From the NCBI RefSeq assembly GCF_964213995.1, contig NC_135823.1:26040001-26104000 (forward strand): a stretch of DNA of 64,000 nt, given 5' to 3'. Within the stretch, counting starts at the first letter, position 1. The number at the start of each line of letters is the position of its first letter. The position numbers and the translations under genes are program-made. The stretch is from Mustelus asterias. Its lineage: Eukaryota. This document shows, piece by piece, positions 1-64,000 of the stretch. Below the pieces are notes generated by a model that saw nothing but the letters and a program-made list of their open reading frames with translations, had not been told where the DNA came from and did no database searches.

Positions 1-785
1 GTAGTGGCACCAAGCCATAGTAAACATCAGCTCAGGGGAGAAAGGCAAAAGCTTTGGAGAAGGAGCGGTGGTGAGAAGTGAGGGTCAGTAAGATGTGGCC
101 AGGAGACCATTGGAATAATACAAGACCAGGAGACATAGCAACAAAACAAGAGTCATGAATAAAAAGGTGTGTAAAATAAAATCAGTGGAGACAAGCAGCC
201 TCCTTCACCAAATGATCCAACCCTCCTTAGTGTAAATTAGTTGCCCCATTTACTGCCTGCCGCCTCTGAAGCCCTTCCTGAACCAAAAGAGAAATGAGAA
301 TTGGAACATTCTCAGCCTGACAGAAACCAGTTCCAGCAACAATTTGAGAGAATTTTGGGCCATTTCCTGGGGCTTCCTCCAGACTCTTGTCACATTTCAA
401 TGGTTTGGAATTCCTGGGATAGACTAGGAAGTTCTCCCAGACACGCTCCCTGACTGCAAGGTGCATGGTTAGATATTCAGACAAATCTCCGAGCCATTGC
501 CAGAATTCCTTACACAGGGAAAATGAGTTGATTCCCAACGGATTGAGGCTTCACCTCATTATTCCATTGAATTAAACGAAGAAGCAACCCACCCGTGTCT
601 AAACCCAAACAGAGTGAATTTCAGGCTCAGTGCGAATACTCCACTGGAGACAGATCATCAGTTTGAATGTTTGCAAAACAGCCAAATGTTCCCTCCCTGA
701 AAACTCAACACAAATGTAGCATCCTTTTGAGGGCAATGATAAATGTGAAGGTACTCAGGCCAACAGTGTCACTCAGTGTAAACAT

Positions 786-1542
786 AACGGAGCCGATTCC
801 TCCATCCCGCTGCACTGCTGATGATTGGTGTGATCCGCAATGGGCATCCGGGCCTCTGCGCGTCTCCCAGCACCGGATTTCCGGCGGCGTCAGCTCCGTG
901 CCAGAAATCGGTGCGGAGCTGTATTATATATTCAAACAGTGATTTTAATATAATTTAAATATAATTAGCTGGCCTGGGACTGAGGTCTCTGGGCCCACTA
1001 GCCTCTACTCCCCACCCCCGCCAGGCGTATTTCACTCCAGCGGAGTTTAGTGGGAGCCCAGCCCCGCTGGAGTGAAGGGGGACAATTGAACCCCTCCCCA
1101 GAGGGTCAGGCGCCCGGGGGGTGCCTCCTGGGTATTGGAACCTTGGCAGTGTCAGCCTGGGCCCCCGGCACTGCCCAAGGGGCAAACCTCCAATGCCCAG
1201 GGGGCACCGTGACACTGCCCATCAGGCAAAGCTTAATGGGGGTGGGGCCCGCTGTGACCCTGCAGTCTAGATCCGTGGGGGAGGGAGGGAAGCCAATGAC
1301 TGGGGCTGGCCATTGGGATTGGGTGGGCAGGTGGGAGATCGAAGCAGGCCAGGAAGGGAGGGTGACGTCGAGGTTGGCCCCAGCAATCTTGGGGGTCCAA
1401 CGATCGGGCTATGGGGGGGAGGGGGGAACGGTACACAGAGTGTGGGTGATTCATTTTTAAACTCCGGGTGAAAAAACCAGCGGGATTTACTCCAGTTTTT
1501 ACATGAATTCGACACTTAGAATTTTTTGGGAGAATCGCCCTC
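786..1542. mobile_element. Non-autonomous DNA transposon-like insertion (possibly Harbinger-type MITE)
   Basis: Absent from the opposite arm; flanked by aacat; degenerate inverted ends (ggagccgattcctcc / ggagaatcgccc). Confidence 0.6.
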
Positions 1543-1722
1543 AACATCTTTAGAAGTGTAATAATTGCATCAGTGTTAAGATCCCTCAGAATAATCTGTA
1601 GTTTCTCACTATCCATCTACACATCTTGAATTACATTTTACATTACGGGTGTAAAATGCAGTTTTGAAGTGGATAAAAATCTACACATTCATATCCATTA
1701 CTGGCTGATTAAATGCACTCAC

Positions 1723-1775
1723 CCCCACATCTTTCCATACTTCTTGTAACATTCTGTATCAAACCCAAACATACC
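1723..1775 (-). CDS. CYP3A: CYP3A-like copy A, exon 3 (GMFGFDTECYKKYGKMWG); gene continues beyond the left window edge
   Basis: 53 bp, ccag acceptor and gtgagt donor intact, FDxECxKKYGKxWG motif. Confidence 0.92.
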
Positions 1776-3152
1776 CTGGCCAGGAAGAAAACAAAATCAT
1801 TAGCGACAGTATTCACATAATACTAAGACGAAAGACAATTATTTATTGCTATGTGTGATGTTTTAGGCCCCATTCAGAATGAGCATGGCGGCTGTGGGGT
1901 TGCGGGGTAGATGCAGAATTTCACACCATCTGGCCAGTTGTTGGTTTCCCAGCAGCAACATCACACCCCAGATCATTTTCCCCAAAGGCAGGATGCCTGG
2001 CAGCAGATCTGCCCGACCACAAGTGGCAAGTAGCCAATTCAGCTGGTCTGAAATGTCTGCTGAGGCCTACTGACCGAGGCTGACTGGAGTTGTGAGGGAA
2101 CTGTCGTTGCCTGAAGGTGGTCTCAAGGGGGTGGGGTGGGTCAGTGCTACAGGCAGGCTTTGACTCATTTGACTGCCTGGCTTCAGCTGCATCCGCAGGC
2201 CATTCCCTCCACATTACTGCCTGGCTGCTGGTTCTAAACTTCATTTACAACTGTGAAAAGTTAGAAATAAAAGGCGCCTGCTCTCATATTTACCCAAAAA
2301 GGCAGCCTGCTGCTTCGTTAGTATTGGGAAAGCCTTTCATTTGCCCTTCAACTTCTAGAGCCAACCCGTCATGCTTACTCTGCCTATTAGCCAACTCAGA
2401 GAAAGTCACTGCTGGGTGACTGTTGCCCACACAGTACCGGGCTTCTGACCCCAATTTAATTTGTCATAGGAAAGGAACATAAACAAAATAGAAAAGCAAA
2501 ATTCGGTGATCATTGCACGAGGTCAGGAAAATATGTAAGTCAATAATTAAATAATGGTGCATAGAAACAGAACTCAGCCATTGAACCCGTCAAGCCTGCT
2601 CCACCATTCAGTTAGATCATGGCTGATCATCAACCTCAACACCACAGCACTTTCCCACACTAACTGCAAATCTCTTCATGTCATTATTCTCCAGAAATCT
2701 ACCCCGTCCTGTTTTGAACATGGCTCAATCAATGAGTGTCCCCAGACCTCTGGAGTAGTGAATTCCAAAGATTTTACCCTCTCAATCTCAGAAAAAGGGA
2801 CAGGCCATTTAAGACAACGTTGAATGGTTTTAGACTCACCAACCTTATCTACATCCTGCCAGAACCTGCAGGAATTTTGAAAGTTTCAATTATGTCATTT
2901 CATAATCTTCAAAACTCAAGGGGACACAGAGTCAGTCTCCCCAATCTCTCCTCATAAGACAATCCCTTCTGTTACGATCCCAGTTGGTGTTACTACTAGA
3001 TGGGAAGGTGCTAGAATGGAACCCTGGCTCAGAAGACCATAATGTTATCTTTAAGAAAATATGGAGGAACAGAGTCACAGGAATGCCAAATATCTTTTAA
3101 TAACAAAAAAACTTTATTAAACATAAAAAATTTGATTATAATACAATACGAC

Positions 3153-3441
3153 GGGCAGCGCGATGGCACAGTGGTTAGCACTGCTGCCTCACAGCGCCTG
3201 GGACCCGGGTCTGATTCCCGGTTTGGGTCACGTTCTCCCCATGTCTGTGTGGGTTTCCTCCGGGTGCTCCGGTTTCCACCCAGTCTGAAAAGACGTGTTG
3301 GTTAGGTGCATTGGCCATGCTAAATTCTCCCTCAGTGTATCCAAACAGGCGCCGGAGTGTGGTGACTAGGGGATTTTCACAGTAACTTCATTGCAGTGTT
3401 AATGTCAGCCTACACGTGACAATAATAAATAAACTTTAAAC
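3153..3441 (+). mobile_element. Shark-type tRNA-derived SINE (HE1-like head, taataaataaac tail)
   Basis: tggcacagtggttagcactgctgcctcacagcgcc head with A/B-box-like motifs; multicopy in the window. Confidence 0.85.
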
Positions 3442-3499
3442 TTACTCCATTACTCCCCCTTACCTTCACAAATATACATAGATTTCAAGGATAACACCC

Positions 3500-3794
3500 T
3501 GTGGTGAACCATCGTTGGTTCACCACTGGGGTTTGTTACTATGTTACTGTTGGGCTAGGGTGTTGTTACTGTGGGGGTTGTACTATGTTGTTGGGTTAGG
3601 GTGTTTACCTGTTATAAGAGTTATCATGGCACATTCCAGTGGGGTCCCGCCTCCGGTGGCGAGGTATAAGACCCCCTGCTCCGGCAGGACCCCTTCAGTC
3701 TGAACTGGTGTATTCGTGTTAGTAGTTCCATTGTTACTTTATTAAAGCCTTCAATACCGAAGCCTTGGTTCCATGTGCTTATTGACGCGCATCA
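3500..3794 (+). repeat. 5' LTR
   Basis: Identical by eye to 8058-8352; contains TATAAG and ATTAAA. Confidence 0.96.
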
Positions 3795-3853
3795 ATTTAA
3801 TAAAGTAAACAGAAAACTCACAACTGTACGACAAGAAGAAAAAAACAGAGAGT

Positions 3854-6800
3854 ATGGAACAGGTTCTAAAACCGGATCGTCTGACACTGGACCCACGTGC
3901 GGTCGGTGCAGCTAACACATTCGACCATTGGTGGAAGTGCTTTGAGGACTACCTGGCAGCCTCGGTAGCTATCACTACAGACAGTGATAGACTCCAGGTC
4001 CTCCACGCAAGGGTAAGCGACACGATTTACCTAGCCATTCGTGCAGCTCCCACTTACCAGGGTGCCGTCGAGCTCCTAAAGAAAAGGTACACTATGCCAC
4101 TCAACGAGATACATGCTCGTTACCTCCTCGCTACACGACGTCGGCAGTCGGGCGAAACCATGGAGGATTATGCCAATGAGCTCCTGCAGCTTGCCAGGGG
4201 TTGCGACTGTAAGGACGTCTCCGCCGAACAGTATATGTACGACCTCGCCCGAGACGCGTTCGTAGCAGGGGTAGGGTCCTCGTACATCAGGCTTAAATTG
4301 CTAGAAAAGGGGAAACTCAACTTGACCCAGGCAATGGAGATGGCCGTGAGGTTGGAGGCGGCGTTGAAGAGCTTGGCGCTGTACCCCGAGGACCACGTGC
4401 AGTCAACGTGGTTGGAGCAAGCTCAGCTCCCTCCTCGCCCCGCTAACCCGCGCTCCCAGATCGATTCGACGACGGCGGCAGCTCCAGGTGGCCAGCGATG
4501 CTATTTTTGTGGAGGGGCCAAGCATCCACGGCAACAGTGTCCGGCAAGAACGGCAATCTGCAGCCAGTGTGGTAAAAAAGGCCACTACGGCAAAGTCTGC
4601 AGGTCCAAGCCTAAAAACGGCAGTGTAGCTTGTAACCCTCCAGAACGGAGACAATCTCCTTCGGCATCGCAGTACCCACGAGGTCCGACCACGTGCGATC
4701 CCAGGATGGCGCCATCGTGGCTGACGGAGGAGGAGGAAGACCACCAGGAGTCGCTGCGCTTGGCGCCCTCGGCCACATGCGATTCATGGGGGCGGCCATC
4801 ATGGTCCACGACGACTAGGAGCGACCAGCAGGGGTCCTCAGCGTCCACATCGGCAGCATGCAGCAGCGACCAGCAGGGGTCCTCAGCATCCACATCGGCA
4901 GCATGCAGTGGCGCCCAGGGGCCAACGGTGGCGTCGATCTCTCTGGATCAGACCAGGCATTACAGACTGGAACATTCTATGATGGAGGTAAAGGTTAGTG
5001 GCAGAACTGTGAATTGTCTGTTTGACAGCGGAAGCACCGAAAGTTTCATACACCCTGAAACTGCTAAAAGGTGTGGACTCCGGATTCTCCCTGCCAAACA
5101 GACAATTTCCATGGCATCACGGTCCCGGTCTGTACCGATCCAAGGACGATGTATGGTAACTCTTGAGGTACAGGGCACAATTTACGAGCAATACAGGCTC
5201 CTTGTGTTACCTCACCTTTGCGCGCCAATTCTCCTTGGACTAAACTTTATGGCCCACATGAGGAGTGTGATCCTACAGTACGGTGGGCCACTCCCTTCAC
5301 TGGCAGTAGGGAATCAGCCGCAGCCTCCAAATTGCCCAAAGCGCCCCGCATGCAATCTATCCACCCTGAAAATTACTACACCATCCCTTTTTAAAAATCT
5401 GGTTCCTGGCTGCAAGCCCATCGCTACTAAAAGTAGGCGTTACAGCGCTGAGGACCGGATCTTTATTAGATCTGAGGTTCAGCGGCTCCTCAAGGAAGGG
5501 ATCATACAGGCCAGTGCTAGTCCGTGGAGAGCGCAGGTCGTGGTAGTCAAAAGCGGGAACAAACCTCGGATGGTCATCGACTATAGTCAGACCATTAATA
5601 GATACACGCAGCTGGATGCGTATCCTCTCCCGCGCATTTCTGATATGGTCAATCAGATTGCGCAGTACCAAGTGTTTTCTACCATAGACCTTAAGTCCGC
5701 CTACCATCAACTCCCCATCCGCCCAGAGGACCGACAATATACGGCTTTTGAGGCGGATGGTCGTCTATACCAATTCCTCAGGGTTCCATTTGGTGTCACC
5801 AATGGGGTCTCGGTCTTCCAGCGTGCTATGGACCGAATGGTGGACCAGAACGGGTTGCGGGCTACCTTCCCGTACCTGGATAACGTCACCATCTGCGGCC
5901 ATGACCAGCAGGACCACGACACTAATCTCCAACACTTTCTGCGCACTGCATCTCGCCTGAACCTGACCTATAACAGGGAGAAGTGCGTATTCCGTACGCG
6001 CAGGTTAGCCATCCTCGGATACGTGGTGGAAAACGGGGTCATTGGCCCTGATCCAGACCGTATGCGCCCACTCACTGAACTTCCCTTGCCCGCTAGCACG
6101 AAAGCACTGAGGAGATGCCTCGGGTTTTTTTCGTATTATGCACACTGGGTCCCCAACTACGCGGACAAAGCTCGTCCGCTCATTAAGTCCACGACCTTTC
6201 CACTTACGCCGGAGGCCCAATTGGCCTTCAAGGTTTTGAAGAGCGACATCTCGAAAGCCACGATGCACGCGGTGGATGAATCCATCCCTTTCCAGGTGGA
6301 GAGTGATGCATCTGACTTCGCCCTAGCCGCCACACTAAACCAGGCAGGCAGGCCCGTCGCGTTCTTTTCCCGCACCCTTCAAGGCCCAGAAATTCGGCAC
6401 TCAGCGGTGGAGAAGGAGGCTCAGGCCATTGTGGAGGCAGTCAGACACTGGCGCCATTACCTGGCAGGGAAGCGGTTCACCCTGATCACGGATCAACGAT
6501 CCGTGGCGTTTATGTTCAGTAACACGCAGAGGGGCAAGATCAAGAACGATAAGATCTTGCGGTGGAGAATTGAGCTCTCCACCTATAATTACGATATTAT
6601 GTATCGTCCAGGGAAGCTCAATGAGCCCTCGGATGCCCTCTCGCGCGGAACATGCGCCATCATGCAGGAGGACCGCTTGAAGGCTCTCCACAATGATCTG
6701 TGTCATCCTGGAGTCACCAGACTCTACCACTTCGTCAAAGCCCGCAACCTGCCTTACTCGGTGGAGGATGTCAGGTCAGTGACTAGAAGCTGTCGGATTT

Positions 6801-7972
6801 GCGCAGAATGCAAACCACACTTTTATCGACCAGACCGGGCACAATTGGTCAAGGCCACTCGCCCTTTTGAGAGGCTGAGTGTGGATTTTAAGGGCCCCCT
6901 TCCCTCAACGGACCGGAATGTCTATTTCCTCAACATAATAGACGAGTATTCCCGGTTTCCGTTTGTTTTCCCCTGTGCGGACACGTCAACTGCCACCGTC
7001 ATTAAGGTTTTCAGTGAACTTTTTACCCTGTTCGGGTACCCCTGCTACATTCATAGCGACAGGGGCTCGTCGTTCATGAGCAACGACTTGAGGCAATTCC
7101 TGCTCTCATTCGGGATTGCCTCTAGTAGAACCACGAGCTACAACCCTAGGGGTAACGGACAGGTGGAAAGGGAGAATGCTACAGTCTGGAAGGCTGTCCT
7201 ACTGGCACTGAAATCCAGGGGCCTTCCAGTCTCCCGTTGGCAGGAGGTCCTTCCAAATGCGCTCCATTCTATCCGCTCCCTCCTGTGTACGGCAACCAAT
7301 GCTACTCCCCACGAGAGGATGTTCTCATTCCCTCGGAAGTCGTCCTCGGGGACCTCATTGCCAGCCTGGTTGACGTACCCAGGACCCGTCCTTCTGCGGC
7401 GCCATGTGAGGGCTCGCAAGTCCGACCCCTTGGTCGAACCGGTCCAACTCCTCCACGCCAACCCTCAGTATGCCTATGTGGCATATCCTGACGGGCGAGA
7501 GGACACTGTCTCCATTAGAGACCTGGCGCCCGCAGGGGACGTAGCAACTCCTGTCGCTCCTATTCCCCCAGTCACGAATCCACTACTCCTCATTGCTTCC
7601 CCAGACGTGGCGCGGTCAGCACCGGGACCAGTGCACAACACTTTTACTCCCATGTACAGCTTGCCTGAGACTCGGAGATCGGCGCCACCATCATCACCAC
7701 CACCACTACGACCAAACGTTCCAGGATCCCCTGCACCATCGCCTCACCAGGGCCGGCCGGCCCGGGAGTCCTTGAGGGGACAGCCAGACGTTGCTTTGGA
7801 AAGAGCGCCACCACAAGCACCTGCTCCGGTTTCGCAACCGGTGTTGAGGAGATCGGCACCTGCTCCGGTTTCGCAACCGGTGTTGAGGAGATCGGCACCT
7901 GCCCCGGTTTCGCAACCGGTGTTGAGGAGATCGCAGCATCGGTGCGGTCCTCCAGACCGTCTGGACTTGTGA
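3854..7972 (+). CDS. Gag-Pol polyprotein, 1372 aa (gag zinc knuckles, protease LFDSGS, RT YLDN, RNase H DAS, integrase HHCC and DDE)
   Basis: CxxCxxxxHxxxxC knuckles; PR-RT-RH-IN order; VDFKGP, HSDRG and GQVER integrase motifs. Confidence 0.96.
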   Translation: MEQVLKPDRLTLDPRAVGAANTFDHWWKCFEDYLAASVAITTDSDRLQVLHARVSDTIYLAIRAAPTYQGAVELLKKRYTMPLNEIHARYLLATRRRQSGETMEDYANELLQLARGCDCKDVSAEQYMYDLARDAFVAGVGSSYIRLKLLEKGKLNLTQAMEMAVRLEAALKSLALYPEDHVQSTWLEQAQLPPRPANPRSQIDSTTAAAPGGQRCYFCGGAKHPRQQCPARTAICSQCGKKGHYGKVCRSKPKNGSVACNPPERRQSPSASQYPRGPTTCDPRMAPSWLTEEEEDHQESLRLAPSATCDSWGRPSWSTTTRSDQQGSSASTSAACSSDQQGSSASTSAACSGAQGPTVASISLDQTRHYRLEHSMMEVKVSGRTVNCLFDSGSTESFIHPETAKRCGLRILPAKQTISMASRSRSVPIQGRCMVTLEVQGTIYEQYRLLVLPHLCAPILLGLNFMAHMRSVILQYGGPLPSLAVGNQPQPPNCPKRPACNLSTLKITTPSLFKNLVPGCKPIATKSRRYSAEDRIFIRSEVQRLLKEGIIQASASPWRAQVVVVKSGNKPRMVIDYSQTINRYTQLDAYPLPRISDMVNQIAQYQVFSTIDLKSAYHQLPIRPEDRQYTAFEADGRLYQFLRVPFGVTNGVSVFQRAMDRMVDQNGLRATFPYLDNVTICGHDQQDHDTNLQHFLRTASRLNLTYNREKCVFRTRRLAILGYVVENGVIGPDPDRMRPLTELPLPASTKALRRCLGFFSYYAHWVPNYADKARPLIKSTTFPLTPEAQLAFKVLKSDISKATMHAVDESIPFQVESDASDFALAATLNQAGRPVAFFSRTLQGPEIRHSAVEKEAQAIVEAVRHWRHYLAGKRFTLITDQRSVAFMFSNTQRGKIKNDKILRWRIELSTYNYDIMYRPGKLNEPSDALSRGTCAIMQEDRLKALHNDLCHPGVTRLYHFVKARNLPYSVEDVRSVTRSCRICAECKPHFYRPDRAQLVKATRPFERLSVDFKGPLPSTDRNVYFLNIIDEYSRFPFVFPCADTSTATVIKVFSELFTLFGYPCYIHSDRGSSFMSNDLRQFLLSFGIASSRTTSYNPRGNGQVERENATVWKAVLLALKSRGLPVSRWQEVLPNALHSIRSLLCTATNATPHERMFSFPRKSSSGTSLPAWLTYPGPVLLRRHVRARKSDPLVEPVQLLHANPQYAYVAYPDGREDTVSIRDLAPAGDVATPVAPIPPVTNPLLLIASPDVARSAPGPVHNTFTPMYSLPETRRSAPPSSPPPLRPNVPGSPAPSPHQGRPARESLRGQPDVALERAPPQAPAPVSQPVLRRSAPAPVSQPVLRRSAPAPVSQPVLRRSQHRCGPPDRLDL

Positions 7973-8057
7973 ATCCTGTGATTTTTCTGTTATTGTCTGT
8001 TTATATGACCTGTTTTTCGTCCACCCCGCCACCTTTTGTTCTTAAAGGAGGGGTGAA

Positions 8058-8352
8058 TGTGGTGAACCATCGTTGGTTCACCACTGGGGTTTGTTACTAT
8101 GTTACTGTTGGGCTAGGGTGTTGTTACTGTGGGGGTTGTACTATGTTGTTGGGTTAGGGTGTTTACCTGTTATAAGAGTTATCATGGCACATTCCAGTGG
8201 GGTCCCGCCTCCGGTGGCGAGGTATAAGACCCCCTGCTCCGGCAGGACCCCTTCAGTCTGAACTGGTGTATTCGTGTTAGTAGTTCCATTGTTACTTTAT
8301 TAAAGCCTTCAATACCGAAGCCTTGGTTCCATGTGCTTATTGACGCGCATCA
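8058..8352 (+). repeat. 3' LTR
   Basis: Follows the PPT; identical by eye to the 5' LTR. Confidence 0.96.
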
Positions 8353-9951
8353 CACCCCATTCTGAAACATAAATAGCAGGTACCACTCAACTGATCTGTG
8401 GATTTCTTCTCAAATTTCCCCCAAATGATGGCCACATAAATGTTTCCAAACTCCACCCTCAAAAGGACACGCTTTAAAATCTTCTTTTAAACAATGCTTT
8501 CCCATCCGTTGTTTGCATCACATTTCCACCTCCAGGTCTTCCAACACCCCTTTCAGGGTTCTTTTGTCTTGAATGCTTTTAAACAAACTCAGAAAACTAT
8601 TTTCTCTCTCCACAGATGCTGCCAGGCATGCTGAGCTTTTCCAGCCTTTTTCTGTTGTGGTCAGTGCCTGATTGGAAGTAAAGGCCTCAAATATTGACTG
8701 GACTGAATATTGACTCATGCTGAAACCCAGGGCCTGATGAGCACATGCTGTTTCTCACTCTGCCTTTGTCCACAAGAATGGTTTCCAGTTGTCTGACGGA
8801 AAATCTTTACCCTCCGCCCCTCAACTCTACTGATCAAGTTATGGGATCTATTGAAGGAAGTGGCCCATGGAAAAGACTTCTCACCTCAACATTCAAAGAG
8901 ACATCACTGCAAAAAAGGACTGCCCTTGACATTCCACCTCTCCCAGAATGGACCTTCAATGACTTAACCTACAAGCATGTAGCCAAAAATGGCTGCATGT
9001 GATGGACATCAATACATTAGTGGCCAGAAGTATTGGAAAATCTCAAAACCAAATCGAGAAACATTTTGATAAAATGGATAAGCTGTGTTAGTATGAGATA
9101 TCGAGTTTTGCTATAGAATTTCACGAATAAAAAACATTCATTTGATGTCAAATCATTAGAGCAATATAGTATCCTGGACAAATTAAATCCTGCTGTGTAC
9201 TTGCTGCAAATTCCTTATGGACCAAAAGGGGAACCAAATCAGAAATTCAGTTAAAAATAGGAAAGAATGAATGCTAAACTTTTGATCTTTATCTGCTCCC
9301 TCATAAGAGATATAGAAGATCACAGGGACATACATTGTCCATCCTTCACAGAGCCATGTTCACCCAATGAATAGATGAGGCAAGGACATGGAGGGACATT
9401 AGCTCCATCGCATTTACTGCCTCAGGTGATTGGATGGAGGTGTTGCCTGAACGAGTAAATGAGATGTTAAACGGAGGCCTCATCTACCCTCAGGAGGATT
9501 TAATGTTTCTGTTGGCAGGACAGGAAACCCCGTCACCTGTTAAATTCTTCCCACTGTGTTAAAAATAGCAATAATTTATATGCCTTTTCGACTGGGATTT
9601 AGTCTTTGTAAATCAATGCATTAATTAGTTGAGCTGTTATATTTTTTCTTGTATTTATTGAACCAATTCAGTGAAGCACCAGCACTGCCAACTACAAGAA
9701 TTCCACTAGGCTGTACAATCAAACTAGACTCTACAAACACTTGGGATTATCCTCCAGGAGGGTTTCTCCAGCTTTTGACAGGTTCACTAAATGCCCAAAG
9801 CTTCCTGTCACCCAAACTACGCAGGAGCTTCTGTGAGGTCTCATCAGCTCTCAGTTACAGGAAGAAACAAGGCTATAGCAGAACAATTTAATAATAGGTG
9901 ATGTTGTAACTGGAGTTATTGACATGGTGGTGAAAGGGAAGATGAACAAAC

Positions 9952-10045
9952 CTTTCTGTAATGGTGAACTGTTCCAATGAATGGCAGCGGCCTTGGGCCC
10001 GGAACTCCAATCCGTTTAAATAACCCATATGGTAAAACACTGTAC
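9952..10045 (-). CDS. CYP3A: CYP3A-like copy A, exon 2 ([31 protein letters not shown])
   Basis: 94 bp, AG/GT bounded, proline-rich hinge PGPxPLPFxG; same size as mammalian CYP3A exon 2 as recalled. Confidence 0.92.
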
Positions 10046-11894
10046 CTGCAAATTGAATTGAATGGTTACAAGCTTATAAACAACAAAACACACATTGGTT
10101 AGCATGAACTTACCTTCCAGTTTCATTAAAATTATATCTCATCCCAAACACCAATCTTACGGCCAACAGATATTCTTATTTATTGTTGAAGATCTTCAAA
10201 CAAGTTTCAGGATCAAACAAAATCCTGAGACGTCACCTTCCAAACCCATGACCACTTCCATCTAGAAGGGCAAGGGCAGCAAATGCATGGGAACACCACT
10301 CCAAGTTCCCCTCCAAGTCACTCACCATCCTTGGAAATAGATCACTGTTCCTTCACTGTCACTGGGTCAAACGCCTGGAATTCTCCCCCTAACAACATTG
10401 AGAGTCAACCCACAGAACATGGACTGCAGCAATTCATAAAGGCAGCTCACCACCACCTCCTGAAGAGCAACTAGGGATGGGCAATAAATGCTGGCCAGCC
10501 AGTGTCGCCCATGTCCCATGACTGAATATAAAAAACAGATTTAGAGATTCGGTACAGGATGGTCTGAATCAATGTTTCAGCAGAAACCCAGCAATGTTCA
10601 GGTCTGGAAGAGAATCATTTAACAATTCATGGATATTGTAAATTCGGTTACAATTAACTCAAACTTTGTGCAGTGGAACCACAGATAGTGAATTTGATGG
10701 TATTGTCATCAATAATTACAATGCAAGTTCAAAAGCGTATGTTGTGCCAGTGTGAAACCCAATCCACCAGCAGGGTTGCAGTGCTGAAGGCCTGTGTGCC
10801 AGGTCTGGCGGCACGCATGCACCCCTCCTCCCACCCACCCCCCCGCACTCCATAAAGGTTGCTTGAGTACACCACACCATAGAGGAGCTCTTCTTCTCCC
10901 CCCCCCCCCCCCCCAAATTCCCTCTTGCACAGTGGTGGCCTCGATGTAAAGGCATTTAACTTCAAACTCATAAAGATTGCAGAAAGGGCAGCTCCATTTT
11001 GAAGGGTCTCTCTGACTTGTTTCCCACTGATGCTCCTTTCATGCTTGAAGGCCTCTGTTTGGCCCTCCTGCTTTGTAGGCTAGCCTATGAGACAGCGAGT
11101 CTGCTCTCTGGCCATTACTTTGTCACCTTGTGGAAAATCACAGCTGAGTGGCTGTTTTTCCATTGCAGGGCTCGGTTCCTCATTGACCCTGACAACAACA
11201 GTGTTCAGAGGCCTGCGGGAAAAATCCTGCCCTGTTGTGCCTCTATTTGTAAAGTCATGAAACCTGTACAACATGAAAAAAACAGCCTGGAGCCTCTTCC
11301 ACACATCCAGGCCACTCACAATATTGATTTTGTAGAGCTAATACAGAGACAGAATTATGCAATGGATCACAAACTCCAAATCACTAACCAGCGCAGTGTG
11401 TGACAGATAATCATGTAGTATAGATCCTGGCACGGACGCACGAATTTTAATTTTTCAGATGAAAGAGCTGCAGAGTGCCCAGGAGTGATAGTTACTGAAG
11501 ATTACATTGAGGCCTGCTGGAAGAGTATAGAAGGCCATAGGCAGATTATCCCAGAGAATGGGGTCTGAGGGAGGAAAGAAAGGAACTAGGGATGAGTTTT
11601 AAAAATACGTGTTAAAGCTTTTTCTGTTTGTATTTTCAGCACTTTCTCCTCTGCTTATTGGCAAAGTGCAACAGCAGTTGAAAGATAGGCAAGAAAATAT
11701 GGAACAATTTTAATGGTTCTCTTTCTCCTAGTGGGGAAAGCTTATTGGCCGCTATTTGCTGATTCTTCATTGGTTGATTTTCTAGGCAGTCAATGATATT
11801 TGAGGCAATTAGTTCTGGGTCACTTTCTGCTTTAATATGAAGTGGAAATTAGTTTAGATCAAGTAAATGTGAGAGGATGAGTCAAAGTGACAGA

Positions 11895-12510
11895 GCATTA
11901 AGGGGAGAGGGTGATTAAGGGAGAATATGAGGAGGGAAGTCTTGCTGCAATTGTACACGATACTGGTGAGACCACATCTGAGTACTGAGAGTAGTTTTGG
12001 TACTCTTATGTAAGGAAAGATATTATTTCACTGGGGGACAGTTCAGAGAAGGTTCACTTAGATGATCCCCAGTATGGAGGGATGATTGTCTTATGAAGAA
12101 AGGTTGAATAGGTTGGGACTCTACTCATTAAAATTGAGAAGAATGAGAGCTGATCTCATTGAAACGTACAAGATCCTTAAGGGGTTTGATAGGGTAAATG
12201 CTGAGAAGATGTTTCCCCTCATGAGAGAGTCTGGGACCAGAGCCTGAGAATAAAGAGGTGCCAATTTAAGACTGAGATGAAGAGGAATTTCTTTACTCAG
12301 AGGGTTGTGAATTGTGCCACAGAGCTGTGGGGCAGAGTCCTTGTGTATATTTAAGGTTGAGATTGATGGTTTTTTGATCATAAGGGAATCAAGGATCACA
12401 GGGAAAGGGTTGGAAAGCAGACATGAGGAATGTCGGATCAGTCATGATCTTATTGAATGGCGTTGCAGGCTTGAGGGTCTGAATGGCCTACTCCTGTTCC
12501 TATTTCTTAT
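11895..12510 (+). mobile_element. Old CR1 LINE 3' fragment shared by both arms
   Basis: CR1 3' motifs; counterpart at 15445-15890 plus 17182-17330(-). Confidence 0.75.
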
Positions 12511-12977
12511 GGGTGGGGGAAAATCACCTCACCCCTCCTGCAGCGCTGTTCCTCACATTCCCCCCTCCAAATTAAGGAGAGGGAGCCCTTAGGAGGATGT
12601 TGATGACCTGGGGACTGCTATACAAGGTGTCCAATAAGGCACGGCACTAACTTTGTTTCCATAGGGGGAGGCCTCTGAATTTCTGGAATAAATGCGGATA
12701 AGAATGTTGATCAAATCTTGACAAATAAATGTCCCAGAAAGTCTCTTGAGCTGTTTAAAAATTCCCCTTTAAACGTCTATCATCCCACCAGTGAATGAAA
12801 AGTTTTTTTATAGTTAATATAAGCTCCCAGGACTATTTGAACCTCTGCAACAAGTTAGTTGTTGTAAGGAGAGGATCTTTTACATGAACATACCACACGT
12901 GATCCAAACAGCAGTTCAATCCCACCTCCCTGAAAAGGAAGTTGGCAATTATAGATTTGCTACATTTTTTACACCAA

Positions 12978-13130
12978 GGGCCCTATTTTACCAAGAATTC
13001 GCGCCCGAAAATCGTGGTAAATTCGGGTGTCGGGCCTTTAACGCGATCTGCACCCGAATCCGAGCAGATCGCAGCTTTACCGACACCCGATTCTGGCGCG
13101 GATCCAGTCCGTGCCCGGATTGGGCGGCCC
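12978..13130. mobile_element. Truncated CpG-rich DNA transposon end with internal hairpin
   Basis: Starts gggccctattttacc; nested inverted repeats tcgggtgtcgg/ccgacacccga and gcgatctgc/gcagatcgc; absent from the other arm. Confidence 0.5.
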
Positions 13131-13738
13131 CATGGTACATTGGGGAGACCATGCAGATGCTACGACAACGGATGAATGAACACCGCTCGACAATCACCAG
13201 GCAAGAGTGTTCTCTTCCTGTGGGGGAGCACTTCAGCGGTCACGGGCATTCAGCCTCTGATCTTCGGGTCAGCGTTCTCCAAGGCGGCCTTCACGACACA
13301 CGACAGCGCAGAGTCGCTGAGCAGAGACTGATAGCCAAGTTCCGCACTCATGAGGATGGCCTCAACCGGGATCTTGGGTTCATGTCACACTATCTGTAAC
13401 CTCCACGACTTGCCTGGGCTTGCAAAATCTCACTAACTGTCCCGGCTGGAGACAATACACATCTCTTTAACCTGTGCTTAACCCTCTCTCCACTCACATT
13501 GTCTGTACCTTTAAGACTTGATTACCTGTAAAGACTTGCATTCCAACCATTATTTTGTAAATTGAGTTGTGTCTTTATATGCCCTGTTTGTGAACTGAAA
13601 TCCCACTCACCTGACGAAGGAGCAGCGCTCCGAAAGCTAGTGGCTTTTGCTACCAAATAAACCTGTTGGACTTTAACCTGGTGTTGTGACACTTCTTACT
13701 GTGCTTACCCCAGTCCAACGCCGGCATCTCCACATCAT
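13131..13738 (+). mobile_element. Penelope-like element, 5'-truncated (GIY-YIG endonuclease C-terminus plus terminal repeat)
   Basis: YIGET..LRQRMNEH...PVGEHF...AEQRLIAKFRTHEDGLNRD; 3' end shared with other copies in the window. Confidence 0.9.
13608..13642 (+). ncRNA. Minimal hammerhead ribozyme motif in the Penelope terminal repeat
   Basis: cac-CTGACGA-a-ggagc-agc-gctcc-GAAA-gcta-gtg: conserved core, stem II, short stem I and palindromic agct stem III. Related copies at ~14504, 44520, 60223(-), 61447(-) and 62228. Confidence 0.72.
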
Positions 13739-13801
13739 GAGTATTTTCTCCCAGGATCAGAGCCGGGAAATAAGCGAGAAAGAAATCAATCAAACACTTA
13801 C

Positions 13802-13899
13802 CAAGCCAACAGGAGCAGGAAAGTGAGGAGAAGAATCCAGGTTTGGTCGGACAGAACAGCCCGGATCAGCCCCAGACTCTGTGCGAAAAGGACAGGCAT
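13802..13899 (-). CDS. CYP3A: CYP3A-like copy A, coding exon 1 (MPVLFAQSLGLIRAVLSDQTWILLLTFLLLLA-W, membrane anchor)
   Basis: ATG at 13899-13897, 98 bp, phase-2 GT donor (gtaagt), CYP3A-type S-x-x-TW-x-LL hydrophobic anchor, TATA ~55 bp upstream; joins exon 2 in frame. Confidence 0.88.
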
Positions 13900-13951
13900 C
13901 CTGTGAGAAGTCAGAGAGAGGATACTGGGAGTCTGAGCTGGGCACTGGGAG

Positions 13952-13959
13952 TATTTATA
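13952..13959 (-). promoter_or_regulatory. TATA box of CYP3A copy A
   Basis: TATAAATA on the minus strand ~55 bp upstream of the exon-1 ATG; the same motif is conserved upstream of copy C. Confidence 0.75.
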
Positions 13960-14411
13960 GAGAGAGTCAGTCACACTGAGGCAGAAACAGCGAGCGGGCT
14001 GTTCAAACAAGGAAATGATGTGGAGATACATAAAAAGTCTCACAACACCAGGTTAAAGTCCAACAGGTTTATTTGGTAGCACAATACCTAACATCACTGT
14101 GGGTGCACCTACACCATACAGACTGCAGTTGTTCAAGAAGGCAACACACCATCATACCAAAAATCAAACATTGCAGTTTTAAATAATGTGGGTTTTATTA
14201 GCTATGTTTAAAGTTTATTTATTAGTTTCACAAGTAGGCTTGTATTAACACTGCAATTAATTACTGTGAACATTTCTAAAAATAGATTTTTTAAAAATTT
14301 AATGACACTGGGGTACAAACTGCTGCATTAAAAATTACACCTTGTCCAGACAATATTCCAATCAGTTTATAAATCTCAGATAGAGTCACTCACTGCCTTT
14401 CCTGGTTTGCA

Positions 14412-14597
14412 CAGTAAGAAGTCTCACAACACCAGGTCAAAGTCCAACAGGTTTATTTGGTAGCACAAGCCACAAGCTTTCGGAGCACTGCTCCTTCACC
14501 ACTTACCTGACGAAGGAGCAGCGCTCCGAAAGCTTGCGGCTTGTCCTACCAAATAAACCTGTTGGACTTTAACCTGGTGTTGTGAGACTTCTTACTG
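14412..14597. mobile_element. Foldback pair of Penelope terminal repeats (~85-bp arms)
   Basis: cagtaagaagtctcacaacacc... and ...ggtgttgtgagacttcttactg form a near-perfect palindrome. Confidence 0.9.
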
Positions 14598-15890
14598 AGA
14601 AAATACTCACACAGATGAACTGAACTCACTGTTAGCATGAGAAAAGTTGACAGCATTTCTCACCGAGTTTGTCTTTGTTTTGAACTGTTGAGGGCTCCTC
14701 AGTCTCTGCCTTACCGCCCCCCCCCCCCCCCCAATCCCCATGGAGCAGAGCCGGGGACGGTGCTGGAGACTCGGGGCTGATTCCGGGACATTCCCTCTCT
14801 TCCTGCCCTCTGAGTGCGGATCCCAACAAATCAGCCTTTTGGGGCTGGCGGGGGTGGGGGGGTGGGGGGTGCGGTGTGGTCTGAGTTAATGCAGATGACC
14901 CCAAGGATGAGATTTATCCCAGTGGGAATTTTGGTGGGAAGATCATTCGATTTCAATGGGATCTGGGGGATACATTCCCAGCATTGCAGATTCAAATCGA
15001 TTTCCTGGAGTCAGACATATGTTCAATATGAAACTTTGCAAAAATGTGTAAAAAAATGTAATCTAATGTAGCAAATCTATAATTGCCAGCTTTTTCAGGG
15101 AGGTGGGATTGAACTGCTGTTTGGATCACGTGTGGTATGTTCATGTAAAAGATCCTCTCCTTACAACAACTAACTTGCTGCAGAGGATTTCAAGTAGTCC
15201 GTTATATTAACGATTTTAAAAAACTTTTCATTCACTGGTGGGATGGTAGAGGTTTAAACAGCTCCTGAGAAGTTCTGGGACACTTTTGTGTTAAGACTTT
15301 ATCAACATTCTTATCAGCATTTATTCCAGAAATTCTAAAGCTTTCCCCTATGGACGCAATGTTAGTGCCGCATCTTATTGAACACCTTGTATAGCACTCC
15401 CCAGGTCATCAACATCTTCCCAAGGGGTCCTTCTTTAATTTAAAACCATAAAGAATAGGAACAGGAGTAGGCTGTTCAGCCCCTCAAGCCCACAACACTT
15501 CAGTAAGATCATGACTGATTCAACATTCCTCGCATTCACTTTCCTGCCCTTTCTCCGTGACCCTTAATTCCCTTACTGATCAAAAATCTATCTATCTCAG
15601 CCTTAAATATATACAAGGACTTTGCCCTCACAGCTCTGTAGCAAAAGTCACATCCTCCGAGTGAAGAAATTCCTCTTCATCTGAATCTTAAATTGGCACC
15701 TCTTTATTCTGAAGCGATGACCTCTAGTCCTAGACTCTCTCATAAGTGGAAATGTCCGCTCAGCTTTTACCCTGTCAAGCCTCTTAAGAATCCTATATGT
15801 TTCAATAAGATCACCTCTCATTCTTCTAAATTCCAGTGAGTAGAGTCCCAGCCTGTTTAACCTTTCCTCTTAAGACAATTCCTTCATACC

Positions 15891-17181
15891 TTGATTTGAA
15901 CTGATTAGTAAACAGTGAAAAGTATTGTTCCTTGTGCGCTACACAGACAAAGCATTCTGTACGTAGAGAAAGAAAGGAGAGAGTGCAGAATGTAGTTTTA
16001 CAGTCATAGCTATGGTGTAAAGAATGATCAACTTAATATGAAGAAGGTCCATTCAAAAGTCAGTTGGTACATGACCTCAGACTTTTGTATCTTGTTCCCA
16101 ATGGAAGAAGGTGGAAGCGAGGGTGCATGGGGTCCTTGATCATGCTGGCTGCTTTTCCAAGGCAGCGGAAAGTGTAGACAGAGTCCATGGATGGGAGGCT
16201 TGTTTGCGTGATGGACTGGGCTACGTTCACGACTCTTTGTAGTTCTTTGCAGGAGTCATACCAAGCTGCGATACAACCAGAAAGAATGCTTTCTATGGTG
16301 CATCTGTAAAAGTTGGTGAGAGTGATAGCAGAGATGCCAAATTTCCTTCGCCTCCTGAGAAAGTAGAGGCATTGGAGGGCTTTCTTAGCTTTAGCATCAG
16401 CATGAAAGGACCAGGACAGGTTGGTGATCTAGACAGGGGCATGTCCTCCACTACACTTCCTGAAGTTGATGACTATCTCATTCATTTTGTTGACATTGAG
16501 GGAGAGATTATTGTTGTCGCACCAGTTCACCAGATTCTCTATCTCTTTCCTGTACTCCATCTCATCATTGTTTGAGATCCGACCCACTACGGTGGTGTCA
16601 TCAGCAAACTTGAAAATCAAGTTGGAGGGGAATTTGGCCGCACCATTATAGGTTTATAAGGAGTATAATAAGGGGCTGAAGATACAACCTTGCGGAGCAC
16701 CGGTGTTGAGGATGATTGTGGAGGAGGTGTATATTTTTGCCTATCCTTACTGATTGCGGTCTATGGGCTAGGAAGTTATGGATCCCGCTTCAAAGGGAGG
16801 AGCCGAGCCCCAAGCCAAGGAGTTTGGAGATGAGTTTTGTAGGAATAATGGTGTTGAAAGCTGAGCTGTAGTTAATAAATAGGAGTCTGACATTGATGTC
16901 TTTGTTATCTAGGTGTTCCAGGGTTGAGTGTAGGGCCAGGGAGATGGCGTATGTGGACCTGTTGTGGCTTGTAGATGAACTGTAGTGGATCCAAGCAATC
17001 CAGGATTCGTGCCATAACTAACCTCCCGAAGCACTTCATAATGATGGATGTCAGAGCCACTGGACAATAGTCATTAAGGTCTGCTGCCTGGCTTTTCTTT
17101 GGCACAGGGATGATGGTCATCTTCTTGAAGCAGATAGGGACCTCAGATTGGTGTAAAGAGAGATTAAAGATGTCTGCGAAT
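15891..17181 (-). mobile_element. Rex1/Babar-like LINE fragment nested in an older CR1
   Basis: [15 protein letters not shown] and KFADDTTVVG motifs; splits a CR1 that is contiguous in the left arm. Confidence 0.8.
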
Positions 17182-18117
17182 AGGGATCATCCTGGTAGTG
17201 AACCTTCTCTGAACTTGCATCCAATGAAATAATATCTTTCCTTAAATAAGAGGACCAAAACTGTTCACAGTACTCCAGATGTGGTCTCACCACTACCTTG
17301 TCCAATTGCAGCAAGACCTCCCTTCTCCTATTCCTCCATAATCACCTCCCCGCCCCCATGCTCTGTCACTTTGACTCATCTTTTCACATTTATTTGATCT
17401 AAACTAATTTCCATTTCGCTTTAAACAGAAAGTGACCCTGAACTAATTGCCTCAAATATCATTGAATGCCTAGAAAATCAACCGATGAAGGATCAGCAAA
17501 CAGCGGCCAATAAGCTTCACCCAATAGGAGAAAGAGAACCATTAAAATGGTTCCATATTTCCTTGCCTACCTTTCAATTGCTGTTATGCTTTGCCAATAA
17601 GCAGAGGAGAGAGTGCTGAAGATACAATTTCTAATAGAATAGAAAAAGCTTTAACGCCTACACTTAAATCTCATCCCTAGTTCCCTTTTTGCCTCCCTCT
17701 GGCCCCATTCTCTGGGATAATCTGCCTTTGGCCTTCTACACTCTTCCAACAGGCCTCAATGTAATCTTCAGTAAGAGTATCACTTCTGGGCTCTTTCATC
17801 TGAGTATTAAAATCTATCAGTCTGTGCCAGGATCTATTCTACATAATTAATTGAACAGAGTTTCTCATCAGTCACATGCTGCACTTGTTAATGATTTGGA
17901 GTTTGTGATCCATATTACATAATCTTGTCTTTGTATGAGCTCAGATTTTGCTACAAAATCAGTAGTGGTGATGAATGTTGTGAGTGGAGGAAGTGAGTTG
18001 TCTGATGTGTGGAAGAGGCTCTGGGCTGTTTTTTTTTAGATGTTGTACAGGTTGCATGACTTTACAAATAGAGGCACAACAGGGCAGGATTTTTTCCTGC
18101 AGGCTTCTGAACCCTGT

Positions 18118-18415
18118 GGTCAGGATGGCACAGTGATTAGCACTGCTGCCTCACAGAGCCAGGGATTCGGGTTCGACTCGTGGCTTGGGTCACTGTGCGG
18201 AGTCTGCACGTTCTCTCCGTGTCCACATAGGTTTCCTCCGGGTGCTCCGGTTTCCTCCCGCAGTCTGAAAGATGTGCTGGTTAGGTGCATTGGCCATGCT
18301 AAATTCTCCCTCCGTGTACCCAAACAGGCACCGAAGTGTGGCGACCAGGGAATTTTCACAGTAACTTCATTGCAGTGTTAATGTAAGCCTACTTGTGACA
18401 TTAATAAACTTTAAA
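18118..18415 (+). mobile_element. tRNA-derived SINE
   Basis: Same family as 3153-3441; absent from the left arm. Confidence 0.85.
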
Positions 18416-19105
18416 CAAATGAGGAACCGAGCCCTGCAATGGAGAAACAGTTGTTCACCTGTGATTTTCCACAAGATGACAAAGTAATGGCAGACAGCAG
18501 ACTCACTGTCCAATTGGCTGGCTCACGAAACTGGAGGGCCAATCAGAGGCCTTCAAGCATGAAAGGAGTGTTAGTGGGAGACAAGTCAGAGCAGGAGTTC
18601 AAAATGGAGCTGCCCTTTCTGCAATCTTTATAAGTTTGCAATCTTTTGGCTGTTAAACAGACTTCTGCTGCCCTAGGGTTCCGTGAGCGCGCGTACGTAC
18701 GTACATACCCAGGGAACCGGCACGCAGGCCAGCAACACTGCAACCCTGTCTTTGGATTGGGTTTCACACTGGCACAACATATGTTTTTGAACATGCATTG
18801 TAATTATTGCTGATCTCTTGACGATGACGAATCCATCAAATTCGCTGTCTATGGTTCCACTGCACAGAGTTTGAGTTAATTGTAACCAAATTTACAATAT
18901 CTTTGAATTATTATATGATTCTCTTTCAGACCTGAACATTGCAATGTTTCTGCTGAAACATTGAATGAAACAGTCTCCAATCCTGTCCCGAATCTCTAAA
19001 CCCTGAACCTTGTTTGAAGATCTTCAACATTAAATGAGAATATCTGTTGGACATAAGATTGGTGTTTGAATAAGATATAATTTTAATGAGACTGGAAGGT
19101 AAGTT

Positions 19106-20083
19106 TGATTTTGATTTGATTTAATTTGATTTATTTTTGTCACATGTATTAACAAAGTGAAAAGTATTGTTCCTTGCGCACTATACAGACAAAACATACT
19201 GTTCATAGAGAAGCAAATGAGAGTGCAGAATGTAGTGTTACAGTCATAGCTAGGGTGTAGAGAAAAATCAACTTAATGCAAGGTAAGTCCATTCAAAAGT
19301 CTGACAGCAGCAGGGAAGCTGTTCTTGAGTCGGTTCGTACGTGACCTCAGACTTTTGTATCTTTTTCCTGAAGAAAGAAGGTGGAAGAGAGAATGTCCGG
19401 TGTGCGTAGGGTCCTTAATTATGCTGGCTGCTTTGCTGAGGCAGCCGGAAGTGTAGACAGAGTCAATGGATGGGAGGCTGGTTTGCGTGATGGATTGGGC
19501 TACATTCACGACCTTTTGTAGTTCCTTGCGGTCTTGGGCAGAGCAGGAGCCATACCAAGCTGTGATACAGCCAGAAAGAATGCTTTCTATGGTGCATCTG
19601 TAAAAGTTGGTGAGAGTCGTAACTGACATGCCAAATTTCCATAGTCTGCTGAGAAAGTAGAGGCGTTGTGTGCTTTCTTAACTATAGTGTCAGCATGGGG
19701 GGACCAGGAGAGGTTGTTGGTGATCTGGACACCTAAAAACTTGAAGCTCTCGACCCTTTCTACTTTGTCCCCGTTGGTGTAGACAGGGGCATGTTCTCCT
19801 TTATGCTTCCTGAAGTTGATGACAATCTCCTTCATTTTGTTGACATTGAGGGAGAGATTATTGTTGCCGCACCAGTTCACCAGGTTCTCTATCTCATTCC
19901 TGTACTCTGTCTCGTCATTGTTTGAGATCCGACCCACTATGGTGGTGTCATCAGCAAACTTGAAAATCAAATTGAAGGGGAATTTGACCGCACAGTCATA
20001 GGTGTATAAGGAATATAGTAGGGGGCTGAGAACACAGCTTTGTGGGGCACCAGTGTTGAGGATCTCCATGGAGGAGGTGCGAA
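19106..20083 (-). mobile_element. Rex1/Babar-like LINE 3' fragment
   Basis: GAPQSCVLSPLLYSLYT, KFADDTT, FYRCTIESIL; (tttga)n tail; aagtt on both sides; absent from the left arm. Confidence 0.85.
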
Positions 20084-20137
20084 AAGTTCATACTAACCAA
20101 TGTGTGTTTTGTTGTTGATAAGCAATTCAATTTGCAG

Positions 20138-20231
20138 GTACAGTGTTTTACCATACGGGTTATTTAAACGCATTGGAGTTCCGGGCCCAAGGCCACTGCC
20201 ATTCATTGGAACAGTTCTCTATTACAGAAAG
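20138..20231 (+). pseudogene. CYP3A: Copy B exon 2 ([31 protein letters not shown])
   Basis: 94 bp, AG/GT intact, near-identical to 9952-10045. Confidence 0.9.
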
Positions 20232-21964
20232 GTTTGTTCATCTTCCCTTTCACCACCATGTCAATAACTCCAGTTACAACATCACCTATTATTAAATTGT
20301 TCTGCCATAGCCTTGTTTCTTCCTGTAACTGAGAGCTGAAGAGACCTCACAGAAGCCCCTGCTTATGTTTTAGTGACAGGAGACTCTGGCAGAGCAGGCC
20401 TGCTGCTGACTGATGGTCTCTCTTCATTTAGTGAACCTGCCAAAAGCTGGAGAATCTCTCCTGGAGGATAATCCCGAGTGTAGAGTCTAGTTTGTTTGTA
20501 CGGCCTAGTGGAACTTGTATCCCTATAGTTGGCAGTGCTGGTGCTTCACTGAACTGACTTAATAATATACAAGAATTAATATAACAGCTCAACTAATTAA
20601 TGCATTGACTTACAAAGACTAAATCCCAGTTGAAAAGGCAAATACAATTATTGCTATTTTTAACACAGTGGGAAGAATTTAACAGGTGATGGGGTTTCCT
20701 GCCCTGCCAAGAGAAACGTTACATCCTCCTGAGAGGGTAGATGAGATCTCCATTTAACATCTCATTTACTCTGTCTGGTGACACCTCCATCCAATCACCT
20801 GAAGCAGTCAATGCGATGGAGCTAATATCCCTCCATGTCCTTGCCTCACTTGCTCATTGGGCGAACATGGCTTTGTGAAGGATGGACAACGCGCAGCCCC
20901 ATGATCTTGCATGTCTCTTATGAGGGAGCAGAGAGGATAACTTATGTAGAAGTGGGAGAAGTTGTGGGTTTATGGTGCTCTCTGTTATCTGCTGTTTTGA
21001 ATTGTTCCCATTTGCTACTGGAGAATACAGTGGAAGAAACTACATCTAATGGCAGCTGTCCTTCTCCAACATGGAGGATATGCTACTACAGACAGGATGT
21101 AGGAAATAGTGTAGATGTGGTTGAGGGGAGGCTGTATAGGAACAGAAAGATATGCTAATGGGACAGGAAGAGGCTTATGTGGATGATAAAACTCTGAATA
21201 CCAATTGGCCTGAATGGTCATCTCGGAAACTGATTTCAAAATGTCTGTGATAGGTTCCTTGCGGTCACATGAATGTCAAATGGAATTAAAAAGATGCATT
21301 AGTAGTTCCAGAAACTTCTTGCCAATATATCTGTAAGTGCTGTGACATGGATCATTGACCTGAAATGTTGGGCAAGATCTTCCGTAGAGCAGCAATCACC
21401 ATCTAATTTGTCACTTTGCTTGAACTTTTCTACTGACACTGCTCCACCTTTCTTACTGGATCTTCAGAGCCTGGCTTCTCCAGAAATACAGAGCACAGCA
21501 ACCATCAAAGAGCTAACATTGGAGGGAAGACAGGGGACAGCCCCTTTAACAGCACTAGCTGCTTTATGGCAAATTTAAAAGTCCAGTGTGATATTAGTGA
21601 TTGAGTAGGTGGTGCAGTGGGGAGTCAGTTCTTTAGTTTATACAGGAGTTAGAGCCGTGTTTTTGTTTTTCTGCCTAATATTTTTTGGTAACCATTCAGT
21701 TAATGACTGGAACTGTCCGAACTTTCCAACTCTTTCACGGAGGATCCGGGGCAGCAGGGTAATTGCATGTCCATAGTTCAAACTTCCAAGTCAATTCTCA
21801 TGGTGGGCAGTTCACTGGGACTTGGCGTGGGGACTTAACATCCATCTTGGGTGGTAAAGACTTGAGGATCTGGGCCATGAACTCTTTCTCCATAAATCCC
21901 GCTGGGTAAGAGCAGCATTATCTATTTTATTGCTGACTTTTGGACATCAGTGGCTCTGCAACAT

Positions 21965-22800
21965 CTTTACCCATCCCTAACTGCCCTTGAGAGTTGGTAG
22001 TGAACCGCCTTCTTCAATTGTAAGTTCAAGTTTGGGATCTTCAGTTTTGGGTAGTCATTGACCACTCTGGGTACGAGACATTTAGCATGTGTAGTCATGA
22101 AGTAGAATCACAAGCAGCTTTTTTAAAAGTCATTCATGGGACATGGGAGTTTGACACCATCCAGGACAAAGCAGCCCGCTTGATTGGCACCACATCTACA
22201 AACATCCACTCCCTTCACCACCAGTGCTCAGTAGCAGCAGTGTGTACTTTCGACAGGATGCACTGCAGAAATTCACCAAAGATCTTTAGACAGCACCTTC
22301 CAAATTGAGGAGTCCTGAATAGTGCTGAACATTGTGCAATCATCAGCAAACATCCCCACTTTACGACTGAGGGAAGGTCATTAATGAAGCAGCTGAAGAC
22401 AGTTGGGCCTAGGACATGAAGGGACTCCTGCAGAAATGTCTTTGAGCTGAGATGACTGACCCTCCACAATCACAACCATCTTCCTATGTACCAGGTATGA
22501 CTCCCACCAGCAGAGAGTTTGCCCCCTGATATCCATTGATTTCAGTTTTGCTAGGGCTCCTTAATGTCGTGCTCGGTCAAATGTAGCCTTGGTGTCAAGG
22601 GCTGTCACTCCCTCCTCACCTCTGAATTCAGCTCTCTTGTCCCTGTTTGAACCAAGGTTGTACTGAGGTCAGGAGCTGAGTGACTCTGACGAAACCCAAA
22701 CTGGGCATCACTGAGCAGGTCATTACTGAGCAGGTGCTGCTTGATAGCACTGTTGATGAGCCCTTCCATCACTTTACTGATGATTAAGAGTAGGCTTATG
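21965..22800 (-). mobile_element. Degraded L2/CR1-clade LINE with an internally inverted segment
   Basis: VLGPTVFSCFINDLP on minus; IQDKAARLIG segment on plus. Related fragments at ~10214-10536, 48820-49880 and 59140-59700. Confidence 0.65.
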
Positions 22801-25061
22801 GGTACTTAACAAGGCAGTAGTTCTTACAAACATCAGCTCCGGACTCTCCAGTTGAAGAATTTTGAAGTGCTGTCTCTTGTTGTGTTCTTGACTGTAGTTT
22901 ATCTTCTCTTGGTTGTGTGCTGAATACAAAATAGCTTCTTTGTACCCTTATCCCTACCCTGTCTCTTGGTGTGTTGGCTTAAGTTAGTTTAGGCCAACTT
23001 GACTGGTGTACCATTGAACAGGGTGCAACCTAGTTTTAGCCAACTTGATTAGTTTACCATTACTTCTTTATCAAATTGTGTTTCTTTCCCTAGCCCCTGT
23101 AAGATGTTTTGTTTATTAAGCAGGAGAGCATTTAGCTAATATCATTAACACAGCCAATTTCCTTATTGCTTTTGTACAGGTCAGTGGATGATAAATATGT
23201 TGATTGAACTCCTAACAGAATTTCTCCCTGACATCGGTTTTGCAACAGCTAGATATCCGTGCCCATACGTCGGTAACTTTGTGCCTCACTTCTCTGCATT
23301 TTCCAAATTATTAATTCCATGTTAGCCTACATATTTCCCACGTTGAGGCCAAAGTGAAACTGATCCTCAAAACTACTATATATAATGATTCATAAAATCA
23401 CTGAAAACACCGTGACAAATATTTTGCAATCTCCAATGTACAGATTTTGTTTAATCTCCCTATGATAGATTCGTAACACACATGCACAAAAAGAAACCAT
23501 ATACTTTCATGCTTCAATCAGGTCCTGTCTAACTTGCATAATCAATTTAATATGGCTTCGGCCCTGTAGCTGCATACGTTCTGCACAGGTTTTTAGCATT
23601 AGCATTAACATTAACTTGGGATCAGAAGATGTTCAGGAAGTTGGGGAATATTGTACCCAAATTTTGTAAGGTACCAGTGTAACTATACCTTCAGCTCATC
23701 GATGAATTTAACCATCGCCTCCTTGTAATTGTCCATTTGAGGCAGCAACTATCTCAAGTCTCTCTAGTCCCTCTCCATTTCTTCCTGCATTTATGAGTTT
23801 CCACCTTCTGACTTAGTGCCCTGGAGTGTGCTGATGCACTGGGTCAGATCATCATTAGGGCAGGCAAGTATAGTTACCTGTATGTAATTTGACCCATCAT
23901 TGTGACCAACATAGTTTAACATAATTTGGGATGAAAGCCACCCTCCCGACCTCCTGCAAGAGGTTTTGTTTATTAAGCAAGAGAGTATTTAGCTAATTTG
24001 GTTAACACAGCACTGTTCATGTTAGCTATTGTCCTTGGTTGTACAGGTCCATGGAAGGCAAACGTGTTTATCCAGTTCCCAACACAATTTTTCCCTGACA
24101 TGAGCTTTTATGATAGCTTGACATTTCTCTCCACCATATGTCAGAATCTTTGACTCAATTAATAAATCATTCTTGCTTCTCAGCATTTTCCAAAATCATA
24201 ATTACATATTAACTTGCATATTAGCAGCAGCCAGTATGGTGCTATTAGGAAGGGCATTCCAGGATTTTGACCAAGTGATCACCGTATTTTGCTTTTCTAT
24301 TATATTTATGTTCCTTCCCTATGACAAGTTAAATTGGGGTCAGAAGCCCGGCACTGTGTGGGCAACAGTCACCCAGCAGTGGTTTTCTCTGAGTTGGCTA
24401 ATAGGCAGAGGGCAGGCTCACAATCCGAGTAAGCATGACGGGTTGGCTCTAGAGGTTGAAGGGCAAATGAAAGACTTTCCCAATACTAACGAAGCAGCAG
24501 GCTGCCTTTTTGGGTAAATATGAGAGCTGGCGCCTTTTATTTCTAACTTTTCACAGTTGTAAAATAAAGTTTAGAACCAGCAGCCAGGCTATTATTGTGG
24601 AGGGAATGGCCTGCAGATGCAGCTGAAGCCAGGCAGTCAAATGAGTCAAAGCCTGCCTGGAGCACTGACCCACCCCACCCCCTCGAGACCACCTTCAGGC
24701 AACTACAGTTCCCTCACAACTCCAGTCAGCCTCGGTCAGTAGGCCTCAGCAGACATTTCAGACCAGCTGAATTGGCTACTTGCCACTTGTGGTCGGGCAG
24801 ATCTGCTGCCAGGCATCCTGCCTTTGGAGAAAATGATCTGGGGTGTGATGTTGTTGCTGGGAAACCAGCAACTGACCAGATGGTGTGAAATTCTGTATCT
24901 ACCCCCTCCCCCATCCCCCCCCAAACATCCCCATGCTCACTCCCAATAGGGCCAAATATCCCTGATATCTCTTTCCCTACAAATATGGTAAGAAATAATT
25001 GTTTTGCCTTTTAGTATTATGTGAATACTGTCGCTAAAGGTTTTGTTTTCTTCCTGGCCAA

Positions 25062-25114
25062 GGTCTGTTTGGGTCAGATACAGAATGCTACAACAAGTAT
25101 GGAAAGATGTGGGG
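25062..25114 (+). pseudogene. CYP3A: Copy B exon 3 (GLFGSDTECYNKYGKMWG), acceptor AG changed to AA
   Basis: ccaa|ggt here versus ccag|ggt in copy A. Confidence 0.9.
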
Positions 25115-26529
25115 GTGAGTGCATTTAATCAGCAAGTAATGGGTATGGAAGTGTAGATTTGTATCCAGTTCAAAACTGCATGTTATTCCAGTAATGTAAA
25201 ATGTAATTCAAGATGTGTAGATGGATGTTAAGAAACTACAGATCATTCCGAGCAGTCTTGACACTGACACACTTCTAAAGATATTTACATTGAGTGACAC
25301 TGTTGGCCTGAGTACCTTCACATTTATCATTGCCCTCAAAAGGATGCTACATTTGTGTTGAGTTTTCAGGGAGGGAACATTTGACTCTTCTGCAAACATT
25401 CAAACTGATGATCTGCCTCCAGTGGAGTATTCGCACTGAGCCTGAAATTCACTCTGTTTGTGTTTAGACACGGGTGGGTTGCTTCTCCGTTCAATTCATT
25501 GGAATAATGAGGTGAAGCCTCAATCTGCTGGGGATCAAGTCATTTTCCCTGTGTAAGGGATTCTGGCAGTGGCTCGGAGATTTGTCTGAATATCTAACCA
25601 TGCACCTTGCAGTCAGGGAGTGTGTCTGGGAGAACTTCCTAGTCTATCCCAGGAATTCCAAACCATTGAAATGTGACAAGAGTCTGGAGGAAGCCCCAGG
25701 AAATGGCCCAAAATTCTCTCAAATTGTTGCTGGAACTGGTTTCTGTCAGGCTGAGAATGTTCCAATTCTCATTTTTCTTTTGGTTCAGGAAGGGCTTCAG
25801 AGGCGGCAGGCAGTAAATGGGGCAACTAATTTACACTAAGGAGGGTTGGATCATTTGGTGAAGGAGGCTGCTTGTCTCCACTGATTTTATTTTACACACT
25901 TTTTTATTCATGACCCTTGTTTTGTTGCTATGTCTCCTGGCCTTGTACTATTCCAATGGTCTCCTGGCCACCTCTTACTGACCCTCACTTCTCACCACCG
26001 CTCCTTCTCCAAAACTATTGCCTTTTTCCCCTGAGCTGATGTCCAGTGTGGCTTGGTGCCACTGGCCTACCCACCTGGCGATTAAGTAGCCTATTAAACA
26101 GGCTCACTTTCAGGATAGAACACGGGTGACAGAAAATTTTCAAGGTGTCTATGAAATCTGTGCTTCCAGGTTTTCTGTGCAGAATATTCCCAACAAATAT
26201 TAGGACTGGGGCTTCTCCGGCCTGTTCATGAGTGAATCGGGTAGTTGCTGTTGAGGTGTTGTTGTAGGCCTACCACAACTGTGCTAATACCCTGTGGGGC
26301 TTTGGTGATTTGCAAATATGCTGTCTGGCCCATCACATCAGGGCAGACTAGATGGAAATTTAACCCTTATTAATGCAATTTTGACTTTTCATTTAACGAA
26401 ACTTGTGGATTATAAAGTGGTTTGTGAGGAGCTGAGTGCACTCACTCATATAAAAACAAAAGTGCTGGAAATGCACAACAGGTCTGGCAGCATCTGTGAA
26501 GAGAGAAAGTTAATGTTTTGTGTCAAATA

Positions 26530-27518
26530 TGTGATGATACTGCGCCTTTAAGAAATGGATTTGTGCCATGTTTCTTGCGCAGGATTTGTTATAGCAGTTC
26601 TATGCACTCGGGGCCGTTTTGTCTGTAACCAGCAGCATGTGTTGTTACTGCTGCAGCATAATTGATCTTAATAGCTACAATGTTTGTTTTAATATGGATT
26701 AATGTAGGTGGTTATTTTAGTGTTATCCCCTGGGATATTTCAGAGTGGGGCTTGAATAGATTGATGAACAGGTAAGGTCATATGACTGGGTGGAGCTAGG
26801 CTTACACGGAGAAATTAGGAGCAGTCTGCTGTTGGAATCTTTAGAGAGGGCCGCTTTCTCTGTTTCTTTCTGTGTCTGGAGTTGGAGACAGGAATCTGCC
26901 AGGAAATAAGTCTCTTCCTCTGAGATTCTGCTGCTTGGGAGTGGATCTTTCTCTAGAGGTGGCTTTATGAGAATCAGAAGACTGGTATCTGTCTGGATCT
27001 CTGTTCAGAGGTGTTAAAAGGCTAGAAACCTAGCACCACATGAAGATATTTATTTTTTGTGCTAACTAAATCTGAAGAAGGGTATTTATCTATGGGGATA
27101 TTGCTTCAAATTGGAACTATGGAGATTGCTAATTGTTAAGGATTCCACTTTGTCATATTTAAATATTTTAATTTATAAAAGTTATGCTAATTTTGTTTGC
27201 TATATTTTAACTGTGTTCTTAAATAAAGTTTGTCATGATAAAAGGCTCCTTCCGAGTGGGTCAACTGAAATACCTTTAAGATAAAATACTGCGGATGCTG
27301 GAATCTGAAACAAAAGTGGAAAATGCTGGAAAATCTCAGCAAGGCTGACAGCATCTGTGGAAAGAGAACAGAGCCAACATTTCGAGTCGGGATACCCTTT
27401 GTCAGCGTAATACCAGAGAAATACTCTCTGCTCAGCCTAATGCCAAAATCTAAAGGAAAGGTTGGGGTCTAGGCTAACTTCATAATATACCTTATAGTTT
27501 CTGATCTGGTCCCTAACA
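26530..27518 (+). mobile_element. Solo LTR (TG...CA, 4-bp TSD aata) with a nested short insertion
   Basis: Same ends as 41875-42544 (tgtgatgatactg...ctggtccctaa). Confidence 0.7.
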
Positions 27519-27981
27519 AATATGACTCCTGAAGAGTTCCAAAAGAAAAGTCTTATTCGACTCAATGAAACGCTGTTTCTCTCTCCTCAGAGTTGTTGGG
27601 CATTTCCATGTTTTAATTTCAGACTTCCAGCATCCACAGTATTTTGCTTTTATTTCAGTGAACTTGCTCATCTTCATTCTGGTGTCAGTTCCTCGGCAGC
27701 AGCTAAAATGCCAATATGAGGCAAGACTGTTTTCCATCTGGGTGTAATGCAAATACAGCCGGGATTATTATGTATAATCCGAGACATTCGACATTTCCTT
27801 TCCATAGTAATGGTCACAAATGCTCCTGTGTAATATCCATCATAGTTCAGAGACCTGGCCGTCAAGAACACCCAACATGGTTGCAGTTGGTGTTTACCAA
27901 GCCACTCCCCATTCAGACTCGAGACTATTACCTTAGCTAAGAACCAGTTTCACTTTCTAATAATTCTGTCTTTTCCTTTAG

Positions 27982-28080
27982 GATTTACGATGGGCAGCAG
28001 CCCATTCTCTCTATCATGGATATCGACTTGATTAAAACCGTCTTCGTAAAAGAGTTTTACACTCTGTGCACCAGAGGCGG
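27982..28080 (+). pseudogene. CYP3A: Copy B exon 4 (IYDGQQPILSIMDIDLIKTVFVKEFYTLCT...), 1-bp deletion
   Basis: 99 bp versus 100 bp in the paralogous exon at 53228-53327; the TNRR end is broken. Confidence 0.9.
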
Positions 28081-29632
28081 GTAAATATTCACCTACACTG
28101 CACTGAGACTTATTTGCTCTTATTAGATTTTCTTGTTGTTTCAATAAGACCTTGTTTCCTCTATCTAAATATTTGATCTTGTTTTGGTTATTTCAGCTAG
28201 AATGTCATTTGATTTCCATCTTTTCTCCACCTGATGGTTTGATCTCGCAGCGATTCAGGGCAGAGATCAGACTTACCAAACGAAACCCCCATGTGTGGGA
28301 GCAAAGAGTATGTTTGATGGGGAAGACCCAAAAAGCTGATGCTGTGATCTCTAGTTCTATCTCTCTGGGCTCAACTAAATTCTCACTGGTTGCCTGTCAT
28401 AGTTTGGACTGACCCATGTTGTTGAGGTAGAAAAGAAGGTGTATCGCACCCAAACTTCATCTGACTTGTCTGGAACTTGCACCTCTCACCTTTGGTGAGT
28501 GGAGTGTGTATTTGTCTTGAGATCTGACAGGATTTTCACATCCTAATAAATGATGCACAGGAGAGGGAGTTATTAACAATAGAGGCGCAACATCCTATGT
28601 GATCTGTGAAGAACCGTGATCATTGATATTTTTATGGAAATCTGGGTTAGACTGTTCCTTTTTCAGGAGGGGAAACAAAGCGAAATGTCCGTCAGAATGG
28701 GGGAAATCTGAGTTTGAACTGTATAGTTTCAATAATAGTAATGAAAAGAATAGAATCGAAACGTTTGGCATCTAGAACTGAGATCAGGAGAAGTTTCTTC
28801 ACTCCATGCATTGTGAATCTTTGAAATTCTCCATCCTGGAGAATTATGAATGTTATGGTGTTAAGTATATTCACTCAGGGCAAAGATTGAAGATTTGTGG
28901 GAATGAAGGGATTTGAAGATATTGTGGGAAAGTGGCATTGAGGTAAGAGATCAGTCATTCTGATCTCCAGCTGCTCCAGTTCCTGTGTCTTGTGTTCTGC
29001 GGCATGGCTCATCTTTACCTCAGCTCCAGTATCTGCTTTGTCTCCATGGTGTTTTGATAGTTAAGATCTCAATCCCAATCTTGTAATTGTCCCAGCCTCC
29101 ACAGTTTTTAGGGGAGTGAATTCTTAATTTCCACTGTGGCTCCTGTTCAGTGGGCTGAAGAATGTGTCCCTCACATCAGAACTTCCCAAACCTTGGCCTG
29201 GTTTTGAATGTCCCAGACTTTGCTTGTTCCCAGAATGAAAATTCGGAGGATCCAAGAGTTGAGGTGGGGAGAGTGGTCTTCATATGCTGAGCGGGGTGGG
29301 AGAGTGAGGTTGAGCATGGTGGGAAGTATATAAATGGCAGCGTTTTGTTTAAAATTAAACTACCTTCGGATAAGCTTTAGCAGCTGCAAATTGGCCTCTG
29401 TGGGAGCAGCTCCACATTGTGAGCATAGGCCACAGTTGCTGAAGCTCTGCTGGCTGGCTGGCTGGCTGGCATGTCACAATGAATTGTTCATTATCTAGGC
29501 CTACAGCAGTAGCTGATGTGATTACAGATCTAAACACTCAGAGAGCACTGATTGGTCCCGCCCCCCCACAATCCCCAACAGAAACACGATTTGGAGAAAC
29601 TTAATGATTTAAAGACCAAATCCCAACAGATT

Positions 29633-30505
29633 ATGAACCAGTTTGGACCTGCAGCTCCAATAAATTTGACAAATTTTCCCTCAATAAAACCTGATCCATC
29701 CAGTACACCACCTCCAAATATAATGACTAATAGCACCGCACTGTGATAGAGATACCTGGAGCACAAGACTCAGTATGAGACCAGATGGCAATTAGGTTTT
29801 AAGCAAGAGGTTGCAGGACTTGATGCATGAAATTGATCCAAATGAGCAACTTGATGAAGCTGTCGAAGAAATGCTTTTGCAGATGGCTGATGATTTTATT
29901 GAAAGTGTAGTGAGTGCCGCATGTCACCTAACACGTCACCGCAAGTCAAACACACTGGAAGTCAAGGATGTTCAACTGCATTCTACATCCCGGTAGAGTG
30001 GTTGACGGAGGGATCCAGTTACCTCACTAATAGGGAATTAAATTTGATGGATAATTTGTCATGCCGAGGAAACACTGCAGGACATGCTGTGGACATTTGC
30101 CATATAACCGTTGCCTTATCCGGGTCTGGCTTTATACCACCAGCGGTAAGCTGGTGGCCAGTGTAGATGACCTGGCTAACCCTGAATCTGCATTTACAGC
30201 TTCAACTGTCTGGTCCAGCAACATCTGGCAAAGTGATTCCATTTGCCACCATTATTGCAATGCTTATTAAATCTGAAGCATGCGCTTTTATGTGGATGCT
30301 GGCCACTACAGTTCAGGCAGGATGTGCTCTGTACCGAGGGAACTTCCATTGCTCTAATTCATTGATGCTCCTCTTGGATTGCTCATTCAGCATGCAGATA
30401 CTAATGGTAGACTGTAATGTGGAGCAACTGTTTGCACACCACATCACTTTGTATTCCACGCATTATACAGTCTCTTATGTGTTCATCAGCAAGAGTACCA
30501 AATAA
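29633..30505 (+). pseudogene. TAF12: TAF12 processed pseudogene in intron 4 of CYP3A copy B
   Basis: MNQFGPAAPINLTNFPSIKPDP..., then LQDLMHEIDPNEQLDEAVEEMLLQMADDFIESVVSAACHLTRHRKSNTLEVKDVQLH contiguous without introns; frameshift/stop near 29745; probable C-terminal remnant ISKSTK* near 30485-30505. Confidence 0.92.
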
Positions 30506-30772
30506 ATATTTTTTGAGAGAATTTTCAATGTTGAAGTATATAATTGTACCAATTCATTGAGTTTTTAGTTAGTGGGTTGTGTAGGAATGATGACAAAGGA
30601 TTACAACTTAATATAGAAACATAGAAATTAGAAGCAGGAGCAGGCCATTCAGCCCTTCGAGCCTGCTCCACCATCCATTTTGATCATGGTTGATCATCAA
30701 ATTTTATATCCTGATCCCACCTTCCTCCATATCCCTTAATCCCTTTAGCCCTAAGATATATCTAATACAGAA

Positions 30773-31055
30773 ACATGTAGAATTTCTAAAGTGCAGAAGG
30801 ACGTCATTTGGCCAATCGGGTCTGCACTGACTCTGATAGTGTATTTTACCCAGACCCTCTCCCCTGTTCTATCCCCGTAATCCCACACATTTATCATGGC
30901 GAATGCATCTAACCTGCACATCTTTGGGCTGAAAGGAAACCAAAGGTCCTGGAGGAAACCCACGTAAATACGGGGAGAACATGCAAACGACACAGACAGT
31001 CACTCGGGCCCCTGGCACTCTGAGGCAGCAGTGCTAACCACTGTGCCACCATGCC
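30773..31055 (-). mobile_element. tRNA-derived SINE (CR1-like tail)
   Basis: Reverse-complement head at 31020-31055. Confidence 0.75.
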
Positions 31056-31335
31056 AGACTCCTTTATTAAACGTCTTACCATAGGATTTTCAGCAGCACT
31101 TAGATGCCATGCCTGTAGCCACACTGGTGAGAATTCCCATGTTACTGACATGTCACTGCCTGTGTTCAGGCTATAAATGGCTATAAATACATGAATACAC
31201 AATCATTGCTCCCATCTCTGTGCAGTCTGAGCATAGTCTGTGTAGTTTTGAGGTCAGTTTATGAACTATTATGGTGTTGAATCTGATAACGTAACTTTTT
31301 AAAAAAAAGTTAATTCTTCCTACCTTTTTCTGTAG

Positions 31336-31448
31336 AGCTTTAGTCTGAATGAGCCACTGATTGAGTCCATCTGGTTGCCAAAGATGACAATTGGAAGAGA
31401 ATCCAAAGTGTGCTTTCACCAACCTTCACCAACGGGAGACTGAAAGAG
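31336..31448 (+). pseudogene. CYP3A: Copy B exon 5 (...[24 protein letters not shown]), 1-bp deletion
   Basis: 113 bp with AG/GT; the WKR..LSPTFT.G.LKE motif lies in a shifted frame. Confidence 0.9.
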
Positions 31449-31686
31449 GTAACTGACCCCATCCCACTCCCCAGTAGATTGACTCCTTTGGCTGTGGCTA
31501 TACTTGTGATGTGTGGGATTGGATACATAGACGTGTGTTAAATCGTTCAGTAATAATTGATTTCTTATGAAGGTGAGAGTGTAGATGCTGATGCACTAGA
31601 ATACAAAAAGTCAAAATGCACAGTCAATAAGTCAACCTGTGAACATCTAGAAAATTCCAAGGTGTTCAGACTCCATCTTGCCTATT

Positions 31687-32027
31687 CATAGAATCCTTAC
31701 AGTGCAGAAGGAGGCCATTCGGCCCATCGAGTCTGCACTGACAATCTGACAGAGCGTTTTTACTCAGGCTCACCCCCTTCACTCTATCCCCATAAATCTA
31801 CGCATTTCCCATGGCTAATCCATCTAACCTTTGAACACAAAGGGACAATTTAGCACGACCAATCCACCTGACCTTTGGACTGTGGGAGGAAATCAGAGCA
31901 TCCAGAGGAAACTCACGCAGATATAGGGAGAACGTGCAGACTTTGCACGGACAGTCGCCTATGGCCTGAATCGAACCCAGTCCCTGGCGCTGTGAGGCAG
32001 CAGTGCTAACCACTGTGCCACCATGCC
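31687..32027 (-). mobile_element. tRNA-derived SINE (CR1-like tail)
   Basis: Head at the right end, catagaat tail at the left. Confidence 0.82.
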
Positions 32028-32505
32028 TTCACTTGAGCATCCCTCCCATCAACTGAGCATAACAGCTGTTCGACTACCTCATCCGAGACTCTCCTGGCTT
32101 CACCATATTTCAGTGTGATTTGGGTTGGCAACTCTTGCAGGAATTTTCCCCCAGAAACAATGACCACCCTGAAGAATAATCAGAGGGGAATTTTTTAAAA
32201 AAATCTTTGAACAATTGGTGAACTCGTTATAAAAGCATTGGACATGGAATGTTTTGTTTCATTGACAAGTCAAGAATAATCTGGGAATGAAAAGTCAATT
32301 CACTTTCTGAATAGGCAGGAAGGTGAAAAATCACGAGATGGACATGGCAAGTCCCCTTGTGGCCAGAGTGTGGCTGTCTGTGTGGGAGGGGAGATGGGTT
32401 GGAGACAAGCCATGGGACACTATTGTCATAAATAGTATGACCCTATTTAGGTGCAGAGTAGCTTTGACTTCTTATACATTGTTCGCCATTTTCTTCTTTC
32501 CCCAG

Positions 32506-32594
32506 ATGTGTCCAATAATCAAGCACTACGCAGAAAATCTTGTGAAAAATGCAGAAAAGAAAGCAAAACTGAATGAATCTGCCGACATGAAGGA
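32506..32594 (+). pseudogene. CYP3A: Copy B exon 6 (MCPIIKHYAENLVKNAEKKAKLNESADMK)
   Basis: 89 bp, AG/GT, matches the CYP3A MxPII exon. Confidence 0.88.
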
Positions 32595-34312
32595 GTGAGT
32601 AATTTATCTCTTGGGTGACAGATCTGCGTTCCTCCATCACACACCCTTCCTAGGCAATTCAATCATTTTCACTTTACACTGGTGATGAAGACCACATATA
32701 ACAAGGAGCCCCTATATACCTTGTTCATAACCCCCCCCCGCCAGCCGGCTCTTACGATCCCCATAGAGACCGATAACTTTAAGCAAGATATTTGAATTCC
32801 CTGACCAACTTAAACAATCCTCACAATTAGATTTCATGTTTTAAGACTTTTACTGTAACAAACTAAAAAAAACATCAACTAAACAGTACTTGGTAGGAAG
32901 CTCTAAAACCCTGAACTACAGATCTGTTATACTTAAACACAACGGATACTCCCACACCACATCTATAACTTTCAGTCTTTATAGGAAATGTCCAGAGTCA
33001 CTCTCAGCTTCAAATGGGTTCAAAGCTCCCCAAGCTTTCTGAGTCATAATGTCAAATCAGCACCAAACGTTGCTTCCCTCGGTTTTCAGAAGATTTCCAA
33101 ATCAACTGCTAGCAGTTAGATCCACTCCAAGCAATTTCTCTTCCCATTCTTTTTCCAGGGCAAATATTCCGGATTCTTTATAGCATCTGACTGCTGTGAA
33201 GGTGTTTCAGTGATGAGATCTTGAGACTTTAAAAAAAAATTAACCCATTATTGTTAGTCTTTAACCAGATCTCCAGTTACTGTAATGCATGGTGCTGTGT
33301 CCATGCAGGTAGCCTGCTTGCTCAAATTGTTTCCTCTAGCCTATTCTCCCAGACTTTCTAACTACTTGACTCCACACATCATACTGTGGGCAGCACTATT
33401 CTCCAGTCCCACGTTAGCCCTTACTCTGCTGAACACCTTTACATTGCAATGGCGTGTAGGCACATAACACAACATCCCCTTTTCTTCTCTAAAGAAAACG
33501 TTCCTCCCTTCTGTGGAATAGGACAATACAATCTTTACTTACTATCACTGCTCCCAAATTTCAGCTCTTTGACTTCATAAATTCAGATGGTCTTGAGGCT
33601 TGACAGTTCTTTCACATCTCAGTCTGTCACATTTGGAGGAATGGTAGTAAGACTCTGTTTCTGGTACTTGACGATCTCTATTTGATTTGCTTTTGTGCTC
33701 CTTCGAGTTATGTTTCTCTTTATTAACAATGTCTCAGTAATAAATTAAGTTATTTTTTTAAAAATGAAGTGTGAGAGTGTCAGAGTTTGTGTGTGTGTGT
33801 GGCAGACTCATTCCCTGTCTTGGTCACTTACCCTATGTATCTGGTGGCGTGTGGTGGTGAGTGAGAAATCTGGGAGTATCTGGGAGTAAGGGCCACTTTC
33901 TAGTTCAGACGCACGGACACATTGGTCGGTCTCTTTCACTCACCTGCTCACTCACAACTCTCTCTCGCAACTCCTGGATCTCACAGTCAGCATCTCCCCA
34001 GTACGTGAAAGAAAACCACCTCCACTGGTGTTCACTGCTCCTCCAATCACATTTGCTGCTGATAGTGCACAGCCTGTGATTGGAGCAGCTGCTTGCAGAA
34101 TCATCCACCCCAACATACCCGTGTGACCAACATTTTGAAAACTGGTTCCAGGGCCACACGCAGCGCGGGGGGCTGCCAATTGGACATGCCCCCTTTACAA
34201 CCCCCCACATCCTGCTTGGCAGTGCTCAGAAAGACAGCGCACTCTTCTCTGCTGAGCACAGTTAGCTGCAATCCTTTATCTCAAAATCAAGGAGACAATC
34301 CCAAATCATTGA

Positions 34313-34650
34313 CATAGAAATCATAGAAACCCTACAGCGCAGAAGGAGGCCATTCGGCCCATCGAGTCTGCACCGACCACAATCCCACCCAGGCCCTACC
34401 CCCACATATTTACCCGCTAATCCCTCTAACCTACGCATCCCAGGATTCTAAGGGGCAATTTTTAACCTGGCCAATCAACCTAACCTGCACATCTTTGGAT
34501 GTGGGAGGAAACCGGAGCACCCGGAGGAAACCCACGCAGACACGAGGAGAATGTGCAAACTCCACACAGACAGCGACCCGAGCCGGGAATCGAACCCGGG
34601 ACCCTGGAGCTGTGAAGCAGCAGCGCTAACCACTGTGCTATCATGCCGCC
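34313..34650 (-). mobile_element. tRNA-derived SINE, young copy (CR1-like tail)
   Basis: CpG-retaining full copy with catagaaat tail repeats. Confidence 0.88.
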
Positions 34651-36185
34651 TTTGTCTTGCCTAGTGCTCCCACACAGTGACGTGGCGTTGCTCTCTCTTC
34701 CCTGTACCTCTTGTAGTTGAGCAGACAGCATTTCTTGAGATCTGAAAGCAGAAAATCAGAAAGAAAAAGTTGGGGAGTGTAAAGCATGAGCTCCCATGGT
34801 TACATTATCCACAGCTTGCACATGTCATAAAGCAGGGTGAGGTGTGAGTTGAGAAGACATGCGCTCAATCTGAATGTTCATGGTGATAACAGATGCTACA
34901 GATTTAGTGCTGCCGACACTGTGATGTACTCTAGCATCTCCACTGCTGGTTTCAGGGGTGAAGCCATGCATGTCTCACCAGGGTTCAACCTTGCCACATT
35001 CTTTTGTAGGTAGCTTTTGTCCTGAAAGAGCGAGGGCAGAATGTCAGTGATTGTGGTGCACTGTGTTTGAGTGATGTGTTTGCCACAGTTAAGTAGCTGG
35101 AAGTAGATGGAAGAATTGAGAGGTGGGTGTGAGACTGACAGCATTGGTTAGTGTGTGAGTGTGAAGTGAAATGTCTGCATGTTAGGCATGATGGATGAGT
35201 AGTGGGGTCCAACAGGGATCCCAGGATCCCTGTTCCCATTCCCTTTGGAAGATGCTCCTTCCCCCATGAAAACATGGCCTCCCCCCTCCTCTTGATCTCC
35301 ATGGTGCCCAGTGCTGTATTCTAACTGTGGAGATCTCTCTCTGCCCTGGTTCTCCATTTCCCTTTCTTCCAATTGCAGCACAGGCAGCAGCAGACTCCTT
35401 TCAGTCAGTGCGGATTCTCTTTCAGAGCTGGATGCTAGTGGAAACACATACTGATCTCACACTGTTAGGCCCTGTGTAGAACATCCAGTCAGCCAGTAGC
35501 ACTGAATGTGTTGAGCTGCAAGCTGAAATGATTCAAATGAGGAGGCAGCATGAAGTTGCAATGCTCCCTGTCTCATTGGGGACGGGCTCAGGCAGATCGT
35601 GTTCCCGAAACAGGTGTGAACAAAATTTTTAACCAACAGAGTCACTGGTGAAGGTGTAAAATAATGGTGTTATAAGAATAATAACAGAACTGAGATTTTG
35701 AAATCAACAGAAAATGCTCAACTTTTACTCTAGGAAGGCTGAGGGATAACCTGAAAGGGGTCTTTAACAATATGAAAGGGTTTTACAGGGTAATCATGGA
35801 GATGTTTTCAGCGTGGCAATATTTTGAAGAGTACTGGAGTTGTCCCCAAGGTCCTGGCCAGTATATATTCTTCAACATTCAAAACAGATTATCTGGTCAT
35901 TATCTTGTGGGAACTTGCTGTGAGCGTTTTGACTGCCACATTTCTATATTGCAACAGTGACTGCATTTCAAAAGTACTTCATTGGCTGTAAAACATTATT
36001 TTATATATATGTTTGGGAGATATGAAAAGTGATGTGTAAAAGACAGTCTTATTTTCTGATGTGAAGCAAAAATGCCAGCATAGACCAGTTGGGCTGAATG
36101 GCCTGTTGTGTTCTGCCCCAGGGACAACTAGCAAAGAGAGAGAATATTTATTTCAGCTCTAACAGAGACATTTCTCTTCTGCCAG

Positions 36186-36334
36186 TATCTTCAGAGCGTA
36201 CAGTATGGATGTGATCACCTGCACTGCGTTCAGTGTAGATGTCGACTCCCTCAACAACCCCAATGACCTATTTATCAGAAACATCAAGAAAGTAACAGAA
36301 TTCAGTACCTTTGACCCTGCACTTATTTTTGCTT
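36186..36334 (+). pseudogene. CYP3A: Copy B exon 7 (IFRAYSMDVITCTAFSVDVDSLNNPNDLF...)
   Basis: 149 bp, AG/GT, AYSMDVIT..F.V..DSLNNP signature. Confidence 0.93.
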
Positions 36335-36440
36335 GTAAGTGATTCAAAATTATTGCTTTGCTTTAGTTGAGTTAGCGTAGTATTTTTTTCTCTTCTGTTG
36401 AGGGGATATCTTGGTTACTCTGTTCACACAGGGTCGCACA

Positions 36441-36500
36441 TCCCTTTCTGCTGAGGGTCCCGCGTCCCTTACTGCTGAGGGTCCCGCGTCCCTTACTGCC
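36441..36500. repeat. 24-bp tandem repeat, ~2.5 copies
   Basis: tcccttactgctgagggtcccgcg repeated. Confidence 0.8.
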
Positions 36501-36632
36501 GTGTTACCATTTCACGCTTCCAGCAACCTTATGGAAAGATCTTTTGAGCTAAAAATGGAGAGGCAAGTCTAACAGCAAAACCATTAGGTGCCTGGCTACA
36601 TCTAGACCTAGCTCAATGAGTTTTGCCTATTT

Positions 36633-37345
36633 AGAACATAGAAAAACTACAGCATAAACAGGCCCTTCAGCCCACAAGTTGCGCCGGTCATGTCCCTACC
36701 TACCTAGGCGCATAAATAGACTTTCCTATAACCCTCAATCTTATTAAGTTCCATGTACTCATCCAGAAGTCTCTTAAAAGACCCTATCGCATTTGCCTCC
36801 ACCACCACTGACGGCAGCTGATTCCACTCACCCACCACCCTCTGAGTGAAAAACTTACCCCTGACATCTCCTCTGTACCTACTCCCCAGCACCTTAAACC
36901 TGTGTCCTCTCGTAGCAGCCATTTCCACCCTGGGAAAAAGCCTCCGAGAATCCACCCGATCTATACCTCTCAACATCTTGTACACCTCTATCAGGTCACC
37001 TCTCATCCTTCGTCTCTCCAAGGAGAAAAGACCGAGCTCCCTCAGCCTATCCTCATAAGGCATGCCAACCAATCGAGGCAACATCCTTGTAAATCTTCTC
37101 TGCACTCTTTCAATCATTTCCACATCCCTCCTGTAATGAGGCGACCAGAGCTGAGCACAGTACTCCAAGTGGGGTCTGACAAGGGTCTTATAAAGCTGCA
37201 TCATTATCCCCGGACTCCTAAACTCAATCCCTCGATTGATGAAGGCCAGCACACCATACGCCTTCTTAACTACCTCCTCTACCTGCGAGGCCGATTTAAG
37301 AGTCCTATGGACCCAGACCCCAAGGTCCTTCTGATCCTCTACATT
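36633..37345 (-). mobile_element. CR1 LINE 3' fragment
   Basis: LYKTLVRPHLEYC, ERVQRRFTRM, LERRRMRGDLIEVYK. Confidence 0.92.
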
Positions 37346-37865
37346 TGAACCCATGATTCTCTAATCTCACAATTTAACTGTCTACACCAATCTGAGAATA
37401 TACATTGACATTTCATCCTGGGAAAGCTTTGAGCTTGTGGAAGTTCAGAATCTACGTCAGTGGGTTTGTCTCTGAGTCAAAAGATTGTAGCTTTGAAAAC
37501 ATCATCCAGGTGCATAGTCCTGTGTAGAACTCAGGAAGCACAGCACTATCAGAAATAATCTCTTTTGGGTAAAATGTTAAAGTGAGGTCTCATTTGTATT
37601 CCCAGGTTGCTGTAAAAGCTCCCATATTATGGGAGTTTTTACAGTTTCTTAATCAACATATATTCTTTAATCGACTTTCTGTATCTCTTTCTCTTTTCTC
37701 ACTCTCTTTTTTGCGCTTTCTCTTTTTCTCTCTCTTCCTCTCGTGCTTTGTCTCTCTTTCTCTGTCTTTCTCTCACACTTTGCCTTACCCCCTTTCTATA
37801 CCTGTCTGCAGGGTTACAGCAATCGCTCATCAATGTATGATTCTGGACTTTTTCCTTTGTTCTAG

Positions 37866-37981
37866 TTCTTTTTCCAATCCTGGAAAAGCTTGGATTCAAC
37901 ACCTTCCCCAGGGATGCAAATGAATTTTCCATGAGCGTTTTGTCAGATTTGAAGGCAAAGAGACAAAAGGGAGTGCATGCT
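37866..37981 (+). pseudogene. CYP3A: Copy B exon 8 (LFPILEKLGFNTFPRDANEF...), donor GT changed to GG, apparent 12-bp deletion
   Basis: 116 bp followed by gggagt instead of gtgagt. Confidence 0.8.
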
Positions 37982-38954
37982 GGGAGTGTTAAACTAACTG
38001 TTGGTACCAGCACCAATGCTGCGCCTCTCCCACCCTCAACACTGACCTTTTCCTAATTTATTCTCACAACTAGATAGGAAGTGGCTACAACAACATTGCT
38101 ACGGGTAGCCGGTGAATATTGTGTTCCTTTACAGTTACTGAAGTTTAGCAGGTAGGGTGTACAGTTTGTGTTCAGTCTGGGTGCAGACTGCTCTACAGTC
38201 AATGGAATTGCTGGTGGGTTTCTCCAGCCTCCCACTGGAAAGTGGAAATGGCAGGGATGGTGGCTGCTTTCACCCTTTCTCTTGGGCTTTGGCTGAGGTT
38301 ACAGTGGGAGATCAGGAGAGTCTATGATAGACCTATCCAAATTTTTTTGGTGGGGCAGGGATGCACATTTGCATATTTTTCTCACTCAAGGGGCCGATGA
38401 GCCTATTCCAGAAAGATGAGGCTGAATTTCAAAAAGAAGTTTGAGGTTTTAAGGAAAGCAAGAATTGCTGAGCTAAAGTACAGCAATATCTCAGTAATAA
38501 ATTAACTTTGAAAAAGACTGAGTAAATACAAATGTCCGGAGGATGCGAGGGTTAGTGCGTATATATGAACAACTTGACCTCGTCCTCCCCAGGCTCCAGC
38601 CCCGCCATTGCCTTGCTTCCCTTGACCCAGCAGCCCTCAGCATACACGCACTAATGCCAATGTTCGCTGCTCCGCCAATCAGAGACTGTTTCTCTCCCCC
38701 ATTTGCAGCTGATAGGCAGACAGAAGCAAAAACAGGAGAGAAATGGGCCTTGATTTGGAGGGGCAGCTTAATGAAGAATCTTCCTTTCAAACACCTCTTT
38801 GGCTGGGATTTTGTAAAATTGGTGCCAGAGGCTGGATATACTCGGAATTGAACCCAGGTTCCCAGCACCATGAGGCAGCAGTGCTAACTACTATGCCAGT
38901 GTGCCACACACTAAATCCAGCAAATCCAGAGCACTGGATAAAGAGAAAAGCGGA

Positions 38955-40940
38955 GGCCGGATACACCCGGAGCGGTTTTGCAGGACAGGTACGCCCGGAG
39001 CGGTTTTGCGGGCCAGATACGCCCGGAGCGGTTTTACGGGCCAGATACGCCCGGAGCGGTTTTGCAGGTGGGATGCACCCGGAGCGGTTTTGCGGGCCGG
39101 ATACGCCCGGAGCGGTTTTGCGGGCCGGATACGCCCGGAGCAGTTTTGCGGGCCGGATACACCCGGAGCGGTTTTGCGGGCTGGATACGCCCGGAGCGCT
39201 TTTGCGGGCCGGATACGCCCAGAGCGGTTTTGCGGATGGGATACGCCCGGAGCGGTTTTGCAGGCCGGATACGCCCGGAGCGGCTTTTGTCAGCCGGGAT
39301 ACACCCGGAGCTGTTTTGCGGGCCGGATACGCCCGGAGCGCTTTTTCGGGCGGATACGCCCGGAGCGGTTTTGCAGGCGGGATACGCCCAGAGCTGTTTT
39401 GCAGGTCGGATACGCCCGGAGCGCTTTTGCAGGCGGGATACGCCCAGAGCTGTTTTGCAGGCCGGATACACCCGGAGCGCTTTTGCGGGCGGATACGCCC
39501 AGAGCGCTTTTGCGGGTGGGATACGCCCGGAGCGGTTTTGCAGGCCGGATACGCCCGGAGCGGCTTTTGTCAGCCGGGATACACCCGGAGCTGTTTTGCG
39601 GGCCGGATACGCCCGGAGCGCTTTTTCGGGCGGATACGCCCGGAGCGGTTTTGCAGGCGGGATACGCCCAGAGCTGTTTTGCAGGCCGGATACGCCCAGA
39701 GCGCTTTTGCAGGCGGGATACGCCCAGAGCTGTTTTGCACGCAGGATACACCCGGAGCGCTTTTGCGGGCGGATACGCCTGGAGCGGCTTTTGTCAGCCG
39801 GGATACGCCCAGGGCTGTTTTGCGGGCCGGATACGCCCGGAGCGCTTTTGCGGGCGGAAACGCCCGGAGCGGTTTTGCGGGCTGGATACGCCCGGAGGGG
39901 TTTTGCGGGCCGGATACGCCCGGAGGGGTTTTGCGGGCCGGATACGCCCGGAGGGGTTTGCGGGCCGGACACGCCCAGAGCGGTTTTGCGGATGGGATAC
40001 GCCCGGAGCGGTTTTGCAGGCCGGATACGCCCGGAGCGGCTTTTGTCAGCCGGGATACACCCGGAGCTGTTTTGCGGGCCGGATACGCCCGGAGCGCTTT
40101 TTCGGGCGGATACGCCCGGAGCGGTTTTGCAGGCGGGATACGCCCAGAGCTGTTTTGCAGGCCGGATACACCCGGAGCGCTTTTGCGGGCGGATACGCCC
40201 AGAGCGGTTTTGCGGGTGGGATACGCCCGGAGCGGTTTTGCAGGCCGGATACGCCCGGAGCGGCTTTTGTCAGCCGGGATACACCCGGAGCTGTTTTGCG
40301 GGCCGGATACGCCCGGAGCGCTTTTTCGGGCGGATACGCCCGGAGCGGTTTTGCAGGCGGGATACGCCCAGAGCTGTTTTGCAGGCCGGATACACCCGGA
40401 GCGCTTTTGCGGGCGGATACGCCCAGAGCGCTTTTGCGGGTGGGATACGCCCGGAGCGGTTTTGCAGGCCGGATACGCCCGGAGCGGCTTTTGTCAGTCG
40501 GGATACACCCGGAGCTGTTTTGCGGGCCGGATACGCCCGGAGCGCTTTTTCGGGCGGATACGCCCGGAGCGGTTTTGCAGGCGGGATACGCCCAGAGCTG
40601 TTTTGCAGGCCGGATACGCCCGGAGCGCTTTTGCAGGCGGGATACGCCCAGAGCTGTTTTGCACGCAGGATACACCCGGAGCGCTTTTGCGGGCGGATAC
40701 GCCTGGAGCGGCTTTTGTCAGCCGGGATACGCCCAGGGCTGTTTTGCGGGCCGGATACGCCCGGAGCGCTTTTGCGGGCGGAAACGCCCGGAGCGGTTTT
40801 GCGGGCCGGATACGCCCGGAGGGGTTTGCGGGCCGGATACACCCAGAGCGGTTTTGCAGGCGGGATACGCCTGGAGCGGTTTTGCGGGCAGGATACGCCT
40901 GGAGTGCCTTTGTGGGCTGGATAAGGCTGGAGCAGTTTGC
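38955..40940. repeat. CpG-rich 28-bp tandem satellite (~70 units; gccggatacgcccggagcggttttgcgg) with higher-order structure
   Basis: Direct reading; the variant cggcttttgt recurs at 39281, 39561, 39785, 40037, 40261, 40485 and 40709. Confidence 0.97.
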
Positions 40941-41466
40941 AGACTGAATGCAGCCCACTGGCTTTACTTTCGACAAACCTGGTCTACAAAACATCTGCAC
41001 AGCATGTTTAAGCTACAACATTTTCTTTTCAAAGCCCGGGACGCAGTGCATTTTCAAAAAAAAGATGCCAGATTATCTGTTAATAGCCTCATTTAAAGAG
41101 GATGTTGGGGAGGGAAGACAATAGATGAGAATATCTGTAACCTTGATGTGAATGAAAGCTGTCGGATATTTTCTTAGTCAACATCCATTAGAATTCTTAT
41201 GTTAAATTGTATTTAAGTGACAGCCTCAATTATTCCATCTGCTTTCCAAATTTGTCTTTGAGCAGATATGAATGGGTGACAGTCTCGACTGCTCTTCTCT
41301 GTGGAGAGTCCTGGGTGGGTTTTGCTTCCAGCATCTCTGGAGGAAACACGCTCTACTTCCCCCTTTGCACCTCTCTGGAATTGCAGGATCTGGGACTTGC
41401 CTTCTAAGAAACCTGTTTGTGTGCTGTCATAGCTGAGTCCTCACATGGTTCTTGTTGAATTCTCAG

Positions 41467-41560
41467 GATCGGGTGGATTTTCTGCAGCTGATGGTTGATT
41501 TTCAAATGACCGAAACCAGCTCCCAGAATCAGGATGATGTCAGCAAGTCAACAGACAAAG
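41467..41560 (+). pseudogene. CYP3A: Copy B exon 9 (DRVDFLQLMVDFQ...)
   Basis: RVDFLQLM motif, AG/GT bounded. Confidence 0.9.
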
Positions 41561-41874
41561 GTACCATCAGTGGAAAGTTTCTCATTCCCCTCATCCTTGT
41601 TTCTTTCTGTTCCTGAAATTAACGCTCACTCCTCACTTTATTATTGTTCCTCTCTCTCTGGTTTTCCCATACCCTACCTGACTGACAGTTCGGGCAAGGG
41701 ATCCACTCCCAGATCCTTAAAACCCAGTGAGGAGCATGTGAGAACATTCTGCCAGGGGGAGGTGTGTGTCTAACCCCTGCTGGAATTAATTGTTCTTTTT
41801 ACTCCAGTGTGAATTTCCTGGTGTCTGATTGGTGATTCTGCCCAATCATGGGACTGAGATTGGGAACTGAGTAG

Positions 41875-42544
41875 TGTGATGATACTGTGCCTTTAAAAGA
41901 TATATTTGTATCATGTTTCTTGTGAAGGGGCTGTTTTATACTTAAGCTCTGATGATGGTACAGATTGTCTGCAACTGGCAGACCACATGCTAAGCATGCA
42001 GTAGAATAATTGCTCCTAGTTAATGGAGTTTTTCTATTAATTTGAGCAAATGCATTTTTGTTATTTTTAGGGCTTTCCCCTGAGGTGTTAGTGTGGGGTT
42101 TAATTAGATTGATTGGAAAGAAGAGAGACTCATGTGAATGGGTGGAGCTAGGCTTAGAGATAGACAAGTGGGCAGTTGCTGTTTGAATTTGAATGGAGCA
42201 GCAGCTCTTTCTCTCTCCCCTTCCCTCTCTGGAAATTAAAGTCTGGGAGCTAATGCCTATGAGGAATATTGCTTAAATTGGTACTGATAGAGATAACTGG
42301 CAGTTAAGAATTGTACCTTGTCATGTTTAAGTACTTCAATTGGTAACAGTTATGCTAATTATTTTTGTTACAGTTAAACTGTATTGTTAATTAAGGTTTG
42401 CTTTAATAAAAGCTTCCTAGTGGGTCAATTGAATCACATCTGGAGTGAAGCACCTTGTGCTCACACTAATGCCAAAATCAAAAACAGTCGGTGTCTAAGC
42501 TAACTTCTTCATATACTTTGGAGTTTCCAATCTGGTCCCTAAGA
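41875..42544 (+). mobile_element. Solo LTR, same family as 26530-27518
   Basis: Shared termini and internal blocks; flanks gtag/gtcg. A more distant relative lies at ~49891-50410. Confidence 0.68.
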
Positions 42545-42802
42545 GTCGTGCAGGGATATCGAGAGACACATTAGTCATCCTTATACCCTTGTGTGTCTGG
42601 GCACTGAGGTCAGCACTAGTGTTTAATTTGATGTTCCTAACATGCTTATTGGACACCTTGAGTTATCTGTGTCATTATTCTTAACAGCTAACAATTGGTG
42701 TTTCGAGATATTTCGAGATATTTCGAAAACACAATATTTTAACCTTCTGTGTTTATCAGGTGAATTTTGTGACCCATATTCGATACTTCTGGTTCTCTGC
42801 AG

Positions 42803-42963
42803 GTCTGACTGACGCGGAGATTCTGGCACAAACTCTGACCTTTATCTTTGCCGAGTATGAGACCAGTAGCAGCACATTGTCATTTGCTGCATACAATCTG
42901 GCGATGCACCCAGACGGACAGAAGAAACTGCAGCACGAAATCGATGAGGCTTTTCCAAACAAA
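42803..42963 (+). pseudogene. CYP3A: Copy B exon 10 (I-helix; [10 protein letters not shown])
   Basis: 161 bp, AG/GT; the conserved AGYET motif reads AEYET. Confidence 0.93.
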
Positions 42964-44514
42964 GTGAGTCCTTGAGAATGGACAAGAAAGAACTTGCATT
43001 TCACGATCCTGGGACATCCTGAAGCTCTTTATGGCTAATTTCTGAGTTGTGGTCACCATTGCGATGTAAAGTACGGCAGCCTCGTTACACACAGCAATGT
43101 GACAATAACCAGATACCTATTGCCCCGAGAACTCCCTCGCTGTTCAAGATCCTCCCATAAAATGTTTGATATCCAACTGAGAGAGGCCTCCATTTAAAAT
43201 CTCATCACAAAGACCTCAGTGCGGCACTGGTGTGTCTGCCTGGATGATTGTGCTCAAGTCTCGAGTGTTGATTTAAAACTACAATCTTCCGACCGAGGAG
43301 AGAGTGCTAGCAGCTGAGGCATGGCTGATGCTGAGACAGTTCATTTCCTGAGAACTGACTGGTGATAAGGAAACTTTATTTGCTGAGAGCATTTACTGAG
43401 GAAAGTAATGAGCATTCTGCTTACTTGCGATTTTCCAATTTTTGACTTCAATAGTACGACTCAGGGAATTTCCCCCAGGGCAATGAATGGAGCTCATTTC
43501 CTATTGGTGTATGCTCACCATCAGCTTCCTGGACTTTTTTATTGTTTTCAAATGTCCACAATGTGCTGTGTTTAGTGGGCTTTAAGACAATGACATGTCT
43601 TCAATGTTTGTAGGGAGGAAGGGAACAGTGAGGAGAGCCGTGCTTATCCTATTGATGATGATGATGAGCACCCTTGAAGCGAATGACCTCACTGACATTG
43701 TATTCCATGCTGCACTGTGGTGTCCAATATCCCTGGATCCTCTTCACTTCATTCTGCTTTCTCCTTCCATTTGTTAACTCGAAACCACCTCCACTGCCCC
43801 ACCTCCATTTGCCACTCTTCTTTGAATGATTTTCCCATTTCCTCCACTGCCCGCTCCTATTTAGACCTCCTTTGATCATTCTTTATCCCAAACAGACAAC
43901 ATTTAGACAATCTGTTCTCTGCTGTTCTGCATTGCTCTGAAATAGGAAAAATGAGAGATTGGCTATTCCTGTTGGAAAACTAAGTTTCTTTCACATACTT
44001 CACTCTCTACACCCAAGAGTGCCTGTTTCTGTCAGCCTTCCCAAATTTTGTCTTAACTTGGTTTAATCTTAATCAGTTTCCTGATCTGTGATTCCTTAAT
44101 GCCCACCTCTTTGGGTAACATTACATCACCGTTAGAGGCAAGTATGGAGACACCTGGGCTATAATTAGCATGCATATTGCATTTTAATCAGCTTGCCTCA
44201 GTTCTTGGTGTTTTGGCTAAATTGAATTGAATGGAATGTGTTTGAGTATATGCTGGCATCAACATTTCTAACCCAAGTAGATACAGCTGAAGTATTTGCT
44301 AAGGTGCTGAGGTTTATAATCTCACAATGACAGCTCTGCTTGATGCTTTTGATCATTATGAATTTAATGATGCTTGCTCTGTTCTCATGTTGCCCATGAC
44401 ATTTGGCACAGTGTTTACAGCACAGAGCCAGGTCACTGAGATGAACTGGTCCATGCCAATATTTATGCTCCTCCCCACTTTCTTTCTCTAACTCCATCAT
44501 ATCTATCTAAGTGT

Positions 44515-44643
44515 CCACTCACCTGATGAAGGGGCAGGACTCCGAAAGCTCGTGATACCAAATAAAACTGTTGGACTTTAACCCGGTGTTGTGAGACTTC
44601 TTACTGTGCCCACCCCAATCCAATGCCGGTATCTCCACATCAT
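44515..44643 (+). mobile_element. Penelope terminal-repeat fragment
   Basis: Matches 13605-13738. Confidence 0.8.
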
Positions 44644-44899
44644 ATTCAGGTCCCAGCCTTGGTCACCTTTTGACCATGTCTGTGTAATGCCTATTTTTCT
44701 CTATCTGTCTTAACAATCCATCCCTATTGTTCCGAATGCTATCTACATTCAGATGCAGGCCCTTTAAACCATTTTTAAACATTTTTGGTTTCATCTGCTG
44801 GTACACTCTTAAGATGTTCCATTCCTTTCTGTCTCATTACGCAAAGTGCTGCACCGCTCCATTACTTTGTTGTTTCCCTTCATCTCCTTTCACATAATC

Positions 44900-45400
44900 C
44901 CTCCCCCACTATTTAGTTTAAAGTTCTCTCTACCGCCCTAGTTATACAATTCACTAGAATACTGGTCCCAGTACAATTCAAGTATAAACCATCCCAAATG
45001 AACAGCTCACACCTTCCTCGGTACAGGTGCCAGTGCCCCATGAAAACCAAACCCATTTCTCCCACACCAATCTTTGAGCCCACTCTCTTATCTTATTTAC
45101 CCTTTACTTGTGGCTCAGGTAACTATCTAGACATTATTTCCTCTGAGGTTATTAATTTAATCCCAAGCTGTTTATACTCCCTATATGGAACCTCTTTCCT
45201 AATTATGTCTATGTTGTTGGTACGTACAAGGACCATGATCACAGGATCCTCACCCTCCCACTGCAAGTTCCTCTCCAGCCCGGAGCAGATATCTGGAACC
45301 AGATGGGCAACACATCTGTCTGGACCCATGCTCTTGACTGCATTGAACAGTATCTATCCGCCGACTATACTGTCTTCTATTTCTGCCACATTCCTTTTTT
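44900..45400 (-). mobile_element. CR1 ORF1 (SGNH esterase-like) relic
   Basis: LERNLQWEGEDPVIMVLVRTNNI resembles the CR1 ORF1 esterase block. Confidence 0.6.
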
Positions 45401-46253
45401 ATCCCCACATCATTTGAATGGCATCTTTCCCCTCTATGCATCCTCCAGCCAAATGTATTCATTAATTTGAATTCTCCAGCTCTATGCTGGGTTTTGTACT
45501 CATCTCTGGGAGCACCAGTGTACGGTTCTAGGTTACTGGCCCAGCAAAACTAACACTATGTTACCTTTGGGATCTGAAATGAGAGGTACTTTGGGATGTT
45601 ACCAAGTAGATGAATTGGGGTGGGCCAAGATTACAATACATTTAGGGATGAATTTATTCAGTGATGAATTTATATTGTGATTTTATGAAACAAATCCCTG
45701 ATGACCAAAGCAGATATTTAAATTCCTATTGACTGCTTTCTTTCCAGATTCTCTTTTCCAAGCATTCCATACACTTTATTCATGAACTGAATAATGAAAA
45801 TGATTGCTGTGAACTAGATAGAGATTGAATGGGAACAATTGTTATGGAACGCTGCACTCTTTAAGGGTGAAGGGCTCAATTTGGACTTATTGCCCAACAA
45901 TCAGGTTATTGTCTTTTCAGACTGGCCGGGTACTGTTTAGGCTCATTTTAAACTTGCAGTTCACTAACGTGCAAAGCACCTCAATTACCATCATGGCAAG
46001 ATGTCAGGGTGAGGACAGGATAAACGTCGACTGTGCTACTGTTCTCCACATTCGATTTATCTGGCAACACTCTGTAGTCCAGATTTGCATCGAGACTGTC
46101 TCCCACTGTCCAAGTAGCAGCAACTCAACAAAAAATCAGTAAGTGTAGGAATTACTGGGGTAAAATCAGAGTTTCAATTTTGAACTGTTGCATTCTCTAT
46201 CCACTCTGATTTCTAAGCAAATTTCACTTGTTTTGTCTTTGTCGATATGCCAG

Positions 46254-46411
46254 GTTCAGTAAGGAGAACAGGGAGTCTCGGGATCCCTGTGTGTTCCTAC
46301 CATTTGGGCCCTCGGAACTGCATCAGGATGAGATTTGCCCAACTTGCGATGAAGATGGCACTCACTTCATTCTTGCAACACTTGACCTTCGTGCCCTGCG
46401 AGGAGACACCG
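46254..46411 (+). pseudogene. CYP3A: Copy B exon 12 (heme-binding region), frameshifting deletion inside PFGxGPRNC and CIG changed to CIR
   Basis: FSKENRESRDPCVFLPFG in one frame and PRNCIRMRFA in another; 158 bp. Confidence 0.93.
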
Positions 46412-46543
46412 GTGAGAATTTTAATTGATTTATTTGTTGAAGTGAATACTGAGGGGAGGGAATAATGGGATGGACAGAACTATCCATTGCTGTAATAAAA
46501 CCTTCCTGTTGGCCTGGTACTACTACTGCTCTTTCTGTTTCAG

Positions 46544-46630
46544 ATCCCATTGGAACTGGATGTAACCGGATTCATGAAGCCTAAAAAACTCATATTCGCG
46601 AAATTTGTGCTACGTGTTAATACTGATTGA
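46544..46630 (+). pseudogene. CYP3A: Copy B terminal exon 13 (IPLELDVTGFMKPKKLIFAKFVLRVNTD*)
   Basis: tttcag acceptor, IPLEL start, TGA stop, AATAAA motifs downstream. Confidence 0.88.
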
Positions 46631-49600
46631 AAGGAATAAAGCACTTGGTTCATGCGGAGTTACGAAAATATGTAGGAGTGTGTATATCTGAAATTAATCA
46701 TAATTAGGATCTTACATTACGCATCAAATGAAAATGCATGGAAACTTTTATAACTCAACAAGAATATGTATGATCAGAGTAAACAATACGATATGCAAAG
46801 AAACATCCATGATCTATCTCCAGGTGTTAAAACTTGGTTAGGTGCATTGGCCATGCTAAATTCTCCCAAACAGACGCCGGAGTGTGGCGACCAGGGAATT
46901 TTCACAGTAACTTCATTGCAGTGTTAATGTAAGCCTACGTGCAACACTAATAAATAAACTTTAAACTTCATCTGAATGTTGAAGGAGTAATTAGTGTTCA
47001 ACACATATACTGTATTAGGGAACATCTGTCAATAGAATGTTGCTGACTGATCAATGGCTTTTTTTAACCTTTGATATTGAAATAAATAATTTGTGATTAT
47101 AAACCTATTTTATAAAACTATTTGACATTGGATAGTCTAGATATACTATGTTTTCTATACAAAATGTATAGAAAAATGTTTCAGATATACACACTCCTAA
47201 AATAATTGCATATACTTTGCAACTTTTAAAGCAACATTGTCTAACAAAATTCAAATAAATATATATTTGTTGAGTTCAATATCACGTTTTGGTTACATTG
47301 CAGGCTTTTTGTCAGAAAATCATTATGAAATGGAGACTGTCAGGAAAACAGGTAGTTTTAAGCGATCTATATTTGCATTATTAAATATCAGAAATAGGGT
47401 ATTGATTTAAGTGGGTTGTGTTTTTGTGTAAGAAAGGGTGCAACTCTAGTTAAATTCAAAGGTGTTTGCACATACATGGGGGTCTTGGTATCAGTTCAAA
47501 CAGTGTCTCTGTTGTGCTGAGGGAGGTTATGACATGTAAAGTAATCAAGCTTGGGAACGAATGAGATGACACTTAGCAACCAGGGGCCATTTTTCGGGAA
47601 AAGAGATTTTTGAGTTTGGTTTCAACTGGAAGCCAGAGGAAGCTTTGCATCAAGTGTCAGAAATCTAAAGAACAAGTATTTAAGGAAATCAGAGAAATTA
47701 CGGTTTGCCCGCTCCCTGGCAGGAGCAGCAGAGATCAGTTCCAATTTTATACAGTGTATCTGTAAATTACTCCATTGTGTACAATTGGAACAGGATCAAT
47801 ACTGAGGTCCATGGGTGACCAGTGGGATCTGCAATACTCCACTCTGCTGGTGATGGAGCAGCAGTCCTGGAACTCCAGATCTATTGCCTTTCACATGACG
47901 AACACTCAGCTGAGCACAACTACATGGTGCTCTGTGTTGTTCACTTAGTCATATCCCAGATATCCTCTTAAAATTCTCATTTACCAATTTTTATCAACTT
48001 CACATTTAGAAGCAGTTATGGATTTGGTTTCTGATTGGACATTCTACATCCTAACAATCCTTTGAATAAAAATAATTTTGCCGAATCTCTCCTTTGTTGG
48101 TTTTAAGTTGATGCTCTCTCACTCCATCCCCTTTAACCATTGCAAAGATGTTTCCTTGATCATCTTAATTAAATTTTGAATCTGATTTTCTTTGAACTGT
48201 CTCTATTCCAGTGAGAAGCCTCTGCTTTCTTTTGTCTCCCCTTGTGGCTAAAACCACTCATCCTGATTTATGTCAGTAAAGTTCTCCAAACCCTCATCTG
48301 TGAGTGTTGAACAGGGCAAGGAATTTACTTTATACTTGACAGGTTGGGATAAATTTCAACTCTTGACCTTCAACTTAACCAAATTTACTTTGAATACGAA
48401 ATGCACCACTTGAGAACGAAACTCCTGCTTCTCTCCGACAGAATCACTGACAAGACACTGAATCAAACCTTTAATTAGTTACAATTCTGTTGTAAATGCA
48501 GCCCCAGTGTGGGACAATATCCTCTCGTCCAGTTTATCTACAAGAATATCTTTGCCAAATAACAGTCAATACTGGTATTTACCGAATAAATTCCATTTTG
48601 TTCTGGATGTTTAATGGATCAAAGTGCAAACTGAGAGTGCATCCAGGCACCAAGCGTCAAATTGATTACGCCATACAGCTTACATTTTAACAAGAGATTT
48701 GAAAGGAGATGGAATAGTTGAGACTTTCACCGAAATACAATGGAACAATAAGATTTCAAACAATCATAGACCAAGAGAAATGATCGAGTGCTTTCCATGG
48801 TCAAAATGGGCAAGGGAAACCTTCTGCTGATTATCACATACCGCCCCCACCCTGCCCCTTAGCTGTTGAATCAGTACGTGTCCCACGTCGAAAACCACTT
48901 GAAGGAAGCACAGAGGGTGGCGAGGGCACAAAATGTACTCTGGGTGGGGACTTCAATGTCCATCAAGTGACTCAGTAGCACCAGCAGTTTGATCTGGCTG
49001 TGTCCTAAAGGACACAGATGCTAGGTTGGGACTGTGGCAGACTGTCAGGGAACCATCAAGAGGGAAAAGCATATTTGACCTCATCCTCACCGAAATTCCT
49101 GCCGCAGATGCATCCATCCATGAAAGTATCAGTAGCATTGACCACTAAACAGTCTTTGTGGAGACAAACTCCTGTTTCCTCAATAAGGAAACTCTCCATC
49201 GTGTTTTGTAGCTGAGCTTAAAGGGATAGACTCCAGACAGATCTAGCAACTCAAGTCTGGGCAACCATGAGGCACTGTGGGCCATCAGCAGCAGCAGAAT
49301 TGTACTCGACCACAATCTGCAACCTCATGGCCCAGCATTGTCCCCCACGTTACCATTACCACCAAGCCAGGGGATCAATGAAGAATGAAGGAGGGCATGT
49401 CAGGAGCAGCATCAGGCATACCTAGAAATGAGGTGCCAACTAGTGTTGATAATGAGAACACAGGACTGTTTGCATGCCAAACAGCATAAGTAGCAAGTGA
49501 CAGGCAGAGCTAAGCAACCCCACAACCAATGGATCCGATCTAAACTCTGCAGTCCTGTCATATTAATTTGTGAATGGTGGTGGACAATTAAGCTACTCAT

Positions 49601-50569
49601 TGGAGAGGGGGCTCCATTCTCAATGATGGAGGAGCCCAGCACATCAGTGCAAAAGATAAGGCTGAAGAACTTGGAACCATCTTCAGCCAGAAGTGCCAAA
49701 TGGGTGGTCCATCCTGGCCTCCTCTGGAAGTCCCCAGTATAACAGATGCCAGTCTTCAGCCAATTTAATTCACTCCATGTGATATCAAGAAACAGCTGAA
49801 GGCATTGGATACAGCAAATGCTATAGGTACTGACAACATTTCGGCAATAGTAGTGAAGACTTGTGCTCCAGAACTAGCTAAACTGTTCATGTGATAATGT
49901 GGTTAAAGTGCAGTGCTGGGTCTGTAGCAGAGAGAAGGAAGCTTTTGCAGTTTAGAGTTGGAGTTTTTTTAGCTGGAAGTTGTTTGAAGACCGAGGCTTC
50001 TGCAAGTTGCTCTGAAACTCTTTCTCTCTCCACAAAATCTCTCTGAAAGCATCAATACTGTTAGCACAATTTATAGCAGGTATGCCTGGGTTTGCTAACT
50101 TTTTATTTGAACGTGGTTTTGAACTATGCATGAATGGGGCTTTTTTGGAACTGGAACAGTCTTAAGTTAGAAAGTAAAGTTGCTACTTTTGATTTTTAAA
50201 TATTGTTCAATTGTTAATGGTTATGCTGCTTCATTTGTTAGAGTTGTATTTAAACTGTGTTGTTAAGTAACATTTGTTTCACTATAAAAGATTCCTACTT
50301 TGTCAGTAGAATCTGGAAAGAAATATCCTATCTTCACATTAATGCCAAAATAGAAAAATTGTTGGGGTCTAGTCTGGCTTGCTAATATAACTTGGGATTC
50401 TGGTCCAGGACCTATCATTGCCCTTTTGTTGTTTTATTAGCTGGACTGTTGGTGTTGTTCTGTACCAGAGTTTAACTTTGCCACATGGATCTCTTCTGCT
50501 GTCAGACTTCAGATTCTCTGACAATTTGGCTTGTTCCAAAGTCAGGTCTTGAGATTAGACAAGATTAGA

Positions 50570-50740
50570 CGGGTGGGGAATCTGGTGAGAATCCTGCGGG
50601 TGGGGAATCTGGTGAGAATCCTGCGGGTGGGGAATCTGGTGAGAATCCTGCGGGTGGGGAATCCGGTGAGAATCCTGCGGGAGGGGAATCCAGTGGGAAT
50701 CCTGTGGGAGGGGAATCCGGTGGGAATCCTGCGGGTGGGA
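50570..50740. repeat. 27-bp minisatellite (gcgggtggggaatctggtgagaatcct, ~6 copies)
   Basis: Direct reading. Confidence 0.9.
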
Positions 50741-51632
50741 AACTCATCAACTATTGAGCCTCTTTAGCAACATCTTTTTTTCCACGTGATTCATGGCCCA
50801 CACATGACCGCTTGCCTCTGATTCGCTTGCCGTGGGAAAACTTAATCTCTGTAATCAATGGGGCGTTCCTTTTAAACGCCTTCCCAGCACTGGTTCCAAG
50901 TCCAGTCGGGGGATGGTTGCCAGGATGACATGATCCTCGGAGGGAGCTCTTACCAAAGTCCTGGATGGTCTGAAGCAGAGGCGGGATGTCCTCGATCTGC
51001 AGGCCCGCCAAAGTCACCACCCCCGTCTGGGAAGCAGTGGCTGCGATAGTGAACGCTAGCTCACTGAAGAGAACGAGACAAGAGTGCTGGAAGAAAATGA
51101 ATGACCTTCTTCGCGCAGTGTGGGCAAGGCTGCCTCCTCCAGTCTCCCGCTGCACCCCTTCACACCTCCACAGTGATCTCACCCAGATACCTCATCGATT
51201 CCCAACACTAGTCATGCCAGCCTCCTCCCCCCACCCCAACTCACCCCCCCACCCCCCCCCCCCCCCCCCCCCCCATGGTCACCCCAGTGGCTAATCTGCT
51301 CCTCACATCCCCGCTCCCACTCACCGCCACAGATGCCAGACTTTATCACCATCCGACCTGGCAGGACCCCATGCCACATCTCTCAAACTCGCGCACAACC
51401 AGCATGAGGGGGCACAGCCTGCCAGAGTCATGTCTGCGCTGTGAAGTCTCACATTCTTTGAGGAGAGAGAGCCCTTGAGCTGGCCGGTGAGGAGCAGGAA
51501 CATATCTGTGCAGAGAGCGAGGTGGGGGCAGCAGATAAAAGTGAGAACCCTCTGGACACAAGGTCATGGTGCAAGCCTCACCTGAGTTAACTTTCTCCCG
51601 TCATTTATCCCCCATGATGCACTAATGCATTG

Positions 51633-51950
51633 GGGGCGGCATGGCGGCACAGTGGTTAGCACTGCTGTCTCACAGCGCCAGGGTCCCGGATTCAATTCCA
51701 GCCTCAGGTCACTGTCTGTGCGGAGTTTGCACCTTCTCCCCATGTCTGTGTGGGTTTCCTCCGGGTGCTCCGGTTTCCTCCCACACTCCAAAGCTGCACA
51801 GATTAGGTTGATTGGGCATGCTCAATTGCCCCTTAGTGTCAGGGGAACTAGCAGGGTAAATGCATGGGATTATGGGGATAGGACCTGGTTGAGATTGCTT
51901 TCGGGCAGACTTGATGGGCCGAATGGCCTCCTTCTGCTCTGTAGGGATTC
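51633..51950 (+). mobile_element. tRNA-derived SINE (CR1-like tail)
   Basis: Same head; ends gggattct. Confidence 0.82.
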
Positions 51951-53227
51951 TAATGCCATCTTGCTTCCCTTGCAGGTCAATCAGTTGACCAGCCGGACCA
52001 TCCTCACGTCCTCTGGACATCACAGACCCGAACAGCTCTGATGGAGACATCTCAGACACAAGTGTCGAGGAGGCATCAGTGCAGATACTCACACCTCGGT
52101 GGGATTAATGAGTGGACAGGGTTCTGGGTCACCTCACAGCTAAAGATCCAGAGCAGGGGGAGGCAGGGACGTGCCAGGGAACTGGCATTTGGAGGGATGC
52201 CGAGGCGAGGACTCTGCTGAGATCCTAGCCAAAGACGTGCCCCTGGGTCTGGTCATCCCAGAGCTGCATGAGCTGCAATTGCAGAATCGTGCACTTCAGG
52301 AAGGGATGACAGCATCCCCCCTCAAACCTCCATAACCAGTGTCCTTGAGCTTCCATACAGCTCATCCTCTCGTCCTCACAGTATTGCCTGAGTGTGGGGA
52401 ATTAATTATCATTGCAGTCATCCTCCCCCCAGTGAGAGTGTCTTCAAGTCTCATAAGGCAAGGAACCACCCCCGTTAGCGTCCCCCCCACGCTGCCCATG
52501 CAGCCTGGCCTTTCGTGGCACCCAACCTAAGAACCTCACCGATGCCCCCAGTGCTGACCCTGTGTATTCACCTGCTCCCACCCAATTTCCAGCCCCCACT
52601 CTGGAAGGGCAATCCCTCAGCAATGATATCGCTACAAGTCCAGCAAGGAGGACACGGGAAGTGCTGCCTGCATGCCAATCACCAGACCCCTTTAAATCGA
52701 GAGGCACCCAGACATGAAGGGCCACTACTGCCTGCGAGCGACCCCACCCTCCGAGATGCTGATACTGAGCCCAGCCCTGAGGCCTTTCTGTTGCCCCCTC
52801 TGCAACGGACACCCTGCTAATAGCAGTAACCTGAGCGTTCACCTCTGATATCCCCTTCAGAGGTGAGATTGCCAGGTTCTCATTTTAATACAGCGGTTGT
52901 AAATCACACAGGCGTGACATCGCACCACTGCCCAGTGAGTATTCAGTGAGTGGGGAGATCCTGGAGGGAGGGCTTGCTAATGATATTAGAATGCATTACA
53001 ATGAGGGATCCAGCCTTCCATGATGGATTTCTTGTTGCGCCGCCGGCGAGTGGCCTGGAAAATCGGAGATTGCAATCGTGCTGGTGAGAATCGCATTTTC
53101 CGATTCTTGCCAGATTTTCAGCTCGCGAAGCCATTCTCCCTGACGGCTAACACGAGCTCAAATTCACCCTCATTTGTTATTGTAATCATGAGAAAAGTAA
53201 TAGCCCTCAGTGCAGATCAATACTTAC

Positions 53228-53327
53228 TCGCCTGTTGGTGAACAAAGTGTAAAATTCTTTTATAAAAATGGTTTTAACCAAGTCAAGATCCGCGAGGGGG
53301 AGAATGGGGTGATGCCCATCATAAATC
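53228..53327 (-). pseudogene. CYP3A: Orphan CYP3A exon 4 (IYDGHHPILPLADLDLVKTIFIKEFYTLFTNRR), acceptor AG changed to CG
   Basis: 100 bp, gtaagt donor; flanks are homologous to 27650-28130 (inverted), and 54500-54765 is homologous to 305-425. Confidence 0.88.
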
Positions 53328-53552
53328 CGAAAGGAAAAGGCAAAGTGTTAGAAAGTGAATGTGGGCCATAGATAAAGTGTAGAGACCGACTGGGGGAGTG
53401 GTCTGGGCAAACCCCATTCATCTAGACTCACCGTAACCACTTTGGATGCTCCTGACAGCCAGGTCTCCATCCCTGTAATAACATCACAGGAGCGTTTACA
53501 GACATTTCCCTGTTACAGTAATGGAACATGTCTCAAATTGCAGTAGCAAAGT

Positions 53553-53846
53553 AGCGGCACGGTGGCACAGTGGTTAGCACTGCAGCCTCACAACGCCAGG
53601 GACCCGGGTTCGATTCCCGGCTTGAGTCACTGTCTGTGCGGAGTCTGCACATTCTCCCCGTGTCTATGTGGGTTTCCTCCGGTTGCCCCGGTTTCCTCCC
53701 ACAGTCCGAAAGATGTGCTAGTTATGCTAAATTCTCCCTCATTGTACCTGAACAGGCGCCAGAGTGTGGCGACTAGAGGATTTTCACAGTAACTTCATTA
53801 CAGTGTTAATGAAAGCCTACTTGTGACACTAATAAATAAAATTTAA
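53553..53846 (+). mobile_element. tRNA-derived SINE
   Basis: Same family as 3153-3441. Confidence 0.85.
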
Positions 53847-54777
53847 ATAGAACAATCCAGGCAGTTACACTACAACCAGATCAATGGGAAACAATCTCGC
53901 CTCACTTCAGCATCACAGCTGTAGCCCGAATCAGGTGTTGGAATCCAAATGGCACTCGAATAAAGATGAGTGAGTTCACTCTGCTTCACTTCAGACTCTC
54001 ACAAACAATTTATAATCCATAAATCATGTTTAAGTCAAAAGCGCTCTGGCTGAATTGACAGAGGGTAAATTCCAATTGGCCAGCACTGCTGGAACAGATT
54101 GCAAGTCTTCTAATTGCCAGAGCTGCAGATTCAGTGAGATTACTGGGGGAAGGAATGAGTACAGTCGCAGCAGGTCACTAGAAATGAATTGCTTAGTGTA
54201 TTTCCACCTCCCCAGCAAATCTGACTGCCAGGCTGCTGCCTGACTGACTGGCAGGTGGGTAATCCTGCGGTAACAAGCTGTAGCTAGGGACCAGGCAGTA
54301 GGCAGGGAAAAAAGAGGATAGCGTTGGGGGTGGGACATTGTGGAATGAGGTGCCCAGGAGAGCATTAGAATAGTTGGGTGGGTGGGCCTTAGGTAACCCA
54401 CCCACCCAAAAAAAACCATAAAATCAATGGAGGAAGGCAGCCCCCCAGCCCAATACCACGCCTCTCAAAGAACATTCTGAGCCAAAGGCAAAGGGGAATT
54501 AAACTTCTCAGCCTGACAGAAATCACCTCCAGGATCAAATTACTTTGTGAGAATTTTGGGACATTTCAAAGAACAAAGAACAGTGCAGCACCGGAAACAG
54601 GCCCTTCGGCCCTCCAAGCCTGTGCCGCTCCTTGGTCCAACTAGACCAATCGTTTGTATCCCTCCATTCCCAGGCTGCTCATGTGACTATCCAGGTAAGT
54701 CTTATTTCCTGGGGTCTCCTCCAAACTCTTGCCAGTTTTCAATGGTTGGTATTCCTGGTATAGACACATTCCCTCGC

Positions 54778-56860
54778 TGTAGCGAGTAAGCTCAGTATGG
54801 TAGCTTGGCCTCTTTAAGGGACGGATGTTTGTGGGTCACAGGACCCTCCTGGGGCCAATCAGGAGAAAGAGCACAAACCGGCACCTATCAGGTGTGAGCC
54901 CTGGTAGGCATCATTTTGGCAAACCAAATAGACTAAACAAAATAAACTGAGGGACAAAGTAAAAGGCGCAGCCCCTTAAAAAGGAGGGGGGGGGGCGGGC
55001 GGGGGAAGCTGCCCAAAGTAAAACAAAAACAAAGTGTAAGGAAACTTAAAACATCAAATCAAATGTGATTAAGAAGATCAATAATACACCCCAGCCCCTG
55101 CGGGACCCAACAGGCACGGAAGGCCTCGATGGTGCCTGTGGACTCCACATGCTCCCTCTCCAGGTTCACCTGGCTGCGAATGTAGCTGTGGTAGAAGGGC
55201 AGACAGTCGGGTCAGACAACCCCCTCAGTCGCCTAATGCCTGGACCTGTTTATGGCGAGTCCAGCCAGGCCCAGGAGCAGGTTCACGGGAGGTCCTCTAC
55301 CTTCCCCGCCCCCTCCGCACAGGGTGTGGGCCCTGGTAGGAGGGAACCCTTAGTGTGAGACTGGGAGTCTGGAAACTAGACCTCTACCTGCTTTGAGCTT
55401 GTCTGGACATAGTTTTAACTTTCCTTCAATAAATCACTCTTGTGATTCAAGGCTTCCTCATCGTGGCATCTTGCGCTATTACACTGGCGATGAGAATAAA
55501 TCAGTCGACAGTCGTTAACACGCCAGCATCTGGAGGGGAAAGGGTGAGCCCCTGAAAGGAAAACAAGAGAGGTAAAAAAGTCAGCCTTAGTCGAGTAGTC
55601 ATGCCACTGTTCAGAAAAATTGATCCGTTTGATCCGGAGGTCAAAGGTTGGGGCTAGTGCATCAAAATACTTTTTTTTTGCAGCCAGCAAAATAACGTCT
55701 GAAGAAAAACAGGAAGTTATTTTACTCGTGGTTTGCAGGTCTCAAGCTTACAACCTCGTCAAGAAGCCTTACATCTCCGGAGGCACCGGATACAAAATCC
55801 TTTGACCAGCTAATCGCTCTAATGAGGGACCACTATAATCCCTAGCCCTCCATTATTCTGGAGAGATATAAATTCCACTCAGCTGTTAGGGACACAAGGG
55901 AGACCATTTCGGCTTTTGTCGTTAACTTTGCCAATTGGCTGAACTCTGTGAGTTTGGTCCATCCTTAGATGATATGTTACATGATCGTCTCATATGTGGC
56001 ATTAACAGTTTGAACATTCAAAAGAAACTGCTCACTGAAACTTCCCTGGATAAAACAGTGGAAGCAACTGAGAGCGATGAACAAAGCGCTTTTGAACTGT
56101 AAGGTGAACAAAATTTGGTGGGAAATGGTGGTCGCTCAGACCACCAGTAATGAGGGCCCAGCAGAGCCCAAGAGACAGAAGAGAAATCGTCAGCCACAAG
56201 GGGTTGACAAGTGTTATAATTGTGGGGAAGACTATCCCCATGACAGGAGAGCCACATACAAGCCAAATGCAGAATCAGACCATCTGCGCTCAGATCCCGC
56301 CCAAAAATGAGGACTCCTATGAACAGGATTCAGGAAGATTTGGAAGAGAAATCCGAAGCTTATGAGCTCAACATTCTAAAGTTAAACAAAACAACCCCCA
56401 TCGAAATCTCCCTTATGGTCAGCGGGCATCCGTTAACTATGGAGGTCGATACAGGTGCTTCAGCAAAGGTAAGAGGTGAACAAACCTATAAGTATTTGCA
56501 GGGAGGTTTGCAACCCATGAGGCTCAGCAAACCTCGACAAAGTTGGCGACCTATATGGGAGGAGGCACTGAAGTACTGGGCACAACGTCAACACCACTGT
56601 CTTACCATCATCAGTCTGTTCAACTACCCCTGATGGTAGTGAAAGGCCTAGTCTTATGGGACAAGACTGGTTGAAGCAATTTAAATTGAACTGGCTGGAA
56701 ACATTCAACATCACAGATGGAGTTTTCCAAGAGCTCGTGCATCAAGAGGTTTTTCAAAGAGAGCTGGGATAAAGGCCAATTTTCTTTAGAGCCTGGGCTG
56801 TCCCCTGTGCACTACGTGAAAAGGTTGAGGTGCAGTTGAAGAGGTTCAAACATTCATAGA
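54778..56860 (+). mobile_element. Degenerate Gypsy element (LTR, PBS tggcgatgag, gag and protease remnants)
   Basis: tggcgatgag after ...ttacac near 55483; MEVDTGAS protease motif; many frameshifts; LINE-like tail inserted at ~54915-55290. Confidence 0.7.
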
Positions 56861-58402
56861 TAAAACCAAACAGGGATACCAAACCTTTAAATTGCGTGAA
56901 ACATAAAATGCATCTCAATGGCATTGTTGAAACTACCAAAAGAGAATTTGATCAGAAATGAGTTGTTGGCATCCAAAGAAGCTATTTTGAGCCTAATGTC
57001 TCAAAATGAGAACTTACCACCTTTGAGTTTAGAAGAAGAGCTCAAAAGTGGAATCACAGCCACAGTGAATAAAGAGGGTGATAATTTGACTGTGGACTTA
57101 GAGGGGACGTTCTTTGCAGGGTTAAAGAATGAGCGTAGGGAAAAAAAATGATCACAATTCAGAGTCCATGATGTTTAAATCCTGCTAATGCTATGTCATA
57201 TGTACTTGCTCCTGTTTGGGTTAATCCCTTATAACTTTGTAAATAAGATGTGTAATTGGGGGAAAAATGAAAAGATTATCTGTAAATAATAAAATATTTG
57301 TTCGAGGTTCGTGAGGATTAAAATTCAGCATATTTTCAAAGACATTTATCGGGAAATCGTCACTATGGTGAAGCTTTGTTTGTGTGTTAAGAAACAGGGA
57401 CCCACCTTGATGGGAGTGGAGATTGAGGATCCAGGTCCAGACAGGCCCAAGAGTTCCAGGCATGTGCAGAGAGAGGCAAGGTGACAGACTGCACATGCTC
57501 CATTCTCATTTTGTTTCTCTCAGTAAAAGGGTTCAGCCATCCCGGACAGCAGGAGTGCAGCTACATGGTGTGAAAATAATCATTATGGGGTCCAATCTTG
57601 GCGCCAAAACATGTGGAGTCCCGAGACTGAGAGTGGGAGCCCAGAGAGGGAGACCATTGGGGAAAGAGACCAGCAATAGGTAACACTGAGGGGAGAAGCA
57701 AAGGAAGAGGTTCCTGAAGGCAGGTTCCAGATATGAGGCCTCAGGAAAAGTTGTGGAGAGCTGGAAAGGCATCGGGAGGTGGGTTACTCTGGGCCATTGG
57801 GAAAAAAGTAATCCTTTGGAACAGTGGAGTTCTGCTTAGTGTGGCTAAGGAGGAACAGTTGTGCCTGTGATTCAGTGCTGGAGTGCAGCCTCAGGAAGCA
57901 AACCTATTTTAAAAATCTTTTCTATTCAAGAATAATCTCACTTTCTCTAGTCTCTCCACATAACTGATTTTTGTTCATTCCAGTAATCTCTTTTGTGCTT
58001 TCTCCAAGATCTTGACATCTTTCCTGAAGTATAATGCCATGGTTAGCTGCAACACTCCAACTGGTGTCTAATCCATGCCATTGAAAGGCTTGGGTGACTT
58101 TCTTTCTTTTGTACTCTTTGCTTCTATAACTAAAGCCAATAATTCTGTATGCCTTTTAAACATCCTTCTCAGCTGATTCAGCCACTTTGAAAGACATTTA
58201 TCACCAGGTCCTACTGTCCCTGCATCACTTTTAAAATTGTATCATTTAGATTAAATTGCCTCCTACTTCCTATGTTTAATTCTGTCTTCCAGATGCCTTT
58301 CTATTTAACCTGTCTACCACCTCATAAATTTTGTACTATCCTCCTTGCTGTTTTTCTGAGTTTTATATAATCTGTAAACTATGAGATTATGCCCTGCGTT
58401 TC

Positions 58403-58688
58403 TTTATTAGTGTCACAAATAGGCTTACATTAATGCTACAATGAAGTTACCGTGAAAATCCCTGAGTTGCCACACTCCGGCACCTGTTCGGGTACACTGA
58501 GGGAGAATTTAGCATGGCCAATGCACATAACCAGCGCATCTTTCGAACTATGGGAGGAAACCGGAGCACCCAGAGGAAACTCATGCAGACACGGGGAGAA
58601 TGTAGCCTCCACACAAATGGTGACCCAAGCTGGGAATTGAACCTGGGTCTCTGGCGCTGTGAGGCAGCAGTGCTTGCCACCGTGCCGC
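58403..58688 (-). mobile_element. tRNA-derived SINE
   Basis: Reverse complement of the 3153-3441 family; further 3' fragments at ~46836-46965 and ~59000-59140. Confidence 0.82.
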
Positions 58689-59971
58689 TCCTGCATACCC
58701 AAGTCCAGGTCATTAATATATCATGAAGAGCAATGTGCCTAATATTGACCTTGGGGGAACAACACTGTCCCTCCTGTCTGAAATACCAGTACTCAACCTA
58801 CTGTCTGCTTTCTGACTTTTAGCAAATGTTGGATACATGCAACTACTGCACCTTTAATTCACATAGACTTCAATTTTGTAAACATAACTTTTATGTGTTA
58901 CTTTATCAAATACTAGTTTCTCTAAATTACAATTTATATACAGAATCTTGGATATATAAATCAACTCTTGCACACACCCCTACTGACTCACTACATACAC
59001 TGCAGTCTGAAAGACGTGCTAGTTAGATGTATTGGCTATGCTAAATTCTCCCTCAGTGTACCTGAACTGGTGCCGGAGTGTGGCAACTAGGGGATTTTCA
59101 CAGTAACTTCATTGCAGTGCTAATGTAAGCCTACTTGTGGATCTGGACAACATTCAGGCTTGGGCTGACAAGTGGCAATTAATTGAGCCCAGTACGTAAC
59201 ATTCAAACCACAAGTGTCAGGTAATGAACATCATCAACAAGAAGATCACATATATATATAGCCACATAAACACTATGGCTTTTCCATCAGGTCAGAGGCT
59301 AGGGGTTCTGTGTTGAATAATTCATCTCCTGATTCCCAAAGCCCCTCCATCATCTACAAGGCACAAACCAGGAGTTTGATGGAATTATCTTTGCTGTGCC
59401 AGGTTCAGTGCAGCTCCACCCCCAACAATCTAGAAGTTCAACAAAACCCAGGCCAAAGCCTTTGGTTTGGCATCCCATCCACCATGTTAAACATTCATTT
59501 CCTCAACCACTGATGCACCGTAATCCCAGTACCATTGTCAAGATGCAGTGTAGTAACTTGCCAAGATTCCTTCAACAGTAACATTCAAACCCAACTGTTA
59601 TACCACCTAGAATAACATGGGCAGCATACCTAACATCACTGTGGGTACACCTACACCATACAGACTGCAGTAGTTCAAGAAGGCAGCTCACCATCATATC
59701 AAAAATCAAACATTGTAGTTTTAAATAATTTGGGTTTATTAGCTATGTTTAAAGTTTATTTATTAGTGCTACTGCAATGAAGTTACTGTGAAAATTTCTA
59801 AAAAGGGATTTAAATTTTTTTTAATGACACTGGAGTACAAACTGCTGCATTAAAAGTGACACCTTGTCCAGACAATGTTTCAATCAGTTTGTAAATCTCA
59901 CTGCCTTTCCTGGTTTGCTCCACATCATTCCCTGGTTTGAACAGCCTGCCCTCTCCCTCAGTGTGACTGAC

Positions 59972-60113
59972 TCTATAAATACAGTAAGAAGTTTAACAAC
60001 ACCAGATTAAAGTCCAACAGGTTTATTTGGTAGCAAAAGCCGCAAGTTTGTTGTTAAACTTCTTACTGTGTTTACCCCAGTCCAACGCCGGCATCTCCAC
60101 ATCTATAAATACA
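59972..60113 (+). promoter_or_regulatory. Duplicated TATA box of copy C flanking a short Penelope-derived insertion
   Basis: tctataaataca at 59972-59983 and 60102-60113. Confidence 0.8.
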
Positions 60114-60166
60114 CCCAGTGCCCAGTTCAGACTCCCAGTATCCTCTCTCTGACTTCTCTCAGGATG

Positions 60167-60692
60167 GTAAGAAGTCTCACAACACCAGGTTAAAGTCCAA
60201 CAGGTTTATTTGGTAGCAAATACCATAGGCTTTCGGAGCTTGCTGCTCCTTCGTCAGATGGAGTGGTCTCTGTTCTCCAACAGTGCACAGACACAGAAAT
60301 CAAGTTACAGAATACTAATTAGAATGCAAATCTCTACAGCCAGCCAGGTCTTAAAAGGTACAGATAATGTGGTTGGAGGGAACATTAAACACAGGTTAAA
60401 GAGATGTGTATTGTCTCCAGACAGAACAGCTGGTGAGATTATGCAAGACGAGGGGCGAGCTGTGGGGGTTACTGATAATGTGACATAAATCCAACATCCC
60501 GGTTTAGGCCATCCTCATGTGTGCGGAACTTGGCTATCAGTTTCTGCTCAGCGACTCTGCGCTGTCGTGTGTCGTGAAGGCCGCCTTGGAGAACACTTAC
60601 CTGAAGATCCAAGGCTGACTGCCCGTGACTGCTGAAGTGCTCCCCCACAGGAAGAGAACAGTCTTGCCTGGTGATTGTCGAGCGGTGTTCAT
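60167..60692 (-). mobile_element. Penelope-like element inserted at the copy C start codon
   Basis: GIY-YIG C-terminal ORF 60469-60774(-); TSD tcaggatg at 60159-60166 and 60693-60700. Confidence 0.9.
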
Positions 60693-60697
60693 TCAGG

Positions 60698-60795
60698 ATG
60701 CCTGTCCTTTTCGCACAGAGTCTGGGGCTGATTCGGGCTGCTCTGTCCGACCAGACCTGGATCCTTCTCCTCACTTTCCTGCTCCTGTTGGCTTG
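60698..60795 (+). CDS. CYP3A: CYP3A-like copy C, exon 1 (MPVLFAQSLGLIRAALSDQTWILLLTFLLLLA-W); functional status uncertain
   Basis: 98 bp, gtaagt donor, near-identical to 13802-13899; separated from its 5' UTR by a Penelope insertion. Confidence 0.85.
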
Positions 60796-61388
60796 GTAAG
60801 TGTCTGATTGATTTCTTTCTCGCTTCTTTTCCGGCTCTGACCCTGGGAGAAAATACTCTCACAGCCGAACGGAACTCACTGTTAGCATGAGGAAAGTTGA
60901 CAGCATTTCTCACCAAGTTTGTCTTTGTTTTGAACAGTTGGGGGCTCCTCAATCTCTGCCCCCCCCCCCCCCTTCCCCCTCCCCTCCCAATCCCCGCGGA
61001 GCGGAGCCGGGGACGGTGCTGAAGACTCGGGGCTGATTCCGGGACATTTCCTCCTCCTCCTCCTGTCCCCTGAGCGCGGATCCCAACAAACCCAGCCTTT
61101 TGGGGCTGGGAGAAAGAGGGAGGAAGGGGGGGTCTGTGTTAATGCAGGTGATCTCAGGGAGGAGATTCATCCCAGTGGGAATTCCTTGGGGTGAGGGGTT
61201 GTTGTTGTGGGTACAGAGAAGCTGATTTTAATGGGGTTTAGAGGGAGGAACCAGTTCTACCGTCTCTGCAGATTCACGTCGTCTTTAACCAGTGTCTGTC
61301 CCCAGAAACTATTAAAACCTGCAGCGCCCAGAGTTTTTCTCCCTTTGGGAGGAATTTATGAGATTTTACTCTGAGGAGATAATCCATA

Positions 61389-62358
61389 GTAAGAAGTCTC
61401 ACAACACCAGGTTAAAGTCCAACAGATTTATTTGGTAGCAAAAGCCACTAGCTTTTGGAGTGTTGCTCCTTCGTCAGGTGAGTGGGAGTTCTGTTCACAA
61501 ACTCAATTTACGAAATAATGGTTGGAATGCGAGTCTTTACAGGTAATCAAGTCTTAAAGGTACAGTCAATGTGAGTGGAGAGAGGGTTAAGCACAGGTTA
61601 AAGAGATGTGTATTGTCTCCAGACAGGATAGTTAGTGAGATTTTGCAAGCCCAGGCAAGTTGTGGGGATTACAGACAGTGTGACATGAACCCAAGATCCC
61701 GGTTGAGGCCGTCCTCGTGTGCAGAACTTGGCTATCAGTCAAGGAAAGGATGTCCCGAGGCATGGTACATTGAGGAGACCATGCAGATGCTACGACAACG
61801 GATGAATGAACACTGCTCGACAATCACCAGGCAAGAGTGTTCTCTTCCTGTTGGGGAACACTTCAGCGGTCACGGGCATTCGGCCTCTGATCTTTGGGTA
61901 AGTGTCGTTCTTCACGACACACGACAACGCAGTCGCTGAGCAGAAACTGATAGCCAAGTTCCGCACACATGAGGACGGCCTCAACCGGGATCTTGAGTTC
62001 ATGTCATACTATCTGTAACCCCCATGACTTACCTGGGCTTGCAAAATCTCACTAACTGTCCTGTCTGGAGACACTACACATCTCTTTAACCTGTGCTTAA
62101 CACTTTCTCCAATCACATTGTCTGTACTTTTAAGACTTGATTACCTGTAAAGACTCGCATTCCAACCATTATTTTGTAAATTGAGTTTGTGTCTTTATAT
62201 GCCCTGTTTGTGAACAGAACTCCCACTTACCTGACGAAGAAGCAGCGCTCCGAAAGCTAGTGGATTTTGCTACCAAATAAACCTGTTGGACTTTAACCTG
62301 GTGTTGTGAGACTTCTTACTGTGTTTACCCCAGTCCAACACCAGCATCTCCACATCAT
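61389..62358 (+). mobile_element. Penelope-like element with inverted upstream terminal repeat
   Basis: 61389-61738 is antisense to the 3' part of 61739-62358; TSD gagataatccata / gagatgatccata. Confidence 0.9.
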
Positions 62359-62589
62359 GAGATGATCCATATCCATTGGATTTCATCCCAGGCTGGAATT
62401 GGAAACATTTCACTCTGATTGAAATCCTTCTTCTTGTGGATATTTATCATTATTCCATTTTTGTATGAACTATTTTGATTGATCAGTTTATCATAGAATC
62501 ATATAGTACAGAAAGAGGCCATTTGGCCCATCGAGTCTGCACCGACCACAATCCCCCCAGGCTCTAATCCCAGGTATTTACTCTGTTAA

Positions 62590-64000
62590 TCCATAGAACC
62601 ATAGAAAATTACAGCTCAGAAACAGGCCTTTTGGCCCTTCTTGTCTGTGCCGAACCATTTTATGCCTAGTCCCACTGACCTGCACTTGGACCATATCCCC
62701 CCACACCCCTCTCATCCATGAACCCGTCCAAGTTTTTCTTAAATGTTAAAAGTGACCCCGCATTTACCACTTTATTCGGCAGCTCATTCCACACTCCCAC
62801 CACTCTCTGCGTGAAGAAGCCCCCCCTAATATTCCCTTTAAACTTTTCTCCTTTCACCCTTAACCCATGCCCTCTGGTTTTTTTCTCCCCTAGCCTCAGT
62901 GGAAAAAGCCTGCTTGCATTCACTCTATCTATACCCATCAAAATCTTATACACCTCTATCAAATCTCCCCTCAATCTTCTACGCTCCAGGGAGTAAAGTC
63001 CCAACCTATTCAATCTCTCTCTGTAACTCAGCTTCTCAAGTCCCGGCAACATCCTTGTGAACCTTCTCTGCACTCTTTCAATCTTATTTACATCATTCCT
63101 GTAACTAGGTGACCAAAACTGTACACAATACTCCAAATTCGGCCTCACCAATGCCTTATATAACCTTACCATAACACTCCAACTTTTATACTCGATACTC
63201 CGATTTATAAAGGCCAATGTACCAAAGGCACTCTTTACGACCCTATCCACCTGTGACGTCACTTTTAGGGAATTCTGTACCTGTATTCCCAGATCCCTCT
63301 GTTCAACAGCACTCTTCAGAGTCCTACCATTTACCCTGTACGTTCTTCTTTGGTTTGTCCTTCCAAAGTGCAATATCTCACACTTGTCTGCGTTAAATTC
63401 CATTTGCCATTTTTGAGCCCATTTTTCTAGTTGGTCCAAATCCCTCTGCAAGCTTTGAAAACCTTCCTCACTGTCCACTACACCTCCAATCTTTGTATCA
63501 TCAGCAAACTTGCAGATCCAATTGACCACATTATCATCCAGATCATTGATATAGATGACAAACAACAATGGACCCAACACCGATCCCTGCGGCACACCAC
63601 TAGTCACAGGCCTCCACTCAGAGAAGCAATCCTCCACAACCACTCTCTGGCTTCTTCCATTGAGCCAGTGTCTTATCCAATTTACTACCTCCCCATGTAT
63701 ACCTAGCGACTGAACCTTCCTAACTAACCTCCCATGAGGGACCTTGTCAAAGGCCTTGCTGAAATCCAGGTAGACAACATCCACCGCCTTCCCTTCATCC
63801 ACTTTCCTGGTAACCTCCTCGAAAAACTCCAATAGATTGGTCAAACATGACCTACCACGCACAAAGCCATGTTGACTCTCCCTAATAAGTCCCTGTCTAT
63901 CCAAATATTTGTAGATCCTATCCCTTATCACACCTTCCAATAACTTGCCCACCACCGACGTCAAACTTACTGGCCTATAATTTCCCGGATTTCTTTTGGA
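62590..64000 (-). mobile_element. CR1 LINE, RT domain to 3' end, open frame, continues past the window
   Basis: ORF 62666-63964: QHGF, YLDFSKAFD, GVPQGSVLGP, FADD. Confidence 0.95.

Follow-up and report, generated by a model that had tools for sequence, protein, structure and literature searches.

A Ty3/Gypsy lineage without a chromodomain, with a primer site complementary to its own LTR, in Mustelus asterias and distant relatives

The primer site of a Ty3/Gypsy element of Mustelus asterias is an exact complement of a stretch of the element's own LTR, and this self-complementary primer site is a lineage-wide feature. Reverse transcription is very probably primed by the element's own LTR RNA. 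The likely route is Tf1-like self-priming by means of an internal cut, with the 5' fragment as a primer of about 50 nt, in a Gypsy lineage that lacks a chromodomain. Tested self-priming is known from Tf1 and is assumed for its chromovirus kin. A wider reading is slightly favoured, in which the lineage has a second, independently evolved self-priming system that extends from cnidarians to vertebrates. In this system the 3' end of the poly(A) signal would double as the cut site, the primer would be a capped RNA of ~50 nt (or at times the genome's own 3' end) that rewrites its own site in each cycle, and the host genome would preserve readable fossils of each reverse-transcription intermediate. 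If this is true, a large animal lineage without a chromodomain primes by an internal cut, and the escape from tRNA priming, which is also an escape from control by tRNA fragments, either evolved a second time or dates back further than assumed. The aberrant insertions yield nucleotide-level predictions of the cut site and the transcript start from the genome sequence alone and make the mechanism directly testable; such fossil junctions offer a general route to reading the priming mechanisms of uncultured elements.

The element was found at positions 3500-8352 of the window (the whole stretch of DNA that was analysed, 64,000 nucleotides of contig NC_135823.1, positions 26,040,001 to 26,104,000). 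It is complete, with a pair of LTRs, a target-site duplication, a polypurine tract and a single ORF (Table 1). The TG...CA ends of the LTRs, the duplication, the polypurine tract and the order PR-RT-RH-IN are those of Ty3/Gypsy elements, and the best match in the PDB was the Ty3 RT/RNase H (E 2e-54). The absence of a visible chromodomain, noted in the preliminary description, was confirmed with Pfam in 12 of 12 aligned proteins, one of which lacks the integrase end. The two CCHC motifs and the 5-bp duplication would fit the Mag lineage. This is a young family with many copies in the 3.7-Gb host genome, where the 40 candidates scored, out of 1736, all show 98-100% identity. A second TATAAG is present at 3613. 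Short tandem repeats with units of 45 bp and 39 bp were observed at 4817-4906, in the gag-protease linker, and at ~7817-7950, in the integrase tail. The final 12 bases of U5 (3783-3794) form a near-palindrome.

Table 1. Features of the Ty3/Gypsy element in the window
Feature	Position	Strand	Remarks
Left target-site duplication CACCC	3495..3499	.	equals 8353-8357
5' LTR	3500..3794	+	295 bp, TG...CA; identical to 3' LTR
Predicted TATA box	3665..3670	+	sequence; equal spacing to arm in sister families
Initiator-like TTCAGT	3694..3699	+	predicted start A3697, 32 nt past TATA; YAGT conserved in sister families
Predicted self-primer fragment	3697..3746	+	50 nt; predicted from promoter spacing and fossil junctions
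LTR arm complementary to primer site	3734..3746	+	ends in ATTAAA
Predicted cut AAA^GCC	3746..3749	+	between 3746 and 3747; RCC after arm in families; inverted U5 ends here
U5-side loop, predicted strong-stop DNA template	3747..3794	+	two predicted hairpins, 3756-3769 and 3773-3792
One-base spacer, LTR end to primer site	3795..3795	+	one base after CA in compared families
Primer-binding position without TGG	3796..3808	+	complement of 3734-3746
gag-pol ORF	3854..7972	+	single, 1372 aa; two CCHC motifs, protease, RT, RNase H, integrase
Polypurine tract	8044..8057	+	sequence
3' LTR	8058..8352	+	contains ATTAAA, predicted to act as the functional poly(A) signal
Right target-site duplication CACCC	8353..8357	.	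sequence

Downstream of the CA that ends the 5' LTR, a single A is followed by TTTAATAAAG. TGG is absent, and with it the start complementary to a tRNA 3' end that defines the tRNA-primed class. The preliminary description had reported this lack of a tRNA site together with an exact 13-bp complement of an LTR arm that includes ATTAAA. Both were borne out by the sequence, and 13 bp at this register was reached by only one of 20,000 dinucleotide shuffles of the LTR. All 13 pairs are kept in 28 of the 30 closest copies fetched. The central nine pairs of the helix between arm and primer site have a predicted probability of 0.97-1.0; the whole fold at 3690-3830 is modestly better than shuffles (z -2.0, 9/200). 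A comparison with tRNAs, of the kind proposed in the preliminary description, gave no match to the primer site longer than 6 nt, within a set of 26 tRNA sequences under seven labels. Rfam models gave a single chance match in 3450-3950 (20 bits against 77). A self-cleaving ribozyme was rejected on this result and because the cuts of such ribozymes leave no 3'-OH.

A search with the gag region returned 13 proteins, eleven of them 35-41% identical; the named members in clusters of the gag-related proteins come from corals and a jellyfish. An alignment of the eleven relatives and the query led to 87 loci, some of the relatives being metagenome contigs, and 39 loci were usable, with a gag start and at least 90 nt upstream. 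A perfect inverted repeat of at least 10 bp was present in 33 of these 39 distant relatives. The other six comprise one decayed copy of a pairing family, one locus with 9 bp and four without a recognisable LTR end; no tRNA-type site was found in any of the six. The preliminary description had asked whether the 13-bp pairing covaries, and it does. Without 12 near-identical copies and the six that lack the repeat, 21 relatives remained; four sister families from the host genome and the window element itself bring the number of family representatives to 26. In these, positions 1-12 are Watson-Crick pairs in 310 of 312 cells while the letters vary. Up to four pair types occur per column, and G-U pairs are entirely missing from positions 1-14. 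L037, L054 and L112 were placed in register manually. Position 1 is always A-T and lies one base from the LTR end, and RCC directly follows the LTR arm in 24 of the 26 families. Where the arm ends in AGA (L041), the primer site carries the matching change. AATAAA or ATTAAA overlaps the arm in 18 families; in the eight families without either hexamer at the arm, pairing and register are still kept. A predicted U5 stem opens at the first base past the arm in 17 of the 21 relatives, but not in the window element. Viral contigs gave no match with the gag query and one 25% match with the alignment. Six loci of the retrotransposon family (L111-L116) lie inside bacterial genome bins and are probably contamination with animal DNA.

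The same pairing was followed in sister copies of the host genome, 90 of which were examined out of 150 scored matches to the gag of a relative. At positions 1-13 only 16 of 1170 cells are not Watson-Crick, all in single-copy haplotypes, a rate below the LTR-LTR divergence of 3.1% (50 copies). Both arms are perfect in all seven multi-copy haplotypes and in seven single-copy haplotypes. The edge of complementarity is sharp, with 81 of the 90 copies mismatched at position 16. Among subfamilies the primer site shifts letter by letter and always matches its own LTR; such perfect complementarity at the DNA level with drifting letters would be expected if the primer is copied into its own site. Together with the covariation across families and the aberrant insertions joined at the primer site (see below), these copies support the tRNA-independent priming suggested in the preliminary description.

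In both LTRs of one element (L266/L267, G000:C1:108467271-108471684), a six-base part of the arm carries four A-to-G changes, and the primer site is unchanged; only one other private A-to-G occurs in ~1.6 kb. The changes look like A-to-I editing of a duplex, fixed by reverse transcription, and suggest a real duplex in vivo. They also count against the simplest model, in which the LTR arm is copied from the 3' copy and should thus lie outside the local hairpin; they fit better with 3'-end priming or with transfer onto a second RNA that was left uncut. A search for other A-to-G edited arms returned this element only.

All host families share the order TATA, 31-32 nt, YAGT, ~37 nt, arm, so spaced that TATA lies ~82 nt and YAGT ~50 nt before the end of the arm. 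On this spacing the transcript start is predicted ~37 nt upstream of the arm (A3697 in the window element). The TATAAG at 3665 begins 69 nt before the arm, in agreement with the distance of ~70 nt given in the preliminary description. The claim made there that the arm is probably not at the very 5' end of the transcript is supported by the spacing in the host families; in the distant relatives no such TATA/initiator spacing was visible. A copied arm in L253 ends at the equivalent of the predicted +1 A, a single event whose endpoint lies on a 7-nt microhomology with gag.

Pairing, register and covariation are observed, as are the junctions of the insertions described below; where the transcript starts and is polyadenylated, that it is cut and by which nuclease are inferred. 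The cycle may run as follows. In the predicted fold the LTR arm pairs with the primer site behind the 5' LTR. Cleavage at AAA^GCC, for which the element's own RNase H is the probable agent if Tf1 is a guide, would release the 5' part of the RNA, and this fragment of ~50 nt would prime reverse transcription. Minus-strand strong-stop DNA would then comprise no more than the ~49 nt that separate the primer site from GCC, and its acceptor in the 3' LTR would be the short segment that follows ATTAAA and ends at the poly(A) site. During synthesis of the plus strand, ~13-19 nt of primer sequence would be written into the new primer site, a step that would keep the two arms perfectly complementary as their letters drift.

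Aberrant insertions in the host genome were collected by pattern searches that started from one copy with an over-long primer site; most of these fossils belong to sister families and not to the window's own family. DNA continues from the primer site into the LTR complement in 37 places (32 in sister families, five in the window's family), 35 of which were examined. In eighteen, a complete LTR and a single A are followed by an inverted LTR that begins at the end of the arm and runs backwards, in 17 cases as far as the LTR start. Three, two of them duplicates, continue into pol; seven contain 24-30 nt of copied sequence before a switch to gag or pol; and seven have only U5 or inverted U5 on the left. 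In all 35 the sequence past the primer site is therefore LTR and never tRNA. Exact 5-bp target duplications were found in 15 of 16 inverted doublets checked. The common doublets neither identify the primer nor separate the models, since fold-back of plus-strand DNA can also yield them. In L224 the two arms differ at two adjacent bases, which L228 carries on both arms; as the L224 arms differ and also extend into pol, a second template is needed. In L221, L222, L251 and L252, 24-25 nt of LTR complement stand in place of the whole leader and are joined to the gag start through an 8-nt microhomology. In L224 and L226 the insertions stop at the inner edge of the U5 near-palindrome, as if at a cryptic integrase end.

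A second search pattern left the endpoint free, asking for the end of an inverted U5 and, 5-120 nt further on, an LTR end with its primer site. It returned five places, namely four element loci (L233, L241, L253 and L260) and one that is not the element. All four loci switch at AAAA^GCC within 1 nt. The same switch was found in L236, ahead of foreign DNA, and L265, of the window's own family, folds back within 2 nt of 3747. L253 bears the junction at both ends; L260 lies inside a larger rearrangement, is open to two readings and has a 15-nt piece of the arm. Target duplications of 5 bp flank L229, L233, L236, L241 and L253, and thus L233, L236, L241 and L253 formed before integration. At these junctions a single bond would bound the primer on its 3' side and the template on its 5' side, as expected of a cut. 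The endpoint differs in other loci, as L229 switches earlier in U5, L223 begins 5 nt before GCC, and in L338 inverted U5 runs through the arm to the start region, with a U3 hairpin in addition. The insert of L236 is ~600 nt of non-element DNA with a SINE-like stretch, held in a pre-integration product with one 5-bp target duplication, and is possibly a captured cellular RNA.

At the position of the predicted transcript start, 19 matches were obtained. Fourteen are LTRs that carry local changes or are truncated on the opposite side, one is not the element, and four are later insertions into solo LTRs; none is a minus-strand piece that ends at the start. Because interruptions thus occur at any LTR position, no use was made of the ambiguous loci L268 (U5 alone, without target duplication) and L269. 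A control position inside U5 gave one match, a small deletion. The junction pattern for the window's own family gave one match, which is not the element, and a wider fold-back pattern added no locus. The four interrupted solo LTRs (L278, L286, L290 and L293) contain two related LTR elements, a SINE-like sequence and one other repeat; the predicted start is possibly an insertion hot spot.

These junctions bear on two other geometries of self-priming. A primer formed by the 3' end of the genomic RNA is unlikely, though this route may act beside the 5' route; the arm of the 3' LTR would pair with the primer site, be cut or trimmed at AAA^GCC and prime, either on the same RNA, closed into a loop, or on a second packaged RNA. 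Two loci also fit this route, as the copied arm of L224 and of L248/L249 extends beyond the LTR start and includes the polypurine tract and pol. The second template of L224 and the reach of L338 to the start region speak for it as well, the edited arm in both LTRs of one element is easier to explain in this way, and the sharp edge at 15 nt would be accounted for. Long arms, however, also follow from strand transfer through R. With 3'-end priming, moreover, minus strands should extend to the transcript start, but six loci stop at GCC, and the expected piece is missing among the 19 matches at the start. It is quite improbable that transcription begins at the arm, as in plain Tf1, with a primer of just 13-15 nt. 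That geometry would agree with the 15-nt edge of complementarity, the 15-nt arm piece of L260 and the distant relatives, which show no TATA/initiator spacing, but the host families carry both well ahead of the arm, L253 stops at the A of the predicted start, and seven loci copy 24-30 nt.

The remaining explanations assign priming to another RNA. The preliminary description had also considered a hairpin that masks the poly(A) signal in the 5' LTR only. The hexamer is indeed predicted to be paired in the 5' context (unpaired probability 0-0.18), its first four bases are predicted to be open in the 3' context (0.94-0.97), and it overlaps the arm in most families. The eight families that keep pairing and register without a hexamer nevertheless rule out masking as the main function. 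The missing G-U pairs, which a helix needed only in RNA would allow, also count against it, as do the fossils, which join at this point, and no other primer site is visible. As the sole role masking is largely refuted and very improbable, and it is a side effect at most. A pattern search for polyadenylated retrocopies gave no matches. A host tRNA fragment, or another small RNA with the arm sequence, is hardly credible as primer. Internal tRNA halves prime some Copia lineages, according to the accessible part of PMC6317226, and the comparison here spanned just 26 tRNA sequences; against this, individual letters of the site differ among the subfamilies of the host genome, the site matching the LTR of its own element in every case, and the over-copied sequence is LTR. 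Priming by the 5' fragment of the element's own transcript is the preferred reading in what follows.

Tf1 and Tf2 (Schizosaccharomyces pombe), Tj1, Tcn1, Tosmo and sushi are, like the window element, Ty3/Gypsy elements without a tRNA site whose primer site is complementary to their own 5' LTR. In the accessible parts of the sources, Tf1 primes with its first 11 bases after an RNase H cut between bases 11 and 12 (PMC7175516), the primer is copied into cDNA ends (PMC11042837), Tj1 is a self-priming element of the Tf1/sushi type (PMC4600332), and chromodomains as well as a structure of three duplexes are described for Tf1/sushi elements (bioRxiv 10.1101/2022.12.06.519325). As far as these parts go, a cut at the 3' end of the duplex and a primer copied into cDNA would be shared. 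Unlike Tf1/sushi, the window element lacks a chromodomain, its arm is predicted ~37 nt inside the transcript, and its flanking helix is predicted inside U5, in place of the three-duplex 'pretzel'; its lineage has a duplex of 13-19 bp and a conserved AAA^RCC junction that usually overlaps a poly(A) hexamer. In an RT tree drawn without labelled references, 33 rows form one long-branch group (93/92, drawn open); of ten SH3_Tf2-1 loci taken from the host genome as stand-ins for chromoviruses, one had a usable RT, with 25% identity. With respect to the 5'-fragment route the element is likely to work like Tf1; membership in Tf1/sushi is not established. In the HIV-1 5' poly(A) hairpin, an AAUAAA-type hexamer is hidden in the 5'-copy stem inside R, and a tRNA primes. 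The hexamer of the window element likewise lies in a 5' stem, but its partner strand is the primer site.

Outside the chromoviruses, self-priming has been predicted from LTR complementarity in the TAR lineage of plant Ty1/copia elements (Houba, Osr-1), as it has for plant Tcn1, in the accessible text of PMC6317226; TAR differs in belonging to the Copia superfamily, in its plant hosts and in resting on prediction. Fungal GalEa and Dictyostelium Skipper are LTR elements without a tRNA site like the window element. For their Conserved Hairpin Site and polypyrimidine site, respectively, the authors report having found no complementary stretch in the LTR (PMC5445492, PMC5006619); in the window element that complement is the defining feature. 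Primer sites vary in the Saci2/lennie elements, and Saci2 shares the single gag-pol frame (PMC12471100, in part). Membership in Saci2/lennie was rejected, as these flatworm Gypsy elements have 4-bp target duplications and tRNA sites (PMC12471100 and PMC4558846, accessible parts) and the window element has 5-bp duplications and no tRNA site. LTR models (PMC3601003) and bivalve TRIMs (PMC6934838) were consulted in the parts available. In the literature searched, most of it outside subscription journals, self-priming in an animal Gypsy lineage without a chromodomain was not found. A motif search for a clade name gave nothing in the searched portions of the supplements of PMC6238403 and PMC8556966 or in full text.

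The window contains several other features. Decayed LINE-like copies are present at 15914-16650 and 19156-20087, one of them with an RVT_1 match. A 193-aa frame at 12818-13399 (+) has no Pfam match and contains a putative GIY-YIG-like motif. Two copies of a tRNA-like SINE were found at 3162-3429 and 18124-18408, with a motif that presumably relates them to the SINEs of sharks and rays.

Follow-up and report, generated by a model that had tools for sequence, protein, structure and literature searches.

The window, by which is meant the whole 64-kb stretch of Mustelus asterias DNA that was analysed, contains no N and appears in self-comparison as a large inverted duplication with its centre near 14000. 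Two head-to-head CYP3A copies, A and B, lie on the two arms, and a third 5' region belongs to copy C. Assignment of the cluster to CYP3A is supported by the P450 domain and the closest named relatives: exon 10 of B matches the Pfam p450 model (E=1.2e-13), and all five hits obtained with it among 16 candidates are shark CYP3A-like, the best being the NCBI M. asterias CYP3A model P0001. Between A and B there is only one exon-1 cassette, here called E. In the list below, U denotes the upstream region and I0 the beginning of intron 1.

1724-1776, minus strand: exon 3 of copy A, AG/GT intact; A runs past the left end of the window
9952-10045, minus strand: exon 2 of copy A, protein identical to P0001
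12850-12977, minus strand: inner end of the homology between A and B intron 1, near-identical to 15046-15180
12978-13130, no strand: GC-rich insert, in A only, cut off at 13130 by a Penelope-like arm
13739-14015, minus strand: cassette E (drawn to 14025 in the preliminary description), 33 of 33 residues as in P0001
13952-13959, 13899-13802 and 13801-13739, minus strand: parts of E, namely the TATA box (followed by the 5' UTR), coding exon 1 and a stub of intron 1
14609-15045, plus strand: I0, the 5' part of intron 1, confined to the B side and without a counterpart in A
20138-46630, plus strand: copy B pseudogene, exons 2-10 and 12-13
59627-61183, plus strand: 5' region of copy C, with the reference order U, E, intron 1

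As annotated, the A protein uses E. The model P0001 matches E plus exons 2-3 of A exactly, which implies a junction from E to A, and the predicted A transcript reads through E in frame. Exon 1 is placed by tblastn at 13899-13801 and 60698-60796 and nowhere else in the window, and neither E nor U has a further copy at the centre, as the preliminary description had held; its coordinates are right throughout, including the splice positions 13802, 10045 and 20138. Upstream of the TATA box, E retains 56 bp of ancestral sequence.

The near-identical tract at 12850-12977 and 15046-15180 has ~2 mismatches in 130 against a background of 12-13% (P=6e-6) and may be either a conversion tract or a constrained element or intronic enhancer; its B copy now lies ~1.1 kb upstream of the TATA box of E. 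We take the adjacent GC-rich insert to be MITE-like, as a label only. Intron 2 of A holds an LTR retrotransposon (3500-8352) with 295-bp LTRs that are 100% identical, a 5-bp TSD and an open frame of 1387 codons. It appears to be very recent and is presumably of the Ty3/gypsy kind, again as a label only.

At copy C, U and E point the same way, whereas at the centre they point in opposite ways. Copy C has the 12-mer TSD T1 once, at 60847, that is, as an empty site, and a second 12-mer, T2, twice (59906 and 59928) around an 11-bp remnant of a Penelope tail. Two more insertions lie inside its E (59974-60111 and 60160-60700), one duplicating the TATA box and another the start codon. The start-codon insertion has a donor-like beginning and an acceptor-like end and may be spliced out as an additional intron at the 5' end, in which case an upstream ATG would remain out of frame.

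Two further M. asterias CYP3A models, P0002 and P0006, start with the exon 1 of copy C, so that either may correspond to C. Across the three models 0-1 of 33 residues of exon 1 differ, and overall identity to P0001 is 87% for P0002 and 83% for P0006; homogenisation of exon 1 and the 5' end among the three paralogs is evident from these comparisons. An orphan CYP3A exon 4 (53228-53326, minus strand), with weak intron-3 homology at 54459-54765, encodes a protein nearer to P0002 and P0006 than to A, and is best taken as a fragment of a fourth CYP3A copy standing head-to-head with C.

Penelope-like insertions and split TSDs at the centre

Both T1 and T2 are split at the centre, and the halves adjoin ends of Penelope-like elements. 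The features concerned are given here together with an insertion that serves as the structural reference; P1 and P2 denote the insertions at T1 and T2, respectively.

13131-13738, plus strand: long Penelope-like arm with a GIY-YIG-like fragment of the 3' ORF, terminal repeat and tail
13616-13704, plus strand: left arm of an 89-bp inverted repeat, 5 mismatches against 14409-14497
13739-13750, minus strand: left copy of T1, inverted
14004-14015, minus strand: copy of T2 beside E, inverted, one mismatch, adjoining a tail end
14016-14084, minus strand: p, the tail-bearing arm of P2, with ~30 bp replaced by 7 bp
14085-14409, plus strand: U, 325 bp of ancestral upstream DNA, left-truncated, pointing away from E
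14398-14409, plus strand: copy of T2 at the end of U, adjoining a head end
14410-14596, no strand: fold-back of two head-end arms, h2 (14410-14497) and h1 (14499-14596)
14597-14608, plus strand: right copy of T1, located by 12-mer search
61376-62370, plus strand: unrearranged fold-back Penelope-like insertion (element 61388-62358), 12-bp TSD with one mismatch

These insertions are called Penelope-like on account of their structure, which matches published descriptions. Insertions of endonuclease-bearing Penelope-like elements are described as 5'-truncated, with an inverted 5' terminal repeat, a tail of 30-40 bp at one end only and a TSD of ~8-12 bp (PMC3846280, PMC8557442). An inverted 5' terminal repeat, a one-end tail and a TSD are present in the elements at 61388-62358 and 59981-60103; the former, given as 61376-62371, had already been proposed as a reference with a direct TSD. 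All Penelope-like copies in the window are 5'-truncated and at most ~620 bp long. The locus is thus like canonical insertions in its truncation, terminal repeat, tail and TSD (PMC3846280, PMC8557442) and unlike them in that the remnants here are non-coding 3' sequence and the ends of two insertions are scrambled. The only Pfam hit, GIY-YIG (PF01541), comes from a truncated fragment and reaches 15 bits against a cut-off of 22.6 (E=0.032). No hammerhead or other ribozyme family is among the three Rfam matches in 13000-15200, all of which are sub-threshold miRNA hairpins. By eye, the terminal repeat contains what we take to be a hammerhead-core-like motif.

Five Penelope-like insertion sites lie at CYP3A 5' ends (T2, TATA box, start codon, T1 and 61376) and one elsewhere (44515). 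Five of the six fall within ~3.3 kb (13131-14596 and 59918-62370; P=2e-6, post hoc), and the TSDs at the clustered sites have no obvious shared consensus. The arms h2 and h1 have 4 mismatches in 85 bp and enclose a 14-nt loop. The hairpin at 14410-14596 is predicted to be very stable as single-stranded DNA (-95.8 kcal/mol, z -20.6), which would fit fragility at fold-back centres.

The preliminary description had noted T1 twice at the centre in opposite orientation, each time at a Penelope end, between 89-bp inverted repeats with about 5 mismatches, and had proposed that one cassette of U and E was flipped once between these repeats. The observations are borne out. Allowing up to one mismatch, T1 occurs in the 64 kb at 13739-13750 (minus), 14597-14608 (plus) and 60847-60858 (plus) only, and of the centre copies the left one adjoins a tail end (13738) and the right one a head end (14596). 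The longest exact run within the 89-bp repeat (13616-13704 and 14409-14497) is 27 bp. When 13705-14408 is inverted in silico, the order becomes E, T1, tail arm, head arm, T1 and intron 1, all in the direction of B. This restores a direct 12-bp T1, a normal-looking fold-back insertion of Penelope type and the position of E ahead of B intron 1, as predicted, but leaves T2 inverted and U reversed against E.

The split of T2 (14004-14015 and 14398-14409) goes beyond that description. U itself contains a SINE-tail-like repeat at 14203-14274. Two extra pairs of 54-bp inverted repeats are present, 13645-13698/14031-14084 and 14031-14084/14541-14594. Inversion of 14058-14567 through the second pair, which has 2 mismatches, repairs T2 and turns U to point with E toward A, with T1 still inverted; inversion of E alone through the first was rejected, as it yields E-U-intron and not the ancestral order. 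From the signed-block order U, P2 head, P2 tail, E, P1 tail, P1 head, the present order is reached by a minimum of two reversals, along two routes, and both rebuild a C-like order in silico. A single flip of a joint cassette is therefore insufficient. The split of T1 and T2 at Penelope-like ends shows that exon 1 was once bracketed by two insertions: P2 separated it from U, and P1 stood in intron 1, 63 bp from the start of the intron. Today E stands reversed against both ancestral neighbours and on the far side of U.

Two homologous, oppositely oriented copies flank the segment. Exchange of both TSD pairs, the mark of Galileo-type inversions, is present by half for each candidate repeat pair: the 89-bp pair restores T1 only and the 54-bp pair 14031/14541 T2 only. 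Diagnostic sites all lie left of 13648 and none to the right, and the 54 bp that follow the last of them on the right show no reciprocal chimera.

At the subfamily sites 13639/13647 the bases are A/T in the long arm and in both arms of the 61388 element, but T/G in h1 and h2; in p the second of these sites is G. The long arm and h1 differ at 13639, 13641 and 13647, while the arms of the 59981 insertion, by contrast, have their variants in common. Being unlike h1, h2 and p, the long arm probably comes mostly from a third insertion, P3, and we infer a chimera of P3 with the tail of P1; three insertions (P1, P2 and P3) would explain the arm variants without repeated mutation. The 5' end of P3 abuts the A-specific GC-rich insert at 13130, and its TSD partner is absent from the 64-kb window.

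Decay of copy B and relative ages

Copy B had been called a pseudogene, and its lesions bear this out. The exon-3 acceptor has changed from AG to AA at 25060-25061, three frameshifts lie near 28073, 31369 and 46306 (exons 4, 5 and 12), and the substitutions G324E and G462R are present. Exon 11 was not found between exons 10 and 12 (two weak hits lie elsewhere, E 0.079 and 0.86), and neither was the 5' part of exon 12; a lesion in exon 8, where the aligner call is ambiguous, was excluded from the count. Of the 43 amino-acid differences between A and B, 12 were set aside because their direction could not be assigned; the derived residues number 25 in B and 6 in A (400 codons), and no decay is seen in A. 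Without an intact reading frame and catalytic motifs, B must be regarded as dead and beyond revival. Its intron 8 contains a GC-rich tandem array of ~2 kb (38954-40957; unit near 28 bp), and a short stretch of its intron 4 (~29740-29985) looks like a processed copy, now decayed, of the gene for a histone-fold TFIID subunit.

Intron 1 differs between A and B at 241 of 1841 sites (~12-13%, from four blocks with the near-identical tract left out), and intron 3 at 30 of 783 sites (3.8%). Divergence thus ranges from 3.8% (3-785/25281-26063) to 13% (10540-12850/15180-19000), with the middle of intron 2 unalignable, which suggests that conversion between these inverted copies has been patchy. Private changes in the four centre arms number 5 over 334 sites, counted in columns with at least 4 arms; this is a lower bound that leaves shared and recurrent changes uncounted. 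At the age of intron 1, 20 such changes would be expected (P=0.0001), and at that of intron 3, 6.3. This suggests that P1 probably inserted once, after the 12-13% split of A and B. An old shared insertion before the split was rejected on arm age, its late-conversion form alone surviving, and the fit between the intron-3 age and the arms would make copying between A and B at that time possible.

The arm ages are 1.5% (0.5-3.5%) and 9/357. For B, the neutral (dead) time comes to 2.4-2.7% (+/-0.7-0.9) per lineage, assuming 2.2 replacement sites per codon and an omega of 0.1-0.2. The death of B and the insertions would then be roughly coeval, as would be expected of cause and effect, though without proof of it. 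In non-coding sequence, U+E differs from C at 23 of 378 sites (6%) and I0 at 29 of 268 (9-11%; Fisher p=0.039). This is a hint that E and I0 may come from different copies, non-significant with CpG masked (22/372 and 22/244, p=0.15).

Routes by which exon 1 may have come to serve copy A

The reading that we favour, with somewhat more confidence than doubt, is that E was moved by inversion, so that exon 1 and the core promoter of B ended on A and B then decayed. It is supported by the opposite halves of T1, which inversion restores, together with the empty T1 site at C, and by the similarity of the B dead time to the arm ages. The missing TSD partner of P3 counts against it, as the full exchanged-TSD signature is absent. 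Transfer of exon 1 from B to A had been put forward in the preliminary description and is likely, short of proof, since a copy-and-delete history fits the sequence too. That A lost its own promoter and exon 1 first is one of several possible orders, and A bears no trace of decay.

One exact route can be sketched, although we regard it, taken alone, as tentative. P3 would once have stood in intron 1 of A as a third, 5'-truncated copy, and ectopic recombination between it and the oppositely oriented tail arm of P1 would have inverted the inter-gene DNA and swapped the 5' ends, leaving the 89-bp repeat as a scar. A break at the P2 hairpin would then have been mended in such a way that U was flipped and the DNA as far as P1 was lost. 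This deletion would have removed the original promoter and exon 1 of A and the intergenic DNA and left B headless, its decay coming after loss of the 5' end. Upstream of A there now lie the 56 bp of ancestral sequence above the TATA box, followed by Penelope remnants, the reversed U and B intron 1.

The chief rival reading, possible if doubtful, is that E was always A's own. A cassette U-P2-E-P1 would have been copied between the inverted paralogs by gene conversion or duplication, followed by reciprocal deletions: in B, a deletion running from an arm of P2 to the like-oriented arm of P1 would have taken out E; A would have lost the beginning of its first intron; and p would have been joined to U by a deletion at the centre. 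Such a history would leave T1 and T2 split just as they are, with an identical distribution of the subfamily variants. It also draws on the 5' homogenisation (0-1 of 33 residues in exon 1 against 87% and 83% overall), and the P2 tail remnant between the two T2 copies at C suggests that one insertion has already spread between paralogs. The patchy identity of A and B (3.8% in intron 3 against 13% in intron 1) and the smaller distance of U+E than of I0 to C point the same way, but the latter difference is the one that loses significance under CpG masking. Moreover, one copying across two palindromic insertions and three deletions are needed, compared with two events for inversion, and the arms are younger than the 12-13% split would allow, so that conversion would have to be late.

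Non-homologous cut and paste is unlikely. Here a module of arm, E and arm would have broken at two hairpin centres and been religated in inverted orientation on the upstream side of U, with the 5' end of A lost in the same complex event. Two of the three signed-order breakpoints do fall at fold-back centres, and the stability of the 14410-14596 hairpin speaks for breakage there; yet the long arm and h1 would then be one insertion, and they differ at the three subfamily sites, unlike the arms of the 59981 insertion.

We consider it very unlikely that a single inversion of U+E, following loss of the A promoter, created a segment that is still reversible or polymorphic, as had been suggested. The restoration of T1 and of a normal-looking fold-back speaks for such an event, but the orientations of T2 and U call for at least two reversals. 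Efficient recombination requires 134-232 bp in mammalian mitosis and 300-500 bp in human meiosis, although in human alpha-globin matches of <50 bp have sufficed where repeats are close, which leaves room for rare somatic flips (PMC2583991). Measured by this mammalian yardstick, which may not hold in a shark, 89 bp with 5 mismatches are not long near-identical repeats, and toggling on the 27-bp exact run is unlikely. The arms of the A/B duplication, in which exact runs reach 153, 123 and 86 bp, would be better substrates. Nor are both orientations usable: with B disabled downstream, a back-flip would only break A by removing its exon 1, with no gain, and A is without sign of a dead interval. 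The locus is best read as an old, probably fixed scar and not a working genetic switch.

An assembly artefact at the repeat-rich palindrome centre is most improbable: tandem and inverted Penelope structures do disturb assemblies, especially short-read ones (PMC8557442), but the window has no N, the centre repeats are at most 608 bp with private substitutions, and an assembly error would yield neither the lack of I0 in A nor a decay of B about as old as the arms.

A wider conjecture, improbable as a whole, would join several of these elements. Penelope-like elements would insert preferentially at the CYP3A promoter, and their fold-back ends would serve as handles for recombination, through which one paralog could hand its minimal promoter and first exon to another. 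A would have been rewired to the 56-bp upstream core plus B intron 1 as its new upstream region, including the 130-bp element in two near-identical copies, and intermediate or opposite orientations would still segregate in houndsharks.

Comparison with known systems

Human CYP3A43 and CYP3A4 form a head-to-head pair whose exon 1 is exchanged at the RNA level by trans-splicing between intact genes. The shark locus is similar in its head-to-head CYP3A genes and in an exon 1 common to paralogs, but here the DNA is rearranged and one gene is lost. PXR, the usual regulator of CYP3A, appears to be lost in the elasmobranchs examined (PMC6539745). Given this apparent loss, A, annotated as intact with 56 bp of ancestral upstream DNA, would offer a natural test of what drives CYP3A in sharks.

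Inversions generated by Galileo and BuT5 are described from Drosophila buzzatii and D. mojavensis, and there the diagnostic sign is that both TSD pairs have been exchanged (PMC2775673, PMC3355041). The shark locus has in common with them oppositely oriented transposon copies, inverted TSD halves as proof of inversion and regulatory DNA moved between paralogs (there Hsp68a/b, inversion 2r). The Drosophila cases as reported concern DNA transposons, inversions of chromosomal scale and exchange of both TSD pairs (PMC2775673, PMC3355041), in contrast to Penelope-like fold-backs, a segment of <1 kb today and one TSD restored per repeat pair. In the virilis group, inversions are credited to another element and the role of Penelope is indirect, as far as the cited account goes (PMC6278893).

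At eri-6/7 of C. elegans, several insertions of one family (Polintons) likewise lie at one gene, with local exon inversion, deletions and repeat remnants (PMC11414722). There, however, both orientations segregate and trans-splicing rescues function (PMC11414722), whereas the shark locus is known in a single orientation, needs no more than cis-splicing to A and has a dead donor gene.

A literature search, with most subscription papers outside its scope, found no published description of this locus. The two split TSDs make it an unusually legible record of the way in which Penelope-type fold-backs may rewire or kill genes of a vertebrate detoxification cluster. The locus would work like transposon-mediated promoter capture and not like a textbook single inversion, nor would it count as a genetic switch of a novel type. 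In Drosophila and C. elegans, inversions driven by transposons are already known to carry regulatory DNA from one paralog to another or to reshuffle exons, and the shark CYP3A cluster would be a fresh instance of them.
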